Program-made: the position numbers and the translations under genes
Notes under the pieces: generated by a model
What the model saw: only the letters and a program-made list of their open reading frames with translations
Databases searched by the model: none
Told to the model about the DNA's origin: nothing
In this document: in pieces, positions 1 to 64,000 of the stretch
How the letters are laid out: every line of letters starts with the position of its first letter
Numbering within the stretch: position 1 is the first letter of the stretch
Source: an uncultured virus (IMG/VR IMGVR_UViG_3300020367_000005)
Lineage: Duplodnaviria; Heunggongvirae; Uroviricota; Caudoviricetes; Kyanoviridae
DNA: 64,000 nucleotides
Virus record (IMG/VR): IMGVR_UViG_3300020367_000005
Direction: 5' to 3' (one strand)

Positions 1-294
1 GTCATCATTATGACGACCGAACGTATCTGATAATTTACTAAAAGAAATATAGGTATGCATACAATTCATACCCACATCCTCTATTACTGCTTCGTATATT
101 GGCATTATATTAGGTGGGACATATTGTCCTGTGCCAACTATTACTGGGAGAATTTTATCAGGCCATTTCTCGTTAGAATACCCCCAATCTCCATCTAATA
201 CATCTTCATCTAGTTTCTGGATTACATCATCCCATGTCACATCAGGAATGGGATAATATTGTTGTATAAATTCAACTCCTTCACTAGATAGCAT
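1..294 (-). CDS. Cupin/JmjC-like protein, truncated by window edge
   Basis: Manual translation MLSSEGVEFIQQYY...HTYISFSKLSDTFGRHNDD; the FGxHxD motif is typical of cupin/JmjC oxygenases; its start overlaps the talC stop. Confidence 0.55.
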   Translation of the reverse strand, partial: MLSSEGVEFIQQYYPIPDVTWDDVIQKLDEDVLDGDWGYSNEKWPDKILPVIVGTGQYVPPNIMPIYEAVIEDVGMNCMHTYISFSKLSDTFGRHNDD

Positions 295-1003
295 CTAAAT
301 CTCCACCATGTCTTAAACCTGCTGCATATGCAGGTGGTTGGAAGGGTTCCCGATTAATAGTATTCTGGACTTCTGCCCAATCAGCATCAAATAATTCTAA
401 TCCCTTATCAGTAAGCACATGCTTATATAAGTTACTGAATATTTTAGGTGGCATGGTAACAACGTGTGCACCATTCCAGAATGAGCGAGTCACCTTATAT
501 GCGTCACGAATAGATGCTGCAAGTATTTGAGTCTTTGCTCCTTGCACTCTATACACTTCACTTATTGATCTGACAACCTCCAATCCAGCCACGCTATTGT
601 CATCCAACCTCCCAATAAAAGGAGAGACGTACGTAGCACCTGCCTTTGCAGATAAGATAGCCTGAGCAGCATTGAATATAAGCGTAACATTAACTTTGAT
701 TCCCTCTTCTGATAGAATTTTACATGCTCCGAGTCCTTCTCTAGTGCATGGTACTTTTATTGTAGCAACGTCACCAAATTTCTTTGATAAACGTAAACCT
801 TCCTGTAACATTTCTTCGGCATCACCCACTACCTCCATAGAGATATCTGGTACACCAATGTCCTTTATTTCAGAATAGACATCCTCTGGATTTCTACCTG
901 ACTTCATAATAAGTGTGGGGTTAGTTGTTACCCCATCAACGAGACCTGTTGCAAACTCCCCTCTAATGATGGAAGTCTCAGCAGTATCGAGGAATATTTT
1001 CAT
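284..1003 (-). CDS. talC: Transaldolase (TalC/Fsa family)
   Basis: MKIFLDTA, GVTTNPTL, TIKVP, VNVTLIF and YVSPFIGR motifs. Confidence 0.97.
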   Translation of the reverse strand: MKIFLDTAETSIIRGEFATGLVDGVTTNPTLIMKSGRNPEDVYSEIKDIGVPDISMEVVGDAEEMLQEGLRLSKKFGDVATIKVPCTREGLGACKILSEEGIKVNVTLIFNAAQAILSAKAGATYVSPFIGRLDDNSVAGLEVVRSISEVYRVQGAKTQILAASIRDAYKVTRSFWNGAHVVTMPPKIFSNLYKHVLTDKGLELFDADWAEVQNTINREPFQPPAYAAGLRHGGDLDAI

Positions 1004-1131
1004 TTTGATTCTTGCTTTTTAATGTATGCACGTAGCTCAGGAGTTTCATCCCACTCCCAAACTGTTTTTCGGCCTTTGGAATCTGTCTGTGTCCACGATT
1101 TTCTTATGGTTTCTGATTCACGTAGTTTCAT
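1000..1131 (-). CDS. Small hypothetical protein (43 aa)
   Basis: MKLRESETIRKSWTQTDSKGRKTVWEWDETPELRAYIKKQESK; ATGA overlaps at both ends. Confidence 0.7.
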   Translation of the reverse strand: MKLRESETIRKSWTQTDSKGRKTVWEWDETPELRAYIKKQESK

Positions 1132-1394
1132 AATAGTTTACCTCCTGGAGCCATTTCAGATAGTGCTTGAGTGACATATGCCTGTGTCCCTACTGGGTCA
1201 GGTTTAAAATCCTCAGGACTTGGGATATTTATCTCTGGATTCTCTGGGTCTCTGACTTCAGAGGCCACAGGTGAGATTAACAACACAATTCCACTAGGAG
1301 TTGTTATCTTAAGGGTATGACCCTTAGATGCTAGAGATAGAGAGAAATCTACATTCTCTGCAAATTCTTTTTGGTCTAATGCTATTATATTCAT
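1128..1394 (-). CDS. Hypothetical protein
   Basis: ORF track; ATGA-coupled to neighbours. Confidence 0.7.
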   Translation of the reverse strand: MNIIALDQKEFAENVDFSLSLASKGHTLKITTPSGIVLLISPVASEVRDPENPEINIPSPEDFKPDPVGTQAYVTQALSEMAPGGKLL

Positions 1395-1594
1395 GCTGTG
1401 TACGTAATCATATCTTCTGGTATAGTCTCACGGAAATGAGCAAGAGTTTCCTCGAAACCCTCCATCCCCTCACCATCAAACTTCCAAGAAATTACCTCAT
1501 CGTATCCTTCATTGTCCATGATCTTTACTTCACGCTTTGAAATATTAACAAATACGTGTTCGAGGTAGGTTTCGGTATCACCAGTGATGTCCAT
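1391..1594 (-). CDS. Hypothetical protein
   Basis: ORF track; ATGA-coupled to downstream gene. Confidence 0.7.
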   Translation of the reverse strand: MDITGDTETYLEHVFVNISKREVKIMDNEGYDEVISWKFDGEGMEGFEETLAHFRETIPEDMITYTA

Positions 1595-1624
1595 AGGTCT
1601 AGTGTATGTATCCCATAGTATACA

Positions 1625-4321
1625 TCAGTTTAGCATAACTGGCAAGCCATATATCTGGGTTGGACCACCTGCACAACCTGCTGCGAAGTAACCTGCACCT
1701 ACAGAATATGATGCCATCCCAGTCCCCACCTGGTTTATCAAGGTACCCATAGGCACAAACTCAGAGATAACACCAGTTGGTGCTGCTACGAATGTGGCAT
1801 GGAATCCATTGGTACTACCTGCGAGTATATCTGCCATGGTAGCTGGTAAGGTCTGTCCAATGGACATCCTTATCTGTGTTGGTGGTGCAACCGCAGGGAA
1901 TGGTAAATCACATGTGATATCAATTATAGCACCTTTAACAAGACTAAACTGTCCAGTAATAGCAGCGAATGGGTTGAATAGAGCAATAAACTCAAATCTA
2001 CCTGCATTTAGGAATGATGTAATCCAGTTTGCTTGGTTGACTATCTCACCATCAGCAATGTTCTCAATAGTATTACCTTCTATCTTAACGTTTTGTGAGT
2101 TAACCATCAAGGACTCAATACCTGTCATGCTGACCTTAGCACCCTGTATCTTAACCTCACCAGTATATGCTATATCATGGTCACCTTCCTTTCTAGCAGC
2201 AGACTTCTGCTCAGTATCATCTTTTAAATCACCTGATAATTGAGGACCATTAGGTGTCCTTCCCCACTCATCAGCATCAGGTGGATATGGTATCTGATCT
2301 ATTGGATAGAAACCATCTGAGCATTTCTCTTGTAATGCTTTATTCCTCTTATAGAGTAAGAAGTTACCTCCTGACCCTAAATCATTTGCTTGTGACTGTG
2401 TATCAGAATCTACAACACCTGTAGTAACGTTAGTATCTACATCATTTACAGCACCACCAGTAGTATTCGTATCAGGTGATTTAGAATCTCCCTCTGAATC
2501 TGACTGTGGACCTTGTGAATGATTTTCATTCTTAGCACCTGTTACTTCCTCATGGAAGTTACCCATTACCTTAAGATAGAAGTCACCCTCTACTGTAAGA
2601 GTATAGTTACCTTTAATAGTCTCACACTTATCCTTAGCAATAATCTTAGTCTCATTGTTAGGTACATTAGTATGTCTATTACCCCATGAGTCTTCAAAAC
2701 TACTAACACCACCTGGACCTGATACTATCCTCTTCTCTTTACCTGGAGTTGCATCATTAATAATCTTACTACCATTAAGTGATGTCTCTGTCTGCATCAA
2801 CTGTGGGTCTATCTGTTGGAACATCTGGTCGATGTAACTGGTAGCACCAGTGATAGCAGCAGTTAATGAGTTAGCACCCGATATTACTTGATCAAATAGA
2901 CCATCAACATCTTTATATGGTGTCCCTTTGACTGCATCCTCTAAGTTATCACATTCCGTGGTACCAAGCAGAGGGTACCACGCTTTGGACTTCGGACGTT
3001 TTATCTTCCTCCCACAATTCTTCTTAAATAACATACCAAGAATAGCAAGAAGGATTTGAAGTAGACTTCCCCAATCTAATGATGTGAAATCAAACTCCAT
3101 AATCATACTGACTGTATCACCGAGTGCCCTTGCTGCTCCTGCTAATCCCTTAGCAGCACTAACAGCAGACATTACATCACCAGTAACGTCTCTAACACGA
3201 TTCATTGCGTTAGTGATACCACTAAGAATACGGTTGCTTAATCCTTTAACTGCACTATCAATCGCTTTACCTATGGTACTACTGGCTATCTTATCTACCG
3301 CCAGGCTCGCCATTTGGTTAGCGAAGTTCGCCGTATCACTCAGTGCTCCCTTCACCAGTCCTAACCACATCGGTGTCTTAGCACAGAATATATCAAATAT
3401 CTGTGTCAAGAATGACATGATAGTATTGATAACAACGATAGGTACAAACTGAGATATAATCTTAACAACCATACCCACCACCTCAGCGATGAGTTTAGCA
3501 AGCATCTCTTTAAGTGGTGCTAAGATACCAGATATACCTGAGCTCAGGAAGTTCATTACCTTACCAAGGTGCTCTCTCACCTTGTCTCCTGCCATCTTAT
3601 TACCAGTAATAACACTGACGAATCCACCTGGACCTGAGCCCATAGATGCTGCCATCTCACCTAACTCAGTTAACATCCTTGTTAGGTCAGTCTCAAATCC
3701 TTTACCTGCTGGACCTGCAACACCATCAGCAATACCATTAGCATTAACAGGTGGTTTGATAGGGTTAGTTACTACATTACCTGGAACAGTTTGCTCCGCA
3801 GTACTGATAACACCTCTTGCTTCCTCTACATTACCATCTGTATTACTAGGAGTAGTTGTCTGCACCTTAGGATAAGGGTGACCATCCTTCTGCTGCTCTC
3901 CTGTTAATGATTTCTGTCCTGGAGTATTAGTCTTCTTCTTCTCTGCTATCTTAGGGTCTGCAATAGTGGTATCAGCATCTGACTGCTGCTGTTGGAAACC
4001 TCTAAATGAACCCAAGACACATGGTAACTGTGCTTCTTCACCATCAAGGAAGAAACCTAGCACCCATGCACCTGGTTGTAATTCTGTTGTAGTACCAGCA
4101 GATTTAGTCTGTGGTTTATCACATGGTAGTAGTACAGTAGCCCACGGTAGTATCTCAGTCGGGACTTCTTTTAGAAATGCTTTCTCACCCTGTACACCAG
4201 TATACCACCCAAGAATACGTACCTTGACCCTACCTAACTCGGAAGGATCCTCGTTGTCCTCAACTTCACCTACCCACCAAGTGTAGGTGTCTCTGCCCAT
4301 GAAATCAGTCTTGGTTGACAT
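1625..4321 (-). CDS. gp5: Baseplate hub/central spike protein, T4 gp5-like
   Basis: N-terminal OB-fold WWVGEVEDNEDPSELGRVKVRILG...WVLGFFLDGEEAQLPCVLGS; beta-helix-like repeats IKGNYTLTVEGDFYLKVMGN. Confidence 0.9.
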   Translation of the reverse strand: MSTKTDFMGRDTYTWWVGEVEDNEDPSELGRVKVRILGWYTGVQGEKAFLKEVPTEILPWATVLLPCDKPQTKSAGTTTELQPGAWVLGFFLDGEEAQLPCVLGSFRGFQQQQSDADTTIADPKIAEKKKTNTPGQKSLTGEQQKDGHPYPKVQTTTPSNTDGNVEEARGVISTAEQTVPGNVVTNPIKPPVNANGIADGVAGPAGKGFETDLTRMLTELGEMAASMGSGPGGFVSVITGNKMAGDKVREHLGKVMNFLSSGISGILAPLKEMLAKLIAEVVGMVVKIISQFVPIVVINTIMSFLTQIFDIFCAKTPMWLGLVKGALSDTANFANQMASLAVDKIASSTIGKAIDSAVKGLSNRILSGITNAMNRVRDVTGDVMSAVSAAKGLAGAARALGDTVSMIMEFDFTSLDWGSLLQILLAILGMLFKKNCGRKIKRPKSKAWYPLLGTTECDNLEDAVKGTPYKDVDGLFDQVISGANSLTAAITGATSYIDQMFQQIDPQLMQTETSLNGSKIINDATPGKEKRIVSGPGGVSSFEDSWGNRHTNVPNNETKIIAKDKCETIKGNYTLTVEGDFYLKVMGNFHEEVTGAKNENHSQGPQSDSEGDSKSPDTNTTGGAVNDVDTNVTTGVVDSDTQSQANDLGSGGNFLLYKRNKALQEKCSDGFYPIDQIPYPPDADEWGRTPNGPQLSGDLKDDTEQKSAARKEGDHDIAYTGEVKIQGAKVSMTGIESLMVNSQNVKIEGNTIENIADGEIVNQANWITSFLNAGRFEFIALFNPFAAITGQFSLVKGAIIDITCDLPFPAVAPPTQIRMSIGQTLPATMADILAGSTNGFHATFVAAPTGVISEFVPMGTLINQVGTGMASYSVGAGYFAAGCAGGPTQIYGLPVMLN

Positions 4322-4339
4322 TTATATAATAGTTTTCTT

Positions 4340-4795
4340 TTATTTATCCAACTTAACGAAGAGAAATTCTCCATCCTCTTCAGGTTTACCCCAACGGAAG
4401 TCTCCTGTTGTAACATCATAACCTGTATCTATGGCACGATATTCACCTGGTCTGAATCTTATTTTTGAAACCAACCTGATTCCATTTTGAATACATTCTC
4501 CATCTGGAGTCCCGTTCCACCAACCATTCTTCCAAAGCCAGACGAATGGACAAGTATTGGAACCATCAATAAGATTATAACTTTCACAGTAGACGATATT
4601 TTCATCCACATGTCTCCACTGATAACGTATATTATTATATGGTTTGTCTTCACCCTTATACTTGTACCATGACTTAACCTCTAAGGTACCATGGTTAGGT
4701 TCAATTATTCTAATATCAATCTGAGGCCACGTGGATGGATTAGAGAATGCTTGTCTCTGATTCCTATAGTGACCCACCACTTCATTGAATCTCAT
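4340..4795 (-). CDS. cpeT: CpeT/CpcT-like phycobilin lyase
   Basis: GHYRNQRQAFSNP and DTGYD...FRWG motifs of T-type lyases. Confidence 0.8.
   Translation of the reverse strand: MRFNEVVGHYRNQRQAFSNPSTWPQIDIRIIEPNHGTLEVKSWYKYKGEDKPYNNIRYQWRHVDENIVYCESYNLIDGSNTCPFVWLWKNGWWNGTPDGECIQNGIRLVSKIRFRPGEYRAIDTGYDVTTGDFRWGKPEEDGEFLFVKLDK
4341..4348 (-). promoter_or_regulatory. T4-type late promoter (GATAAATA) upstream of gp5
   Basis: NATAAATA about 20 nt upstream of the gp5 ATG. Confidence 0.55.
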
Positions 4796-4935
4796 CTGAA
4801 AACAGCAGTAACTCCCATGACTGTAGCATTGGGATTTCTAGCAAGGGCAACTTTCTTTGCCTCATCATAGTCACGAGCCTGCACCTCTTCTTTGAATACA
4901 GTCCCTGCAACATATAATGTAACTTCACACTTCAT
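4792..4935 (-). CDS. Small hypothetical protein (47 aa)
   Basis: MKCEVTLYVAGTVFKEEVQARDYDEAKKVALARNPNATVMGVTAVFR; ATGA overlaps. Confidence 0.75.
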   Translation of the reverse strand: MKCEVTLYVAGTVFKEEVQARDYDEAKKVALARNPNATVMGVTAVFR

Positions 4936-5105
4936 CTATGTATCTCACAATATTTGCAATCATCACACTCATACTCACGTGAGTAGTCATCTAGTTTAGA
5001 TATCAATTGATCATACTGACGAATCCTCCATGGAGAGTCAGCAGTCTGTTGATAATGTATACACGCATCTCTTAGTTGGTGTATATCTTGCTCATTAAAT
5101 CTCAT
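4932..5105 (-). CDS. Small hypothetical protein (57 aa)
   Basis: MRFNEQDIHQLRDACIHYQQTADSPWRIRQYDQLISKLDDYSREYECDDCKYCEIHR; fills the gap with coupled ends. Confidence 0.7.
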   Translation of the reverse strand: MRFNEQDIHQLRDACIHYQQTADSPWRIRQYDQLISKLDDYSREYECDDCKYCEIHR

Positions 5106-5709
5106 CACATGATTCTGTCATAGTTTCAGCCATCTGACCGCCTATTTCTGCACCCTGATTTCCACCAAACATTGCTACCCAACCTGCTGCTAACCATCCT
5201 ACGAATGGTATGCCTGATACAGTAGGTGCAGCTGCTGCTCCAACGCTAGTGCCGACAAGTCTTCCAGTCTGTTCGCCACCACCGACTGCCTTTATACACT
5301 CTTCGGTTTTTGCACTGACCTTTCCCATGTCATCTGACTTACCTCCTGTGATAGCAAGTGCTGCGGGGTCAATCCATGCTGTAGGTGTAGAGACAGGTCC
5401 ACCATGGTGTACTGCTCCATCCATAGTATACTCCTCAACTGTCTTAACTGTGTTGTTAGCCAGTCCTAGGAATCCACCCTTCTTCTTGATGTCCTTGGTG
5501 ATGAACATCGTCTTAGGATCATTCGCTTTATATCTTATTCTATATCCTTCTTCCGAAACTTCTGCTTCATAGGTCGTAAAAGACCCTACTGGAATATCTA
5601 GGCTCGGCAATTTACTACTGTTACCTCCTCGGTTAGCAATAATACCGATCATGCCTAGATGACTAACGCCTATAGCAAGGCCAAGTCCTCCTGCAAACCA
5701 TTTATTCAT
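5095..5709 (-). CDS. Membrane-associated glycine-zipper protein
   Basis: N-terminal hydrophobic segment; C-terminal GxxxG zipper. Confidence 0.65.
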   Translation of the reverse strand: MNKWFAGGLGLAIGVSHLGMIGIIANRGGNSSKLPSLDIPVGSFTTYEAEVSEEGYRIRYKANDPKTMFITKDIKKKGGFLGLANNTVKTVEEYTMDGAVHHGGPVSTPTAWIDPAALAITGGKSDDMGKVSAKTEECIKAVGGGEQTGRLVGTSVGAAAAPTVSGIPFVGWLAAGWVAMFGGNQGAEIGGQMAETMTESCDEI

Positions 5710-5745
5710 TTCCTGTCACTTTGAGCTCATTATTATATAGCAATA

Positions 5746-5973
5746 TTAATCGTCGTATACCAAACACTCTGGTTCGTCAGGGTGTTGGTCGCAAAATAGT
5801 TCTAAAGCATTAGGATCGTGATGGTCACCACCTTCTATCTCAGATTTGTGGTGCTCTTGATACTCTATAAGGTCGTGCAACTCTTCTTTGTAGTGACGAC
5901 GTGCAGCAGGATTAGTCATTGGATCCTCAAGGATCTCTTTATCATGCTGTATGTGTTGCTCTATAGTAGTCAT
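5746..5973 (-). CDS. cp12: CP12 Calvin-cycle inhibitor
   Basis: C-terminal LELFCDQHPDEPECLVYDD. Confidence 0.95.
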   Translation of the reverse strand: MTTIEQHIQHDKEILEDPMTNPAARRHYKEELHDLIEYQEHHKSEIEGGDHHDPNALELFCDQHPDEPECLVYDD

Positions 5974-5993
5974 AAGTTTTTACCTCCTTGTAA

Positions 5994-7439
5994 CTATTTA
6001 GGCAAAGAGTCCCTAATTAACAGCAATTCAGTACTAAGACCTTCTTTTTCATAGGTATGTGTTAGAGCCGCAACAACATATAATCCTGAAAACTTCTTGT
6101 CTTGTTTGACTGTAGTATCAGATTCTTGTCGTGAAGCTGGAATGATTACCTTGATTTTATATCCTGCACCTATCCCTGTATTACCTGGTATCTTTACCTT
6201 TAACTGTATCGATTTAAGTAAATTATACCTCCCACTAGCATATTGTGCAACTGCCATCGCATCTATGTCAGGGTTTCCACCCGTACCAACATTAGTCTTT
6301 CCAGGTGGTAACTTAGTACCTTTAGGTTGATTCTTCATACCAGGAAGAGCACGGAGTTTCATCCTAGTAGGTTGACTGTTATCAAAAAACTCTGGTAACT
6401 TATAAGGTGGTACCTTCTCTACAGTAGTTGCCTTACCAAATATACCCATCATCTCAATCTCGAATGCCTGACCAACGGTACCACCTGGGGACGTTGTATT
6501 ATCACTGACGTTATCACTACCACCATCACCTGACTTACTACCTGAAGTGGGAGTGAAACTAGCAGACTGCACTGGTAATGCTATACCTATAGCAGCAGAC
6601 TTATATGTACCCCTCCTCATATTCTGAAGATGATTTGCTTTATCTGGATAGTCTATAGATTCAATACCATAAACACCACCATCAGCAGGGTCAGTACCTG
6701 GCTGCACGTAAGTATAGGTGTAGATATATTTGGTAGCACCACCATCAGCAATGGAGTCTATAGATTTAAAATTAAACCCATTCCTATTCTCAAAGAATAA
6801 GTATCCAGACTGTTTAACAGCCCCTTTACTACCAGTCAACCTAGTTACCTTATCAGTCATGTATGCTATAGCATCACTAGGTTTCCAGTTACATGATATG
6901 TAAGTAATCTTAGAATGATTCTCAAAGTTTTCAGATACTGCCTTCTTACCTGCCTTTAGATACTCCTTACAGATATGCAGAGGAATATTCTCTACATCCT
7001 TAGACCCTTTACCTGGACCAAATGCTTTTAATATCTTAGTCATTTCATCATGGAACATCTCAGGAGATACACAATACAGATTATACATCTGTCCTCTCTC
7101 AGACTTAATGATGTCACCTATCTTATAGACCTGTAACTTTACCTGTAGAGGTATCCTCTTAGGATCCTTTGCTCCTTCTTCAGAGATTGCACTAGCAGTC
7201 TCTATATCCAATTCTATTGTCTCTGCACCCTGCAATAACTCATTGAAATCTATTGCATCTATCATAGTAAACTCAGCACGTAAGAATGATGATTCTATTG
7301 ACTCATAGTATTTAAACTGAGCCACCATGTCCCTGATATCATAGACATCATCGTTCATCATGGTAATCTGCATCTTAGTGATTACCATCTCAGCATTGTT
7401 ACGAGCTGGTGCGTAGGTTGTCTTCTTTACCTGTGACAT
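5994..7439 (-). CDS. Baseplate hub protein (gp27/late control D-like)
   Basis: YLFFENRNGFNFKSIDS and DKKFSGLYVVAALTHTY motifs; position next to the tape-measure-like genes. Confidence 0.65.
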   Translation of the reverse strand: MSQVKKTTYAPARNNAEMVITKMQITMMNDDVYDIRDMVAQFKYYESIESSFLRAEFTMIDAIDFNELLQGAETIELDIETASAISEEGAKDPKRIPLQVKLQVYKIGDIIKSERGQMYNLYCVSPEMFHDEMTKILKAFGPGKGSKDVENIPLHICKEYLKAGKKAVSENFENHSKITYISCNWKPSDAIAYMTDKVTRLTGSKGAVKQSGYLFFENRNGFNFKSIDSIADGGATKYIYTYTYVQPGTDPADGGVYGIESIDYPDKANHLQNMRRGTYKSAAIGIALPVQSASFTPTSGSKSGDGGSDNVSDNTTSPGGTVGQAFEIEMMGIFGKATTVEKVPPYKLPEFFDNSQPTRMKLRALPGMKNQPKGTKLPPGKTNVGTGGNPDIDAMAVAQYASGRYNLLKSIQLKVKIPGNTGIGAGYKIKVIIPASRQESDTTVKQDKKFSGLYVVAALTHTYEKEGLSTELLLIRDSLPK

Positions 7440-9937
7440 TACATTAACTCCACGGGCTCAGTCATAGCATCAGCAATGACCCCAAACTTAGGTCTAACGA
7501 ATTTATCTGAGTCTAAATGTTTCTTACCTGGAAGTACAATTGCTTGCTGCTTACCTGCACCACCTAGAGTAATAGGTTCCCCACTCTCATTAATAGTATA
7601 ATTCTCAGGGTTATGCATAGCACCATGTATCTTCTGGAACTTCTCTACCTGTTTCTTAATTCTTGCTTCATTGATCTGGTTACCAACATTATCCTTTAAT
7701 CTCTTAGCACCATCCAGAACATTACCACGTCCATCCAGATCAAACAGATTACCAGTCATCATGTCAGCAGCACCTGCCATCCATCTCATCAGACCACCAG
7801 GTTTTCCTTCCTCATTCTTCTGATTTATTACATTCTTTATACCATCCTTCATGTCACCACGTTTGTCAAAATCAAACGCATTACCAGTTAACATATCAGC
7901 ATACCCTGCTAGGACTCTCTTCATCCCAGTAGGTCTGTCTTCACCTTTAGGTTTACTTACCTTCTTAACTATAGCAACAGTGCCACCCTGTGCAAATGAT
8001 GGAGCAAGTTTATCAACATTGACATTATATACAGGTCCACCTATGGAATAAGGTAAACTATACCCACCTCTAGCAGCTTCACCCATTCTCCGACTGGTGA
8101 GAGAACTATCCTTTCTTGTAGCAGGAGTGTCGAATGGTACCACAAATGCTCTACCACCTGACTTTCTTCCTACCCACTCTTTACCATGCCCAATGAATGA
8201 GGTTTGCTTACCATCTAATGATACTGGGTAACCAGACTGAGGACCATTAATCCATCCACCCTTGGCGAAATCCATATCACCATACTTCTCTTTTGCTTGT
8301 TCTGATGTTAATATTTCCCATCCACCATTCGCTCTATTTGCTTCGAGACGTGCTATCTGATCTTCATACACCTTTCTTTCTTCATCATCCATACCACGAT
8401 GCATTCTCATCCTAACCTTAGCAATCCTTAGATCAGTCTCCTTATCGGCAGTCATATCACCAGTATACTCTCGCTTCCCTGTCTCTGGATTAAAGGATGC
8501 GGTACCCTTGCTACTGCTCTTAGTTACTGTCGTGTCTGTCTGTGTTTCTTCTCCTCCACCACCTACTTCATCCTTAGGACCTGCGTCCTTCATAAAGAAT
8601 TTCATAATAGCAGTCAATGCTTTCATACCCATTATCAGTGGGAAGAACATTACTTTAAAACCTGTACCTAATATCTTAGTAATGAGTGGCATATGTGGTT
8701 CAATTGCTGCCAATATCTTCGACATAAAAGCACCAAGAGTCTTGAAGAACTGCTCAAAAGGTTCCTTTATCTGTCCTATGACATCATTAAATACCTTACT
8801 GACCATACCAAACCATTCTTTCAATGGTCCGATAATGGGTTCTAGCATCTTACCGATACCCTTACCTATCTTACTTCCCGCTAATCCTCCAAGTGCTCCA
8901 CCTATTGCTCCCGCACCTGGAATACCAGTAGCAGCACCAAGTTTAGCACCGATCATCTGACCTGCACCCGCACCAACACCCGCACCAACTGCTTCTGCTC
9001 CACTACCACCTGCTGCTAACGTTGCCATTGCAGCACCAGTACCAACTAGAGCTCCGTTAAGAAGTTTACCATACTTACCAACAGAAAACTTTCGCATCTT
9101 CTGTCCTGCCTTGGTAAATTTCATCATGTTCATGATGCCCTTACCTAGGGATCCAACCACCCACTTCAATGCTTTAAGTGTTGCTAGTGGTTTCTTAAGG
9201 AATGCAAACCCTAAGAATATAGGTGCAGCACCTATTAAAAACTGTGCAAGACCAAAGATACCTTTAAGACTTATAGGATTCTCTAAGAATTTTGTAATAC
9301 CATCCAGAGCTGTCCCTGCTGACCATGCTAGTACATTATATACAAACTTACCTATAGCAGCAAACCCCTGAGCAAGTTTCTGGACTTTATCTGGATTCTT
9401 ACTCACCCAATCTAGTATCTTATATCCTAGTAATAAAGGTATAGCCCAACGTATTAATTTTAAGAGTCCACCAAACAGTCCACCTATCCCTGCTTTAGCA
9501 CCCTCCTTGAACATCGTCTTGATCTTCTTAAAGAGTGGTTGCTTACCTTCATTATTCTTCTCTGTCTCTTCTCTGGCTAAAAGTTTTCTTCTCTTCTCTT
9601 CTGCTTTCTCTCTATCTGTCTCTCTCTTAAGTTTTAACCTCTTATACTTGTCTTCTTTCTTAGTGAGAGCAGCATTATCTGATATCTGTGACTTAATACT
9701 ATCTCTCCATCCCTCTAACATGTTCTGGGAATTGATAGAGATACTGTTCAGGGTAGCACCAAGGGAGTTAAGACCCCTTGTCATCGCACCCATACCTGTA
9801 TTAAAAGACTTCTTAAACTTACCCATCTCAGCAGCTGCTGTTAGGGGAGTATATTTTGTAGCACCAGAAGTTGCACCCTTATAAGATATCATCTTATAGA
9901 GTGTTGCCTTTTGTACTTTAACTGCGGGTGTTGCCAT
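7439..9937 (-). CDS. Tape-measure-like tail protein (paralog 2)
   Basis: Coiled coil, long amphipathic/TM stretch, glycine zippers, FAKGGWINGPQSGYPV motif. Confidence 0.6.
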   Translation of the reverse strand: MATPAVKVQKATLYKMISYKGATSGATKYTPLTAAAEMGKFKKSFNTGMGAMTRGLNSLGATLNSISINSQNMLEGWRDSIKSQISDNAALTKKEDKYKRLKLKRETDREKAEEKRRKLLAREETEKNNEGKQPLFKKIKTMFKEGAKAGIGGLFGGLLKLIRWAIPLLLGYKILDWVSKNPDKVQKLAQGFAAIGKFVYNVLAWSAGTALDGITKFLENPISLKGIFGLAQFLIGAAPIFLGFAFLKKPLATLKALKWVVGSLGKGIMNMMKFTKAGQKMRKFSVGKYGKLLNGALVGTGAAMATLAAGGSGAEAVGAGVGAGAGQMIGAKLGAATGIPGAGAIGGALGGLAGSKIGKGIGKMLEPIIGPLKEWFGMVSKVFNDVIGQIKEPFEQFFKTLGAFMSKILAAIEPHMPLITKILGTGFKVMFFPLIMGMKALTAIMKFFMKDAGPKDEVGGGGEETQTDTTVTKSSSKGTASFNPETGKREYTGDMTADKETDLRIAKVRMRMHRGMDDEERKVYEDQIARLEANRANGGWEILTSEQAKEKYGDMDFAKGGWINGPQSGYPVSLDGKQTSFIGHGKEWVGRKSGGRAFVVPFDTPATRKDSSLTSRRMGEAARGGYSLPYSIGGPVYNVNVDKLAPSFAQGGTVAIVKKVSKPKGEDRPTGMKRVLAGYADMLTGNAFDFDKRGDMKDGIKNVINQKNEEGKPGGLMRWMAGAADMMTGNLFDLDGRGNVLDGAKRLKDNVGNQINEARIKKQVEKFQKIHGAMHNPENYTINESGEPITLGGAGKQQAIVLPGKKHLDSDKFVRPKFGVIADAMTEPVELM

Positions 9938-9940
9938 CTA

Positions 9941-12361
9941 TTAACAACTCAACATTGGTGAAGGTTTAGTGTATACAACTTTAGTTGCACCGCTTCCCTG
10001 GTTATTTATTATGGGCTGAAGGACTTTCCTTGTAATAGTGATAACCTGTGGTGCAATGTCATCCATTGCCTCCTCAGCGAAGTGGTACTCAGTCATTTCT
10101 TTAGCAGCATCCCTATCCTTAACCATCATTTCCATTTGAATGTTGGTAGGGACACCAGTATGATGTATAGAAGGTTCTGGAGTTGGTACTATAGGAGTTT
10201 CACCACCCTTGGAGAAATTCTCATTGTATATTGAGTATGCTCTTACCTTCTTATTACCTTCTGAATCAGTATAAACTAAGTCATAGTCTTTTAAGAACTT
10301 CTTATACTCAGTCTCCACACGTTTGTTCGTCAGTTTCGCTGCAACACTATTATTAAGTATTGGATAAAGTATTCTAGGATGTATCTTACCTTCTAAGGAT
10401 CCACCTGGAAGTATATCTCTAATAGTATGATGAGGTTTCGCTTTCTTGAGTGCTATCAACTCATCCATAATATCCTTATTATGTTTTATCAGTTGATGTA
10501 GATCAATTGACCCAAGATGCTCTTCATATTCTTCGGAAGATGATACATCAACTACTTCTCCATTAAGGGTCTTCTCAATATGCTTAGTTCTCAACTGCTG
10601 CCAACTATAAACGAATTGATCTGGTGTAGGTCTACCAACGTAGTCAGTAATCTTAACAGGTCCAGGGTTTCCACCACCAGCTAAACTTTTAACTAATTTA
10701 ATAGCACCACCTGCTGCTGCATAGAATACAGGTACATTACGTTTAACAATTTTTACCTCTCCACCTTCTGCCTTCTCCTCTGCCAGGTCAACATTAGCAC
10801 CTGGATCCTTACCTCTTATAACTCTCCATGCAAACCCTATAGGATTAGCTGCGAACGCTATCATATTCTTGACAGCACCTATAACCATGCCAATAATCTT
10901 CCCTATCAATGATATAGCAGGTCCCATCACTATCTTAATGAAGTTACCTAGTGGTGCGAGTATGGTCATTAACCATTGACCTAACTTACCAACAAACTTG
11001 AATAAGGTACCAAGGAAATCCCAGTAACCAGTCTCTTTCATTAAACCCTTCACCAGATCCCACAACATCCTAAACATCTTACCAATAGGTTCAAATAGTG
11101 GTTTGATTACTGGTAAGAATGTCTTACCTACCCACTCACCTAAGAAACTACCAATAGCATTACCCACTATAGGTGCAAATGGTCCTAAGAATGGTCCTAA
11201 TAATGCAGTACCAGCAGCAGCACCTAACATACCACCTGCTGCCTGTCCAATACCTGCACCTACTGCTTCAGTTGCATCCTCTCCACTCTGTATACCTGAG
11301 AAAATACGTGTTGCACCACCTAAAATAGCAACACCTTTCATCATTCCAGGGGAAGATAACTTACCACCAATCCCCTTCATCTTCTTACCAATTACACCCT
11401 TACCCTTTCTCCACTTCTTTAATGCACCTGCTTTGAGGTTACGTCCTCTCTGTTTAACAGTAGGACCTACTCTCTGTTGGAATGCATTTTCTTTACCTGC
11501 ACGTCGTGCAGACTTACGCATATTTTTATATTCTTTCTCTGAATATATTACTCCTGTCTTTTTATCCTTATATCCTTTCTTCCTCCAAGCTGCCTGTGCT
11601 TCTGCTTCTCCCTGTTGATCTGCTTGACCACCAAATACATCTTTCAATCTATTAACATCAGTTATCAACTTCCATGGCATCACCATGTAGGATGCAAACC
11701 TTAATGCTGCAATACCAGATGCAAGTTGAAGGAAACCTCCCATAAATCTGAAAGTCCTCTTAATTGGACCTTCATCAAATCCCTTACCAAATAGATTGGT
11801 AAGACCATCCATCACCTTATTAATACCAAACCCTACTACCGCCCAACCAAATTTAGCGATAGCAAATATTGCTTTAAATACTTTCTGAGCTTTCTCTGGG
11901 CTCTTTGATAACCAATCCAAAACACCCATTGCTAGGAAGAATTTGAATATAGGTGTTAAGAATCCAGTAATCATCCCCAGAAAGGATTTCATCGGACCTT
12001 TAGCTTCTTTCTTCTTCTTATCTACATCCTTATCAGCATCTTTCTCACCTTCCTCTGCTGCATTCTCAGTCTCCTTTCGTCTATTCCTCCTGAACATGCG
12101 AACAAAACGAGAGAGAAAACCTCTATGTTTCTTCTTATCGTCTTTATCTTCTAAATTAGCAGTATCTACGTCTGTCTCTTGCTTATCTGCTAACCACTCT
12201 TTCTCAAACTTTATTAGTTTATGTGTCTCAACATAGTTCTTACCAATAGACTCAGTAACTTTACCAGTCTGATTAATACCTTTACGAAGCTCGTTAAAAC
12301 CATCCGTGAAAGCTCCCTTCTCGGATATAGGTTTAATTTTAACGTAACTACGGATGGACAT
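9941..12361 (-). CDS. Tape-measure-like tail protein (paralog 1)
   Basis: Same architecture as 7439-9937 (LDWLSKSPEKAQK vs LDWVSKNPDKVQK; glycine zipper; AxGG motifs). Confidence 0.6.
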   Translation of the reverse strand: MSIRSYVKIKPISEKGAFTDGFNELRKGINQTGKVTESIGKNYVETHKLIKFEKEWLADKQETDVDTANLEDKDDKKKHRGFLSRFVRMFRRNRRKETENAAEEGEKDADKDVDKKKKEAKGPMKSFLGMITGFLTPIFKFFLAMGVLDWLSKSPEKAQKVFKAIFAIAKFGWAVVGFGINKVMDGLTNLFGKGFDEGPIKRTFRFMGGFLQLASGIAALRFASYMVMPWKLITDVNRLKDVFGGQADQQGEAEAQAAWRKKGYKDKKTGVIYSEKEYKNMRKSARRAGKENAFQQRVGPTVKQRGRNLKAGALKKWRKGKGVIGKKMKGIGGKLSSPGMMKGVAILGGATRIFSGIQSGEDATEAVGAGIGQAAGGMLGAAAGTALLGPFLGPFAPIVGNAIGSFLGEWVGKTFLPVIKPLFEPIGKMFRMLWDLVKGLMKETGYWDFLGTLFKFVGKLGQWLMTILAPLGNFIKIVMGPAISLIGKIIGMVIGAVKNMIAFAANPIGFAWRVIRGKDPGANVDLAEEKAEGGEVKIVKRNVPVFYAAAGGAIKLVKSLAGGGNPGPVKITDYVGRPTPDQFVYSWQQLRTKHIEKTLNGEVVDVSSSEEYEEHLGSIDLHQLIKHNKDIMDELIALKKAKPHHTIRDILPGGSLEGKIHPRILYPILNNSVAAKLTNKRVETEYKKFLKDYDLVYTDSEGNKKVRAYSIYNENFSKGGETPIVPTPEPSIHHTGVPTNIQMEMMVKDRDAAKEMTEYHFAEEAMDDIAPQVITITRKVLQPIINNQGSGATKVVYTKPSPMLSC

Positions 12362-12547
12362 CTACATTGACATTTTTCTTTCGTCTGCTTTTTGCCTACG
12401 CTCTTCCTCTTGGATATGAGCTAATAGCAGTTGTATATAAACATCACGTTCCCATGGTACCATATTCTCTAATTCAGTCAGAGAGTATTTGTGGTGCTGC
12501 ATTAATGCGAAGTTAGTCCTAAAATAGTTTTCAAGACTGTCATGCAT
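12362..12547 (-). CDS. gp51: Short gp51-like baseplate hub assembly protein; probably the -1 frame extension of gp26
   Basis: NYFRTNFALMQHHKYSLTELENMVPWERDVY; the frame is open back through the slippery site. Confidence 0.8.
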   Translation of the reverse strand: MHDSLENYFRTNFALMQHHKYSLTELENMVPWERDVYIQLLLAHIQEEERRQKADERKMSM

Positions 12548-12565
12548 TAACGCTACTCGAAAAAA
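12499..12565 (-). other. Putative programmed -1 frameshift signal
   Basis: U_UUU_UUC heptamer (12565-12559), 5-nt spacer, two stacked 10-bp stems (12553-12499). Confidence 0.7.
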
Positions 12566-13257
12566 CTTGCTAGTCCCTCCAGTACCAACTCTGACTTGAC
12601 CTTTGTCTTAGGATTAGTTACCTCTAATGTATAAGAGAGTTTAGGCATAGTCTCAAAGAAGTTTTGGATCTTACCAAACTGCTCTGAGTTTAGGTTCTCT
12701 AAGAAATCAAGTGCTTCCTTCTTAGTGAAAGAATCATATACTTCCTCCTTGTCATACACTTGGTTTATACAACCTGCTGCAAGTTGGAATACATCATCAA
12801 GTGAAGGTGTATCAGTTAGATTTTGTTGGACAAAAGTCTCCAATGAAGGATACTTCATCTCAATACCAACACCACCACCAACATCAATCTTATTGTTATG
12901 TCCTTCAGGAATAACAACATCGACTTCTCCTAGTGGTACTTCAACTTTTACTTGAGTTTCTTCATCATCTGGGCATGTGACCTTAAATTCACTAACTTCA
13001 CCAACTGCTGAAGCACGAATCTTCAAGAATATAAATTCAATCTCAAATGTTGCTAGGTCTTCAACTTTGGATTTCAGGTTGGTGCAGTTTCTAATGATTG
13101 TCTTCACTGCTTTCATCATTTGCTTGTCGTCTTGCGACTCCATAGCGAGATAAAGCAATTTCTCTTCCTTAACTAGGAAGGGTCTATATGTAATTTTGCG
13201 ACCTGTAATAGGCATCTCAGCTTCATATTCAGGTATGGCTAACTGTGGTAAAGGCAT
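12553..13257 (-). CDS. gp26: Baseplate hub subunit/assembly chaperone, T4 gp26-like
   Basis: MPLP...YRPFLVKEEKLL...FLKIRASAVGE...LEGLASFF. Confidence 0.88.
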   Translation of the reverse strand: MPLPQLAIPEYEAEMPITGRKITYRPFLVKEEKLLYLAMESQDDKQMMKAVKTIIRNCTNLKSKVEDLATFEIEFIFLKIRASAVGEVSEFKVTCPDDEETQVKVEVPLGEVDVVIPEGHNNKIDVGGGVGIEMKYPSLETFVQQNLTDTPSLDDVFQLAAGCINQVYDKEEVYDSFTKKEALDFLENLNSEQFGKIQNFFETMPKLSYTLEVTNPKTKVKSELVLEGLASFFE

Positions 13258-13273
13258 AACAACTAATTATATG

Positions 13274-13831
13274 TTAACTATTTAGACGTGTATACTGACA
13301 TGGTTGATCCTTATTCCAGAAATTGAAATTAAAGGAAATTATAGTCTTAGGTATATCTATCATGTTAGGGGGTGCTCTATGTATAAGAAAACTAGGAAAT
13401 GCTACCACATCTCCCTCCTCTACATCTAACTCATGGACATCATCAGTAAATGGATCCCTATACTCTGTCTTAGGGGTACCACTTGGCATATCCAAATAAT
13501 AAACACCACTAAATTGACAGTCATGGCAGTGCCAACTGTGATATTGGTCTTTCGTATATTGCTGATAGAAGAAAGTCCTTACTTCAAATCCCTGAAAGAA
13601 TGCACCCTTCATCTCCCTAGTAAATTCTGTTAGGGTATCATATATCCTATCTTCTACAAAATCCAGATATGGACGTGGTACATCTCTGTCTATATCATAA
13701 TCAGACATAATATCAAGGTCATTTGCACGTATCCTTGCCTTCTGATTGTTAATAGCGATCAGTGCAGAATCCTTAAACTCACTATGGTCCTTAATCTTCC
13801 TCTTGAAGATTGGACATTCAATTTTCATCAT
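13274..13831 (-). CDS. 2OG-Fe(II) oxygenase-like protein
   Basis: HSWHCH...FSGVYYL...FPSFLIHR...IISFN. Confidence 0.8.
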   Translation of the reverse strand: MMKIECPIFKRKIKDHSEFKDSALIAINNQKARIRANDLDIMSDYDIDRDVPRPYLDFVEDRIYDTLTEFTREMKGAFFQGFEVRTFFYQQYTKDQYHSWHCHDCQFSGVYYLDMPSGTPKTEYRDPFTDDVHELDVEEGDVVAFPSFLIHRAPPNMIDIPKTIISFNFNFWNKDQPCQYTRLNS

Positions 13832-13832
13832 A

Positions 13833-14564
13833 TTAATAACCTACTTTTGCAACTTGTTTCTGGGATGTATCTGTTGATAATGCACTACCAAGATCAGTAA
13901 ACTCATTTATATATGAGTCAGTATCACCACCCCATTTACCGTCATCTACTGTATCGAATCTAAATCTCTCGTATGCAAACTGCACAGTCAACTTCTGTAG
14001 TTGTGTCTGCTCGTTATTCCATGTCATCCCTGATATATCTTTAGGGAATGCACCATAGAATTGCCATACTGCTGAAACTCTATTAAGTCTGGATCTTGCT
14101 ACCTTACCTTCTTTAGTAAGACCTTCATATACTACGTTAGAACCTGTTTCCCACTTAAGTATGTTGATACTTGTCACATATTCATCATAAAAAGTTGCCC
14201 TATTCTCTCCATCATGTGCTGTATAGCTCATCCAGTTCTGGAAGATTGTGTTATGAATCTGGTCTTTAGTAACAAGGAAATCAATACTTAAAGGACCATA
14301 CTGGTTAACAGAATAGGCGAAATTCCTTGCTACACCTACATCTCTCTGTGTACCAGTCATAATTGCTTTACCAGGAACTACTACCTGATCAGCAAGATAA
14401 CTAAGAGATTCGACTGCTTCTCTATAATCTGTCCTAATGGTATCAACCTTCTTTCTTAAGACGAAAGGTAGTGCCATATCAACTGTATACAGGTTTGATT
14501 TAGAAGGTTCTTTCCTACCTCCTCCAATCAACTGTCTAAATTTATCAAAACTATTAGTACTCAC
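13833..14564 (-). CDS. Tail-tube-fold baseplate protein (gp54/gp19-like)
   Basis: GAFPKDIS...LTVQFAYE tube-protein motifs; baseplate context. Confidence 0.65.
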   Translation of the reverse strand: MSTNSFDKFRQLIGGGRKEPSKSNLYTVDMALPFVLRKKVDTIRTDYREAVESLSYLADQVVVPGKAIMTGTQRDVGVARNFAYSVNQYGPLSIDFLVTKDQIHNTIFQNWMSYTAHDGENRATFYDEYVTSINILKWETGSNVVYEGLTKEGKVARSRLNRVSAVWQFYGAFPKDISGMTWNNEQTQLQKLTVQFAYERFRFDTVDDGKWGGDTDSYINEFTDLGSALSTDTSQKQVAKVGY

Positions 14565-15040
14565 TTGAGTCTACTCCATATTACTGAACTAGGTACTTCC
14601 ATTACTTTCCCAAGTCCTTTAGGTCTTATAACAAATTGCTCTACTGGTAGAGGTACCATTTCATGTAGGTCTTCTTGAGGGACTCTATACACTCTGGTAG
14701 CATTAGATATAAAGTATTTATGATAGCAACGCATAGGAAATGAAATACCACCATCAGCCCAGTTACCAGCTATGGTTACCCTAGTAGTTGGTCTCAGATA
14801 ATGTAAGTTACCACCTGAAAACTGCATCTTATCATAATCAACATCAACTATTAGTACCATAGGGAATGTATCCCAAAATAGTAGATCTGGTGTCGCTGCT
14901 GAATAATTAAAGAATATAATATCACCCACCTCAAAAGCACCTGTATACTCTTCAAGACCATACTGTAACTGCTCTCTATACCAAGTCTTATTCATTGGCA
15001 TACCACCAGCTAATTCTTTTATGTCGGCAAAAACGCTCAT
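14561..15040 (-). CDS. gp2: DNA end protector-like protein, T4 gp2
   Basis: FFNYSA...FWDTFPMV...GGNLHYL; adjacent to gp4. Confidence 0.65.
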   Translation of the reverse strand: MSVFADIKELAGGMPMNKTWYREQLQYGLEEYTGAFEVGDIIFFNYSAATPDLLFWDTFPMVLIVDVDYDKMQFSGGNLHYLRPTTRVTIAGNWADGGISFPMRCYHKYFISNATRVYRVPQEDLHEMVPLPVEQFVIRPKGLGKVMEVPSSVIWSRLK

Positions 15041-15471
15041 ACTCCTAGTTGATGTTCTGTAATAATGAGAAAAGACATACGACGATCTGCACAGTATGCT
15101 CTAGCTGCTTTCCATTTAGCAGCATTTACATTATATGTTTTAACCTCACTTAGAAAAGTCCTTGGTTTCTTCTTCCCTCTGCGTGGGGGTTTAGTCTGAG
15201 CATAAGGTTTGACTTCGACGATACTCCTGGCGAGTAACCCCGACTTTGTTCTTGCTTTAACATAAAAATCTGGATAATAACGATGAACACGGTTGTCCAG
15301 AGGACTCCTGTAAGGAATAATAATCTCTTCACTACCCCACTCCAATACGTTTGCATTTCTATCACACCATAGCATAAATTTCTTTTCCCACAAACTCCTA
15401 TAAATAATGTTTGTAGGATCACCCTTATATTTTTTGTAGTTGACTGGTCTGAATTTACCTTTATAACTCAT
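15037..15471 (-). CDS. gp4: Head completion nuclease, T4 gp4
   Basis: MSYKGKFRPVNYKKYKGDPTNIIYRSLWE...YYPDF...VEVKP; start refined to MSYKG. Confidence 0.92.
   Translation of the reverse strand: MSYKGKFRPVNYKKYKGDPTNIIYRSLWEKKFMLWCDRNANVLEWGSEEIIIPYRSPLDNRVHRYYPDFYVKARTKSGLLARSIVEVKPYAQTKPPRRGKKKPRTFLSEVKTYNVNAAKWKAARAYCADRRMSFLIITEHQLGV
15399..15406 (+). promoter_or_regulatory. Late promoter TATAAATA inside gp4, upstream of gp48
   Basis: Exact T4 late consensus about 65 nt upstream of the gp48 ATG. Confidence 0.65.
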
Positions 15472-16414
15472 GACCTTAGTATTCCCCCAAGCCAAACCAT
15501 ATGGAGCACATTCTGCTAGTAGCAATGAAGCGATCCGTGATGAATCGGCTCATCCTACCCAAGTAATTGACTACCTTAAATTAGATATTTATGGTCATCA
15601 AAACAATGATCTACAACAGTCCATATATCTCTATTTACCACATCAGCTACAAGAAGAATATACAGCTGATTATGAAGGTGTAACATTGGGTGCAGTTGGT
15701 GCTGCTGCGGTACAAACAGCAATAGATGGATTAGCAGAAGGTGGTCTACCTGATGACTTTGGACAAACTATATCTGATGCAGCAGAGTCTGGTAAACCAA
15801 TGTTAGGTTTCAGAGCTGGATCTGAAGTTTTGAATAAAGTAATAGGTGCACAATCACTGGGTGGAGCACAAATCAGTACCCAAGGGTTATCTGCTCTAGT
15901 CCAAAAGAAAATATTCAACCCTTATGAAGAGGTGTTGTATAAAGGTACAACTTTCAGGAATCATGCATGGAGTTGGACTATGGTACCAAAGAGTGCCAAA
16001 GAAGTAAAGACAATATACGATATCATTCATACACTGCGTAAAGCAGTACTACCTGGTAAGGATGGAACCAACTGGTTGACCATTCCTGAATACTTCAGAG
16101 CATCTATTGTAAGATATGTTGATGCTACTGGTACAGAAGAAGAATTAAGTGATCCCAATAATAGTGGGGGATTCCTAAACGCATTAATGCAGTTTCCTGC
16201 CAAAATGGTGTGTAAAAGAGTAAATGTGCAGTTTCAAGCTGCGGGTGCTGCTTATTACACGTCATTGAGATCTATGGAAGATGCAGTCAAATACCTAGAT
16301 TATGGTCCTACTGCCTATCAATTAAGCTTGGATTTCCAAGAGACATCTTACCTTACAAAAGAGTCTTTTGACAAACAACAAGAAGAAAACACTGGCTATT
16401 ACAATAATTTCTAA
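15470..16414 (+). CDS. gp48: Baseplate tail-tube cap, T4 gp48-like
   Basis: IYLYLP...IFNPYEEVLYKGTTFRNHAWSWTMVPKS...LDFQET. Confidence 0.85.
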   Translation: MTLVFPQAKPYGAHSASSNEAIRDESAHPTQVIDYLKLDIYGHQNNDLQQSIYLYLPHQLQEEYTADYEGVTLGAVGAAAVQTAIDGLAEGGLPDDFGQTISDAAESGKPMLGFRAGSEVLNKVIGAQSLGGAQISTQGLSALVQKKIFNPYEEVLYKGTTFRNHAWSWTMVPKSAKEVKTIYDIIHTLRKAVLPGKDGTNWLTIPEYFRASIVRYVDATGTEEELSDPNNSGGFLNALMQFPAKMVCKRVNVQFQAAGAAYYTSLRSMEDAVKYLDYGPTAYQLSLDFQETSYLTKESFDKQQEENTGYYNNF

Positions 16415-17274
16415 TGTCTAATTATTTCTCATATCTACCAGAGGTCTATGTAAGGACAACCAGTTATAGACAGAATAACGTTGATCCATACAGTCTTGCG
16501 AAGAATATCTTCAGAAGAATCAAGATCCGTGAAGACTTATCTGACATTATAATGGGATTTTCTCAATATACCATTAAAAACAACCAAAGACCTGATCAGG
16601 TTGCATATGATTTTTATGGTGATATGCAATATGACTGGGTGGTACTACTTTGTAATAATATCCTCAATGTATACGATGAATGGCCTATGACCGAGGATGA
16701 GCTAGAAAGATATATTGATTCAGAATACGAAAGTCCCGATTCTGTCCATCATTGGGTTACTCAGAAAATTAGAGATACAAAGGGTAGAGTGCTAATTAAA
16801 CCAGGAATGGAAGTTCCTGAAAATTGGGCATATACACGTCCTGACGGTACTGTGGTAGGAAAGGCAGATACCGTAAGACCCATTTCTGTCTATGATTACG
16901 AATCTGAGAGAAATAACTATAAACGCAATATTTACCTTTTACGCAAACAATACTTAGGTGGGTTTGTAGAGGAATTTAAGAATTTGGTCGATTATCTTCC
17001 AAATAGCGAAACTAACGAAGAGACAAATGCCAAGAAATCGAAGAATACCGTCCAAGAGCAATTCGTAACTGTTAAAGAGGCATACGTCACAAATATTGGT
17101 TTAGACAGTACTATTGATTTTGCTTCAGAGCAAGATTACTCTTCTAGGACGTTTGACACATCTGCTGCAACTATAGGAGAAGGACAAACATTATCAGATT
17201 CTTCGGTTACAGTAACAACTTCAACAACTAATGATTCCCCAACCACGACTTCTAACCAGTATGGAAGTGGGTAA
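16414..17274 (+). CDS. gp53: Baseplate wedge subunit, T4 gp53-like
   Basis: RPDQVAYDFYGD...WVVLLCNNI...EWP (LysM-like). Confidence 0.88.
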   Translation: MSNYFSYLPEVYVRTTSYRQNNVDPYSLAKNIFRRIKIREDLSDIIMGFSQYTIKNNQRPDQVAYDFYGDMQYDWVVLLCNNILNVYDEWPMTEDELERYIDSEYESPDSVHHWVTQKIRDTKGRVLIKPGMEVPENWAYTRPDGTVVGKADTVRPISVYDYESERNNYKRNIYLLRKQYLGGFVEEFKNLVDYLPNSETNEETNAKKSKNTVQEQFVTVKEAYVTNIGLDSTIDFASEQDYSSRTFDTSAATIGEGQTLSDSSVTVTTSTTNDSPTTTSNQYGSG

Positions 17275-17329
17275 TGTTACGATTCCTTAATAAAGTTTGT
17301 GTCAGGAAGGGACACGGTAATATATCAGC

Positions 17330-17358
17330 TTGCATTTTACTCGTATTGCCTATATAAT
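17330..17358 (+). promoter_or_regulatory. Sigma70-type (early) promoter
   Basis: TTGCAT-17 nt-TATAAT. Confidence 0.7.
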
Positions 17359-17377
17359 AACAGCAGTAACCCCAAAT

Positions 17378-17626
17378 ATGTCCAAGATGCAAGCATACGA
17401 ATTAAATTTCGATTCCACAGATTTTGAATCGTTTAACGATAGAAAGGGTAGAGTAGCAACTTTACCATGGAAAACTACTGATGAGTTCTTCGTAATCAAG
17501 ACTCAACAAGAAATGAAAGAAGGAAAAGGTCGTCCTAGTGCACCTCCAGGATGGAATACTCGTGCAGTTAAGGATAAAAACAATCCACAACGTTGCGGAT
17601 ACCATTGTTTTAGGAGTAGGCATTAA
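17378..17626 (+). CDS. Hypothetical protein (single-gene unit)
   Basis: First ATG after the promoter; followed by a terminator. Confidence 0.65.
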   Translation: MSKMQAYELNFDSTDFESFNDRKGRVATLPWKTTDEFFVIKTQQEMKEGKGRPSAPPGWNTRAVKDKNNPQRCGYHCFRSRH

Positions 17627-17647
17627 TACCTACTCGACCCTCCAGGC

Positions 17648-17682
17648 AAAAAAATACCCCCGATTTTTTCGGGGGTTTTTCT
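17648..17682. terminator. Bidirectional intrinsic terminator
   Basis: A-tract, CCCCCGA/TCGGGGG hairpin, T-tract, between convergent genes. Confidence 0.8.
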
Positions 17683-17691
17683 TGATCTGAA

Positions 17692-18003
17692 TTAGCAATA
17701 ATATGTGTGAAGTCTAGTGTGTTCGTGCCAGTAGCCACGACCATGCGGGTTGCCCCCTCTTACCCATTCCTTCTCAGTTATGAGTTTCTCACAGACTTTT
17801 CTCCGTCTTGGACGGTGATGATGGTGGTGACCACCGTGATAGTGGTCATACCTCCAATCTTCCCAATGTCCAGATCCATGATCATGTCCATAATGATATG
17901 ATTCTACAAATGGTTCCCAAAACTCTTTCCAAGTTAGTGCTTCTGCCTTAATCGGTGTAGCAACACCAATAAGGAGGATGGGAATCATTAATAGTTTTTT
18001 CAT
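17692..18003 (-). CDS. Secreted His-rich hypothetical protein
   Basis: Signal peptide ending AEA; many His residues. Confidence 0.65.
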   Translation of the reverse strand: MKKLLMIPILLIGVATPIKAEALTWKEFWEPFVESYHYGHDHGSGHWEDWRYDHYHGGHHHHHRPRRRKVCEKLITEKEWVRGGNPHGRGYWHEHTRLHTYYC

Positions 18004-18923
18004 TAGTCTTCGTTAGCTAGAGCAGCGAAATAGGATAAATCTGGTGAATCACCTGACTCTTCTATTTCTTCTATTTTAGCACCAAATCCACTGGTTTTGG
18101 TGGGTGTAGGGTCCGCTTTAACAACTGGACTATCAAATGCAACTAATTCTTCGTCTTCCTCATTAGATTGGACGGTTGCTTTAGTGCTTTTATTCAATAC
18201 TAAATTCAATCTGGCAGATAACTGCTCATAACTCTTGAAGTTCTTAAGGTCAGTAAACTCTTTAAGAGAGTATTGTGACTTCCAAATCTTCTCAAGTTTT
18301 TCATCATCAAAATCACCTAACGTGCTTGGTACATCAAACTCACTCTTATCATAGTTCCAGTATCCACCAATGGTCTGGATCTTGATCTTGAAGTTAGCAC
18401 CTTTCCACAAATCAAAGGGATTGATTGGTGTCTCATCCTCAAATTGAGGTTGCATTGCTGAAGCAATCTTGTCATGGATTTTCTTACCATACTTGTAAAG
18501 GAATGTTTTTCCTTCATTTTCTGGATGTAGTTGATCCTTAACAACATAGATGTTACTGTAGTAAGATAGCTTACGCTTTTGCTTACGAGCAGTATCTTTA
18601 TCAGCATCTAGTCCACTATTCCATAGTGTCCTATTCAATTCACCCACAGGATCCTTCTGGTTAAGTGTAGTGAGAGAGTTCTCAATATACCAACCACCTG
18701 GTCCTTGGAATGCATGACTCCAAATTTGTGCCCATGGAAGGTCTTCACCTTCAGGCTCAGGAAGGAATCTAATAACAGCATAACCATTACCTGACTTATC
18801 TACCTCTGGTTTCCAGAGTCTTTCATCAGGACCACCTTGCCCTTGAGGTTTAGATAGTTTCTCAATCTCTTGAGTTAGTTTGGCGAATGTACCAGACTTT
18901 TTCTTTAGGCTAGAAAATGACAT
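18003..18923 (-). CDS. gp32: Single-stranded DNA-binding protein
   Basis: DERLWKP...GNGYAVIRFLP...HAFQGPGGWYIENSLTT; acidic tail. Confidence 0.97.
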   Translation of the reverse strand: MSFSSLKKKSGTFAKLTQEIEKLSKPQGQGGPDERLWKPEVDKSGNGYAVIRFLPEPEGEDLPWAQIWSHAFQGPGGWYIENSLTTLNQKDPVGELNRTLWNSGLDADKDTARKQKRKLSYYSNIYVVKDQLHPENEGKTFLYKYGKKIHDKIASAMQPQFEDETPINPFDLWKGANFKIKIQTIGGYWNYDKSEFDVPSTLGDFDDEKLEKIWKSQYSLKEFTDLKNFKSYEQLSARLNLVLNKSTKATVQSNEEDEELVAFDSPVVKADPTPTKTSGFGAKIEEIEESGDSPDLSYFAALANED

Positions 18924-18979
18924 TTGTATTTGTCTCCGTAATTGTATTGTGATATTTGCTACTGGATTATAGTAGCGTA

Positions 18980-19153
18980 CTATTTAGGCCAATGACCATC
19001 CATCTTTGAGCGATGCTCATTGACAGCAGTCTTTATGGCACGTCTGAGGAACTTAGACACGTTAATATCGTAGTCCTCCTTGAGTTGTTGGAGATCCTCC
19101 AGGATATATAACTCTTCTTTAGGAAAAGTTACAGTAACCTGTCGTTTATCCAT
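18980..19153 (-). CDS. Putative ribbon-helix-helix DNA-binding protein (57 aa)
   Basis: MDKRQVTVTFPKEELYILEDLQQLKEDYDINVSKFLRRAIK...; strand-helix-NVSxxxR-helix pattern. Confidence 0.55.
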   Translation of the reverse strand: MDKRQVTVTFPKEELYILEDLQQLKEDYDINVSKFLRRAIKTAVNEHRSKMDGHWPK

Positions 19154-19511
19154 TTTCAACTCCCTGCTCCTTTAGTTCTTGTCTCCATGTACGTAGCTTC
19201 TGCTCCATACTATCAAGGACAACCATAAGATTCATACCAGTACTATACTGCTGATCGCTCATTATGTCAATCCTTTCTTTAATTGCTTTAGCACTGTCAT
19301 CATCCTGTAACTCGTTTGCAGCTAATTGTAACCGTGCATAGAATACTTTCTGCTTTGCTACTAACTCTAATGTCTTCTCAATATGGTCTAGTCTCTCTGA
19401 TGGAGAAAATTCCTTGAGTCCAGATGACATCTTCAAGAGTTCAGTATAACATGCTTGAATCTCTTCCAATTCTTCCTGCACTACTTCTGATTTAAAAAAG
19501 TCGTCCTTCAT
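19146..19511 (-). CDS. DUF1825-like protein
   Basis: FFKSEVVQEE...KQKVFYARLQL. Confidence 0.7.
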   Translation of the reverse strand: MKDDFFKSEVVQEELEEIQACYTELLKMSSGLKEFSPSERLDHIEKTLELVAKQKVFYARLQLAANELQDDDSAKAIKERIDIMSDQQYSTGMNLMVVLDSMEQKLRTWRQELKEQGVENG

Positions 19512-19753
19512 AGGTTTAAAATGCCTCTACTTGTCCGTTTAATATAATTAAGTTGCTGTGCGTCCCATTTAATCTTATCTTTTAGAGGTTTAGATATCAG
19601 TTTACCAACTGTAGTTACCTCTATATCAAACTCTTCGCACACAGAAGCTACTGCTTCAATATAATTGATTAGTCCGTTGCTTGCTTTATGTCTGTCCTCT
19701 ACAAGCGAAGTAAACTTCCCCTGTGTCATAAACTTATCCTCTATCTCTTTCAT
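19508..19753 (-). CDS. gp33: Late-promoter transcription coactivator
   Basis: NYIEAVASVCEEFDIE...LISKPLKDKIKWDAQQLNY. Confidence 0.9.
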   Translation of the reverse strand: MKEIEDKFMTQGKFTSLVEDRHKASNGLINYIEAVASVCEEFDIEVTTVGKLISKPLKDKIKWDAQQLNYIKRTSRGILNL

Positions 19754-20379
19754 TGTATAACTTTAACGTTTAGGTGGGATACTCCACTTGCATTAATTAG
19801 TCCTGTGGGGAACCAATTTGCTGCTATGGTTATTCTATCATCTTTAGATGTATTTGGCAATGCTCTGTGTTGTATAGCAGGTGGAAATACAATAAACTTA
19901 CCTGCTTCGGTAGGTTCATTGTGGACTAGGTTGTATTTCTCCTCTGTCCATGCACCGCAAGGCCATATATTAGAGTAGTGAAACCATGGATTAGGATGCA
20001 CCCAATGTGTTACGTCATTGTAATCACCTGATGCGTAATAGTTACTGGACATAAAACAATTTGAATGAGTGTGGTCAAAGAACCACTCCCCAGTCTTATT
20101 TAGATTAGCCCATGCAGAATTACACACCATATTTGTAGTGATACCCATATCTTCCTCGATTTCGGCCATGCAGTCTTGCATCCAGTCGAAAAGATCCTTG
20201 AGGTCAGGTATATTATAGAGGTCACTGCCTCCTACACCATCCAAAGGTACCCCATCCCAAATCCAGTTGGTGTCATTGTGTCTGTAGCTAAGACCCTTAA
20301 GGGTCTGTAGCACACCATCTCTCTTCTCCTCAGGGTAGTAGAACTTATAGAATGGTACGCTTAGGACATCACTCTTCAT
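19750..20379 (-). CDS. 2OG-Fe(II) oxygenase-like protein (TIGR02466-like)
   Basis: AWAN...HTHSNC...FPPAIQH...RITIAAN. Confidence 0.8.
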   Translation of the reverse strand: MKSDVLSVPFYKFYYPEEKRDGVLQTLKGLSYRHNDTNWIWDGVPLDGVGGSDLYNIPDLKDLFDWMQDCMAEIEEDMGITTNMVCNSAWANLNKTGEWFFDHTHSNCFMSSNYYASGDYNDVTHWVHPNPWFHYSNIWPCGAWTEEKYNLVHNEPTEAGKFIVFPPAIQHRALPNTSKDDRITIAANWFPTGLINASGVSHLNVKVIQ

Positions 20380-20554
20380 CTACACTCTCTAACTCTTCTA
20401 TAGAATCAACTGGTACCTCATGTCCACCAATATTATACCAATGCTGTGGGATACCAATGCTATCTTCTTTAACACCCAAGTATTCCAAATCACTGAAGGT
20501 ATTCTCTCGTAGCATTGCTTGAAGTCTATAGTGTATCAGTTCCGATTTCTTCAT
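20369..20554 (-). CDS. Hypothetical protein
   Basis: ORF track; overlaps neighbours. Confidence 0.65.
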   Translation of the reverse strand: MKKSELIHYRLQAMLRENTFSDLEYLGVKEDSIGIPQHWYNIGGHEVPVDSIEELESVDEE

Positions 20555-21200
20555 GGTATAATTTAATCCAATCTATGAGGGTATCTATGTAAGGTATCTT
20601 ATCATATTTCTGCACTACCTGAGTAGTACCATCTTCAGCAACAGATAAGGTAACAAGTTTATCTACCTCCACACCTGTCATCTCATAATACATGTAAGCA
20701 TATGCTGCTTCTTGCACAAAGAATTTATCTAAGTGCTCTTCTTTCTTAAGATTCTTTGTTGTCTTGAAATCTATAATAGCAAGTTCAGAATCAAAGCTGG
20801 CAATGCAATCAACACGGCCAGCAATACCCAAATTGCGAGAGAAAAGAGGGGCTTCAATAGCAACAACATCAGAAATCCTATCAAGAGTCTCACGAGCAGC
20901 CCTAAAAAGGTACTTGGGAAGACCTTCGCTTTCCTCAATTTTTTCCAATTCATTGTTAAGATAATGCTCCACTAAGTTATGGTACTGAGTGCCTCTCCAT
21001 GCTGACGCACGTCTGACCTTCTCTGCTTCAGCGAAACCAACTCGCTTCTGCCACTTCAGTATACCATCTTTAGTTGCGTTTGACACAACCGTTGTGACAC
21101 TTGGCAACCAGGCACTATCTATCTTATAGAAACGACCAGAGTCCATGGTACGAGTCTGCAGTTCTTTTATGGGAACTGCTGGACCTATATGTTTAAACAT
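20526..21200 (-). CDS. PD-(D/E)XK exonuclease (Cas4/RecB-like)
   Basis: PSVTTV...RGTQYH...AGRVDC...IIDFKT...QEAAY. Confidence 0.85.
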   Translation of the reverse strand: MFKHIGPAVPIKELQTRTMDSGRFYKIDSAWLPSVTTVVSNATKDGILKWQKRVGFAEAEKVRRASAWRGTQYHNLVEHYLNNELEKIEESEGLPKYLFRAARETLDRISDVVAIEAPLFSRNLGIAGRVDCIASFDSELAIIDFKTTKNLKKEEHLDKFFVQEAAYAYMYYEMTGVEVDKLVTLSVAEDGTTQVVQKYDKIPYIDTLIDWIKLYHEEIGTDTL

Positions 21201-21964
21201 TAATCAAAACCCATATTAATTTTAGTTATCAGGTATTCTCGAATGAATCCTGACCTTACTATATCACTTATATCAAACTCGGTGCAACTAAATGCATCCA
21301 TTGACTGAGTAATCTTCATAAAGTCTAAGACTCCTGACCTTTCTTGTTGTTTTACTAGGTCAGACTGCATGTAGTCTCCTGAGAATATAATTCTACTATC
21401 CTGACCAACACGAGTGACAATACTGTCTAACTCATGGAAGTTTAGGTTAGAGAACTCATCTACTATTATAATGGCTCTGTCAAGTGTTATGCCACGCAAG
21501 AAAGAAGTAGACCAGAAGTCTATTGATCCTTGGTTTCTTAGGTTTTCATATAATACTTTGAATGCTCCTTCATCAGGCATGTTAAACATATATCGCACCA
21601 TGTTTTTATATGGTGTCTGATATAGGTTAGACTTGTCTTCCTCATCACCTGGTAGGAATCCGATCTCTCTTGTAGGGACAAGAGACCTAACAATATATAC
21701 TCTCTGGTATGGAGAAGATGGTTCTAATACTGCCTGTAGTGCTAGGTAGAGACTGATAAATGTCTTACCAGTACCTGCTGCACCATGTAATACAAGATTC
21801 TTTCCATCAGCAAACGCATTGAAGACATCTTGTTGATGGTCTGTCAATGGAGTTATAGTCCTGAGATGCTCAAGATTGATGGGCGGTTTCTTCTTCATTG
21901 CTCTTGATACGGTACCGTTTCCGTTACCATTACCGTTGCCGTTCTTCTTCTTACGTACTGGCAT
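21200..21964 (-). CDS. phoH: PhoH-family ATPase
   Basis: GAAGTGKT, IGFLPG, FLRGITL, GDYMQSD, DIVRS. Confidence 0.95.
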   Translation of the reverse strand: MPVRKKKNGNGNGNGNGTVSRAMKKKPPINLEHLRTITPLTDHQQDVFNAFADGKNLVLHGAAGTGKTFISLYLALQAVLEPSSPYQRVYIVRSLVPTREIGFLPGDEEDKSNLYQTPYKNMVRYMFNMPDEGAFKVLYENLRNQGSIDFWSTSFLRGITLDRAIIIVDEFSNLNFHELDSIVTRVGQDSRIIFSGDYMQSDLVKQQERSGVLDFMKITQSMDAFSCTEFDISDIVRSGFIREYLITKINMGFD

Positions 21965-21967
21965 AAT

Positions 21968-22198
21968 TTATGTGTACCTCGACAGGTTCGCAGTTGGATG
22001 TTTCTCTTGGACTTTACTCATTACTTCTTTAAATCCATCCGATTGTTTCGGATCTCCATATGTAACTCCACCAGTCCCTTTGGACCAGTCTTTATCCCAA
22101 TCGGGATTGTCCTTTCTCCACTCATCATAAGAAGATATAGACATGGAAAGTTCTTTAGTCTCCCCTGTTTTATTATTTATTACTGGATATGTTGGCAT
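21968..22198 (-). CDS. FmdB-like small protein
   Basis: MPTYPVINNKTGE...GFKEVMSKVQEKHP; start refined. Confidence 0.6.
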   Translation of the reverse strand: MPTYPVINNKTGETKELSMSISSYDEWRKDNPDWDKDWSKGTGGVTYGDPKQSDGFKEVMSKVQEKHPTANLSRYT

Positions 22199-22905
22199 TA
22201 GTCTATTCGTAAACAAGGTTGTGTGTCTCCCCATGTATCATCATAACTGCAATCACAGTCCTCTACATCAGGACACCATCCTAATGCTTTAGATATTGTA
22301 GGGAAGTTACAGATGAAGTGGTCTCGACATAGGTTTGCTACGTCCATGTGCTCCTTCTGTGTACCGTTAGCGGTACGTAACTGTATGTAGTGCATCCATG
22401 ACCTAGCACTGCCAGTCATGTAGATTCTAGTTGGTGTAGCTAGCGGGAGAACAAATCTCGCACACTCCTTCGCAACCCCCTCACGGAGTAATTCATTGTA
22501 TAGATCCATCCCTTCAGCAAAGTACTGAGAGATTCGGCCTTGTAAAAATGCCTTCGTCGTTTCTTGAATGTCATCGATGCTATTCTGTCTATTCTTGGTG
22601 TCCTGTCTTCGTAGCTCAGGTATCACTGGCTTCTCAAGTAGGTTAGCATCAGCATATCTCTGACTAAACTCTTGGAATGTGAATGACCTATGCCTCAGTA
22701 TCTGTGCTGCAATACCACGTGTCGTATTAATCTCCAACGTCATGTGTGCTTGCTCAAAGATGGACCAATGTCCATGCTCAATACAATACGCTAGTAGTCC
22801 TGCTACCTTAGGGTTGTCTTGATTGTTTGGATTAGATACTCTTGCAACATATCCTATAGTTTTCTCCGCATCGGGAGTCACACTCACTAAACATACTTTA
22901 GTCAT
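22198..22905 (-). CDS. thyX: Flavin-dependent thymidylate synthase
   Basis: HWSIFEQ and QILRHRSFTFQEFSQRY (ThyX motif). Confidence 0.96.
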   Translation of the reverse strand: MTKVCLVSVTPDAEKTIGYVARVSNPNNQDNPKVAGLLAYCIEHGHWSIFEQAHMTLEINTTRGIAAQILRHRSFTFQEFSQRYADANLLEKPVIPELRRQDTKNRQNSIDDIQETTKAFLQGRISQYFAEGMDLYNELLREGVAKECARFVLPLATPTRIYMTGSARSWMHYIQLRTANGTQKEHMDVANLCRDHFICNFPTISKALGWCPDVEDCDCSYDDTWGDTQPCLRID

Positions 22906-23549
22906 TCTTTTTCAGTAGTAGGAACTATATTAGCACTGATAGTAAACAATTCATTTGCAGTATTACTATCATAACCGAAGGTTAAATTAGCAGGGAAGGT
23001 TATAATATCACCTTCACTCATATTAAATGTAGCTTCTGTCATATTATATGGAGTAATCTGACTAGAATCTACCTGCATTATAGGATAATGATTTGACCCT
23101 ACATTCTTTCTCCACTTATAACTGCTGTGTTTATTCTGGTCAAAGTTAACAAGGTAGATTGAATGATACAAACAGTTTGATACCTCATGGGGTGCATAGA
23201 TTGCTCCCTCTTGTGCTATCTCTAAGTATGATTCATTAACACCTAGGTTAAACTTATAGTGCATAGAGTTGTCATTGTGTAGGACAACAGCACTTTCAAA
23301 TGCAGCTGCAACATCAGGTAAATCTCTCAATAGTTTATTATTTTCTCCTACCTGCACTACATTGTGTGTGATACTTTCTCTGCCAGATTTCTTAAGTATC
23401 TCATTGTCCTTCATCCATAGAAGTATCTCCTTCTTCAACTCTTCATGGTTAGGTACTGAGAATTTACTAACAGGTGTTGGGAATAAACCATACGTCTCAT
23501 TAGTTATCTTATCTTCTAACTTGTCACTCAATGGATGTGAATTAGTCAT
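22902..23549 (-). CDS. Divergent TIGR02466-like oxygenase-fold protein lacking His ligands
   Basis: LFPTPV start and EGDIITFP, but HEV/TFG where HxH and the distal His are expected. Confidence 0.55.
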   Translation of the reverse strand: MTNSHPLSDKLEDKITNETYGLFPTPVSKFSVPNHEELKKEILLWMKDNEILKKSGRESITHNVVQVGENNKLLRDLPDVAAAFESAVVLHNDNSMHYKFNLGVNESYLEIAQEGAIYAPHEVSNCLYHSIYLVNFDQNKHSSYKWRKNVGSNHYPIMQVDSSQITPYNMTEATFNMSEGDIITFPANLTFGYDSNTANELFTISANIVPTTEKE

Positions 23550-23787
23550 GTGTCTTCAATAATAGTTTAGCGATTACATACAAACCTAGTGCACTAAAGT
23601 ATGTCAATGTAGGTAAGGCAAAGATGCCTGGTATGACTGCATTCCATACTAGCATAAGAACCAGTGGTACTACTGTTAAGTTAGCAACTGCTGTCACAAC
23701 TGATTTCCCCAACTCATAATTCTTTTCCTCTTCTGTCATTTCCTCAGGAGATTTCTTAGGTTTCCTAGGGTCAAAGTATACTGTCAT
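23542..23787 (-). CDS. Small membrane protein
   Basis: Two hydrophobic segments. Confidence 0.65.
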   Translation of the reverse strand: MTVYFDPRKPKKSPEEMTEEEKNYELGKSVVTAVANLTVVPLVLMLVWNAVIPGIFALPTLTYFSALGLYVIAKLLLKTHD

Positions 23788-24329
23788 TCTATTATATCCT
23801 CCAATTTAAACAGGGATACAAACTCTATCTTATTGTGCTCCCATATCTTATGGTCTTCCATCCTATCAACGATAGCAACCACCTTGTTAACCGTATAACC
23901 CGCACCTCTTAGTATATTTACTGCCTTCATAGCACTACCACCTGTGGTAGTTACATCCTCTAATACCGTAATGACCGCACCTTTCTCAGGTTTCGGACCT
24001 TCAATTACTTCTTTAGTCCCATGGTCTTTAGGATTCTTTCTAATAATAAGGGCATCGATGTGTCCTCCTCTATAGAATGCTCTCTGTGCTACACCCACAA
24101 CCAATGGGTCACCACCTAGAGTAAGACCAGCTACTGCTGACGATCCTTCGTCTAACTTCTTTACCATCAAGGTAGATAGAAGTGCGTTACCTTCACATGA
24201 TAATGTGACAGGTTTACAATTAATATAATGCTCAGTCTCCTTACCAGATGATAGTTTGAAGTTACCCTTCTTGTATGCTAACTCCTTGAGAAGTTTGAGT
24301 AGTGATGCTTTATACGTTGGGTCTGTCAT
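23784..24329 (-). CDS. pyrE: Orotate phosphoribosyltransferase
   Basis: FKLSSGK...YINCK; PRPP loop VLEDVTTTGGS. Confidence 0.95.
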   Translation of the reverse strand: MTDPTYKASLLKLLKELAYKKGNFKLSSGKETEHYINCKPVTLSCEGNALLSTLMVKKLDEGSSAVAGLTLGGDPLVVGVAQRAFYRGGHIDALIIRKNPKDHGTKEVIEGPKPEKGAVITVLEDVTTTGGSAMKAVNILRGAGYTVNKVVAIVDRMEDHKIWEHNKIEFVSLFKLEDIIE

Positions 24330-24637
24330 TTTTTACTCTTCTTAGGTTTCTTTGCTGCTGAGGGATTAGTATACATCCCTGGAGATCTTGTGCCCTTAGT
24401 GTAGGACATCTTTTTAATGACATCACCTAGCATGTCATAGTATGTGTCAAATATATCAACTGAGTTACCCATAACAAGATCAAACCAAGTCTCACCGTCC
24501 TTTGCTAACTCCATTAGATACGCATTAGTTGGTAACGTCTTATCGTTAGCAGCATCAGGTGAGATACCAGATTTAATAACGGAACACCCTAAACCTTTAG
24601 AGTTTACCTCAGCAATCTGCTCATCAGTTAATTTCAT
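24326..24637 (-). CDS. Hypothetical protein
   Basis: ORF track; coupled to neighbours. Confidence 0.7.
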   Translation of the reverse strand: MKLTDEQIAEVNSKGLGCSVIKSGISPDAANDKTLPTNAYLMELAKDGETWFDLVMGNSVDIFDTYYDMLGDVIKKMSYTKGTRSPGMYTNPSAAKKPKKSKK

Positions 24638-24639
24638 TG

Positions 24640-25095
24640 TTATACCACAGCATATGTTTTACCTCTACCACCCCATTCAATAGAAGGAAATGCTTCCTTG
24701 ACTACTGCATGTGTAATACGGTATTTCTTATGAAGTGTCTTGTTGATTGCTTTAATTACTACCTGTGCTTCATCATCATGGAGTCCTTCAAGTAGTCTGA
24801 TAAACATACCCTCTATCTTCATAGTAGATACATTATCTGCACCACCTACAAAGTAATAGTATAGTTTAGTTGCTTCTTTCTCTAACAATGTATGCTCTGT
24901 GCCCTTAGGTGCATCGTTCTTACGATAAGGTACGTCCTCACCTAATGGAACACGTGCCTCTAAACTATCATCAAAATTGATAACAAATATTGACCTGAGT
25001 GCAGGAGTATTATTGTCTTGTAATATTTTTATCTTTTGTGCCTTCGTCTTTGCATTATGTGCCTTCTGAAGTACCTCAGAAATCATTAATTTCAT
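24640..25095 (-). CDS. Conserved T4-like marine phage protein
   Basis: LMISEVLQK...MFIRLLEGLH...VVKEAFP. Confidence 0.7.
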   Translation of the reverse strand: MKLMISEVLQKAHNAKTKAQKIKILQDNNTPALRSIFVINFDDSLEARVPLGEDVPYRKNDAPKGTEHTLLEKEATKLYYYFVGGADNVSTMKIEGMFIRLLEGLHDDEAQVVIKAINKTLHKKYRITHAVVKEAFPSIEWGGRGKTYAVV

Positions 25096-25098
25096 AAC

Positions 25099-25338
25099 TT
25101 ATTCGTCGTCATCATCAAGTATATCATCTTCGTTGTGAATACGCAAGTATATCAACTCGGAAGGTTCTACTGGTCCATCTTCACCTTGCATCTCTGGGTG
25201 CATCACTACTTCAGCGTAGTCTGCTTTAGCGACCCAAGTATCGAAGACTTCCTTTAGGTTCCATGATAGCATGAAACCCAAGAAAAAACTACCTATAGTT
25301 AGAAAGAATGCAATGTACAAAAATGAAACATCTGCCAT
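25099..25338 (-). CDS. Small membrane protein (DUF2973-like)
   Basis: N-terminal TM helix, MHPEM motif, acidic tail. Confidence 0.55.
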   Translation of the reverse strand: MADVSFLYIAFFLTIGSFFLGFMLSWNLKEVFDTWVAKADYAEVVMHPEMQGEDGPVEPSELIYLRIHNEDDILDDDDE

Positions 25339-25363
25339 AAGATTTCTCCCTTACTATTTTTTT

Positions 25364-25720
25364 TTATTTAGTAGACTTTTTACGAGGTCTACCAGGTTTA
25401 CGAGTATCATAGTATACTTCTGCATCTTTGACAAGTGTATCAAAGTAATTCCTAATCTTTCTCGCTTGTGGTTTGGGTAAGTGTGTGTATGCTTCAGACA
25501 TATACTTATCCCTTGCAATGTATTGAGACAACTCGGTCACTGCTTGTTTCAACTCACCCATTGAACTTGATTCAATTAATTCACCTGTTTGTTTGCGTGT
25601 CCACTTGTTACCAGTAAGATACGACTTCATATTAAGTAGGAATCTACCATTGAACATTGCTTCGTCGATTGCTCTGTCAATAATAGTATAAAGTTCCTCA
25701 GGGTTAGCGTCACTCATCAT
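25364..25720 (-). CDS. Hypothetical protein
   Basis: ORF track; coupled to nrdC. Confidence 0.7.
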   Translation of the reverse strand: MMSDANPEELYTIIDRAIDEAMFNGRFLLNMKSYLTGNKWTRKQTGELIESSSMGELKQAVTELSQYIARDKYMSEAYTHLPKPQARKIRNYFDTLVKDAEVYYDTRKPGRPRKKSTK

Positions 25721-25971
25721 ACGTACTTGTTTTCTCGGAGGTATTTAACAGTTTCTGTGCAACCACCCATCTTTTGTCCTGAGATGATTACTTGAGGGAA
25801 TGTAGCCTGTTGTCCAAACTCATTCTTAAACTGCTCTCTAGTAAAGTTAACATTTAATTTGTATTCTGCATAGCCCCACCCCTTAGATTTGTAAACTTCC
25901 TTAATCTTTGTGCAGTAGGGACAACCTTCTCTAGTATAGATGGCGGTGTTACCAGGATTCTTTTCGGCCAT
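25717..25971 (-). CDS. nrdC: Glutaredoxin
   Basis: CPYC, TFPQV and GGC motifs. Confidence 0.93.
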   Translation of the reverse strand: MAEKNPGNTAIYTREGCPYCTKIKEVYKSKGWGYAEYKLNVNFTREQFKNEFGQQATFPQVIISGQKMGGCTETVKYLRENKYV

Positions 25972-25990
25972 AGTATTATAAGTGGGAAAG

Positions 25991-26018
25991 AAAAAAGGGT
26001 CACTCTGTGACCCTTTTT
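25991..26018. terminator. Intrinsic terminator (bidirectional)
   Basis: AAAAAAGGGTCAC-TCT-GTGACCCTTTTT. Confidence 0.8.
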
Positions 26019-26041
26019 ATTTAGTTTGTATCGAGTTTAAC

Positions 26042-26398
26042 TTAGAAAGTAAACTTAACTCCTGCTTTAGCACCCCAGTCGATGTCATCTTCGTTAGTTG
26101 TTCCAGAGATTTCTCCGTAGAACTTATCGTAAGATCCACCAAGGTAACCTACTAATTCAACGTCACCGAAGTCATCTGTTGACTCACTGTGAGTTACTGT
26201 AGGACCACCAGAAACATACCAACCAAGACCACTAGGTGTCTCACCTTCGTATCCGATTACTGTTTCGATTGTACCAGATGTGTATGCTCCGTCTGGATAT
26301 GAACCTGTTGCTTCTACATTCACATAAGGACCAGCAAAAGCGGCTCCAGAGAGTAGTAGAGGTGATGCAGCAAGAGCTGCGATTGTTGATTTAATCAT
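26042..26398 (-). CDS. Small outer-membrane beta-barrel-like protein
   Basis: Signal peptide ending AFA, alternating beta-strands, C-terminal AGVKFTF (BamA-type terminal Phe). Confidence 0.7.
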   Translation of the reverse strand: MIKSTIAALAASPLLLSGAAFAGPYVNVEATGSYPDGAYTSGTIETVIGYEGETPSGLGWYVSGGPTVTHSESTDDFGDVELVGYLGGSYDKFYGEISGTTNEDDIDWGAKAGVKFTF

Positions 26399-26411
26399 TT
26401 TTGATTTTAAG

Positions 26412-26511
26412 TGTCTCGCAAGGATACTAAAAGACCCTGCGGATGATAGACTGCCCCGACATGGGAGTCTTTTTTGTCCAACACAGGGTTACGATCTTTC
26501 GAGTCCTTTGT
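26412..26511 (-). ncRNA. Multi-stem structured 5' leader, family unidentified
   Basis: Nested pairings AAGGA/UCCUU, AAAGA/UCUUU, ACCCUGUG/CGCAGGGU, AGACU/AGUCU, CCC/GGG. Confidence 0.5.
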
Positions 26512-26518
26512 TAAGAAG

Positions 26519-26553
26519 TATTTATACTAACACACCTTTCGGTTATCCGTCAA
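26519..26553 (-). promoter_or_regulatory. Overlapping sigma70-like and late promoters
   Basis: TTGACG-18 nt-TAGTAT overlapping TATAAATA (26526-26519). Confidence 0.55.
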
Positions 26554-26768
26554 CCCCCTTGTGACAGTTCCCGAATCGGGACCATTCTAATGAATTGTTC
26601 ATTCATATTATAGAACAACTTATAGTTGTCAGTTGTGAGGTAGTATCCTTTTATATCGTTACCATCGCAATGGTATCCATAACCTCTTAGTCTTTCATTC
26701 ACTCCATCAATACGCAATGTCTTGCCTAGTTCTAAGTAGTGGTGAAATTTTTCATCGAGGTTAATCAT
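26550..26768 (-). CDS. Hypothetical protein
   Basis: ORF track. Confidence 0.7.
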   Translation of the reverse strand: MINLDEKFHHYLELGKTLRIDGVNERLRGYGYHCDGNDIKGYYLTTDNYKLFYNMNEQFIRMVPIRELSQGG

Positions 26769-27114
26769 CTCTCTTGTCTGTTTTTGTCATCATAGCACGT
26801 AACTCCTGCTCTTGGTCATCTGTTAGGACAGTTTCTGGATCGGCCTCACCCTCTTCTTTTCTTGGGTCAATATATTCGGCCATCAGTTTCAAATTGTCCT
26901 GCAAATCTTCTGGGGGTGTCCAACTATCACCCTTCGGTTTGTATTCCAATGACTTCACTTCGGCAAGGGGACTCCTCCAATACTTCTGCATCTTCTTGAG
27001 CATCTTCTTCTTACCCTTAGGGTCATCCTTATACTTCTCGATGATTCTCTTAAGTGTCCTTAACTCTTTAGATGATTTCTCTAACGACCTCTCTGCTGCA
27101 AAACCATTTGACAT
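26761..27114 (-). CDS. Hypothetical protein
   Basis: ORF track. Confidence 0.65.
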   Translation of the reverse strand: MSNGFAAERSLEKSSKELRTLKRIIEKYKDDPKGKKKMLKKMQKYWRSPLAEVKSLEYKPKGDSWTPPEDLQDNLKLMAEYIDPRKEEGEADPETVLTDDQEQELRAMMTKTDKRDD

Positions 27115-30100
27115 TATGTTGATACCTCTGTGATTATTATTTTAAACTTAACTCTAAACTTAGTAGAGTCTGATGAAAGATACCATAGCATTGAGTCTTT
27201 GTTGTGTGACTCCTGATAGATTGCTTCCTTAGCTGTCCTCTTAACTAAGATGTCATCCTCAAACCATGATAGTAACGGACGACTAGGCATCTTAAACCCT
27301 GCCTCTTGGTCAGGGAAGTAAGGTGTCTGCGTTGCATCTTCAACAGCAGGTTCTCTTACTGGAGGCCATGTTAATATAAATTCACATGCTTCAGTGTAAC
27401 CTGAGCCAGTATTTATAATTTCCATGGGATTTATAACTGCTTGCCAGTAATGGACTGTCCTAGACCCTGTAGCATTAAAATATACTGGATAGAATGTTAT
27501 TCCTACACGTATCTTACATGCATCAGAGTAGTTGGATCCACCTGTGCCATGATAGTTATCAAGAGTATAGTCATGTATGAATGTGATGGGTGAGAAGTAT
27601 GTATCTCTTACAGTTGGTGTCTGTTGCCATCCATCCCATACAAAGTTAACATCTGTCTGATAACCCGCAGTCTTATTCTGACCTACAGTATACCATGGCA
27701 GTCCTAGCTTTGCAAACGTAGTTGGAGCACTCGTTAACAATGTATCTTTCTGACTGCTAGGGATACTACTACCACTCAGTGTTTCAAACCTAGTAATTAA
27801 ATGCTCCTCTAAGAGGTGGTTGTAAACACCTGTAAGGTTTCTGTAATTATATGAAGGTAGAATTGTATCGCTGAAGTAATCAGACTTATCGAAAGTATAT
27901 CCTGTATCAATGTATCCTCCTGGAATGTTAGGCATCAATGGGTTGTTAGTATACCTGCTGTTGCCTGGTATGTCTGGGTTTGCTTGGTTGGTACCATGCA
28001 TAGCGATTGGTACACCACCTGACCATACATTAGTCCATGGATAGCCAGGGTCTGGAGTGTTATCATCATTCCAAGTCTCACTCCACTTAGATCCAGGCTC
28101 CCACTCAAACTCCTGTCTATTAGTAGGACGGAATTGCATAGCAAATCCTTGGACAAATCCCACGTCAGATTTATTGATAGGATTATTAGTTGGGTTACCT
28201 GCTGTCGATCCTTGGACATCATCACCAGAGACGGTACCTAATTGTAACTTAAACACACTGTCAAAGTTATTAGTTGCCTTGTCAAACATGGCAAGCTCTA
28301 ATGATATGTCACCTGTAACTGGACCTGTGTCAATACTTACGACCTCAAAGGTAAGAGTATCATTAGGACTTAATGATATATCACCATCCCATAGGTCTGC
28401 ACCTATGTTAGGCCAATACTTTGCTTCAAATTGTTTGGTGAATAAATCTACACCATTCTTCTGCATTTTTATAGTAAACTTAGTGCAGTCACCTTGCAGT
28501 CCACCTGTGATTCCACCCATCGATATCATTCGGAAGGTACCACCTGCCTTTGCTGCTATAGTCTGACTCTTATTCAACTCGGTTGAGTAAGCACCATTAC
28601 ACTCACCACACTCCCAGTCAACGTCATTTGATTGGAAGGTAGGTAGTTTGGTACCACAATCCTGCCTTCTCATTATAACTGTCTTGAATGACTGGGTAAT
28701 GATGCGGCTCTCACACTTGGTCTCGTTATTTAATTTCCTAAAGACTTTCTCAGGTGCAGCAGTAGGATACACATAGCATTGAATACCTTCGTATGTGTAA
28801 CCATCAAAAGTATATCTTACATCATGCCATATCTTAAGGTCATTGTAATCATCATCACCTGCTATCAAGTCCTCCCAGAATTGATGACTTCTACCATGCC
28901 ACTTGGTTTGATCCTTCTTCATAGGATTCCACTCGTTGTCACCAAAGAGACAGTAGTTACTCTGAGATGAATTAATACCTGTGCCTCTGAATCCTCCACT
29001 GTAAGGAGCATTTAGTGGTTCAAAATCAATGACTTGGTTGACTTGGAAGGTTGGATTAACTTGTGCACCATTAGATATGAGGAAGAAACCCATGGTACCA
29101 CCTGCAAAGTTTTGTAATTGCTGACTAGGTATAGTTGACACGGTAAGGTTAACTCCACTCCTTATGAGTGGTTGAGTAATCACACCCCACTGTGGACCAT
29201 TCTCATTTGCAAGATAGAATCCCATAGTATTTCGATACCCTGCATTTCCATGCTCCACGTCCATCTTTATCTGCAAGTCACCCTTAGGGTCTGAAGGTAT
29301 CTTATACACCCACTTGTTTGGTACCTGCACTGGCACACCACCTGTAAAATCACCAGTGATAGTATACTTGTGGTTAAATGGATCAGGACTCCATAATCTA
29401 TGCAATGGTGCTGCTGTCTCCTTCTCTGCTAGATAACTGGACATCTTATTAGATGTCTCAAAGACATGTCCTATTACCTCTTGGAATACCATGTCACTAT
29501 TATCCATAGTCACTCTCTCACCTGCACCAGGAGTATCAGGTTGACCTGGGTTAGTAGTTAAGAATGTATCTTCCTGAGTGTTACTAAAATATCTGAATAG
29601 TGGTACAGTTACACCTTTTATTTCATCTTTTAATACCCAAAAGACTGGGGTCTGTTTGGTTAAGACATATCCTGGTGGAGGAGTCGATTGTGTATGGTAT
29701 GCATGGTCAGCACCGTTGTTAGTAGATACGATAGTGAAGTTAGCATTACAATCGTTACCATCCAAGTCTTTCATACATATTCTTCTACCGTTATCAACAA
29801 TAGTAAACCCACCAGAGTTACCATTCATAGTAATTGATGTAGTTCCAGGACCAGTGAGTTGTAGTGTTTCATACTGCTCACCTGACCTACCTGACCTTGT
29901 GAACGTCAGTCCACCAATCTGAATGCTGTTAATGGCAACGCCATAGGTGTTGGGATTATCATTCCATTGCAGACATAGTACCACAACAGCACTACCACTA
30001 CCAGTAGCAACTATATTACCTGAGCCATCAAATGATGTTGATAATGTCCCTGAGCCATACGTTGACTCATAAACTGGCAGTCTATCAGGGAAACAATTCT

Positions 30101-30869
30101 CTACACATATCTCATCTCTGTTACCACTCCATCCATTAGGCCAGTAACTACTACAGTTTGCAGCAGGAGGTTTCCATTGACCACCAAAGTAAGGTCTAAA
30201 CATACACTCAAGTGCATTCCTTACACAATCATCAAAGGGATCTCCTTGACCTAGGTCATCAGGACAATAATATTTCTCTCCATCTTTGTCTTGCCAGAAT
30301 CCATCCTCCAACTCAGTGAGTGAGGTTGGATCTTTAGATAACATCTCTCTTACGATGTCACACTGGTCATCATCACCACCAAATCTTATCTTCATCCAAG
30401 GAACACCAGGTTTGATAGGGTCTAGTGTTATCTTGGTGTCTTTTATAGGTAAAGGAATACCAACGAGGTCTGTAACTTCCTTAAGAATACCTAAGTCCCA
30501 TGACCCATCGTACATATCAGGTAGGTCATCAGGGGGTGGTTCTAATAAAGGTAGGTCAGGGTAACATCTCTGCACCAAATTCTGAATGACTTCAGCAGGT
30601 GTAGGAACAGGGTCTACTTCAGGTGCTACAAAAGGAACAGTAGGAAACTGTGAGTCCAGTGGGTTAGGCATCAACCCAGGTGGATCACTATAACACCTGC
30701 CAACTAAGTTTTGAATTAGTTCGGCAGGAGATACTGTAGGTGCTACGGGTCCAGTTGTTGCTTCGGCAGGGATGTTAGGGTTTAATTGATCAAGTGGGTT
30801 AGGTGCATTAGGCACTGACCCTGTGTAACATCTCTGCACTATGTCTCTTATGGACTGACCATGAGCCAT
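27114..30869 (-). CDS. Large putative virion/fibre protein with DUF4114-like domain
   Basis: 1251 aa, beta-rich; AGYRNTMGFY...FWEDLIAGDDDYNDL; late-promoter-like CTAAATA at 30899-30893. Confidence 0.6.
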   Translation of the reverse strand: MAHGQSIRDIVQRCYTGSVPNAPNPLDQLNPNIPAEATTGPVAPTVSPAELIQNLVGRCYSDPPGLMPNPLDSQFPTVPFVAPEVDPVPTPAEVIQNLVQRCYPDLPLLEPPPDDLPDMYDGSWDLGILKEVTDLVGIPLPIKDTKITLDPIKPGVPWMKIRFGGDDDQCDIVREMLSKDPTSLTELEDGFWQDKDGEKYYCPDDLGQGDPFDDCVRNALECMFRPYFGGQWKPPAANCSSYWPNGWSGNRDEICVENCFPDRLPVYESTYGSGTLSTSFDGSGNIVATGSGSAVVVLCLQWNDNPNTYGVAINSIQIGGLTFTRSGRSGEQYETLQLTGPGTTSITMNGNSGGFTIVDNGRRICMKDLDGNDCNANFTIVSTNNGADHAYHTQSTPPPGYVLTKQTPVFWVLKDEIKGVTVPLFRYFSNTQEDTFLTTNPGQPDTPGAGERVTMDNSDMVFQEVIGHVFETSNKMSSYLAEKETAAPLHRLWSPDPFNHKYTITGDFTGGVPVQVPNKWVYKIPSDPKGDLQIKMDVEHGNAGYRNTMGFYLANENGPQWGVITQPLIRSGVNLTVSTIPSQQLQNFAGGTMGFFLISNGAQVNPTFQVNQVIDFEPLNAPYSGGFRGTGINSSQSNYCLFGDNEWNPMKKDQTKWHGRSHQFWEDLIAGDDDYNDLKIWHDVRYTFDGYTYEGIQCYVYPTAAPEKVFRKLNNETKCESRIITQSFKTVIMRRQDCGTKLPTFQSNDVDWECGECNGAYSTELNKSQTIAAKAGGTFRMISMGGITGGLQGDCTKFTIKMQKNGVDLFTKQFEAKYWPNIGADLWDGDISLSPNDTLTFEVVSIDTGPVTGDISLELAMFDKATNNFDSVFKLQLGTVSGDDVQGSTAGNPTNNPINKSDVGFVQGFAMQFRPTNRQEFEWEPGSKWSETWNDDNTPDPGYPWTNVWSGGVPIAMHGTNQANPDIPGNSRYTNNPLMPNIPGGYIDTGYTFDKSDYFSDTILPSYNYRNLTGVYNHLLEEHLITRFETLSGSSIPSSQKDTLLTSAPTTFAKLGLPWYTVGQNKTAGYQTDVNFVWDGWQQTPTVRDTYFSPITFIHDYTLDNYHGTGGSNYSDACKIRVGITFYPVYFNATGSRTVHYWQAVINPMEIINTGSGYTEACEFILTWPPVREPAVEDATQTPYFPDQEAGFKMPSRPLLSWFEDDILVKRTAKEAIYQESHNKDSMLWYLSSDSTKFRVKFKIIITEVST

Positions 30870-30895
30870 GTATAATTATAATAACCTATGAATAT

Positions 30896-30976
30896 TTAGG
30901 GGTTAAAATTTGGGTCATAGTAACAGAGCATCGCTGTTGTTGCAGTCATTGCTCCTAGTATTAATAGAATAGTCAT
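30896..30976 (-). CDS. Possible 26-aa membrane micropeptide
   Basis: MTILLILGAMTATTAMLCYYDPNFNP; ATGA overlap with the halogenase stop. Confidence 0.4.
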   Translation of the reverse strand: MTILLILGAMTATTAMLCYYDPNFNP

Positions 30977-32094
30977 TTGTTTAACTTAGTCTTTAACATA
31001 TCCTCAAAGTTATTACCGATGAGGTTATAGTGAGCCATTATAACAGAATGGTGATTGAAATATGAGTATTTGTTATTAAGTTTAGCCTTCCAGTCTCCTC
31101 TGAATGAATCACCAATCAGATTCCAGAATTCTGAGTCATTTACTGTTAGCGTTTTCGCATAATCCCAGAAGGGGCTATTATATTTAGACCCATACTGATA
31201 ATGATACAATAAAAAGTTACTATTCTGTTGAATCATCTTCAAGTTATCAGAGACTATCTGCTCCTTGGTTTGCTTCCCTCTGATATATTCTATGGTACTA
31301 TCCACCCAATACATATACCCTGTGATACTTGTCGCCTCTAGTGGTTCAATAAAAAAGTATTTGTTTCCGTTGAGAAATACTCTATCGGAAACTACTGGCA
31401 TCTTCGCACAGTAGTTTTTAAATCTCCTAGTCTTGGTTTCGGCCACTTTAAATAGGTTACGGAAGTTTTTCACCGCTACCTCGTCTTTTGTTGTAGTAGT
31501 ACTATAAAGATACCCATAAGTAGTACTACTACGAAGAGGAATCTCAAAGCACCATCCATCTGGGGTGGCGACTGCCCTGGTAACTTCACTCTTAATGGGT
31601 AAGGTGTTACCTAATACCACACTGTCCAATGGATTCTCTAGAGTATAATAGTTGTCAAAATTATCAGGTGTCCCACTACAATCATAGATCCAATCATCCA
31701 TTAAGTCATCAGGTGTTACATGCTCCTCTACTACATTAAACAGACCTGACTTACACCAATAGTTTGTGAATGCTTCGGGGTCAAAGTGCATAGCATACTC
31801 ACTGATACCAAAGTCATGGAACCATCTATGGTTGTAACCCCATCCCTCATATAATATACCTGTCTTAGGAGTCTGGTCGAAGTCCATCCTATCCCATGTC
31901 ATCCAATGCTTAGGATGATACCAACCAACCTCATTTAATAGTCTTAAGATGTTAGGCCATGACCCTGACCCTACAGGTTCAATTGGTGAACCATCGTGAT
32001 AGATAGTCACCTCACACTCAGGTAAATGGGTCTTCCAAATTAGTCCAGTGATAACACCTGCTAATCCTTTACCTATGATACCTATTCTCTCCAT
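30973..32094 (-). CDS. Flavin-dependent (tryptophan) halogenase-like protein, short form
   Basis: GKGLAG, TPKTGI, GWCFEIP, FFIEPLEATS. Confidence 0.8.
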   Translation of the reverse strand: MERIGIIGKGLAGVITGLIWKTHLPECEVTIYHDGSPIEPVGSGSWPNILRLLNEVGWYHPKHWMTWDRMDFDQTPKTGILYEGWGYNHRWFHDFGISEYAMHFDPEAFTNYWCKSGLFNVVEEHVTPDDLMDDWIYDCSGTPDNFDNYYTLENPLDSVVLGNTLPIKSEVTRAVATPDGWCFEIPLRSSTTYGYLYSTTTTKDEVAVKNFRNLFKVAETKTRRFKNYCAKMPVVSDRVFLNGNKYFFIEPLEATSITGYMYWVDSTIEYIRGKQTKEQIVSDNLKMIQQNSNFLLYHYQYGSKYNSPFWDYAKTLTVNDSEFWNLIGDSFRGDWKAKLNNKYSYFNHHSVIMAHYNLIGNNFEDMLKTKLNK

Positions 32095-32684
32095 GTTTCA
32101 CTGCCACCCGATGCTTCTAACCATATATTAAATGATAAACTTATTCTACTTTCATCTGATGTGTTGGTTGTAACTCCATGCTCTAACCAACCAGGGAAAA
32201 ACAATATCTTACCTGCTTCAGCCCTCTGCTCATATCTTGGTGGTCTATAACACTTAGCATTAGCCATGCATTTTGATGGTGCTTCAAAGAATATAGTACC
32301 ATCCTCATTGTTAGTCTGGAAATAATATACTCCTGCTATATCTGCATGTCCATGTGAATGGATGTGTGCATAGTGTCCTTTATTAAACTTAGCAAACCAA
32401 GAGTCTTGTATCTTCCACTGACCTGGCTCACCATAGTTAATAGTATACAGATATTGTTTTAAATGTTTAGTTAATTCTTCTATAAAAATATTACACTCAT
32501 ACTTCTCTAACACATTCTCTCTAAAGTCTGGGTCAGATAGTAGGTGAGTCGTGCCCCATCCTTGGACACCTTTGAAGTCTATCTTATCTACTGTTGATTG
32601 TAACTCCTTCTGTATGATGTTAAAGTTATCAACGTATGCCCAGTAGACAGGGGTAGGATAGATTGGATCTATATTATAATTCAT
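32082..32684 (-). CDS. 2OG-Fe(II) oxygenase-like protein (TIGR02466-like)
   Basis: HIHSH...AGVYY...FPGWLEHGV...RISLSFN. Confidence 0.85.
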   Translation of the reverse strand: MNYNIDPIYPTPVYWAYVDNFNIIQKELQSTVDKIDFKGVQGWGTTHLLSDPDFRENVLEKYECNIFIEELTKHLKQYLYTINYGEPGQWKIQDSWFAKFNKGHYAHIHSHGHADIAGVYYFQTNNEDGTIFFEAPSKCMANAKCYRPPRYEQRAEAGKILFFPGWLEHGVTTNTSDESRISLSFNIWLEASGGSETWRE

Positions 32685-32690
32685 TGCAAT

Positions 32691-32713
32691 AAAAAGGAGA
32701 CCCTTAGGTCTCC
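32691..32713 (-). terminator. Intrinsic terminator after psbA
   Basis: GGAGACC-TAAG-GGTCTCC-TTTTT. Confidence 0.8.
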
Positions 32714-32738
32714 ATTGTATTATATGTAAGTATCTATG

Positions 32739-33821
32739 TCAACCGATAGATGGTGCTGTTAAAGCAACTTGTGTTGACTCAGCAGCAGCAAGGTCGAGTG
32801 GGAAATTGTGTGCATTTCTTTCATGCATAACTTCCATACCTAGGTTTGCTCTGTTAAGCACGTCACCCCATGTAGGAACAACTTTACCGTTAGCATCTAC
32901 GACACTTTGGTTGAAGTTGAAACCGTTAAGGTTGAATGCCATTGTACAGATACCCATAGAGGTTAACCATACACAGACTACAGGGAATACAGCAAGGAAG
33001 AAGTGAAGACTTCTACTGTTGTTGAATGATGCATACTGGAAGATTAATCTACCGAAGTATCCATGAGCAGCAACAATATTATATGTCTCTGTCTCTTGTC
33101 CGAATTTGTAACCGTAGTTTTGACTCTCTGTTTCTGTTGTCTCTCTGATTAGAGAAGAAGTAACTAGAGAACCATGCATAGCACTAAAGAGTGCTCCTCC
33201 AAACATACCTGCTACACCTGCCATATGGAAGGGGTGCATTAATATGTTGTGCTCTGCTTGGAAGACAAACATAAAGTTGAATGTCCCTGATATACCTAGA
33301 GGCATACCATCAGAGAAGGATCCTTGTCCGAAAGGATACACTAAGAATACTGCGAATGCAGCAGATACTGGAGCAGAATATGCTACACAGATCCATGGAC
33401 GCATACCTAAGCGGTATGATAACTCCCACTGTCTACCCATGTAGGCAGAGATTCCAATTAAGAAGTGGAAGATTACCAACTGATATGGACCTCCGTTATA
33501 CAACCACTCATCTAGTGTGGCAGCTTCCCATATAGGGTAGAAGTGTAATCCAATAGCGTTGGAAGATGGAACTACAGCACCAGAGATGATGTTGTTACCA
33601 TACATGAAAGAACCAGCAACTGGTTCTCTGATCCCGTCGATATCGACAGGGGGAGCAGCAATAAATGCCACGATAAAGCAAGTAGCAGCAGCTAACAAGC
33701 ATGGAATCATAAGAACTCCAAACCAACCAACATAAATGCGGTTGTTTGTACTCGTAACCCACTCACAAAACTCGCTCCATCCTGACAATAAACCTTGCTC
33801 TCTTCTTGAGATAGAAGTCAT
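32739..33821 (-). CDS. psbA: Photosystem II D1 protein
   Basis: Full-length 360-aa D1 ([11 protein letters not shown]...[13 protein letters not shown]); no intron. Confidence 0.99.
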
Positions 33822-33842
33822 TGAAATTAAAAGAACATTTGT

Positions 33843-33900
33843 GTGCGGTATGATAAGACTAATCCCGATAGGGAATCCCCATGGTCTTGGTTAGGGGTAA
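33843..33900 (-). ncRNA. PhotoRC-II-like psbA leader RNA (pseudoknot)
   Basis: CCCC/GGGG stem whose loop AAGAC can pair with downstream GUCUU; sits directly 5' of a phage psbA; family name is from recall. Confidence 0.6.
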
Positions 33901-33924
33901 GATGAAATGTCCGAAGACACTAAC

Positions 33925-33953
33925 ACTATATATGCTTTGTAAAGTTTTGTCAA
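33925..33953 (-). promoter_or_regulatory. Sigma70-type promoter of psbA
   Basis: TTGACA-17 nt-TATAGT. Confidence 0.75.
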
Positions 33954-34186
33954 GAGGGGTCTGTGCCACTTCTTCTTTTGTCTCGTATTGATTCGCTTCC
34001 ACCTACTGCAAACGGATTATACTTAGACGTTGCAATCTCATACATCTTCTCATGCATGGTCTTTTCGTTTTCTATTTCGTCACTCTCATCTTGAGGCTCG
34101 AAACTACTTGGTGCTAAATCCATAGGGTCTATTTCTGGGTCAAACCATGCATCATAAGGAATCTTATCTGGTGCAAAGTAAGTCAT
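33950..34186 (-). CDS. Hypothetical protein
   Basis: ORF track. Confidence 0.65.
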   Translation of the reverse strand: MTYFAPDKIPYDAWFDPEIDPMDLAPSSFEPQDESDEIENEKTMHEKMYEIATSKYNPFAVGGSESIRDKRRSGTDPS

Positions 34187-34311
34187 TTGTAATCGTTAAA
34201 ATCTAGTTTCATTACAGGTTCATCATCGAATAAGATGTCACCTGAGTCTTGTGAGGAAGACCACTCTTCCTCTCCTGTATCCCATAAGAATGAGCAAGGA
34301 TCATCTTCCAT
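34183..34311 (-). CDS. Small acidic hypothetical protein (42 aa)
   Basis: MEDDPCSFLWDTGEEEWSSSQDSGDILFDDEPVMKLDFNDYK; ATGA overlap. Confidence 0.55.
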   Translation of the reverse strand: MEDDPCSFLWDTGEEEWSSSQDSGDILFDDEPVMKLDFNDYK

Positions 34312-34312
34312 A

Positions 34313-34609
34313 TTATTTCCTAATTGCTGGTACTAATGCTCCACCATCGTCATCATCATCTTCATCATCCCATGGGTCATCTATCTGACCTTGCTCTATT
34401 CTATTCTCCAACGCTTGATGTAATGGGTCTCGTGGATTAATCTTGGCGAAGTTAACTACTAATAATTCCTCACCATTCTTCACCTCCTGCATCTCAGGAT
34501 GAAGTTTAGGTTTCTCTGGTGGTTGATCCATTGCTGTCCATCCCTGTGACATTAACATCATAGCATAATATAGCAGGATACCTGATGTAACAATGAATAA
34601 TATAGTCAT
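34313..34609 (-). CDS. DUF2973-like membrane protein
   Basis: TM helix, LHPEM...EELLVVNF, DDDDDGG tail. Confidence 0.6.
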   Translation of the reverse strand: MTILFIVTSGILLYYAMMLMSQGWTAMDQPPEKPKLHPEMQEVKNGEELLVVNFAKINPRDPLHQALENRIEQGQIDDPWDDEDDDDDGGALVPAIRK

Positions 34610-34905
34610 TAGTCTTTGTTACTCACCCATTTCTTTTTCTTCTTATCGTATCTCTTGACCTCTCCTCTCTTTAAACCTGGACCTGCCTTTGCTTTAGCAA
34701 CAAACTGTTTGTATGTTGGAGAGTCTTTTGAATGCCCAGTCTTTTTCTTACCGTGCATCATACGATCTTTCTGGTACTTCAACTCTGCTTCCTTTTCTTT
34801 AGTCTTCTGACGATTCTTTTCATCGTCAAAAGTATCTCCATACTTCTCCCACAACCAAGGTTTAAACCTAGCTTGCTTGTCAAAGATTTCTGGTAGAATG
34901 TTCAT
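34609..34905 (-). CDS. Basic hypothetical protein
   Basis: ORF track; coupled. Confidence 0.65.
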   Translation of the reverse strand: MNILPEIFDKQARFKPWLWEKYGDTFDDEKNRQKTKEKEAELKYQKDRMMHGKKKTGHSKDSPTYKQFVAKAKAGPGLKRGEVKRYDKKKKKWVSNKD

Positions 34906-36371
34906 GAGTAGAAGTTTTCCTTTAGATATTTATACATTGTAGGTAGAGACTCAGCAAGTTTCTTGCGTCTTTCGTAAAGATGTACCCATTCATCAACCTT
35001 TTTAGAGGAGACAGAAGGATAATCAAAGTACTGATATGACCTCTTCCTAACTGTAGTATAACCTGCCCCGCCCAAAATGTAAAGTATGGGTTGTGCCTCA
35101 TGTTGAACTGGATCACCCCCTACCATGTGGAATCGGACTAAATCGTGAGCACCCTTGGGTTCATAGTGTGTCCTCTGGGTTGCTTCCTCCCAAAATTCTG
35201 TGTCTGTCCTACGAGAATAGTAATAGTGTGCTTCAACAAACTCTTTCCACCCTTCAACATGCTCATTCATATTATGATTGAACCTGTCCTTCATAAACTT
35301 ATTAATACCAGGTTCCTCTCTCAAACTATCACAGAGAGCAAGGATACCATGGTGTGCTGAGAATAATGAGGTAGATTCTAATGGTTCAATGAAACTATAT
35401 GATAAACCTATCATCACACAGTTACCTACCCATGCTTCCTTCTGCTTACCATTTCTAAACTTAATTACCTTACCATTATGGAGACCTGACTCATGCATAG
35501 CACCTTCGGGTGACCTATACTTGGATGAGAATACATATCCCTCTGAAATATAATCCCACGTTGGGATAGTCCACATCCATCCTGCACTCATACCCTTTGC
35601 GTTGGTGTATGGTACCATCTCCTTATCTTTATCTTTATATTCTCTCTTTCTTATAACAGCAGTGTCTGTTGGGATAGAAGGGAAATCTATCCAACGAGTC
35701 ATAGCACCACCTAGTGTAGATTTTTGCCCAGTACAGTCGAGATAGAGATCTGCGTCAACTTGCGGGTTCCTGAGGTCAGTCTCTCCTCTCTCCACAGTGA
35801 TAAATTGTATTCTTCCTGCTTTATAACTAACCGACTTAACTTCACTATCGACCACTCTAACATTACTACAAAAAGTTTCTTGTAAATAGGCAGAGAATTT
35901 ACTTCCATCGATGTGGAATGACCTGTCTTTAGATAAATCATAAGGGAAGAGTAGAGAATTATTAATTGGCATCTTCTTTTCTTCTGCCACCGTTACGAAC
36001 GGCATGAAGACATCAGCAAAGGGAGGGGGTTGGAGTCCATATGCCTTTGCACACATCCAATCATGGAAGGTAGCATCAGTTAAACCTATTGCCTGTGATT
36101 GTCCATTAGGATAATGGAAAACGTGGTCTAACTCAGTAAAGTTTTCAAATCTTGATGATGATTTATATGTTGCTCTCGCTGCTAATAAGAATGTCTTATC
36201 ATCTATACCCATATACTTTAGGTATTGATTGATGTGAGGAGTTGTAGATTCACCCACTCCGATAGGGTCACCACCTTTAATCAAGGTGATATTATAATGT
36301 GGAAATGTTTTTGCGAGTGCAGCAGCTGCCATCCATGCAGCAGTACCACCACCAACGATTACAACTTTCAT
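34902..36371 (-). CDS. Flavin-dependent tryptophan halogenase-family protein (PrnA-like)
   Basis: GGGTAAW, IGVGESTTP, ATYK (catalytic Lys position), GWMWTIP, FIEPLESTS. Confidence 0.9.
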   Translation of the reverse strand: MKVVIVGGGTAAWMAAAALAKTFPHYNITLIKGGDPIGVGESTTPHINQYLKYMGIDDKTFLLAARATYKSSSRFENFTELDHVFHYPNGQSQAIGLTDATFHDWMCAKAYGLQPPPFADVFMPFVTVAEEKKMPINNSLLFPYDLSKDRSFHIDGSKFSAYLQETFCSNVRVVDSEVKSVSYKAGRIQFITVERGETDLRNPQVDADLYLDCTGQKSTLGGAMTRWIDFPSIPTDTAVIRKREYKDKDKEMVPYTNAKGMSAGWMWTIPTWDYISEGYVFSSKYRSPEGAMHESGLHNGKVIKFRNGKQKEAWVGNCVMIGLSYSFIEPLESTSLFSAHHGILALCDSLREEPGINKFMKDRFNHNMNEHVEGWKEFVEAHYYYSRRTDTEFWEEATQRTHYEPKGAHDLVRFHMVGGDPVQHEAQPILYILGGAGYTTVRKRSYQYFDYPSVSSKKVDEWVHLYERRKKLAESLPTMYKYLKENFYS

Positions 36372-36634
36372 CTATTATTATACTCTTTCATTATAGCGTC
36401 ACATGTCATACGAAGATAGTCACCATCGTATTTCTTTACTTCATCTTGTAACATATTATTTTGTTGGGTAGGTAGGAATTGTTCTAACTTACCTGACTCA
36501 ATATAGTCTTGACAAAATTCATAGATGGATTTATTTATTCCCAATCCTGCCTTACTAAAACATGCTAGACATAACTTACGTTTCTCTAGATTGCCATCAT
36601 CATAACTCCAACCTTCAATCATTTTAAAATACAA
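36368..36634 (-). CDS. Hypothetical protein
   Basis: ORF track. Confidence 0.6.
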   Translation of the reverse strand: MYFKMIEGWSYDDGNLEKRKLCLACFSKAGLGINKSIYEFCQDYIESGKLEQFLPTQQNNMLQDEVKKYDGDYLRMTCDAIMKEYNNR

Positions 36635-36709
36635 TAAATCCTATTGCACATATCATACCAAATTCTAGTAATCCATGCAACCCCTGAGGGACAGTTATTA
36701 ATGTGGTTT

Positions 36710-36988
36710 CTAGCCTTGCCATATCATATCAGGCATTCCCTGCCCTGGTCTTACTACAAATAAAAGGATCGCATAGCCGACAAACCAAATAATATTAAAG
36801 GTCCATGCTTGGCGATAAAGGTACTTTCTAATTCCCATAGAGAGTATAACATTTCGTACTGCTTTAGGGTCATCTTCGTTACCAGTTTGTCTAAAGATCT
36901 GTTCAATAATGACTGCAATGATTGTCCCTATCACTAGAGGATAGAATACAAAGTTTGCAAAGGACATTACTGCTATAATAAAAGTCAT
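36710..36988 (-). CDS. Small two-TM membrane protein
   Basis: Two hydrophobic helices. Confidence 0.65.
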   Translation of the reverse strand: MTFIIAVMSFANFVFYPLVIGTIIAVIIEQIFRQTGNEDDPKAVRNVILSMGIRKYLYRQAWTFNIIWFVGYAILLFVVRPGQGMPDMIWQG

Positions 36989-37137
36989 TTTTTAGGATAA
37001 AGTCTCGCTACTTTTTCTTTACGAATCTTTTCTTTATTTCTTCTCTCTTCCACCTTCTCATCCCACCACTTGACAGGCCACCTTTGAAGTTTCAAGGCAG
37101 CTAGCCATAGTTTCTTTCGTGGGAGACGAAGTTTCAT
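36985..37137 (-). CDS. Small basic protein (50 aa)
   Basis: MKLRLPRKKLWLAALKLQRWPVKWWDEK...; ATGA overlaps at both ends. Confidence 0.65.
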   Translation of the reverse strand: MKLRLPRKKLWLAALKLQRWPVKWWDEKVEERRNKEKIRKEKVARLYPKK

Positions 37138-37373
37138 GTCTTCTTAGGTTTATGACCGTGTGCTATTCCTAACTCATGCATCTTAGCATGCTCATCTATC
37201 TCATCTCTGAGTCCTTCCTTACCTTTACCAAATGTCATGTAAATTCCATAACCTAGTAGTCCTATAACAATTACTCCAATTATTATAGGTATAGCAAGAC
37301 CAGGCTCAATTAAAGGTTGCTTCTCCCATGTACCTGGTAAAGTATACACGGATGGTTTTGCTAAAAAGATCAC
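37134..37373 (-). CDS. psbN: PsbN-like photosystem assembly protein
   Basis: TM helix then GYGIYMTFG...LRDEIDEH, resembling the PsbN YxxFG...LRDPFEEH motif; GTG start coupled to the upstream stop. Confidence 0.6.
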   Translation of the reverse strand: MIFLAKPSVYTLPGTWEKQPLIEPGLAIPIIIGVIVIGLLGYGIYMTFGKGKEGLRDEIDEHAKMHELGIAHGHKPKKT

Positions 37374-37444
37374 TGTATTACCATCCAAGATATGTTAGTG
37401 AATGCTGTAGTTGCTAAGATGCAACCGAAAACTATAAAAGGCAT
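37370..37444 (-). CDS. Possible 24-aa membrane micropeptide
   Basis: MPFIVFGCILATTAFTNISWMVIQ; TAATG and GTGA coupling. Confidence 0.5.
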   Translation of the reverse strand: MPFIVFGCILATTAFTNISWMVIQ

Positions 37445-37623
37445 TAAGATTCTGCTCCTTGATAAACTGGGGTCATTACACCACCACCTTCATCATCGTC
37501 GTCATCATTATCTATTGCTCTTAAAAGAAGATCGATTACGACTAAAGCAGCCATGGGATAGAAAACCCAGAGGACTGCCATTAGTGGTGATATACTGTCT
37601 GTTGCGGCTAAGTAGTCGCCCAT
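37444..37623 (-). CDS. Small membrane protein with DDDDDEGGG tail (59 aa)
   Basis: MGDYLAATDSISPLMAVLWVFYPMAALVVIDLLL...; TATAAATA at 37657-37650 upstream. Confidence 0.7.
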   Translation of the reverse strand: MGDYLAATDSISPLMAVLWVFYPMAALVVIDLLLRAIDNDDDDDEGGGVMTPVYQGAES

Positions 37624-37659
37624 TTGTATTGTTAACTTTTGTGAATAAGTATTTATACT

Positions 37660-37767
37660 TTAAAAGATTCCAGGAATGATTTGTCCTGTGGTGACGTAAG
37701 CACCTATTGCTGCGACAAAACCAATCATGGCTGCCCAACCGTTAAACTTTTCTGCTTCTGGTGTCAT
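37660..37767 (-). CDS. hli: High-light inducible protein (35 aa)
   Basis: MTPEAEKFNGWAAMIGFVAAIGAYVTTGQIIPGIF. Confidence 0.95.
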   Translation of the reverse strand: MTPEAEKFNGWAAMIGFVAAIGAYVTTGQIIPGIF

Positions 37768-37812
37768 TTTCTTAGATTAATAGGGGTAGAAATTTAAAGA
37801 GACCTGCTTCGA

Positions 37813-38022
37813 CTAAGCAAATCCTGGAATGATCCATCCAAAGATGGAGTAGTTGATTACTGCTGCGACTAAACCAATCATCGCAAGGCGACCATTGAGT
37901 AACTCAGCATTCTTCCAATAGTCTTGGTCTTGTAAGACCTCGATTCTTGGCTCAGAAGGAAAGATGTTTTGTCTTCCACCTGATTCGGTAGTTGTGTACC
38001 GTTTTGCCACGGATTGTGTCAT
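37813..38022 (-). CDS. hli: High-light inducible protein (69 aa)
   Basis: GGRQNIFPSEP...AELLNGRLAMIG...WIIPGF; start refined. Confidence 0.93.
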   Translation of the reverse strand: MTQSVAKRYTTTESGGRQNIFPSEPRIEVLQDQDYWKNAELLNGRLAMIGLVAAVINYSIFGWIIPGFA

Positions 38023-38053
38023 AATGTTTACTTTTGTTAAGTAACGTAACAAT

Positions 38054-38083
38054 ACTATATAGCAAACCTTAAGGTCTTGTCAA
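38054..38083 (-). promoter_or_regulatory. Sigma70-type promoter of the hli cluster
   Basis: TTGACA-18 nt-TATAGT. Confidence 0.65.
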
Positions 38084-38113
38084 GCCCCTGGGGTGTGGGT
38101 ACCCCAATGTCCA

Positions 38114-38440
38114 TTACTCTTCCTTATCTGTAATATCACCAAAGGTTATGACATCACTCCCATATGAGTCAGGGATAGAGATAGTATCAGCAGCACCATA
38201 CCCATCAGTAGTGAAGGTAAGGTTATCTTCTAAGTTTATATCTGGTGTGAAGCTTATGTCAACACCTCTTCCTTCTGATAATCCTCCAAGACTCTCTTGA
38301 ATAGTTTGTAATCCTTGATAGTGTCTCCAAACCTCACCCAAAGTAGCCCTATCAAAACCTTTATCATCTACAGCAGCTTTGAATGCTTCTTTAACAGCAT
38401 CCACAGCAGTTTCAAATTTATCATGTAATCCACAAGTCAT
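38114..38440 (-). CDS. Hypothetical protein
   Basis: ORF track; coupled. Confidence 0.65.
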   Translation of the reverse strand: MTCGLHDKFETAVDAVKEAFKAAVDDKGFDRATLGEVWRHYQGLQTIQESLGGLSEGRGVDISFTPDINLEDNLTFTTDGYGAADTISIPDSYGSDVITFGDITDKEE

Positions 38441-38640
38441 TTCTTTTTCCTCAGTGTGTGTAAGTGTTCTATGATATCATCTCTGATTAACATAAGCTCA
38501 TTGTAGCACTTTTGATTGTGTGCACAAGAGCGTAGTGAATCGTCAGGTTTATGGACAGACTCGATAAAGATATCAAGTGCTCTATTCCATGATTCATCCT
38601 GAGATTCTTTAGGGATTGCCCCTTGATCCTTTAGTGCCAT
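38437..38640 (-). CDS. Hypothetical protein
   Basis: ORF track; FIESVHKPD...CAHNQKCYNELM. Confidence 0.7.
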   Translation of the reverse strand: MALKDQGAIPKESQDESWNRALDIFIESVHKPDDSLRSCAHNQKCYNELMLIRDDIIEHLHTLRKKK

Positions 38641-38647
38641 TCTTCCT

Positions 38648-39253
38648 TTATATAAAAGAGAACCAACCTGTTATGATTTGTTTCTCCGATGTGTGACTGA
38701 CTCGACCTCGATGGAAATGAGTCCAATCGGCAGGCCATATGACAGTATAACCCTTTTGAGCAGGGACATACTTGTCTTGGTGGTACCATTCAGTGCCTCC
38801 ATCTGGCACATCATTAAGGTATGTCATAAAGACTAGGTGTCTGTATACATTACCTGGTAGAGGACTTAACCTTTCGGTATGCCACTCCTTGAATCCACCA
38901 CCTACAGGATAACATTGTAAACTAAGAGGTTCCACTATCTGAAACCGTGAGGTCTCACAGAAAGGGAACCTTTCACAATACTTTGTTAGCACCTCCTGTA
39001 GTGCTTGATTATATTCCTGCACCATTGGTACACCCAACTGATGAGGAATATGCACATCCATTGAGTCTTTGTAATCTTTATTGACTCCAATATCTCCATG
39101 CTCATACACTTGACCAGGTGTGACAGGTAAGATGTCCTGCTTCTCCCAGAAAAGCATAAGTGCATCACAGATCTTAGTATCTATAAAATCTCCCCATATA
39201 AAATCATCAATCCTTTGACAGAATCTTCCTTTATATGTTACAACTTCGCTCAT
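38648..39253 (-). CDS. 2OG-Fe(II) oxygenase (prolyl-4-hydroxylase-like)
   Basis: WHTE...MTYLNDVPDGGT...WPADWTHFHRG. Confidence 0.88.
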   Translation of the reverse strand: MSEVVTYKGRFCQRIDDFIWGDFIDTKICDALMLFWEKQDILPVTPGQVYEHGDIGVNKDYKDSMDVHIPHQLGVPMVQEYNQALQEVLTKYCERFPFCETSRFQIVEPLSLQCYPVGGGFKEWHTERLSPLPGNVYRHLVFMTYLNDVPDGGTEWYHQDKYVPAQKGYTVIWPADWTHFHRGRVSHTSEKQIITGWFSFI

Positions 39254-39268
39254 CGATTTATTCTAGCA

Positions 39269-39784
39269 CTATGGGATATAATGTGCAAGTCCTGCAACAA
39301 CACACCTACCATCCACATCTGATGGAGGTACAGCATGATATGCATTACCTTGTAGGACTAACATCTGTCCTGGATCTGGTTCGACCTCTTCGTATTCTAA
39401 CTGAGTAGGTGAACATCCTTTAGGTGCGTTTACATAGTAAACAAACGCTAGAGTATATGGAAAGTGATTATGTTTCATCACTCCCTCACCTCTATTATAT
39501 AACAGAGACCAACACTCTATGATTTTCATCTTCTCTGGGTAGCATCCACCTTCCCCCTCAGCATACGTTGCTGTTGCCATGGGTATGATTTCCTCTATCC
39601 AATCCATTAATTTAGAAACTGTTGGGTGATTTCTATTTTCAAAACCCCAAAACCAACCTGTCCTCTGACCACCACCTTTAACTGGTAGTCTAGTGCTTCT
39701 CTTTACTACATCTAATATCTCAGCATTAAACTGGTCTATCTTATGAGGATCTATATGAGATCTAATATCATATGTTAGATGCAT
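39269..39784 (-). CDS. 2OG-Fe(II) oxygenase-like protein
   Basis: HNH...FVYYV...YHAVPP...R. Confidence 0.8.
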   Translation of the reverse strand: MHLTYDIRSHIDPHKIDQFNAEILDVVKRSTRLPVKGGGQRTGWFWGFENRNHPTVSKLMDWIEEIIPMATATYAEGEGGCYPEKMKIIECWSLLYNRGEGVMKHNHFPYTLAFVYYVNAPKGCSPTQLEYEEVEPDPGQMLVLQGNAYHAVPPSDVDGRCVVAGLAHYIP

Positions 39785-40394
39785 CTCTTTTCACATAAAC
39801 TTTTCTTATTGGATCTCCTTGCCACATTTCCCTCTTAACTACATCAACCTTACCTCTAAGATTATAGGAGATGATAGTGCGTGGTACTTTAGACCTGTTT
39901 CTTGGTGCTTCATGTAGAATAGTTGAAGGCCACAGTAACATGTCACCCTCCTTAGCAGGTGGTTCAAATGTCTCTACGTTACCCGACCATGGGTTTAAGA
40001 ATGGTGAGTAGAAAGTAGTAGGTCTATGTATCTCAGGGTGAAAGTCAACATATATTATTGCTGACCAACCACTGTGACCATGATTGTGCACAGGGTGGTC
40101 TGTCCCTAAAGGATATGTTTGATGCCACATATCAGTAAACTCCACTCGACGTTGGTCAGTGAAGTCTGCTAAGTATGGTTTAATAATATCAATAACTACG
40201 TCTGCATAAGGGGGCAACTCATCGTTACCTTCCTTAGCATTGACAAAGAAATCCGTAATCAAACCTTCATCCTCAGGAGCTTGATGTTCAGGGTTGTCCT
40301 TAGGTAATGCTTGAAGAATCTTTTGTTTATTTACATCCCAATTCTCTATCTCATAATGAATGATAGGAATGGAAAACATACTATAGACTGACAT
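39768..40394 (-). CDS. 2OG-Fe(II) oxygenase-like protein
   Basis: HPVHNHG...WPSTILHE...RTIISYN. Confidence 0.82.
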   Translation of the reverse strand: MSVYSMFSIPIIHYEIENWDVNKQKILQALPKDNPEHQAPEDEGLITDFFVNAKEGNDELPPYADVVIDIIKPYLADFTDQRRVEFTDMWHQTYPLGTDHPVHNHGHSGWSAIIYVDFHPEIHRPTTFYSPFLNPWSGNVETFEPPAKEGDMLLWPSTILHEAPRNRSKVPRTIISYNLRGKVDVVKREMWQGDPIRKVYVKRDASNI

Positions 40395-40713
40395 GTTTTA
40401 TAAACCACTCGGCATCAACAACAGCAAGAGCCTTCTTCTTATTCTTCTTCATGAATAGGATAGGTTGATGGTCTCCTGCATTAGCACACGCTTGATCGTA
40501 TGCATCATATACATTTAACTTCTCTTGATTCTTACATTCTATACTAAAGGGAAACTTTTGTCTAGCATCCCTAGCCATAATCAAGTCTTCTCCACCTGCA
40601 CCCATACTTCTAGACTCTATGTCTTCTGGATGTATATTTCTATTCTCTATCAGTTGGTCTCTCACCCACTGCTGGAACTTTCTTCCTTTCGCTTTCGCAC
40701 TTTGCGGTTTCAT
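40381..40713 (-). CDS. PD-(D/E)XK Holliday-junction-resolvase-like endonuclease
   Basis: SAKAKGR...GEDL...SIECKNQE. Confidence 0.7.
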   Translation of the reverse strand: MKPQSAKAKGRKFQQWVRDQLIENRNIHPEDIESRSMGAGGEDLIMARDARQKFPFSIECKNQEKLNVYDAYDQACANAGDHQPILFMKKNKKKALAVVDAEWFIKHVSL

Positions 40714-41237
40714 AACATATCAACTGCGGCTGGTAGCAGTGCCCATTCTTTCATGTGGACTGCTCTTGTTAGTGACTCAACAGTGTCATCAGGTTTGATT
40801 GGTACCTCACCTTGTAGTATTATCTCACCAGAGTCTAACTCTTCAGTGACATAATGCACAGTGCACCCTGTCTTTTCGTCACCATTATTTAGTGCCTGTT
40901 CAATAGCATGTAATCCCTTATACTTTGGTAGTAATGAGGGGTGTAGATTAATTATCTTTCTAGGAAATGAATCTACAAAATGCTTTGACAATATCTTCAT
41001 CCATCCTGCTAATACTATTATATCAACACCCGCCCATTTCAATTCATTTATTATCCAGTTCTCATCGTTACTATATGCAGAAGGTATACCTAATGCTCCT
41101 GCTCTAGCTCTTGCTTTACAATCTTTCTTGTTGTATATCATTAATACAACTTCATGTTTGGTGCATGTCCTTACAATATTCTCGAAGTTAGATCCGTTAC
41201 CGCTACACAGCACCCCTATCTTCTTTCGGCTGACCAT
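40710..41237 (-). CDS. purN: Phosphoribosylglycinamide formyltransferase
   Basis: SGNGSNF, LAGWMKIL, NLHPSLLP, GCTVHYV...LDSG. Confidence 0.95.
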   Translation of the reverse strand: MVSRKKIGVLCSGNGSNFENIVRTCTKHEVVLMIYNKKDCKARARAGALGIPSAYSNDENWIINELKWAGVDIIVLAGWMKILSKHFVDSFPRKIINLHPSLLPKYKGLHAIEQALNNGDEKTGCTVHYVTEELDSGEIILQGEVPIKPDDTVESLTRAVHMKEWALLPAAVDML

Positions 41238-41382
41238 AAGTTTTATATTCTAATTGTTCTTTTAAAAACTCGACCTCTGCTTTGAGATCATTCTTCTCCA
41301 ACTCTAGTTTTTTAATCTCTTGTTCGTAAACAATAATCATATTCTCTAGTGATTCCTTTTTAACTTCACACTCCCAGTCCAT
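41203..41382 (-). CDS. Small coiled-coil protein (59 aa)
   Basis: MDWECEVKKESLENMIIVYEQEIKKLELEKNDLKAEVEFLKEQLEYK... Confidence 0.65.
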   Translation of the reverse strand: MDWECEVKKESLENMIIVYEQEIKKLELEKNDLKAEVEFLKEQLEYKTYGQPKEDRGAV

Positions 41383-41422
41383 CTCATATCATCCACCCTT
41401 GCACTAAAGGATAGATGTATTT

Positions 41423-41725
41423 CTATTTAGATTCTAATGGATAATCTGGCTCTGGATCATCAATGCAATGTTTGAATTTGTCAACATCAAAGTATGATAC
41501 ACCAGGAGGTGTGGGATTGTCAACTGCTTGACCTAATTGTTTCTTATATTCTCTCTCGTCTAGTACTTCATTGATAAGGATCTTCATCTCCTTAACATAA
41601 CTCTCAGTAAATAATCTCTTAGGTGTGATGATTGCTTTGGGAAGGTTCTCTTGCTGCTCTGCTAAAGGTCTCCCTTTATAGTTAGGGTCAGCAGGACCAC
41701 TCATCCCTTGGGTATCAATTTTCAT
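41423..41725 (-). CDS. Hypothetical protein
   Basis: ORF track. Confidence 0.65.
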   Translation of the reverse strand: MKIDTQGMSGPADPNYKGRPLAEQQENLPKAIITPKRLFTESYVKEMKILINEVLDEREYKKQLGQAVDNPTPPGVSYFDVDKFKHCIDDPEPDYPLESK

Positions 41726-41751
41726 AAAAAATGGGGAGTTTTATCTCCCCA
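41726..41751 (-). terminator. Intrinsic terminator after the DUF4278 gene
   Basis: TGGGGAG-ATAAAA-CTCCCCA-TTTTTT. Confidence 0.75.
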
Positions 41752-41759
41752 CTATTTAG

Positions 41760-41882
41760 TTAGACAGCAACTGCTTTGCTGTCATGCTTTACTCCACGAT
41801 ATGTAAGAGAAGCATTGCTCTTGCTGTTAGAGCGACTATCGTTAGTGTCATACTTGACACCACGGTAAGTGACTTGTGCCAT
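41760..41882 (-). CDS. DUF4278-family peptide (40 aa)
   Basis: MAQVTYRGVKYDTNDSRSNSKSNASLTYRGVKHDSKAVAV; two TYRGVxY/H repeats; GAGGA Shine-Dalgarno. Confidence 0.85.
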   Translation of the reverse strand: MAQVTYRGVKYDTNDSRSNSKSNASLTYRGVKHDSKAVAV

Positions 41883-41911
41883 TGGCTTGTCCTCAGGTAG
41901 GGTGAATAACC

Positions 41912-42111
41912 CGTTCCTTCAGTCGGCATTTGCGTCCTCTGGAAAACATGCTGGATCAGTATGTGCAATAATAACCCTTGTTAATTCCAATCTCTCGGTC
42001 TTATTAGGATTGTTACTTACATTTTCTAATAGCTCAGCAGTGTGGTCACAATCAAGTGGTGCACCGATAGCTATTAAACTGAGTAGTATGTGATACATAA
42101 GGATGAACGAT
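41912..42111 (-). ncRNA. glnA-type glutamine riboswitch aptamer 2, split by an ORF in its variable stem
   Basis: 5' half AUCGUUCAUCC (42111-42101); 3' half GGACGCAAAUGCCGACUGAAGGAACG (41937-41912). Confidence 0.65.
41919..42098 (-). CDS. 59-aa ORF nested in the riboswitch
   Basis: MYHILLSLIAIGAPLDCDHTAELLENVSNNPNKTERLELTRVIIAHTDPACFPEDANAD; hydrophobic N-terminus, two Cys. Confidence 0.65.
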   Translation of the reverse strand: MYHILLSLIAIGAPLDCDHTAELLENVSNNPNKTERLELTRVIIAHTDPACFPEDANAD

Positions 42112-42115
42112 AATC

Positions 42116-42157
42116 CGTTCCGTGTCGGCTTACTTGCGGTCTGTAATAGACTGAACG
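42116..42157 (-). ncRNA. glnA/Downstream-peptide-type glutamine riboswitch aptamer 1
   Basis: CGUUCA-GUCU/AGAC-CGCAAGUAAGCCGACACGGAACG with P1 CGUUC/GAACG. Confidence 0.65.
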
Positions 42158-42182
42158 TAATAGTATGTTAGCATACTATGAC

Positions 42183-42190
42183 TATTTATG
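42183..42190 (-). promoter_or_regulatory. Late promoter CATAAATA for the riboswitch unit
   Basis: NATAAATA followed by hairpin AUAGUAUG/CAUACUAU and the first aptamer. Confidence 0.55.
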
Positions 42191-42395
42191 CACTTTTTTT
42201 GTTATCTTTGATACTTTTCTTAACACCCTTCCGAGTCGTGCGTTTGCTCGTACTGTCTGGATGTGGCGTACACTTCTTCTGCCTCTTTAAATCCCTCTTC
42301 AAGGATCTCAGAAAAGATAAGTGGTCCCTTATACCAGCTTTCGGGTCTTTCAGCGAGCGGATCATCCTCTCTTCGGGTGTCTTCCATCGACTCAT
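42186..42395 (-). CDS. Basic hypothetical protein (alternative frame 42220-42387 is also open)
   Basis: ORF track. Confidence 0.45.
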   Translation of the reverse strand: MSRWKTPEERMIRSLKDPKAGIRDHLSFLRSLKRDLKRQKKCTPHPDSTSKRTTRKGVKKSIKDNKKSA

Positions 42396-42433
42396 CTTCT
42401 TTAAACCATTGTTTTCTAACCTTCTTCCAAAGA

Positions 42434-43570
42434 TCAGAGCTTAAATCCGCTAAAGGTATTAGATTCGACATCCTGTTTAATTCCTCCAACTATGTAAGAT
42501 TCAATCTCAGTTTCCTGAGGTGCATTTTGTTGTCCTTTGCTATTTAGCCAGTGTTCTGTCCAAGGTAAAGGATTATTCTTAGCTGGAATGTCATAAATTG
42601 GATCTAATTTGATTGCTTTCATTCTTCTGTTAGCAATCCATTCAACGTATTGTGATAGTAATCTCTCATTAAGACCTATCATACTGCCATCTTTAAATAG
42701 ATATCTAGCCCACTCTTTCTCTTCCTCCACTGCGTCCCTAAACATTCGGATCACAGTTTCCTTTTCTTCCTCCATAATCTCTTGGATTACAGGGTCATCA
42801 CCCTTCCTCCATTTGTAAATTATTTTCTGAGTAAGTGCAAGATGCTGACTTTCGTCTCGTGCGATGAGAGAGATAATCTTAGCGGATCCCTCCATAAGTT
42901 TGAGTTCACCAAACGCAAACGAGCAAGCGAATGAGACATAGAATCTGATGCCTTCAAGAATGTTAACATTAGTAATTGCAAGATAAAGAGCACGTTTAAG
43001 ATCTTTTATTGTCCACTGATGACTTGGTGATGACCTGGCATCCTTAGCCCATAGGTTACCACTAGCATACTGACCTGCGTATTCAATAAAAGAATTATAA
43101 GCCTGAGTAACTGACTCAGCCCTTGCTAGTATCTTATCGTCATCTAATACGCTGTCAAATACTTCACTAGGGTCTGCATAAACATTCTTAATAATATGTG
43201 TGTATGATCTACTATGAATCTGCTCCATAAATTCCCACACACCCATGCACCCTTCCAATTCTGGTAAAGAACAGAAGGGACTGAATGCCATACCTGGTCC
43301 TCTTCCTTGCACTGAGTCAAGAAGGATCTGATACTTCAGGTTACTTGTATATATGTGCTTCTGTTGCTCTGTTAGGGTTTTGTAATCTGCTCTATCTTTT
43401 TGTAAGGAAACCTCTTCTGGTCTCCAGAAATAACCCAGTTGTGTCTGAGTTAACTTATCAAAGTCAGGGTATTTGTATTCATCATACCGTTGCATACCCA
43501 AGGGAGCACCAAAGAACATAGGTTGTTTGGTGGTGTCTACTTTAGTAGTATTAAAGACCGTTAGTCCCAT
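42434..43570 (-). CDS. nrdB: Ribonucleotide reductase class Ia beta subunit
   Basis: FWRPEEV, EQIHSRSY, LEGIRFYVSF, RDESQH, APQETEIESY. Confidence 0.98.
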   Translation of the reverse strand: MGLTVFNTTKVDTTKQPMFFGAPLGMQRYDEYKYPDFDKLTQTQLGYFWRPEEVSLQKDRADYKTLTEQQKHIYTSNLKYQILLDSVQGRGPGMAFSPFCSLPELEGCMGVWEFMEQIHSRSYTHIIKNVYADPSEVFDSVLDDDKILARAESVTQAYNSFIEYAGQYASGNLWAKDARSSPSHQWTIKDLKRALYLAITNVNILEGIRFYVSFACSFAFGELKLMEGSAKIISLIARDESQHLALTQKIIYKWRKGDDPVIQEIMEEEKETVIRMFRDAVEEEKEWARYLFKDGSMIGLNERLLSQYVEWIANRRMKAIKLDPIYDIPAKNNPLPWTEHWLNSKGQQNAPQETEIESYIVGGIKQDVESNTFSGFKL

Positions 43571-43803
43571 TTCTTATTAAACTCTTTGAAGGATGATTGT
43601 AGTTGCCCTGTGTTTTCATCAGGATAATCAGGTTTGATCCCCTTCATCTTGTTGTAATCGTTGTGCATCGCTTGGAGTAACCATGCCTGTGCTAGTTGAT
43701 GGGGTCCCTCTGTCAATAACTGGATTTGTAATTTCGATAGACCAGCCTTCATCTCCAAATACTCCTGTCTCCAGGATGTGTCCTGCGTGTTTTCTTCTGT
43801 CAT
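43561..43803 (-). CDS. Hypothetical protein
   Basis: WRQEYL...GPHQLAQAWLLQAM; GGAGGA upstream of ATG 43803; stop overlaps the nrdB start. Confidence 0.65.
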   Translation of the reverse strand: MTEENTQDTSWRQEYLEMKAGLSKLQIQLLTEGPHQLAQAWLLQAMHNDYNKMKGIKPDYPDENTGQLQSSFKEFNKKWD

Positions 43804-44020
43804 CTTCCTCCCACTGTTGGATAAGTTGTGCTGTTTGGTCATCAACCTGATTCATGGTTTGGATAATCTTACCATCAATCCAGATTTTTTTCAACCATGC
43901 TATGAAACCGAGTGAGAAATACTTGACAAACCAGTTTGGTTGTCGGTATGCCCACCTCTCCATCTTAGCATACCATGGGTCAGACCCAGGTCCGAATTGT
44001 CGTGAAAATTCGTATTTCAT
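43628..44020 (-). CDS. Hypothetical protein
   Basis: ORF starts immediately after the ho1 stop. Confidence 0.6.
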   Translation of the reverse strand: MKYEFSRQFGPGSDPWYAKMERWAYRQPNWFVKYFSLGFIAWLKKIWIDGKIIQTMNQVDDQTAQLIQQWEEDDRRKHAGHILETGVFGDEGWSIEITNPVIDRGTPSTSTGMVTPSDAQRLQQDEGDQT

Positions 44021-44713
44021 TTACCATGGACGTGTCTGTGCTGTACCTTTGATAGTATTCCAAAGGAGTTTAAGCACAGACTTACCTGTATCTCCTTGGA
44101 TTTCATCAAAGATATACATGTTTAAACGGAAAGCATAATTTGCTTCAGTAATAAGAGCATTCTTTTGTTGCTCACTTAACACCAGACAATCTAGGGCTGC
44201 TCTATAGTCAGTCTTAAATGCCTTGGCATCTGTAATATGTGGAAAATCATAGAAGTGTAAACCCTCACCCTCTGGTGGGTTGAGTGCCTTCTTAGCTATT
44301 CCTCTCAATATTTGTCCACCAGACAGGTCACCTATGTAACGTGTGTAGTGGTGTGCTATGAGTAAGTAAGGGTCATTGTCTGAGACCTCACGAATCCTAT
44401 GCACATAAGTCTTTGCAGCTTCAGATGGTTCTAAGTTATCCCTAAACATAGGACCAAAGAAATATCTCAGGTCTCTCTCTAGGAATGATGACCTGTTAAG
44501 TTTAACACACCATTGCTTTAATGTCGATGCTAAAGGGTCATTTGTTTCACGAATCTCTGCTTCCATGTTGGAATACACATGGTAGAAGTTGACTAACAAC
44601 TTCCTATATTCCTCAGGGTCTACACAACCCTTAAGGAATGATGATACAAACTTAGTATTCTCTGCTGCGTTATGGGACTTCTTAGTCCCTTCTTTTATCT
44701 CTGTACTAAACAT
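44021..44713 (-). CDS. ho1: Heme oxygenase
   Basis: KEGTKKSHNAAEN, AHHYTRYIGDLSGGQ, EANYAFRLN; start refined. Confidence 0.95.
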   Translation of the reverse strand: MFSTEIKEGTKKSHNAAENTKFVSSFLKGCVDPEEYRKLLVNFYHVYSNMEAEIRETNDPLASTLKQWCVKLNRSSFLERDLRYFFGPMFRDNLEPSEAAKTYVHRIREVSDNDPYLLIAHHYTRYIGDLSGGQILRGIAKKALNPPEGEGLHFYDFPHITDAKAFKTDYRAALDCLVLSEQQKNALITEANYAFRLNMYIFDEIQGDTGKSVLKLLWNTIKGTAQTRPW

Positions 44714-47036
44714 TACAAGCCTCACATTCTTCTTGATCTGCATTCGCTAGCTCATCTAACAATGCATTGATATCATTACCAGACGTAGGTTGAAACTCAT
44801 GCCATCCTATTGGATGTGCTGGCTCATCTACATCCTTCTTAGCATCATATGTATTCTGATAATATGATGTCTTCCAACCTAACTTATAGGTTGTTAACAA
44901 ATCATTCGCCATGACAGACACAGGGACTTCATTATTAGGATAATTCTCTGGATTGTAACTCCAGTTACCACTAATAGCTTGGTCAAAGAACTTCTGCATC
45001 ACTGCTACTATATTAATATACCCTTCGTTACTAGGCATATCCCATAGCAATGTGTAGTCATTCTTTAGAGACTGGTAGGATGGTACAATCTGCTTAAGAG
45101 GTCCCTTCTTTGATTTTTTAACGGACAAGTAGTCTCTAGGTGGCTCGATTCCATTGGTTGCATTTGACACAACGGAGCTGCTCTCCGAAGGCATCTGTGC
45201 GGACAATGTTGAGTGCCTAAGACCGTGGGTGGTGATAGATACTCTAAGAGATTCCCAATCATGTGTTAAGTTATTCTGTACGATGTTATCTACGTCTCTC
45301 TTATATGTATCTATTGGTAGTATGCCATCGTGATACTTTGTACGTGAAAAGTTACCACATGCTCCCTTCTCTATTGCTAATTGATTAGATGCTTTAAGGA
45401 GATAGTATTGGAATGATTCTGTTAGGTCATGGACTAACTGCCATGCTTCTGGGTCAGCATAGTTAACTTTATTCTTAGCAAGATAATGTGCTAAACCTAT
45501 GAACCCTATACCTAATGAGCGACGTGCTAAGGTGCTTACCTCTGCTGCTTTAACAGGGTATCTCTGATAGTCTATTAGTTCTTCTAATGCTCTAACAGAT
45601 AGATCACATAACTCTTCAAGTTGATCTGTGTTTGTAATCTTACCTACGTTGATAGCAGATAGAATACACAAAGCAATCTCTCCATTACCATCATCTATAT
45701 GATGAATAGGTTCTGTAGGTAGAGTAATCTCCTGACAAAGGTTACTCATGTATACATGGTCCTTAAAGGATGAGTGCTCATTGCAGTGGTCAATATTCAT
45801 AATGTATATACGACCTGTCTCTGCTCTCTCCTTCAATAGGTCAAGGAATAACTCCTGCCCACCGATAGTGTTACGAGGAATGCTCTCATCCGATTCATAC
45901 TTTAAGTATAACTCATTAAAATCTTTTGTACCAAAACTATCATACAACCCTGGCACATCATGAGGAGAAAAAAGACTAATCTCCTTGTCGTCAATGAATC
46001 TTTGATAGAATAATTCACTTATCTGTATACTATAATCTAACTTTCTGACTCTGTTGTCTTCTGTTCCTTTGTTGTTTTTGAGGACGAGGATGTCTTCGAT
46101 TTCTTGATGCCAGATAGGAAAGTGGACAGTAGCTGACCCTCCTCGGACACCGTTTTGAGTACAGCACCTAACAGTTGACTCGAATTTTTTAAGGAAGGGG
46201 ACAACACCTGTGTGTTGAACTTCTCCACCCCTGATTTTAGATCCGATTCCACGGATTCTACCTGCGTTAATACCGATACCAGCCCTCTGTGCGACATATT
46301 TGCCAATAGCCATATCACTGCTAAAGATACTATCGAGGGTGTCATCAGTATCAACCAAAACACAAGATGCAAATTGACGAATGGGTGTTCTGACCCCTGC
46401 CATGACTGGTGTTGGGATGTTGATTTTGTGCTTGCTGATTGCGTCATAATACTTTTTAACGTAGGAAATCCTAGTTTCGATGGAATAGTTTTGGAATAGA
46501 GTAGCAGCAATCATAATATACATCTGCTGTGGAGTCTCATAGATCTCCCCACTACTTCTATCTTGTACAAGATATTTATCTACCACCTGACGGAGACCCG
46601 CATAGGTAAATAAGTAATCCCTGTCATAGTCTATGTAATTATTAATATCATCCCACTCCTCAGGACTATACTGAGTTGCAATAGCAGGATCATATACACC
46701 TTGCTTGATACAATTCTCAATGTGTATTGAAAGGTGTGGTGGATGGTCAGGATGTCCATGATAAACTCCCTTCCTTAATCCAAATAGAAGAAGTCTAGCA
46801 GCAACGAATTGATAGTTAGGATTCTCCAACGTAATCAAATCATTAGCAGAACGAATAAGAATCTCTTGGATATCCTTAGTCTCAATTCCATCAAAGAATT
46901 GTAAATTTGCATTCATTTCTACTTGTGATTCAGACACACCTGCTAATCCATGGCAAGCATGTTCTACAATATGATGAACCCTGTCCAAATCTAAAGGTGC
47001 GGCTTCACCATTTCTTTTGATAACGCTACTGGTCAT
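44706..47036 (-). CDS. nrdA: Ribonucleotide reductase class Ia alpha subunit
   Basis: ATP cone, QFASCVL, SNLCQEI, MPSESSS, C-terminal CEAC; start refined. Confidence 0.98.
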   Translation of the reverse strand: MTSSVIKRNGEAAPLDLDRVHHIVEHACHGLAGVSESQVEMNANLQFFDGIETKDIQEILIRSANDLITLENPNYQFVAARLLLFGLRKGVYHGHPDHPPHLSIHIENCIKQGVYDPAIATQYSPEEWDDINNYIDYDRDYLFTYAGLRQVVDKYLVQDRSSGEIYETPQQMYIMIAATLFQNYSIETRISYVKKYYDAISKHKINIPTPVMAGVRTPIRQFASCVLVDTDDTLDSIFSSDMAIGKYVAQRAGIGINAGRIRGIGSKIRGGEVQHTGVVPFLKKFESTVRCCTQNGVRGGSATVHFPIWHQEIEDILVLKNNKGTEDNRVRKLDYSIQISELFYQRFIDDKEISLFSPHDVPGLYDSFGTKDFNELYLKYESDESIPRNTIGGQELFLDLLKERAETGRIYIMNIDHCNEHSSFKDHVYMSNLCQEITLPTEPIHHIDDGNGEIALCILSAINVGKITNTDQLEELCDLSVRALEELIDYQRYPVKAAEVSTLARRSLGIGFIGLAHYLAKNKVNYADPEAWQLVHDLTESFQYYLLKASNQLAIEKGACGNFSRTKYHDGILPIDTYKRDVDNIVQNNLTHDWESLRVSITTHGLRHSTLSAQMPSESSSVVSNATNGIEPPRDYLSVKKSKKGPLKQIVPSYQSLKNDYTLLWDMPSNEGYINIVAVMQKFFDQAISGNWSYNPENYPNNEVPVSVMANDLLTTYKLGWKTSYYQNTYDAKKDVDEPAHPIGWHEFQPTSGNDINALLDELANADQEECEACNV

Positions 47037-48022
47037 ACTTTTTTCCAATCGGTTAATTTTATTTTTGCTTGTAATCCTTGGTAGATGTTACTGTCTACCA
47101 ACTGTTGTACATTATATCCCTTGAGAAACATATCATTAATGTCTTTCTCTTTCATAGACTTAGGCCAAATAACTACCTTGTCTCCTCTGTCGATGGACTT
47201 GTCGAGTCTGTCGATGATTTGTCTGTTACGAGGTTCGTTATCATAAACCCAAATATAATTGCCCCAACCAAACGTCCTGCAATCAATATCACTCCCAGCC
47301 ATCGCAATGGAATTGTCCAAGAAGAGGGAATCAAACGGTCCCTCCACGACGTAAACTGGTTCGGTTTCTTTAACATTATTAAGTCCAAATACTTTCTGCT
47401 TGTCTTCGTCAAACAGAATGGTTATGTATCTCATCGTAGTGTTAGGTAGGAGAGACCTACCTTGCACACCAAACCACTTACCATCCTTACCTATTAATGG
47501 AATTATGATGCGTGGTCTATCATTCTGGAGACTCTGAAATGTACCTGGTTTCTTCTTGTTAATCCAAGTCTTGAACCTTTCCGTGTAGAATAATGAGGAC
47601 AACTTTTCTTGTGGGATCTGTCTCTCCTCAAGATATATTCTTGCGGGGTGTTTTCTATTTAGTTTGTCAATAGACTCTAAGTCAGGTGAAAAGTTAGGCT
47701 TAGCTGACTTGTACTTAGGGTTAGGTGTGTGCCTACCTTTTCCTGTCATGCCTTGCCTATATTTCTCCATGACAAACTGGTCATGTAAGTCTGGTGCATG
47801 ATCTTTCAAGAAGTTACCAAGTGATCTACCTACACCACAGTTGTGACATTTGTAAATGTATTCTGACTTCTTGAGAAAAAAATACCCCCGAGCCTTATTG
47901 CGATGCTTCTGAGAATCACCACAGTAGGGACAACGGAAGTTGTATACTCCAGATTTTAGGTTTTTAAACTTGTCTAACCTCGTGTTGAGGAATCTAATAT
48001 ATTTGTCCTCAACGTAGTCCAT
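47033..48022 (-). CDS. gp61: DNA primase
   Basis: CPYCGDS...CHNC zinc finger; VEGPFDS and DNE...KDIND TOPRIM motifs. Confidence 0.96.
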   Translation of the reverse strand: MDYVEDKYIRFLNTRLDKFKNLKSGVYNFRCPYCGDSQKHRNKARGYFFLKKSEYIYKCHNCGVGRSLGNFLKDHAPDLHDQFVMEKYRQGMTGKGRHTPNPKYKSAKPNFSPDLESIDKLNRKHPARIYLEERQIPQEKLSSLFYTERFKTWINKKKPGTFQSLQNDRPRIIIPLIGKDGKWFGVQGRSLLPNTTMRYITILFDEDKQKVFGLNNVKETEPVYVVEGPFDSLFLDNSIAMAGSDIDCRTFGWGNYIWVYDNEPRNRQIIDRLDKSIDRGDKVVIWPKSMKEKDINDMFLKGYNVQQLVDSNIYQGLQAKIKLTDWKKV

Positions 48023-48405
48023 TCAGGGTTCCTAACTGAATCAAGTGTAGCAGCTTGCTCTGAACCTGTCAAGCTCTGTATTACTTTTTGTCCGATTGGA
48101 CTAACGATGACAGATATAACAGACAGAGCACCAAAAATAGACCACATTTTCTTTTCCATCGTGCGAAGACGGTCATCGACCTTTCTGATGTCCCTCTCGC
48201 ATCCTTTTTTGATCTCATCTGATCTCCTGTTAACCTCTCTATGGACTGACTCTATCTTCTCAAAGAGTACAGCATCTATTCTATCTTGCTTCTCTAGTTT
48301 CTCGTTGTGAACAGCAAGTAACTCCCCCATCTTGGTGGAGTTGTCAGATAATTTATCAACGACCCTTTCCAGTCGCTCTAGTATTGCTGCATTAATCTCA
48401 CTCAT
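47974..48405 (-). CDS. Coiled-coil protein with C-terminal TM helix
   Basis: LAVHNEKL...LRTMEKKMWSIFGALSVI; start refined. Confidence 0.65.
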   Translation of the reverse strand: MSEINAAILERLERVVDKLSDNSTKMGELLAVHNEKLEKQDRIDAVLFEKIESVHREVNRRSDEIKKGCERDIRKVDDRLRTMEKKMWSIFGALSVISVIVSPIGQKVIQSLTGSEQAATLDSVRNPEWTTLRTNILDSSTRG

Positions 48406-48836
48406 TGGTTTGTCAGTGCCTGTTGTCTCTTCTTCCAGTACCACTGAATAACCTCATTGGGATAAAGTCTCTTGACTTTTATCTTCTTATGATTCTCTGG
48501 TCTGTAAATCTTTCTAAGTTGAATCTTAATCTCTGCTACGCTTCTACCATATAGCACATAGGATTCAGCATCATCATATGAAATTAAAAAAGGCAGGTAA
48601 GAATCTCTTCCTGTCCTCTCCTCACGTCCCTCTGCTACAGCACGTGGGTTCTCATGTTTTGGTGGATGATATGGTTTTCTAGCTGACTCTGGTTCCTTCC
48701 TCTTATACTTACGTCTCTTTATCTTTTTAGTACCACCCAGAATAGGATCAAAACCCGCAACAGGACCAGTGGCAGCAGCAGATCCAGAGAATCCACCAGT
48801 ACCAGCACTCATTGTTGGGGCATCTTCCTTAATCAT
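48402..48836 (-). CDS. Hypothetical protein, possible internal head protein
   Basis: MIKEDAPTMSAGTGGF...VAGFDP. Confidence 0.6.
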   Translation of the reverse strand: MIKEDAPTMSAGTGGFSGSAAATGPVAGFDPILGGTKKIKRRKYKRKEPESARKPYHPPKHENPRAVAEGREERTGRDSYLPFLISYDDAESYVLYGRSVAEIKIQLRKIYRPENHKKIKVKRLYPNEVIQWYWKKRQQALTNQ

Positions 48837-49201
48837 ATGCTTTCTAAGAGAGAAGAGACTTCTTCATCTGTATCAACAGTCCCTAGTGCACCATGGTACT
48901 CAGGTAATCGGTTGAGATATATCAAGAAGGTTTTAATAAGAGACCAATACTCTCTTTCTAACTTATACATTAGTAAAGGTATGGTCGCATCACCAAAAAC
49001 ATTAAACAATATAATAAGATGATTCAATATGAGGTTCACTCGGAGGATACCTGTTTTTAAATACCTCTTGAGTAATCTCTTGAGGTATTTAAACTTCTTC
49101 ATATCCTCCATGAAGTCATCTACTGTCACCGATTGAGGGTTATCGTAGTGCTTAATAGCGAACATCAAATAGTTTTTTTCATTAAGTGATTCAAAATGCA
49201 T
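48833..49201 (-). CDS. Conserved T4-like marine phage protein
   Basis: FAIKHYDNP...KYLKRLL...LNHLIILFNVF. Confidence 0.7.
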   Translation of the reverse strand: MHFESLNEKNYLMFAIKHYDNPQSVTVDDFMEDMKKFKYLKRLLKRYLKTGILRVNLILNHLIILFNVFGDATIPLLMYKLEREYWSLIKTFLIYLNRLPEYHGALGTVDTDEEVSSLLESI

Positions 49202-49218
49202 TACGAATTATTTAATTA

Positions 49219-50040
49219 CTAACTACCGAATGTAAGTGTGGCAGCTCCGTTTGTTCTCTTGGTTTCAGCACCCTTGCTTGTGTTAATAACACAGCGATAC
49301 TTGTAACCGTCTAGTGCATCAGATGCTAGTCCACTGTAAGCAAGTGTTGCTGTAGTGAAGTTTGCATATGTAATACCTGTGTCAAGTGAAGCACTTACAT
49401 TTACCCAACGAGTAGTAGCACTTGCTGTCTGTCTCTGCCACTGGTATGTGATAGTACCTGACTGATCCACTGTTGCAGCAGCAACGAATGTTCCAGCTCC
49501 ACTAGAAGAAGTAGAGTTTGCAGGTTGTGTACCAACTGTGATGACTTCTAATACGTCTGCTACGACTGTATCATCAGTGAAGTCTCCTGCATTACCAGCT
49601 GTTGCTTTAGCAGGTGCAAGATATTCTGCCTTGTGACGTGTGTCACCGTTATGTGTTACATAAGTTTGATACTGCCACCAACCAGGACCAGTGATTCCTC
49701 TTGTCTTGTTTGATGCTATTGATTGCTCTGTAGTATCAACGAATACTAGGTCATAACTTACACTATCACCACCCTTAACTACATACTCAGCAACTGCCTT
49801 AGGAGCAGTACGTCTAACAGCACCTGCAAGAGATCCTGCTGTGCTACCTGCATATACTTTATGTAATTCGATTGATGTTGTACTTGTTACTTCCTTTACA
49901 AGATAGTTAACGCTATCTAAGACTATGATGTCTCCTACGTCGATGCTATCAGCTGCATTCTTGGTAACAGTAGCATCACCATTCGTGACAGCAACAGTAT
50001 TGCCAAACGTAGCAGCGTCTATTGTACCAAAGACTGCCAT
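49219..50040 (-). CDS. Virion structural protein with C-terminal Ig-like domain
   Basis: ITYQWQ...DGYKYRCVI...AATLT; TATAAATA at 50080-50073. Confidence 0.7.
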   Translation of the reverse strand: MAVFGTIDAATFGNTVAVTNGDATVTKNAADSIDVGDIIVLDSVNYLVKEVTSTTSIELHKVYAGSTAGSLAGAVRRTAPKAVAEYVVKGGDSVSYDLVFVDTTEQSIASNKTRGITGPGWWQYQTYVTHNGDTRHKAEYLAPAKATAGNAGDFTDDTVVADVLEVITVGTQPANSTSSSGAGTFVAAATVDQSGTITYQWQRQTASATTRWVNVSASLDTGITYANFTTATLAYSGLASDALDGYKYRCVINTSKGAETKRTNGAATLTFGS

Positions 50041-50072
50041 TTTAATTCTCCGTGGACGGGTTTCCTATATTT

Positions 50073-50080
50073 TATTTATA
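50073..50080 (-). promoter_or_regulatory. Late promoter TATAAATA
   Basis: Exact consensus upstream of the Ig-domain gene. Confidence 0.7.
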
Positions 50081-50083
50081 AAC

Positions 50084-50269
50084 TCAGGAAAGTAGTGCCT
50101 TCTCTAGAGCAGCGACAAGTTGATCGTCAACTTTGTTGCCTGATTTGGCAGCAGCTTTCTTAAGCAATGCAATAACGAACTCCTTGATTTTATCCTCAAG
50201 GTCTTCGGGGATTTTGTCTACTGCCTTATCAATTATATTGATAGCAATAGGTAGTAAGAATTTAGTCAT
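50084..50269 (-). CDS. Small amphipathic protein
   Basis: ORF track. Confidence 0.65.
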   Translation of the reverse strand: MTKFLLPIAINIIDKAVDKIPEDLEDKIKEFVIALLKKAAAKSGNKVDDQLVAALEKALLS

Positions 50270-50299
50270 AATAATGACGAGTATAGTACTCTATATATA

Positions 50300-50668
50300 C
50301 TACTTTTTCTCTAGCATATACTTACTATCGTGGTCAGCAGTTAGCTGGAGCAGACGCTGACGCATTCTCTCAGCAATCTCTGCCTTAACACCACTGTCAT
50401 CATGGTCCTCACATGTAGGGTTTTGTGGTTGCACATCTCCCCCTTGAGGATCTTCCTTCTTAAGTGCCTTCTTTTCTTTTTGCTTTGTTTCGTTTGCTGC
50501 GGTCACTGCTTTCTCTTTAATATCTTGCAGTGCGTTGCGTAAATTCTTTGTGTATAATTCGGACATTAGATCCTCCTTTTTTGGGTTAACTGTAACGTTA
50601 CCCTTCTTTTTAGTTTTGAGATAGTTTTCCTGATTGGACTTACCGTTTTGGTTGACTTCATTAATCAT
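50300..50668 (-). CDS. Hypothetical protein, possible internal head protein
   Basis: Charged, low complexity. Confidence 0.6.
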   Translation of the reverse strand: MINEVNQNGKSNQENYLKTKKKGNVTVNPKKEDLMSELYTKNLRNALQDIKEKAVTAANETKQKEKKALKKEDPQGGDVQPQNPTCEDHDDSGVKAEIAERMRQRLLQLTADHDSKYMLEKK

Positions 50669-51255
50669 TTGTCAACCTCCGCTAAACGAGCCAGTTCCTC
50701 ATCGGAGAAGATACCTGTCTCCTTAAGTTTAGACACGAAGCCTTCTTTCTTTACTTCGTGCTTCTCATAGCCCTTACCATCTCCATCATCATCCCACCAT
50801 CTCTTCACTTTCTTGCCCTTCTTGGCTTCGGCAAGCATTTGTCTGTGAAGTATTTCGATGTCTATACCAATAGATTCTTTCTGAGTCTGCAAGCCCATAT
50901 CCTCTGGTGCTTTAGCAGTTTTCTCTCCTTTTTTGCCGACGATAATGTAACGTCCGTCAGCTTTCTTACCACTGATAACGAAAGCGTTGTTACCATGTCT
51001 GACTACACGACCAATGTTACGGTCCTTGTCATGCTCACGCTTCTTTCTATCAATGAGTTCTCTTTCAATAGGGAATCCTGCGTAACCTTCTACGATAGGC
51101 TCCCAAGTGTTTAAGACTTCCATAATTTTCTCAAGTCCCTTCTTAAGTCTAGGGGTTGGCATCTCTTTGCCTTCCTCTAATGCTATAAGGATTCTCTGCT
51201 GCTCTACCTGTGAATACTCCATAAGAGCAGACGATACTAACATCTCTAATGTCAT
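50665..51255 (-). CDS. Hypothetical protein, possible internal head protein
   Basis: Charged; WWDDDGDG motif; several xxE-G/A/S sites. Confidence 0.6.
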   Translation of the reverse strand: MTLEMLVSSALMEYSQVEQQRILIALEEGKEMPTPRLKKGLEKIMEVLNTWEPIVEGYAGFPIERELIDRKKREHDKDRNIGRVVRHGNNAFVISGKKADGRYIIVGKKGEKTAKAPEDMGLQTQKESIGIDIEILHRQMLAEAKKGKKVKRWWDDDGDGKGYEKHEVKKEGFVSKLKETGIFSDEELARLAEVDK

Positions 51256-51296
51256 TTGTCTTGTTCCAAAAAGAAAGGTTTGTCTTCTACGTGATA

Positions 51297-52376
51297 TTAT
51301 TTATTATTTCTGATTTCTGCATTGAAGTCAGAAAACTTCTTGACCCCCTGACCAGGTGTCATCTGTTGCAGTGCTATCCTATATGTATCTGTTCCGATTT
51401 TCCAAGTGTTTCCACTCTCATCATCAGCAGAATAGTTAGACTGGTCTTTAGATGTGTCAGCTGCCCTAGCAATGGTCGCTGCTTCATCCTCTGTTACCTC
51501 AGTAACATGTTGTAACCAAGCACGTAACTCAATATCTTTGTCGTCTTTCATAATTATATAATTTGTACCACGATGGACTACATGACCACGCAATCCTGTG
51601 TCGTCATGCTCTACTAATGCTCCAACCTTATAGATTTGATTAAGCATATAGTAATCTCTGAAGGAATCATAATCTAACTTAGGAGCATAGTCCCAGACAG
51701 ATTCTTTAACCTTCTTCTTACCGTCCTTCTTAGGAGGTGTCATACCTGCCTTTACATCAGACATTAAGATTTTACCATACTTCTTACTGGTACCTTTAGG
51801 TAGACCTGCATGGAAGTTATCGTAATCGTCACCAGATGCATGCTTCCTCTGTCCAGATGCACTCAGTTTCTCAACTGGATCCTCTGACTTAGGGTCTCTC
51901 TTACCTGCTGACTTAATATTAATTGTTTTGAAGTTGTAATGTATTCCGTTATATTTTGATGTAATCTTTTCAAATTCTTTTACTCTATCGTCTCCTACCA
52001 CCATAGTTACATGCTCTTTACCCTCATCATTGATGTCACGTAAGATGTCAAAGACATTCCTATGTGCTTCATTGTTTTGGATAGCATCCTTATGACTAGG
52101 AAATAACTTCCTCATGTGTCCAACCTTTTGGTCAGCACCTAGGGGGTTTTTCTTATGGTCCTGTGACCGTGACGGATAGATTCTATAATTGCCTGAGTCT
52201 CCACCATGTGCCTTAACAGCATCGAGGAGTTTACCATGGCCAGCGTGAGGAGGATTAAACCTACCGAAAGTAATCGCCACATGATTGTCAGCCTCCTGTG
52301 CTTCTGCTTTCTTTTCAGCAGCAGTCTTTCCAGGCTTCTTAGTGGTTGCTTCTTTTAAAAATTGTGTAAAATTCAT
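51297..52376 (-). CDS. HIGH-superfamily nucleotidyltransferase (cytidylyltransferase/NMNAT-like)
   Basis: TFGRFNPPHAGH (HIGH), VVGDDR, LSASGQR (KMSKS-like); start refined to the ATGA overlap. Confidence 0.85.
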   Translation of the reverse strand: MNFTQFLKEATTKKPGKTAAEKKAEAQEADNHVAITFGRFNPPHAGHGKLLDAVKAHGGDSGNYRIYPSRSQDHKKNPLGADQKVGHMRKLFPSHKDAIQNNEAHRNVFDILRDINDEGKEHVTMVVGDDRVKEFEKITSKYNGIHYNFKTINIKSAGKRDPKSEDPVEKLSASGQRKHASGDDYDNFHAGLPKGTSKKYGKILMSDVKAGMTPPKKDGKKKVKESVWDYAPKLDYDSFRDYYMLNQIYKVGALVEHDDTGLRGHVVHRGTNYIIMKDDKDIELRAWLQHVTEVTEDEAATIARAADTSKDQSNYSADDESGNTWKIGTDTYRIALQQMTPGQGVKKFSDFNAEIRNNK

Positions 52377-53563
52377 CCCCAATCCTTTGCTGCGGTAAAG
52401 TTGGCACGACTAAATTCAAGTCTGTCAACTAATTTCAATGCGGTTCCCTCTCTGATTGCTACAAATCCCTCAGGTGTAGTAGCACGGTAACCATTTTCAT
52501 CTTCCAAGAAGGTACCTATTCCTTCTATCTTATTCAATTTATTTATGATAATAAGTTTGGCATCCATCAGATTCCTAAACCCACTGAGGGCAGAATACAT
52601 TGGACTCTTACTTTTATTTAGGTAATTTATAGCTTTGTTCCTTCTTTCCTGCCACATTTTCTTTGCCTTATCTGTCTTCTTCTTATTGATCTCAGCATTG
52701 TATCTTTCATCTACGAAGTGACAGAATCCTTTGGCCATCGTAGCAGAGGAAGGTGGTATTCTATTCTCTTTGATTACTCTGTTGAAGTATATCTTAAACA
52801 GGGCATTATGGGCAAACGTGCCACGCTCTTCTTTGATATCATTCAAGAATTTCTGACCTGCTCTTAGATTCCTATCGGCAGATGCTACTAGGGTCTTAAG
52901 TTTTGCTTTCTCAGAGGTACCAAGGTTTGCTTTACCATCTATATTCTGGAAGTCTGAAGAGAATACTGCAACGTCCTTAACACCCTGCAAACCCTTCACA
53001 TCAGCACCAAAAGAGGCATGCATCTCAGTGATACTATCACCATGATATGTGGTGTGGAATACTATACCTAACTTACTTTGTCCTACCTTCTTACCCATCT
53101 CAGTATCTGATTCCACACAGTATGTAATGGTATTTGGTTTAAACTTATAACATTTCTTACCACACATCTGTACCACCATTGGTACGTCAAAATATAATAA
53201 GTCACCTTGTAACACACCATCTATAGGTAGTTTAGATAACTCATTGAGACACTTCTTAAGTATATTATTGATAGCACCTTCATAATGATAGTCTATATTC
53301 TCTTCATTGAAACAAATCTTAGGGGTAGTCTTATTGAATACTGACTTAGTGCCAACGAAAAACATCCCTGTCTGAGGTTCCTTACCACATATAATAGCAG
53401 GTGCACCATCCCACTTCACGGTCACCCTAGTATTGGTACCACCGTGACCAGTAGATAGCATCTCCTCTAATGACTTGAGGAAGTTAATTGAATTCTTTGC
53501 ACCCGCATACCCCTGATTAAATATATCATCTTCAAGGTGCTCAAGGTGTGTGTTCTTTGCCAT
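52373..53563 (-). CDS. ATP-dependent ligase-like covalent nucleotidyltransferase (DUF6267-like)
   Basis: VKWDG (motif I), LQGDLL (III), PEGFV (IV), ALKLV (V). Confidence 0.6.
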   Translation of the reverse strand: MAKNTHLEHLEDDIFNQGYAGAKNSINFLKSLEEMLSTGHGGTNTRVTVKWDGAPAIICGKEPQTGMFFVGTKSVFNKTTPKICFNEENIDYHYEGAINNILKKCLNELSKLPIDGVLQGDLLYFDVPMVVQMCGKKCYKFKPNTITYCVESDTEMGKKVGQSKLGIVFHTTYHGDSITEMHASFGADVKGLQGVKDVAVFSSDFQNIDGKANLGTSEKAKLKTLVASADRNLRAGQKFLNDIKEERGTFAHNALFKIYFNRVIKENRIPPSSATMAKGFCHFVDERYNAEINKKKTDKAKKMWQERRNKAINYLNKSKSPMYSALSGFRNLMDAKLIIINKLNKIEGIGTFLEDENGYRATTPEGFVAIREGTALKLVDRLEFSRANFTAAKDWG

Positions 53564-53608
53564 GTCTTTATTATAGCAGGTTAGTGTGGGTAATGGGTGG
53601 ATGAGTGG

Positions 53609-54952
53609 TCAGTTTGAGTACGGGACCATGGTCTCTAAGAATTTCTTAAATTCCTTGGTCATACCTGCAAAGAACTGAGGATAGGCAGTGAAACTACCCT
53701 TGTATCTCAATTCAATATCAAGTATAGGCATTCTATCCTTACTCTCAGCACCCTTAACAACAGTAAAGAATACCTTTGCTGCTTCTCTACCTGGACTAAA
53801 TGTCTCTGTCTTATTTAATTCTATAGTAGTCTTAGCATTACGATATGCTGCTATAGCAACTATAATACTATCTAAATCAACTACATTAGCATGTCCTACC
53901 AGTGGTTCCATGTTATTACCAACAGTTCCAACACCTTCTGTCAGATAAAATTTAAATTCTGCGTCACCCCAAGTGTCCAACTCATCTAAGAGACTTAACT
54001 TTAACACCCTATTTAATAGAGTGGATGCTAGTTTATCTTTGACCTTAGGTTTATTCATTATATCTAAGAAACCCTTATACAATGGGTTCAATATATTACC
54101 CTGACTGACTAGCTTACTGTTAACAAACTTCCTAAACTCTTCTTGCTTACCAGTTGAATCTATTTTTCGTACCAAACCATCTCTGTCTGCTAACTCATTC
54201 TCAGACTTAAGGTTTATCAATGCAATATTTTCTACCTTATTATTCTTTACTCTTGGGACTCTTATATTCCATAACTCCTTAGCATCAGCAAGGTTATCTG
54301 GATTCAAATCAGCGATAGACTTACCACCCTTATCATACTTGGTAGCAAACCCCTTCAATAACTTAGGGTCATCACATGCTTCCTTGATAACACCCGCAAA
54401 GAATTTAATCCTATGGTCATCCAACATATCCTTTGCAAACTTCAAGTCATCACCCTCAACATACTGTGAGAATGCGTTGTTGATAAGGGTGGGACTTGCT
54501 GACTGTGACTTGGGTTTCTTCTTTAAAGATATACCATGATACTCACTACCAAACTGTAAGATAACGTCAGATGAATTATAATCTTTCATCCCAAACGCTT
54601 CTATCTTAAACTTCTCCACGTTTGGATGCCACTTGTTACCTGTCAGGTATACATTATCTGGTATAGAATCTTTTTTATTTCTAGCACCAAGTATAGCAGA
54701 CAATGCTGCTGCTAGGTCAGCATAAATTGCTTTCTGTTTTGCTGCTGTCGCTGAATCAATATCAGTGGCAGCAATCATACCATTCTTTGTCTTTTCGTCT
54801 GAAGCATCTAACACTTTTGGACCTGCTAGATTATCTCTAGCAGTCTTCATCAATTTCTCAAAGCAAATTTTATTATCCTTTGCTGCATCTAATACATTAT
54901 GTGGAACCAACGCTAGACCTGCAAACAATCCTTCCGACGGTTCGTAAGCCAT
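53609..54952 (-). CDS. Putative PD-(D/E)XK-type nuclease
   Basis: N-terminal E, SSDVILQ...GISLKK active-site-like pattern. Confidence 0.45.
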   Translation of the reverse strand: MAYEPSEGLFAGLALVPHNVLDAAKDNKICFEKLMKTARDNLAGPKVLDASDEKTKNGMIAATDIDSATAAKQKAIYADLAAALSAILGARNKKDSIPDNVYLTGNKWHPNVEKFKIEAFGMKDYNSSDVILQFGSEYHGISLKKKPKSQSASPTLINNAFSQYVEGDDLKFAKDMLDDHRIKFFAGVIKEACDDPKLLKGFATKYDKGGKSIADLNPDNLADAKELWNIRVPRVKNNKVENIALINLKSENELADRDGLVRKIDSTGKQEEFRKFVNSKLVSQGNILNPLYKGFLDIMNKPKVKDKLASTLLNRVLKLSLLDELDTWGDAEFKFYLTEGVGTVGNNMEPLVGHANVVDLDSIIVAIAAYRNAKTTIELNKTETFSPGREAAKVFFTVVKGAESKDRMPILDIELRYKGSFTAYPQFFAGMTKEFKKFLETMVPYSN

Positions 54953-54982
54953 AAAAATAGAGGGTATCTCTACCCTCTATTT
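54953..54982 (-). terminator. Intrinsic terminator after the manA RNA
   Basis: AATAGAGGGTA-GAGA-TACCCTCTATT-TTT; overlaps CTAAATA. Confidence 0.7.
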
Positions 54983-55002
54983 AGTCTCTCTTGTGTGTGG
55001 GT

Positions 55003-55177
55003 GGGGAGGATGGAGTCCTGTGTACCATCAAGAGGAGGGCATTTCTACAGTTTAGAATTTCTCCTCTGCCTGAGACCCGACTGGTAAGTCGATTCTCCTA
55101 GTTCCCTAGGAGCAGCACCACCTGTGTCTCATCACCTTAACCAGCTATATGCCAGTAAGTTTATTCAGTCACTCCCA
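55003..55177 (-). ncRNA. manA RNA motif
   Basis: GGGAGUGACUGAAUAAACUUACUGGCAUAUAGCUGGUUAAGGUGAUGAGACACAGGUGGUGCUGC...CUCCC; stems GAGAC/GUCUC, CUCCUAG/CUAGGAG, CGACU/AGUCG, AGAGGAG/CUCCUCU, GAUGG/CCAUC; family recognised from recall. Confidence 0.75.
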
Positions 55178-55203
55178 TGTGAAGTGGCCTTCTTCACCCT
55201 TTT

Positions 55204-55232
55204 AATATACTACCCTTCTTCTTCCTTGTCAA
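55204..55232 (-). promoter_or_regulatory. Sigma70-type promoter of the manA RNA
   Basis: TTGACA-17 nt-TATATT. Confidence 0.7.
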
Positions 55233-55551
55233 GCTCAAATATTAAATCTTTATATTTTCTCCATAATTCACCCACCCTTGGTTCAGTGTCACGTGACTTC
55301 CATAGTTGAGCAACGATGTCTTTCATATCATCCATTGGTACCACAACTGACAGACTACCATGTGTCTCCACCTCTGGTGGTGCAACTAAGTCATCACCTG
55401 ATAATCTATCTAACTTCCTATGTAAATCATCTATCTTATTGTCCATAACATAGAGTAACTCTTTTGAGGAAGCATCCCTATTGGCAGATGACCAGAAGTT
55501 TGCTATCTCTTCTTCTGGTCTAGGGTTGTCGTCAGGTATTAATGATATCAT
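55210..55551 (-). CDS. Hypothetical protein
   Basis: ORF track; ATGA-coupled to mazG. Confidence 0.65.
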   Translation of the reverse strand: MISLIPDDNPRPEEEIANFWSSANRDASSKELLYVMDNKIDDLHRKLDRLSGDDLVAPPEVETHGSLSVVVPMDDMKDIVAQLWKSRDTEPRVGELWRKYKDLIFELDKEEEG

Positions 55552-56201
55552 ATGTCCCCTGGTGCTCTGTTTTCTGAGTATCCTACCTCAAACATTTGAT
55601 TAGGATAACGTGCTGCTAACTTAAGAGTATTAGTATAGATAACCTCATCTAATCTAAGGTCTAATGCTAGTGCTGCTTGTGCAACATACCACATGATGTC
55701 ACCCAACTCTTTCTCTAAGTGCTCTTTGTTTGCTCTGTTATATGGTTTGCCTTGGAACTTTAACTTCTTAACTATCTCCATAAACTCACCTGCTTCAGAG
55801 CACATACCTGATGCAGCAGTGTCAAGACGAGAGATGTTACACTTAGCATCATGCAACTCTTTATATCTGTCTATTAAGTCAGGGAAATTCTTACTAGCAT
55901 TTGATGTAACTCTATCTACAAATGCCATGTAGTTATCTAAGTCAATCTCAAACTTCTCTTTCTTACCACCTTTCTCTTTTGATTTCTTTTTCTTATCTTG
56001 TAGTACTTTACGAGCAGCAGGAGCACTACCCATACGCTCATCAGTATCATAGTCCTCAGCAGTCTTTGGTGCATCATCAGCCATCTGTTTGGCTTGATCC
56101 TTATTAGAGTCTACTTTATCTTGACTAGCATTCGACAACTCTTCAGCAGCTTTATCCTGTTCTGGATCAGAAGGTGCTTGGTTGGTTAAATTTTCTGCCA
56201 T
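55548..56201 (-). CDS. mazG: MazG nucleotide pyrophosphohydrolase
   Basis: SEAGEFMEIVKK...KELGDIMWY...KLAARYP. Confidence 0.93.
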   Translation of the reverse strand: MAENLTNQAPSDPEQDKAAEELSNASQDKVDSNKDQAKQMADDAPKTAEDYDTDERMGSAPAARKVLQDKKKKSKEKGGKKEKFEIDLDNYMAFVDRVTSNASKNFPDLIDRYKELHDAKCNISRLDTAASGMCSEAGEFMEIVKKLKFQGKPYNRANKEHLEKELGDIMWYVAQAALALDLRLDEVIYTNTLKLAARYPNQMFEVGYSENRAPGDI

Positions 56202-57571
56202 TATACTTTAAATCCCTCGAATTGTTTCTTAGTATTAGTTGTTGGTTCGATATCACCTGCGTCGATGATATCATCTTGTGCACTTTGCTCACAATCATAC
56301 AGCCTCATCTTCGCTCTGTCAATCCCTACAACGAATCTCTTATACATTGTAGGATCATTATAGCGATTCTTCAACTGCTTGACCATTATTTGTCCGAGTT
56401 GTTCCATATCTTCTGTACTGATGAGAGCAAGCATAAGGTCAGCAGTAGCGGGAAGACCGAATGACTCAGAGGTATCAGTAAGATCGACATCACTGTTAGC
56501 AAACCCACTACGAGTTGTTTGGGTTGCACTGACGATAGGAACATTAAACTCAACCGCCAAACCTCTAAGTTCTTCTGCAATCGCTTTGACATAGGTATAA
56601 CTGTTAACTATAGTCCCTTTATATCTAGCTGAAGCACATATATTTAAGTAGTCTATGAATATAATATCAGGACTAAATCCTTTCTTCATGGACAACTCAT
56701 TTAAGAGTGCCTTGAAGTGACCCACATGTGCTGATGCTGTGGGATACTCCTTGATGATTAACTTACCCTGTGTCTTCTTCTTTAACTGAAGCAACTTGGA
56801 GGAGTATTTTTCTTTTGTGAGGAGTGGGTCGTTGAGTGATTGGATTGGGATGTCCAAGAGGTTGGCATCAACTCGCTCTGCAATTTTCTCCTCTGCCATC
56901 TCCATTGTAATGTAGAGAACGTTCCTCCCTTGGAGCAGCACGGAGCTAGCAACATGGCACATGAATAAAGACTTCCCGACACCTGTACCAGCAAGTGCGA
57001 TATTAAGAGTCTTATTAGGTAGACCACCTTTTGTAATTTTGTTAAGATACTCAAGATCAAATGGTATCTTCTCTTCCTTCTTGTGATAGAAGTCGTATCG
57101 TTCATCAGAGTCCTGTATGTAATCGTGTCCTACATGATCATCAAAACACACACCAAGGGCTTCAGACATGATACTAGGTATCGCATCCTTTGTACGTGTC
57201 TTGTCTTGTCCGTCAGCTATCTTGACAGACTCCATTAGAGCAAGATAAATTGCTCTTTCTTTGCACCACTTCTCAGTGGTTTCAACAAGCCAGTCCTCGT
57301 TATACGCTTCCCTATCTAAATTATTAAGAAACTGCTCGACCTCCTGATATATTTCCTCGGAGATGTCCCGACGTTTCTCTACTTCTATCTTTAGGGCATT
57401 AGGTTCGGGGGTAGCCTCAAATTTATTTACATAATCTGATAAGGCATTAAACAATACCTTATGAGTATGAGTATCAAAGTACTCATCCTTTATGAATGGT
57501 AAGACCTTCCTAGTATATGTCTCATTAAATATGAGATTACTTAAGGTGATCTCTTCTATCTTTAAACTCAT
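56201..57571 (-). CDS. gp41: Replicative DNA helicase
   Basis: AGTGVGKS, IFIDYL, SATQTTR, SESFGLPATAD, LKNRY. Confidence 0.97.
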   Translation of the reverse strand: MSLKIEEITLSNLIFNETYTRKVLPFIKDEYFDTHTHKVLFNALSDYVNKFEATPEPNALKIEVEKRRDISEEIYQEVEQFLNNLDREAYNEDWLVETTEKWCKERAIYLALMESVKIADGQDKTRTKDAIPSIMSEALGVCFDDHVGHDYIQDSDERYDFYHKKEEKIPFDLEYLNKITKGGLPNKTLNIALAGTGVGKSLFMCHVASSVLLQGRNVLYITMEMAEEKIAERVDANLLDIPIQSLNDPLLTKEKYSSKLLQLKKKTQGKLIIKEYPTASAHVGHFKALLNELSMKKGFSPDIIFIDYLNICASARYKGTIVNSYTYVKAIAEELRGLAVEFNVPIVSATQTTRSGFANSDVDLTDTSESFGLPATADLMLALISTEDMEQLGQIMVKQLKNRYNDPTMYKRFVVGIDRAKMRLYDCEQSAQDDIIDAGDIEPTTNTKKQFEGFKV

Positions 57572-58134
57572 GTATAATGTAAGTAGGTTATAAGAGAATA
57601 CTTATCCTGCTCTTTCGGTGCTCTATATGAATGAGCAAACGTCCATGTCGCAGGGAACATTACTACTCTACCACGTTTTGCAGGGATAGCATAGTCAATG
57701 TCATCAAAGTATATGTCTCCATCCTCAAAGTCATCGTTTAAAAACATGTGATAGGTAACAAAGCGTCTAGCAGATGCATAGTCACCAACATCTATGTGAC
57801 GGTTGAAGTGGTCAGCAGTCCTGTGCTGAAACTTCATCATCTTAACTTGCTCTAGTGAGTTCTGTCTAGGCCAGTAACGTTCACAATCCAAATCTTTCAT
57901 ATACTTCTCACCACATGACTTGATGGCAAGTAAGCACTGTTGATGTACAGGATTAAACTTTACATTCTGATTCTTTTCTACTTCCTCTGTGACATTTAAC
58001 ATAGAGAAAGCACACAAATCAGTATCCTGACGAGTTATCTTATCAATCTCGTTATCGAATAAATCGATAGCATTCTTGCAAAAGTTTGCATCGAGAACAT
58101 CATCATAGGTGATGATATAATCTTTAAGATCCAT
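57568..58134 (-). CDS. 2OG-Fe(II) oxygenase
   Basis: HIDV...FLNDD...[10 protein letters not shown]...K; start refined. Confidence 0.82.
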
Positions 58135-59131
58135 ATGAAAACTCCTTCTGAGCACACTCATCTAGTGCTTGTAAAATTTCTGGCGAGAAATATTTATGTG
58201 GATCCTTAAGCATTGCAGAAGGATATACAGAACTATCACCGACAACGATGCGATTTCCTTTACGCTCAAAGACTCCATATTTTTCTCCTAATTCTATCAA
58301 ACCATAGTAACGATCCAATCCTCTTTCATCATAATATAAACGGATCGCAACCTGAGCATTCTCTTTAGCAAGTCGAGACTTAGCAAGTTTTGCTTTAATA
58401 ATATTACCGATAACCTCTTTACCATCCTTCTCCTTAGACTTGCTAAGGTAGATGATATTAGTTGCAGCATATTTTAAACCACTACCTCCACCCATCTCTT
58501 TGGTAGGCATATAAGCACCCACCACATCATATGTATGGTTGGTAACTATTAAAGGAACATTTGCTTTACCAAGTTTCAATGTCAACACACGGAAGATAGA
58601 TTTAACTACCTGTGCACGTGTCATATCTCTTGTTTCTTTACCTGCTTCACTGTCTTCCATCTCCTTAGAAGTGGATAGCATACCTAATGAATCAAGTACC
58701 ATCATCATAGGTGGTTGATTCTTATCCTTCATATAAGTATCAAGAATCTTAATTGCTTGTGTCCGAAACTCCTGCACTGTAGTGACAGGTACTATAATCA
58801 TACGCTTGGAATCAATATTCCTAGACTCGATCATCTCTTTACTTAACGCACTTTCAGACTCAAAGTAAATAACCCCACCATCAGGATTAGATTCGAGGAA
58901 ATGACGTACGATACCAAGACAGAAAAACGTTTTGCCTGTGCTTGATTCACCTGCAATAGCAGTGATTTTGTTTCCTGGAACCCCTTTGTTGATGGATCCA
59001 CTGACAAGTCCGTTAAAGATGTACGAGCCCGTATCGATAAACGAACCAGTATCCCCAGCTGCAACACCATCAGCAACGATAGTAGCATATTCATTGTCTA
59101 TTTCTTTTACTATATCTTTTAAAAAACTCAC
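58124..59131 (-). CDS. uvsX: RecA-like recombinase
   Basis: [28 protein letters not shown] start overlapping the gp43 stop. Confidence 0.96.
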
Positions 59132-61617
59132 GACCAAAGTGCCTCTAATGTATTCATTTTCTCTGCCTTCCACCCTATACAATCAAGTATAGCCTGTAAG
59201 GGTGCAAGAAAACTCTTCTCAAATTGTAGGTCATAATCAATAGAATTGTCAAGCCCAAATTCCTTTGGAAGAGTCTGGAAGAATGAGATTATATTCTCAT
59301 TAATCTTATTTGGTGTGCGAAGATGTAAGTATTTAATCTTCTCACCCTCCTGTATGATGGGATACTTGTGCTGTAGTTTCTTCTTCTTGATGTGATAATT
59401 ATACATCAATGCACCCCTGACATGCATGGGACATCCCTTACCATATATTGTAGCACTAGATGTATTCTTCTGTATATTATTACAACCACGTGGGAATGCT
59501 ACTTCCTCTGGTGACATCTTCTCAAACCTCTCACGGAAGTCCTTAATATATTTCTGAGTGTCACTCTCACTACCTGTCATAATAACATTAAGTGCTTCCT
59601 TAATAGCAGTACGACATGGCATAGGTGTAGAAGACTTAACTGCCTCTATACCCATCATCTTTAGTTTAGGTTTCTCATACTGGACACCTTCACTATTCCA
59701 TACGTTTAAAATATATCTCTTCTTCGCTGTCCATATACCCTTGTTGGCAATGTTTTCTCTCTTCATCACCATCTTCTGCTCATAAGCATTTACAACGGTT
59801 GCCATTTCTTCATAAGCACTCGCAATATAGCGATCAAGTTCCACATCACACACCTTTTTAAGGAACCTAAGTGTACTCTGATCGTCCTTCTCTCCACTGG
59901 GGAATACAGCTTGTACCAGAGGACCAAGATTAAGGTAAATAGAATCAGTGTCACTAGCAATAACATAATCAGTCTCCTCTGTTTTTAATACTTTGTTTAA
60001 ATAATTGTTTACTTTGTTTTCAATCCATCGGATTGCTACTTGTCCAGACAATGTGATCGCTTCAGCGTTCGCAAGATTGTAATATCTGAAGTATTGGTTA
60101 CCGATAGCACCATAGGCAGAGTTAAGTTGTATCTTTCTTGCCATCTGGATGTTGTTGAACTTGGCGATGTCTCGCTTGAGTTGTGCTGTTGGTTTCTTTT
60201 CATACTCACTCTTTGCCTTAAGCATTTTCTTCTTATAGATTGTCCTCTCATCGTAGATGCGTTGCATCATTTCGGGGAGGAATCCATGTATGTCCTTCCG
60301 ATATTGGGCTCCGTTTGCACACACTGCAAAGTCTTCATCGATCCGAACGTCTCCACTGAGCATTCCCTCGACGGTGGCGGTGGGGTGTCTTCGCTCGACG
60401 AGGGTTTCGGGGGAGATGTTGTACTGCATGATAAGGTGAGGATATAGACTGTTGAGGTCAAAACTAACCACCCAATCGTAGATGCCAGGCTTCGGCTCTT
60501 TGACATATGCTCCTGCGTATTTGTCATCTTTTCTAGTTGAACTCCTTGGTGGTACTACAATATTTCTTTTACTAAGGTCATTATATATGAGAGTGTCCCA
60601 TACTTTAACCTGAGAATACACATCCTCAAAGTTAACCTTGGCATCGTATGCCATAGCGACACACAACTCCACCAGTTTCATCTTGTCTTCCAGTTGGTCA
60701 ACAAGTTCAACGTCATGGATGTTATACTCTACAAACCTATCCCAATCATTAGTATAGAAGTCTTTAAAGTTTTCATACTGAGAGTGATCTAACTTCTTAT
60801 CATCTAACTCAACCATTGCAATGTGGTCTAGTCTATATGACTCTTGGTTTGTATAAGTAAACTTCTTATAGAGGTCAAGGTAGTCAAGAATACTAACACC
60901 AGTAAGATCATAAGCAATATTCCTACGTCCTTGAATGACAATCTCTCTGTCATGCACCCTCTTCCAAGGTGACAGAGACTTCTTCCACTTCTCTCCTAGT
61001 ATTCTCTCTACTCTACGACAAATATAAGGTATGTCATAGAGGTTACAGTTCCATCCTGTAATAATGTCAGGGGTATTCTTTGCCCACCACTCAACAAAGT
61101 CTGCAAGCATCTTATCTTCCGACCAGAATACTCTATACTCATGCTGAGATTGAAACTCTCGTGTACCCCACGTGATTATCTTCTTAGTATTGAAATCCTT
61201 TATAGTAATGCATAGCATCTGCTCTGCACATGCTTCTACATCAGGGAAACCATTCTCACATGCAACCTCAATGTCAATCGTATAGATTTTCATCTTGGTC
61301 ATATCATAATCTATGTCTCTAGGATATTTCTCAGCGATATGCTGATACAGATACCTCTCATAACCATGGACTTCCATACCCGCAGCATCTTCATACTGCC
61401 TAAGAAACTCTCTTGCTTCTCTAGCACCATCAAACTTCTTTGGGTATGCTTTCCTACCATCTAAAGTCTTATACTTAGATGGTTTCTTTTGTGCATCTGG
61501 TACCAGATACAATGTTGGTTGTGACTTCTCTCTGTATTGTACAGGTTGTCCATTCTCATACCCACGGTAGAGAATATCATTTCCTAATAGACATAAATTT
61601 GTATAGAAATCACTCAT
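59128..61617 (-). CDS. gp43: Family B DNA polymerase
   Basis: DIEV exonuclease motif, [28 protein letters not shown]. Confidence 0.98.
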
Positions 61618-61867
61618 TAATTTCAGAACCTACTGCTTCTCCATATTTCTCTGCAACAACAGCAGAGGGATCCAGTATAGTCAAGACCTGGTCAGATGTC
61701 AAGAACAAATCTCGTTGGTCTGTATGTAATGGAAATGTATCCAACACACCTTCAGGTCCAACAGAATAACAATTCTCAATCAGTAGACTCGGTTCCTCGT
61801 CCAGTTCCGTTATCTTCCCCAACAAATACAGCTGTGGGCGGTGTTTGAGTATGATCAACTTTAGCAT
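61610..61867 (-). CDS. Hypothetical protein
   Basis: ORF track; stop overlaps the gp43 start. Confidence 0.6.
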   Translation of the reverse strand: MLKLIILKHRPQLYLLGKITELDEEPSLLIENCYSVGPEGVLDTFPLHTDQRDLFLTSDQVLTILDPSAVVAEKYGEAVGSEINE

Positions 61868-62210
61868 CGTCTTTCTTTATCTCTTTGTATTTTTTTATTG
61901 CCTGTTGCCATCCGTCAACGACGTTGGAATGTGGCTCTGAAATTGCCACTACTGAATATAGTGTAACAATATTTCTTCCAGTTGACAATGGTGACCACGG
62001 AAAGAATTCTAATTCTATATTACCAAGAGACTCCATGTCAACTTTATCACCCTCTTGAAACATATCTTCAACTTGTCTCAAGATTGTCACGGTGAATGCA
62101 TCAATGAATTCATATGCTATAGCAGTTTTACCTGTAGCATCAGGACGTATCTCCTTGATATCAGCTATTACGTCCTCTCCGTTTTGCATTCTTGCGACTC
62201 TTACTGACAT
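61776..62210 (-). CDS. Hypothetical protein (Sm-like fold candidate)
   Basis: MSVRVARMQNGEDVIADIKE...FFPWSPLS. Confidence 0.65.
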   Translation of the reverse strand: MSVRVARMQNGEDVIADIKEIRPDATGKTAIAYEFIDAFTVTILRQVEDMFQEGDKVDMESLGNIELEFFPWSPLSTGRNIVTLYSVVAISEPHSNVVDGWQQAIKKYKEIKKDDAKVDHTQTPPTAVFVGEDNGTGRGTESTD

Positions 62211-62421
62211 ATCCTTGACCCTCCATTAAATTATAGTAAGTACCTCTAACTAAATCACCGAATGCTTTCCTAGCAGACACGTTTCGTTGGTCAGAAAGCA
62301 TATGCACCATCTGCATAAACTCTTCTGATAACTCTGGCGGTAGGTCTAACGTCAGTGTATCTTTCTTTTCATTGGACTCTGGACATATATTAACATACAT
62401 GTTCATAATAATCAACTCCAT
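62161..62421 (-). CDS. Hypothetical protein
   Basis: ORF track. Confidence 0.55.
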   Translation of the reverse strand: MELIIMNMYVNICPESNEKKDTLTLDLPPELSEEFMQMVHMLSDQRNVSARKAFGDLVRGTYYNLMEGQGYVSKSRKNAKRRGRNS

Positions 62422-62423
62422 AT

Positions 62424-62449
62424 AAAAAGAGACCTCTGAAGGTCTCTTT
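62424..62449 (-). terminator. Intrinsic terminator
   Basis: AAAGAGACCT-TCAG-AGGTCTCTTT-TT. Confidence 0.75.
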
Positions 62450-62471
62450 GGTTGTTAAATTATATAGGTGT

Positions 62472-62693
62472 CTAAACATCACCTGTTACTTTACCACTTG
62501 ATACCTTAGCAGGAGGATCTAAATGAATAGTTCCTGTGTAAGGTTGATGTGCATGCTCTAACAAATGATCTAACTTAGCGTTAATCTCATCTAGTTTTTC
62601 CTCTATGCTTGTGTCTGGGACATATGCAAGAGGGTCATTAGCATACTCTGGTGGTGTTATTATCGGGTCACTCATTAGTAATACCTGTTCCAT
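62472..62693 (-). CDS. Hypothetical protein
   Basis: ORF track. Confidence 0.55.
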   Translation of the reverse strand: MEQVLLMSDPIITPPEYANDPLAYVPDTSIEEKLDEINAKLDHLLEHAHQPYTGTIHLDPPAKVSSGKVTGDV

Positions 62694-62703
62694 TGTATAT
62701 TAT

Positions 62704-62886
62704 TTAGTAGTCATCATCATTTGTCTGTGACTCTACCCACTCAGCATTGTTTCGACAGTATGCATCAGCATCTATCTCCATCCTCCAGTGGGTGAGGGTA
62801 TGAAGGGTCTGTATCATGACCAACATACCCAGTATCAGCACAGGCCCTATCCATAAGGGGTGCATAACGACATCTTCTGTCTTCAT
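62704..62886 (-). CDS. Small membrane protein
   Basis: TM helix; ATGA-coupled to hsp20. Confidence 0.6.
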   Translation of the reverse strand: MKTEDVVMHPLWIGPVLILGMLVMIQTLHTLTHWRMEIDADAYCRNNAEWVESQTNDDDY

Positions 62887-63323
62887 GTTAGGTAATCTTT
62901 ACGAGCATGATGCTCAGGTATTACCTTACCAAGTTTAACTACCAATAGACCATCCTCAAATGTAACATCAGTTACTTTAGTGTCTTCTGCAACTGCCCAA
63001 GAGCGTTTGAAACTTCTTTGTGCAAGTCCTCTATGGAAGAATTGTTCCTCTGTAGAAATATCTTCTTTGGTTGGTTTGCTTCCTTCGACGTGGAGTTTAC
63101 CGTATTCTGTGTAGACATTGACTTCATCCTTTTTGAACCCTGCTAGAGCAACCTCTAGTCTTGACTCGTGATTATTTACATGAACAATATTATAGGGTGG
63201 ATAATTCTGAGCTTCCATCGAGTTAAAGCTATCAAAATAATCATCCAACCCTAGTGAGTTAGTAAAAATCTTGTCCATTAGTGCAGGTAAATCCGCACTA
63301 CGATATCTTTGTATTTTTCCCAT
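62883..63323 (-). CDS. hsp20: Small heat-shock protein
   Basis: NYPPYNI, LEVALAGF, HRGLAQRSFKRSW, DGLL; AAGGAG Shine-Dalgarno before ATG 63323. Confidence 0.95.
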   Translation of the reverse strand: MGKIQRYRSADLPALMDKIFTNSLGLDDYFDSFNSMEAQNYPPYNIVHVNNHESRLEVALAGFKKDEVNVYTEYGKLHVEGSKPTKEDISTEEQFFHRGLAQRSFKRSWAVAEDTKVTDVTFEDGLLVVKLGKVIPEHHARKDYLT

Positions 63324-63379
63324 GATAGGTCTCCTTAAATAAGCGAGTGTTAATTGTGGACCCTTTCGGCATCCACATA

Positions 63380-63387
63380 TATTTATA
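63380..63387 (-). promoter_or_regulatory. Late promoter TATAAATA of hsp20
   Basis: Exact consensus followed by a GAAA-tetraloop hairpin. Confidence 0.65.
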
Positions 63388-63482
63388 CCATACCCCTGAG
63401 ACACTAGCAATAGGGGTATCCGTAATGGTACATTTGTTACAGTACGGTTTTTGCTAAATAGAAGTACTTCTACTTAGGATAA

Positions 63483-63992
63483 ATGAAAAGAGCAGTATTG
63501 CTTTTTGGTATGATTTTGATGAGTGGCACAGCAGCACGTGCCGATCTGACTCATAGACTTAGTAGCTCTACGCAACTCCAAGTAGATGCGGGTTATACTC
63601 AAGTTTCAAGAGCAGGTAATTCTTATAGCACCAGTGGATCTGGTGTCAGCACAACTATTACACCGTCTGGTGGTAGTGCAACAAATGATTTAGGTGGTAT
63701 ATCTGCTGTCAGCACAGCAGGTGTAGCAACTTTTGCCCTACCTGACGTAGCACAGACAACCCAAGGAAATGCATATAGTTTTACACAAAATATAACTACA
63801 GGTGATGCTATTGTAACCACTGCTGCGGACGTAGGTGACGTGCTTGGTTATAGTAATATAGTCTCCACTGCCCCTGGTACCGCTGGTTCCTTGGCTGGAA
63901 CTATTTTGAGTTCGGGTGCTATGACTCTAACAGCTGGAGGTTCAGGTACTTCGGCTACGGGACAATTCGTCACAGAAATAACCATACGCTAA
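63483..63992 (+). CDS. Secreted/virion beta-rich hypothetical protein
   Basis: Signal peptide ending ARA; Ser/Thr/Gly-rich; CTAAATA at 63454-63460. Confidence 0.65.
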   Translation: MKRAVLLFGMILMSGTAARADLTHRLSSSTQLQVDAGYTQVSRAGNSYSTSGSGVSTTITPSGGSATNDLGGISAVSTAGVATFALPDVAQTTQGNAYSFTQNITTGDAIVTTAADVGDVLGYSNIVSTAPGTAGSLAGTILSSGAMTLTAGGSGTSATGQFVTEITIR

Positions 63993-64000
63993 GGATGCTA

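Follow-up and report, generated by a model that had tools for sequence, protein, structure and literature searches.

Can a riboswitch aptamer hold a complete protein gene inside its ligand-binding domain? The textbook riboswitch is a compact, non-coding element upstream of the gene that it controls. The question was raised by an earlier note on 64,000 nucleotides of DNA from an uncultured virus of the Kyanoviridae (IMG/VR record IMGVR_UViG_3300020367_000005; this whole stretch is called the window below), which described the second of two tandem aptamers as interrupted by an open reading frame (ORF) of 59 codons.

Anatomy of the leader

Read on the minus strand, the window presents a compact aptamer (aptamer 1), a split aptamer (aptamer 2) enclosing the 59-codon ORF, a DUF4278 gene and a terminator, in this order (Table 1), and the split was found where the earlier note had placed it. 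The 5' strand AUCGUUCAUCC occupies 42111-42101 and is followed by UU and by the AUG at 42098-42096; the ORF (42098-41919) closes with the codons GAG GAC GCA AAU GCC GAC UGA inside GGACGCAAAUGCCGACUGAAGGAACG (41937-41912). The strands of P1, CGUUC at 42109-42105 and GAACG at 41916-41912, are present and complementary. The next stem, described in the note as a P2 base of three pairs and named P1a here, is also present, but it has five pairs (UCCUU 42103-42099 with GAGGA 41939-41935) and not three. The pattern CGTTCATCC-N150-180-GGACGCAA had a single match in the window, whereas 100 shuffles that preserve dinucleotides gave none, and the compact aptamer pattern likewise matched once (42157-42116) and in 0 of 100 shuffles. 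The phage genome record G001 (199 kb) contains this locus and no second one.

Upstream of aptamer 1, TGCTAACAT may serve as an extended -10 promoter element, as judged from its letters; a sigma-70 consensus promoter scan found no site. The isolate P-HM1 carries the same arrangement of TGCTAACAT, 7 nt and CGTTCA. Downstream, 29 nt separate the end of aptamer 2 from the DUF4278 start, and the short hairpin in this interval could be a switch helix, by analogy with Klahn et al. (2018; PMC6212724). P-HM1 has GGAU...GUCC at the equivalent position.

Table 1. Features of the tandem-aptamer leader and its genes, in window coordinates
Feature	Position	Strand	Remarks
Candidate extended -10 promoter element (TGCTAACAT)	42165..42173	-	By eye; aptamer 1 begins 7 nt later
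Aptamer 1, compact	42116..42157	-	P1 CGUUC/GAACG, hairpin GUCU-AUUAC-AGAC, junction CGCAAGUAAGCCGACAC
Alternative inter-aptamer hairpin	42105..42120	-	GAACG (aptamer 1) with CGUUC (aptamer 2), loop GAUUAU
Aptamer 2, 5' half	42099..42111	-	AU-CGUUC-A-UCCUU, the 5' strands of P1 and P1a
Nested gene, 59 aa, phrog_504 two-cysteine protein	41919..42098	-	UGA stop within the aptamer 3' half
Aptamer 2, 3' half	41912..41939	-	GAGGA (P1a), CGCAAAUGCCGACUGAAG junction, GAACG (P1)
Short hairpin adjoining P1	41900..41912	-	GGGU-UAUUC-ACCC; seen in the centroid fold
Shine-Dalgarno-like GAGGA	41890..41894	-	7 nt upstream of the DUF4278 start codon; by reading
DUF4278 (IF17-like) gene, 40 aa	41760..41882	-	Pfam PF14105, 30.6 bits vs cut-off 25.3
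Intrinsic terminator hairpin, then U run	41730..41753	-	Terminator scan

Kinship with the glutamine riboswitches

Type 1 glutamine riboswitches (glnA RNA, RF01739) occur singly or in tandem upstream of gifB/DUF4278 genes (Weinberg et al., 2010, PMC2864571; Klahn et al., 2018, PMC6212724). Aptamer 2 shares with this class the P1 helix CGUUC/GAACG, which pairs in all 80 unique split copies collected below (an invariance due in part to how they were collected), a hairpin whose stem follows immediately on the conserved unpaired A, present here as the long-range UCCUU/GAGGA, the junction between this hairpin and the 3' P1 strand (GGACGCAAAUGCCGACUGAAGGAACG), the tandem arrangement and the location in the leader of a DUF4278/gifB gene, the ORF at 41882-41760 lying above the curated Pfam cut-off for DUF4278. 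It differs in that the hairpin loop is a 180-nt protein gene and the aptamer measures about 200 nt vs about 50, that part of it is coding (…EDANAD-stop), that Rfam is blind to the split form, and that this variant of the 3' half was found only in phage-like contigs. Among 108 unique loci, the downstream ORF had YRG or YKG within its first 15 residues in 102.

The type 2 glutamine riboswitch (Downstream-peptide motif, RF01704) is described from marine picocyanobacteria (PMC6698751, PMC6212724), and shares with the present leader the core CGUUCA…CGCA…GGAACGG and the association with short DUF4278 ORFs. Its peptide gene, however, lies downstream of the aptamer and not inside it, and no pseudoknot hairpin of type 2 is apparent in the present leader. 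Aptamer 1 scored below the Rfam threshold of both classes (25.1 bits vs 35 for RF01739, Glutamine; 26.1 vs 33 for RF01704, Glutamine-II).

At gathering score, manA RNA was the sole Rfam match in the whole window. Aptamer 2 gave no match at gathering score, nor at E values up to 10 when 41600-42400 was searched, and no split copy was detected in eight split loci, as the earlier note had expected of covariance searches. Compact aptamers with an identical 25-nt 3' half scored 33.9-39.4 bits with RF01739, eight of ten at or above 35. Since the Rfam covariance model cannot span a 170-nt loop, the miss of aptamer 2 is a limit of the model and not evidence against kinship. The split aptamer is predicted to bind L-glutamine. 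Glutamine binding by the riboswitch was originally reported by Ames and Breaker in 2011; we know of no probing of a phage aptamer of this variant, be it compact or split.

Occurrence of the split layout in cyanophages

We collected 121 matches to the 3' half, from 120 IMG/VR cyanophage contigs and the window. The nearest upstream CGTTCA lay 142-199 nt away in 84, which are split, and 15-21 nt away in 32, which are compact, the other five being truncated; split copies make up 84 of the 116 classifiable matches. Among T4-like cyanophages the layout is widespread and affects one aptamer or both (aptamer 1/aptamer 2: intact/split 56, intact/intact 20, split/split 14, split/intact 11). It is not unique to this phage and is already in the genomes of sequenced isolates such as P-SSM4, P-SSM7 and P-HM1/2, whose annotation lists the nested ORFs as hypothetical proteins; no papers naming the locus tags of the P-HM1 or P-HM2 nested genes were found.

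A second sample was retrieved through the N-terminal and core peptides of the nested protein only. Among its 56 unique loci, the CGTTCA 5' half stood just upstream of the start in 55 and GGAACG followed the stop in 54. Some copies looked decayed, with a TTG start or, in L150 and L151, a partial deletion of the 3' half, and one copy of the gene (L175) stood free of any aptamer, indicating that the pairing of gene and aptamer is not obligatory. A screen of 185,579 species genomes for this 3'-half variant gave three matches only, all on MAG or single-cell contigs, one of them being the same 189-kb record and range as a viral locus (L064), and a host origin of the variant was rejected.

Could the nested gene be merely tolerated? 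On this account, aptamer 2 folds and senses glutamine, the gene sits in an insertion-accepting loop of a compact genome, and interference between the two is incidental. Compact and split aptamers occur in all four possible combinations, as would be expected, the gene can stand free, and close relatives differ in the presence of the insert, P-TIM68 having flanks 88% identical to the window and the insert absent. The published glnA alignment (PMC2864571, supplement file 5) also tolerates loop inserts of about 50 nt. We nevertheless consider this account unlikely, given the regularity of the nested genes described in the next two sections.

The nested ORF and its protein

In all 84 split copies an ATG stands 9-12 nt from where CGTTCA begins, and the frame is open. 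Of these frames, 82 end at a UGA or UAA within the 3' half and two (L059, L114) end one codon sooner, the length ranging from 47 to 65 codons. The median dN/dS was 0.18, with all values below 1 in 163 same-length pairs, and differences at codon positions 1, 2 and 3 numbered 1810, 864 and 2841. The earlier note had proposed to check that the inserts are consistently open with dN/dS below 1, and they are; the two cysteines that it pointed out (C17 and C51) proved invariant across 80 nested peptides. Peptide subfamilies outside the window's own are 17-41% identical to the window peptide. By these comparisons, the nested frame is a real gene under purifying selection.

The protein of the window matched phrog_504 (E 2.5e-8), its residues 9-58 aligning with positions 4-53 of the 53 in the profile, has 119 relatives in metagenomes and was modelled by AlphaFold as a helical hairpin (pLDDT 79.8). 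It had no match in Pfam, its model had no solved-structure match in the PDB (Foldseek, E up to 0.001), and the protein Atlas returned unnamed viral clusters only, with scores below 0.9. In one family of aptamer-1 ORFs the N-terminus resembles a signal peptide, and peptides starting ME.L.LTC have only six residues ahead of the first cysteine; export is not claimed for any of them.

The end of the gene is constrained at the nucleotide level as well. The tail DAKAD is nucleotide-identical in all 31 unique loci that have it, with zero synonymous variants, and the U-purine-A used as the nested stop is also found in 28 of 28 compact aptamers. A Shine-Dalgarno sequence was absent from every copy of the nested gene, unlike the DUF4278 gene, which has one.

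Leader ORFs are very short, and it is their translation that matters and not their product. In the Mg2+-sensing mgtA leader, the translated ORF mgtL lies within the sensing RNA, and the position of the ribosome sets the RNA structure. The nested ORF resembles mgtL in that its translation inside a sensing RNA would give the leader a second input, but it is far longer, purifying selection acts on its protein product and the fold of that protein is predicted with confidence. It lacks the extreme shortness and unconserved product of attenuator or mgtL-type leader peptides, and its reading as a regulatory leader peptide was rejected on its length, its dN/dS, its invariant cysteines and its predicted fold.

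The stem closing across the nested gene

Pairs of P1 and of P1a positions 1-3 were counted in a MAFFT alignment; MAFFT aligned the start codons, which broke the register from position 4, and an anchor-registered script was therefore used from there onward. Positions 1-5 of P1a were paired in 80, 80, 80, 79 and 78 of the 80 unique split sequences, respectively, with CG 45, UA 30 and UG 5 at position 3, AU 29, CG 23, UA 16 and UG 11 at position 4, and UA 40, AU 27, UG 8 and CG 3 at position 5. P1 and the first two P1a pairs are invariant, being partly fixed by the search pattern and the demand for CGTTCA, and are thus uninformative either way. Over P1 and P1a positions 1-3, all cells (100%) were paired and the covariation score was reached by 0 of 500 shuffles, a figure that, like the Mann-Whitney value below, overstates the independent events because the split sequences are related.

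Helices built from the two halves of the same sequence had a mean of 6.9 pairs, as compared with 4.0 for halves taken from different sequences, and the median stem length was 6 in split vs 5 in compact copies (Mann-Whitney p 4.6e-8; sequences non-independent). Fewer than five contiguous P1a pairs were counted at 11 of the 55 unique loci in the subfamily of the window. The earlier note had proposed a stem closing across the ORF from a single locus; judged by the three to four pair types at positions 3-5, the closing of P1a across a coding loop of about 170 nt (140-200 nt) is kept by compensatory changes.

The stem also bears on the idea of a merely tolerated gene. The ORF starts at a nearly fixed distance from CGUUCA in 84 of 84 copies, at least one base of the start codon lies within the contiguous P1a stem in 76 of the 80 sequences, several dissimilar peptide subfamilies all take the aptamer's own U-purine-A as their stop, and no nested gene has the Shine-Dalgarno sequence seen in front of the DUF4278 gene. 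Such uniformity of start and stop, together with the missing Shine-Dalgarno sequence, is a regularity beyond what tolerance needs.

Predicted folds and pairing between the aptamers

In thermodynamic folds made in context, P1a formed across the ORF in 63 of the 80 sequences and P1 in 0 of 80; when the aptamer of the window was folded in isolation, P1 was closed. Predicted probabilities of P1a were low in the window's subfamily, for example 0.16 in L018, whose nested peptide is that of the window. The minimum-free-energy fold of the window's 311-nt leader contained the inter-aptamer hairpin instead. All 21 distinct linkers (3-6 nt) allow this hairpin, with energies of -3.8 to -4.8 kcal/mol among the linkers listed, and such pairing between the P1 strands of aptamers 1 and 2 would give aptamer 1 a route to affect aptamer 2. 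Fold energies were no better than those of shuffles (z -1.19 for the leader, -1.02 for the isolated aptamer), so the ORF interior is not unusually structured; in the isolated-aptamer fold it forms two local hairpin domains that draw the ends together.

These folds raise the alternative that the insertion destroyed aptamer 2, leaving the 3' half as a coding tail and spacer and the 5' half as an initiation region or as a partner in the inter-aptamer hairpin. The constant possibility of that hairpin and its prediction in context, the absence of P1 across the ORF from every context fold and the visible decay of some copies all point this way. A dead aptamer is hard to reconcile, however, with P1a pairing maintained by compensatory changes over 140-200 nt, with split stems longer than compact ones, with a coding tail free of synonymous variation in 31 of 31 loci while the body of the ORF varies mostly at third positions, or with the non-coding AGGAACGG 3' of the stop in 54 of the 56 protein-defined loci. 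We regard the loss of the aptamer as improbable.

Contigs from RNA libraries

Contigs covering the unit came from four metatranscriptome runs of four studies, and one exact contig of 248 nt spans 41910-42157. They record presence in RNA libraries and are no proof of transcription. In run X17, contigs over 41746-42157 had a word depth of about 600 and neighbouring stretches were at 0-15 or uncovered, and 42179-42465 was uncovered in both X17 and X19. At most, this hints that the transcript ends near 42157 and 41746, since the depth of contigs is no basis for ranking genes and holes prove nothing.

Some RNA contigs skip the insert, with four kinds of joint and a skip of 173-177 nt. Three of the four joints have 15-18 letters of a different loop listed at the joint, so the skipping contigs fit compact-aptamer relatives and not excision products, and splicing or excision of the insert was rejected; the precise removal from RNA that defines a self-splicing intron was not found. 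These contigs, and the two hairpin domains that bring the ends of the insert together, would be the case for an untranslated insert, which would either extend the hairpin as structured RNA or be cut out of the RNA like an intron. Set against them are the dN/dS of 0.18, the dominance of third-position changes, the invariant cysteines and the confident predicted fold, as well as fold energies no better than those of shuffles and the foreign letters at the joints, and we consider an untranslated insert very improbable.

In some group I introns of T4-like phages, a homing-endonuclease ORF lies in a peripheral loop. The split aptamer is similar in that a full gene lies in a loop of a structured RNA, long-range helices close across it and translation and folding would interfere; it differs in that no splicing is involved, the host RNA is a predicted ligand sensor and the nested protein lacks endonuclease features.

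What the split aptamer may do

The best explanation, to which we give a probability of about 0.6 with the mechanistic steps below included, is that the leader of the DUF4278 (IF17-like) gene has tandem glutamine aptamers, the second of which remains an aptamer although its P1a loop has given way to a gene that is complete, is translated and encodes a two-cysteine protein of 59 residues. The anatomy that the earlier note read from one locus (split aptamer, selected ORF, covarying stem, miss by Rfam) is strongly backed by comparison, and its proposed logic gate fits the geometry, in that a start in or at P1a in 76 of 80 sequences and a stop inside the 3' half would be compatible with it.

Sensing and translation would then compete on the same RNA. 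A ribosome initiating or terminating on the nested gene would cover one half of the aptamer and block its folding; with a start at or in the top of P1a that lacks a Shine-Dalgarno sequence and a stop in the junction, a ribosome on the nested gene may be expected to prevent folding of the aptamer. Conversely, an aptamer stabilised by glutamine would bury the nested start. Glutamine riboswitches turn DUF4278 genes on (Klahn et al., 2018, PMC6212724), so a single binding event would turn off the nested gene and turn on the one downstream. Ribosome traffic over the nested gene would be a second input, and the 3' P1 strand of an unfolded aptamer 1 could sequester the 5' P1 strand of aptamer 2.

We tentatively extend this explanation, as a possibility that falls short of being probable, to a design in which the aptamer acts as the expression platform of the gene lodged in it: one glutamine binding would switch the nested protein off and the IF17-like protein on, ribosome traffic would unfold the sensor, and the loops of the tandem aptamers would be exchangeable slots for diverse two-cysteine proteins. 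Exchangeable slots would account for the four architectures and the free-standing copy.

In searches of the full-text literature, limited to the text that they reach, we found no published description of an ORF inside a glutamine aptamer, in agreement with the impression of the earlier note that the architecture was undescribed, and a string search of the glnA alignment of Weinberg et al. (2010; PMC2864571, supplement file 5) gave no related match among the hits listed.

Taken as a whole, these loci form a natural and abundant class in which a complete, selected gene lies inside a ligand-binding domain, and in which part of the aptamer is read as codons and supplies the stop. Should the split RNA bind glutamine, it would follow that an aptamer for a small molecule can form across a gene under translation, that opposite outputs can come from a single sensor, and that translation itself can be an input of a riboswitch. 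Annotation by covariance models misses most copies of this variant (84 of 116 are split), and the nitrogen sensors of ocean cyanophages are therefore under-counted. The isolates P-HM2 and P-SSM4 carry the layout, which makes it accessible to experiment, and the nested proteins, linked as they are to a glutamine sensor next to an IF17-like gene, offer a handle on how these phages read and manipulate the nitrogen status of their hosts.

The split aptamer of the window

The window belongs to a T4-like cyanophage and has an RNR beta ORF, a purN-like ORF and a manA RNA, a known cyanophage cis-regulatory motif, as neighbours of the glutamine locus; in locus L053, an IMG/VR viral contig, a manA RNA lies about 225 nt away from the glutamine aptamers. 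The closest virus genome record (199 kb) carries a single glutamine locus and none besides. The window element matches the type 1 glutamine riboswitch (glnA RNA, RF01739) in sequence, helices and context. The earlier note had placed a 59-codon ORF inside the downstream copy, aptamer 2, and its coordinates and description were correct on the minus-strand sequence: the final codons of the nested ORF, GAG GAC GCA AAU GCC GAC UGA, and the subsequent AGGAACG form the remainder of the aptamer. In the 64-kb window the compact pattern (without insert) and the split pattern (with the ORF in the hairpin loop) had one match each, against none in 100 shuffles.

Coordinates of the glutamine unit, its surroundings and the metatranscriptome contigs that cover it
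Feature	Position	Strand	Basis
Aptamer 1, compact, CGUUCA-GUCU-AUUAC-AGAC-CGCAAGUAAGCCGACAC-GGAACG	42157-42116	minus	Sequence reading
Linker GAUUAU between aptamers 1 and 2		minus	Sequence reading
Aptamer 2, 5' motif CGUUCAUCCUU	42109-42099	minus	Motif begins anew after linker
Nested 59-codon frame, AUG directly after CGUUCAUCCUU	AUG at 42098	minus	ORF call
Aptamer 2, 3' half	41939-41912	minus	GAG GAC GCA AAU GCC GAC UGA + AGGAACG
Short hairpin, then GAGGA ribosome-binding site	3' of aptamer 2, before DUF4278 gene	minus	Sequence reading
DUF4278 gene, 40 codons	41882-41760	minus	Pfam, 30.6 bits (cut-off 25.3)
Intrinsic terminator	41753-41730	minus	Terminator scan
Two flanking small ORFs, one of 100 aa (phrog_1286, E 1e-17), one of 89 aa (no family matched)	41423-41725 and 42220-42489	minus	Profile search
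manA RNA (RF01745), full-length	54999-55197	minus	171.4 bits, E 6.6e-46
Contig, run X17, exact, 248 nt	41910-42157		
Contig, run X16, 652 nt	41806-42457		
Contig, run X10, 1189 nt	41698-42600		
Contig, run X19, 270 nt	41859-42128		

The start codon of the 100-aa flanking ORF immediately follows, on the 3' side, the U run of the terminator. Aptamer 1 was sub-threshold in Rfam (25.1 and 26.1 bits). As the earlier note had foreseen, covariance searches missed the split form, since the Rfam search of the window gave no match for aptamer 2 and RF01739 reported no split copy in eight split loci. Ten compact aptamers with the same 3' half scored 33.9-39.4 bits against RF01739, eight of them reaching the gathering score of 35, and we attribute the failure of the split form solely to the inability of the covariance model to span the loop.

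Distribution in isolates and metagenomes

Among cultured phages, P-HM1, P-HM2 and MED4-213 were 77-80% identical to the region with no net change in length, and both of their aptamers were split by ORFs annotated as hypothetical proteins, 'T4-like GC 429' and '541'. The marine virus AG-345-L05 shared this arrangement, its ORF sequences being very different. Both aptamers were also split in P-SSM3 and P-SSM4, only aptamer 2 in P-SSM7 and P-RSM6, and neither in S-PM2, S-CREM1 or P-TIM68, the last having flanks 88% identical and the insert absent.

Scanning IMG/VR with the 25-nt 3' half, two positions free, returned at least 120 loci, giving at least 121 matches with the window. Among the 121 matches listed, the nearest upstream CGTTCA lay 142-199 nt away (split) in 84 and 15-21 nt away (compact) in 32, and a contig end interrupted 5. 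Among the matches listed, aptamer 1 was compact and aptamer 2 split in 56, both were compact in 20, both were split in 14, and aptamer 1 was split and aptamer 2 compact in 11; aptamer 1 was unclassifiable in 15 of the 116 listed, 14 with only its 3' half in view and one with nothing. This 3'-half variant appears to belong to phages, since 185,579 species genomes gave only three matches, every one on MAG or single-cell contigs; one coincided with viral locus L064 in both record (189 kb) and range.

In locus L089 (311-508, minus strand) a peptide of the usual aptamer-1 family (…HEPVHWTIKCDQW…) was found inside an aptamer-2-type 3' half, ending DAKAD, which suggests that inserts pass from one aptamer to the other. 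A third nested-ORF family (MTKALLLLAWVPLLS…ISCDAAWELMD…C), with a signal-peptide-like N-terminus, was present inside aptamer 1 in L024, L028, L029, L046, L050, L062, L070, L074 and L102; its stop lies 11-15 nt ahead of the 3' half, not within it.

The nested ORF encodes a small protein

The earlier note had expected open inserts with dN/dS below 1. All 84 listed split copies were open, since the first in-frame ATG lay 9-12 nt past the start of CGTTCA in 78, the same ATG was accompanied by an extra in-frame ATG upstream in 4, and in L059 and L114 the frame from that ATG ended one codon before the 3' half. Median dN/dS was 0.18, with all values below 1 (163 same-length pairs of listed copies, the pairs not being independent; first two and last six codons left out), and differences at codon positions 1/2/3 of these pairs numbered 1810/864/2841. 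The peptides (47-65 residues) were highly diverse, with 17-41% identity to that of the window outside its own subfamily, and the two cysteines pointed out in the earlier note were unvarying in 80 of 80 distinct peptides among the matches listed. Beside these counts, a non-coding insert has hardly any credibility, and we conclude that the ORF encodes a genuine small protein.

The window protein matched phrog_504 (E 2.5e-8) and had 119 relatives in metagenomes, all of them unnamed. AlphaFold, given the 80-sequence alignment, predicted a helical hairpin (helices 17-28 and 33-45, pLDDT 79.8), and a search of solved structures with this model found no resemblance at E up to 0.001. Of the subfamily's 56 unique loci just one, L175 (IMGVR_UViG_3300020467_000025, 401-577), carried the gene as a free-standing copy (MYHILLSLIAIGAPLDCEH…, tail PPKDEQ), without aptamer halves and with its own GC-rich terminator.

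RNA constraint on the split aptamer

Four lines of evidence point to an RNA constraint that persists on the split aptamer. Closure by base pairing across the coding loop, as proposed previously, was borne out in the stem that follows the conserved unpaired A, whose positions 1-5 paired in 80, 80, 80, 79 and 78 of 80 unique sequences. Compensatory pair types occurred among the matches listed at position 3 (CG 45, UA 30, UG 5), position 4 (AU 29, CG 23, UA 16, UG 11) and position 5 (UA 40, AU 27, UG 8, CG 3). P1, the closing helix, and the first two stem pairs were invariant in the 80 sequences and thus uninformative, because the search pattern partly fixed those positions. In a MAFFT alignment, counted over P1 and the first three stem pairs, 100% of cells were paired and the covariation score was reached by 0 of 500 shuffles. 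When the partner was shifted by 1-3 nt, the paired fraction at positions 3-7 fell from 79% to 37-60%, and the helix averaged 6.9 pairs between a sequence's own halves versus 4.0 between halves of different sequences. Median stem length was 6 in split versus 5 in compact aptamers (p 4.6e-8, sequences non-independent), as expected if a long loop needed compensating.

Loci were also collected independently of the halves, through the N-terminal and core peptides of the nested protein (71 loci, 56 unique); CGTTCA stood just upstream of the start in 55 of 56 and GGAACG just past the stop in 54 of 56. The tail is held by RNA rather than protein, since all 31 unique DAKAD-tail loci were identical in tail nucleotides while the ORF body varies mostly at third positions. 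The fourth line is that this 3' half also completes genuine compact aptamers, such as the ten scored against RF01739. The U-purine-A that serves the nested gene as its stop recurs in compact aptamers (28 of 28), so that the aptamer supplies the stop codon. Just ahead of the tail encoded by the aptamer, the codon (for Glu, Lys, Trp, Ile, Arg or another residue) covaries with non-coding bases about 170 nt upstream (41935-41939 with 42099-42103 in the window, and likewise in homologues), and thus one amino acid of the nested protein is dictated by RNA pairing.

Other results weaken this picture. In-context thermodynamic folding predicted the stem in 63 of 80 sequences and P1 in 0 of 80, and the stem probability was low in the window's subfamily (0.16, 0.04 and 0.002 in the three members shown), where 11 of 55 unique loci had fewer than five contiguous stem pairs. 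In the fold of the 311-nt window leader, the 3' P1 strand of aptamer 1 paired with the 5' P1 strand of aptamer 2; P1 closed when aptamer 2 was folded in isolation, and neither fold was more stable than shuffles. TTG replaces the nested ATG in six loci (L150, L151, L135, L136, L139 and L142), which may be decaying copies or use UUG starts. A partial deletion of the 3' half in L150 and L151 removes GGACGC, and their frame runs on through GGAACG; L136, L139 and L142 have CGAAA instead of CGCAA, a change at a conserved base of the junction. An aptamer that is simply dead would accord with the folding predictions, and we regard it as improbable beside the covariation and the retention of both halves around the gene.

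The unit in RNA libraries

Part or all of the stretch was present in six metatranscriptome runs, and the four runs examined, from four studies, all had contigs across the unit. Single RNA-library contigs carry the nested gene together with aptamer 1 and the 3' half; RNA libraries can contain DNA. Contigs skipping 173-177 nt were also present, with 15-18 other letters at three of four joints; they fit relatives with compact aptamers, and their reading as excision products was rejected. At 41937-42115, runs X10, X17 and X19 also held contigs of relatives with a compact aptamer 2, and these samples therefore contain both forms, split and compact.

Relation to known systems

The split aptamer most resembles two known arrangements, both different from it in kind: sensing leaders that contain a leader ORF, such as mgtL, and phage group I introns with an endonuclease ORF in a loop. 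The earlier note knew of no description of this architecture, and the portions of the full-text literature searched likewise describe no gene inside a glutamine or any other riboswitch aptamer (including PMC6212724, PMC2864571, PMC6698751, PMC9004378, PMC12379486, PMC9964418 and PMC9602691). The 2010 glnA alignment includes hairpin inserts of about 50 nt; of four strings sought there, two had no match and the displayed matches for two others were unrelated (PMC2864571).

A model coupling nested translation to aptamer folding

The nested AUG has no Shine-Dalgarno sequence and lies within the stem or at a distance of 0-2 nt from it; of the 80 sequences among the matches listed, 76 have one or more start-codon bases inside the contiguous stem. 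A ribosome has a footprint of about 30 nt. An initiating ribosome would cover the whole 5' half, and a terminating one the junction and the 3' P1 strand, so that aptamer 2 is not expected to fold while the nested gene is translated, nor the nested gene to be translated while aptamer 2 is folded. Two reports indicate that DUF4278/gifB expression rises with glutamine through glutamine riboswitches, and propose that a short helix beside P1, which blocks the ribosome-binding site, melts (PMC6212724, PMC6698751). Since these riboswitches raise DUF4278 expression and folding would exclude translation, high glutamine would shift the balance towards the folded aptamer, in which the nested start is hidden and the DUF4278 site accessible, and low glutamine would favour nested-gene translation, which would keep the aptamer open. 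A hairpin between the aptamers was always possible (linkers of 3-6 nt; -3.8 to -4.8 kcal/mol among the linkers listed) and may allow aptamer 1 to determine if the 5' strand of aptamer 2 remains available until the partner strand has been made, about 170 nt later.

The anatomy, the maintenance of the long-range stem and the selective constraint on the nested gene are directly supported, and the remainder is drawn from geometry and knowledge of the family. Alternatively, the aptamer may be functional and the gene inside it only a tolerated passenger, which would also agree with the maintained stem; given the position of the start codon at or in the stem, we consider this unlikely, if less so than a dead aptamer, and assign a probability of roughly 0.6 to the coupled model as a whole. 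Taken together, our results indicate that the split aptamer is real and widespread, a form of a known riboswitch that has apparently escaped description, in which a mechanism coupling the nested gene to the riboswitch is plausible.
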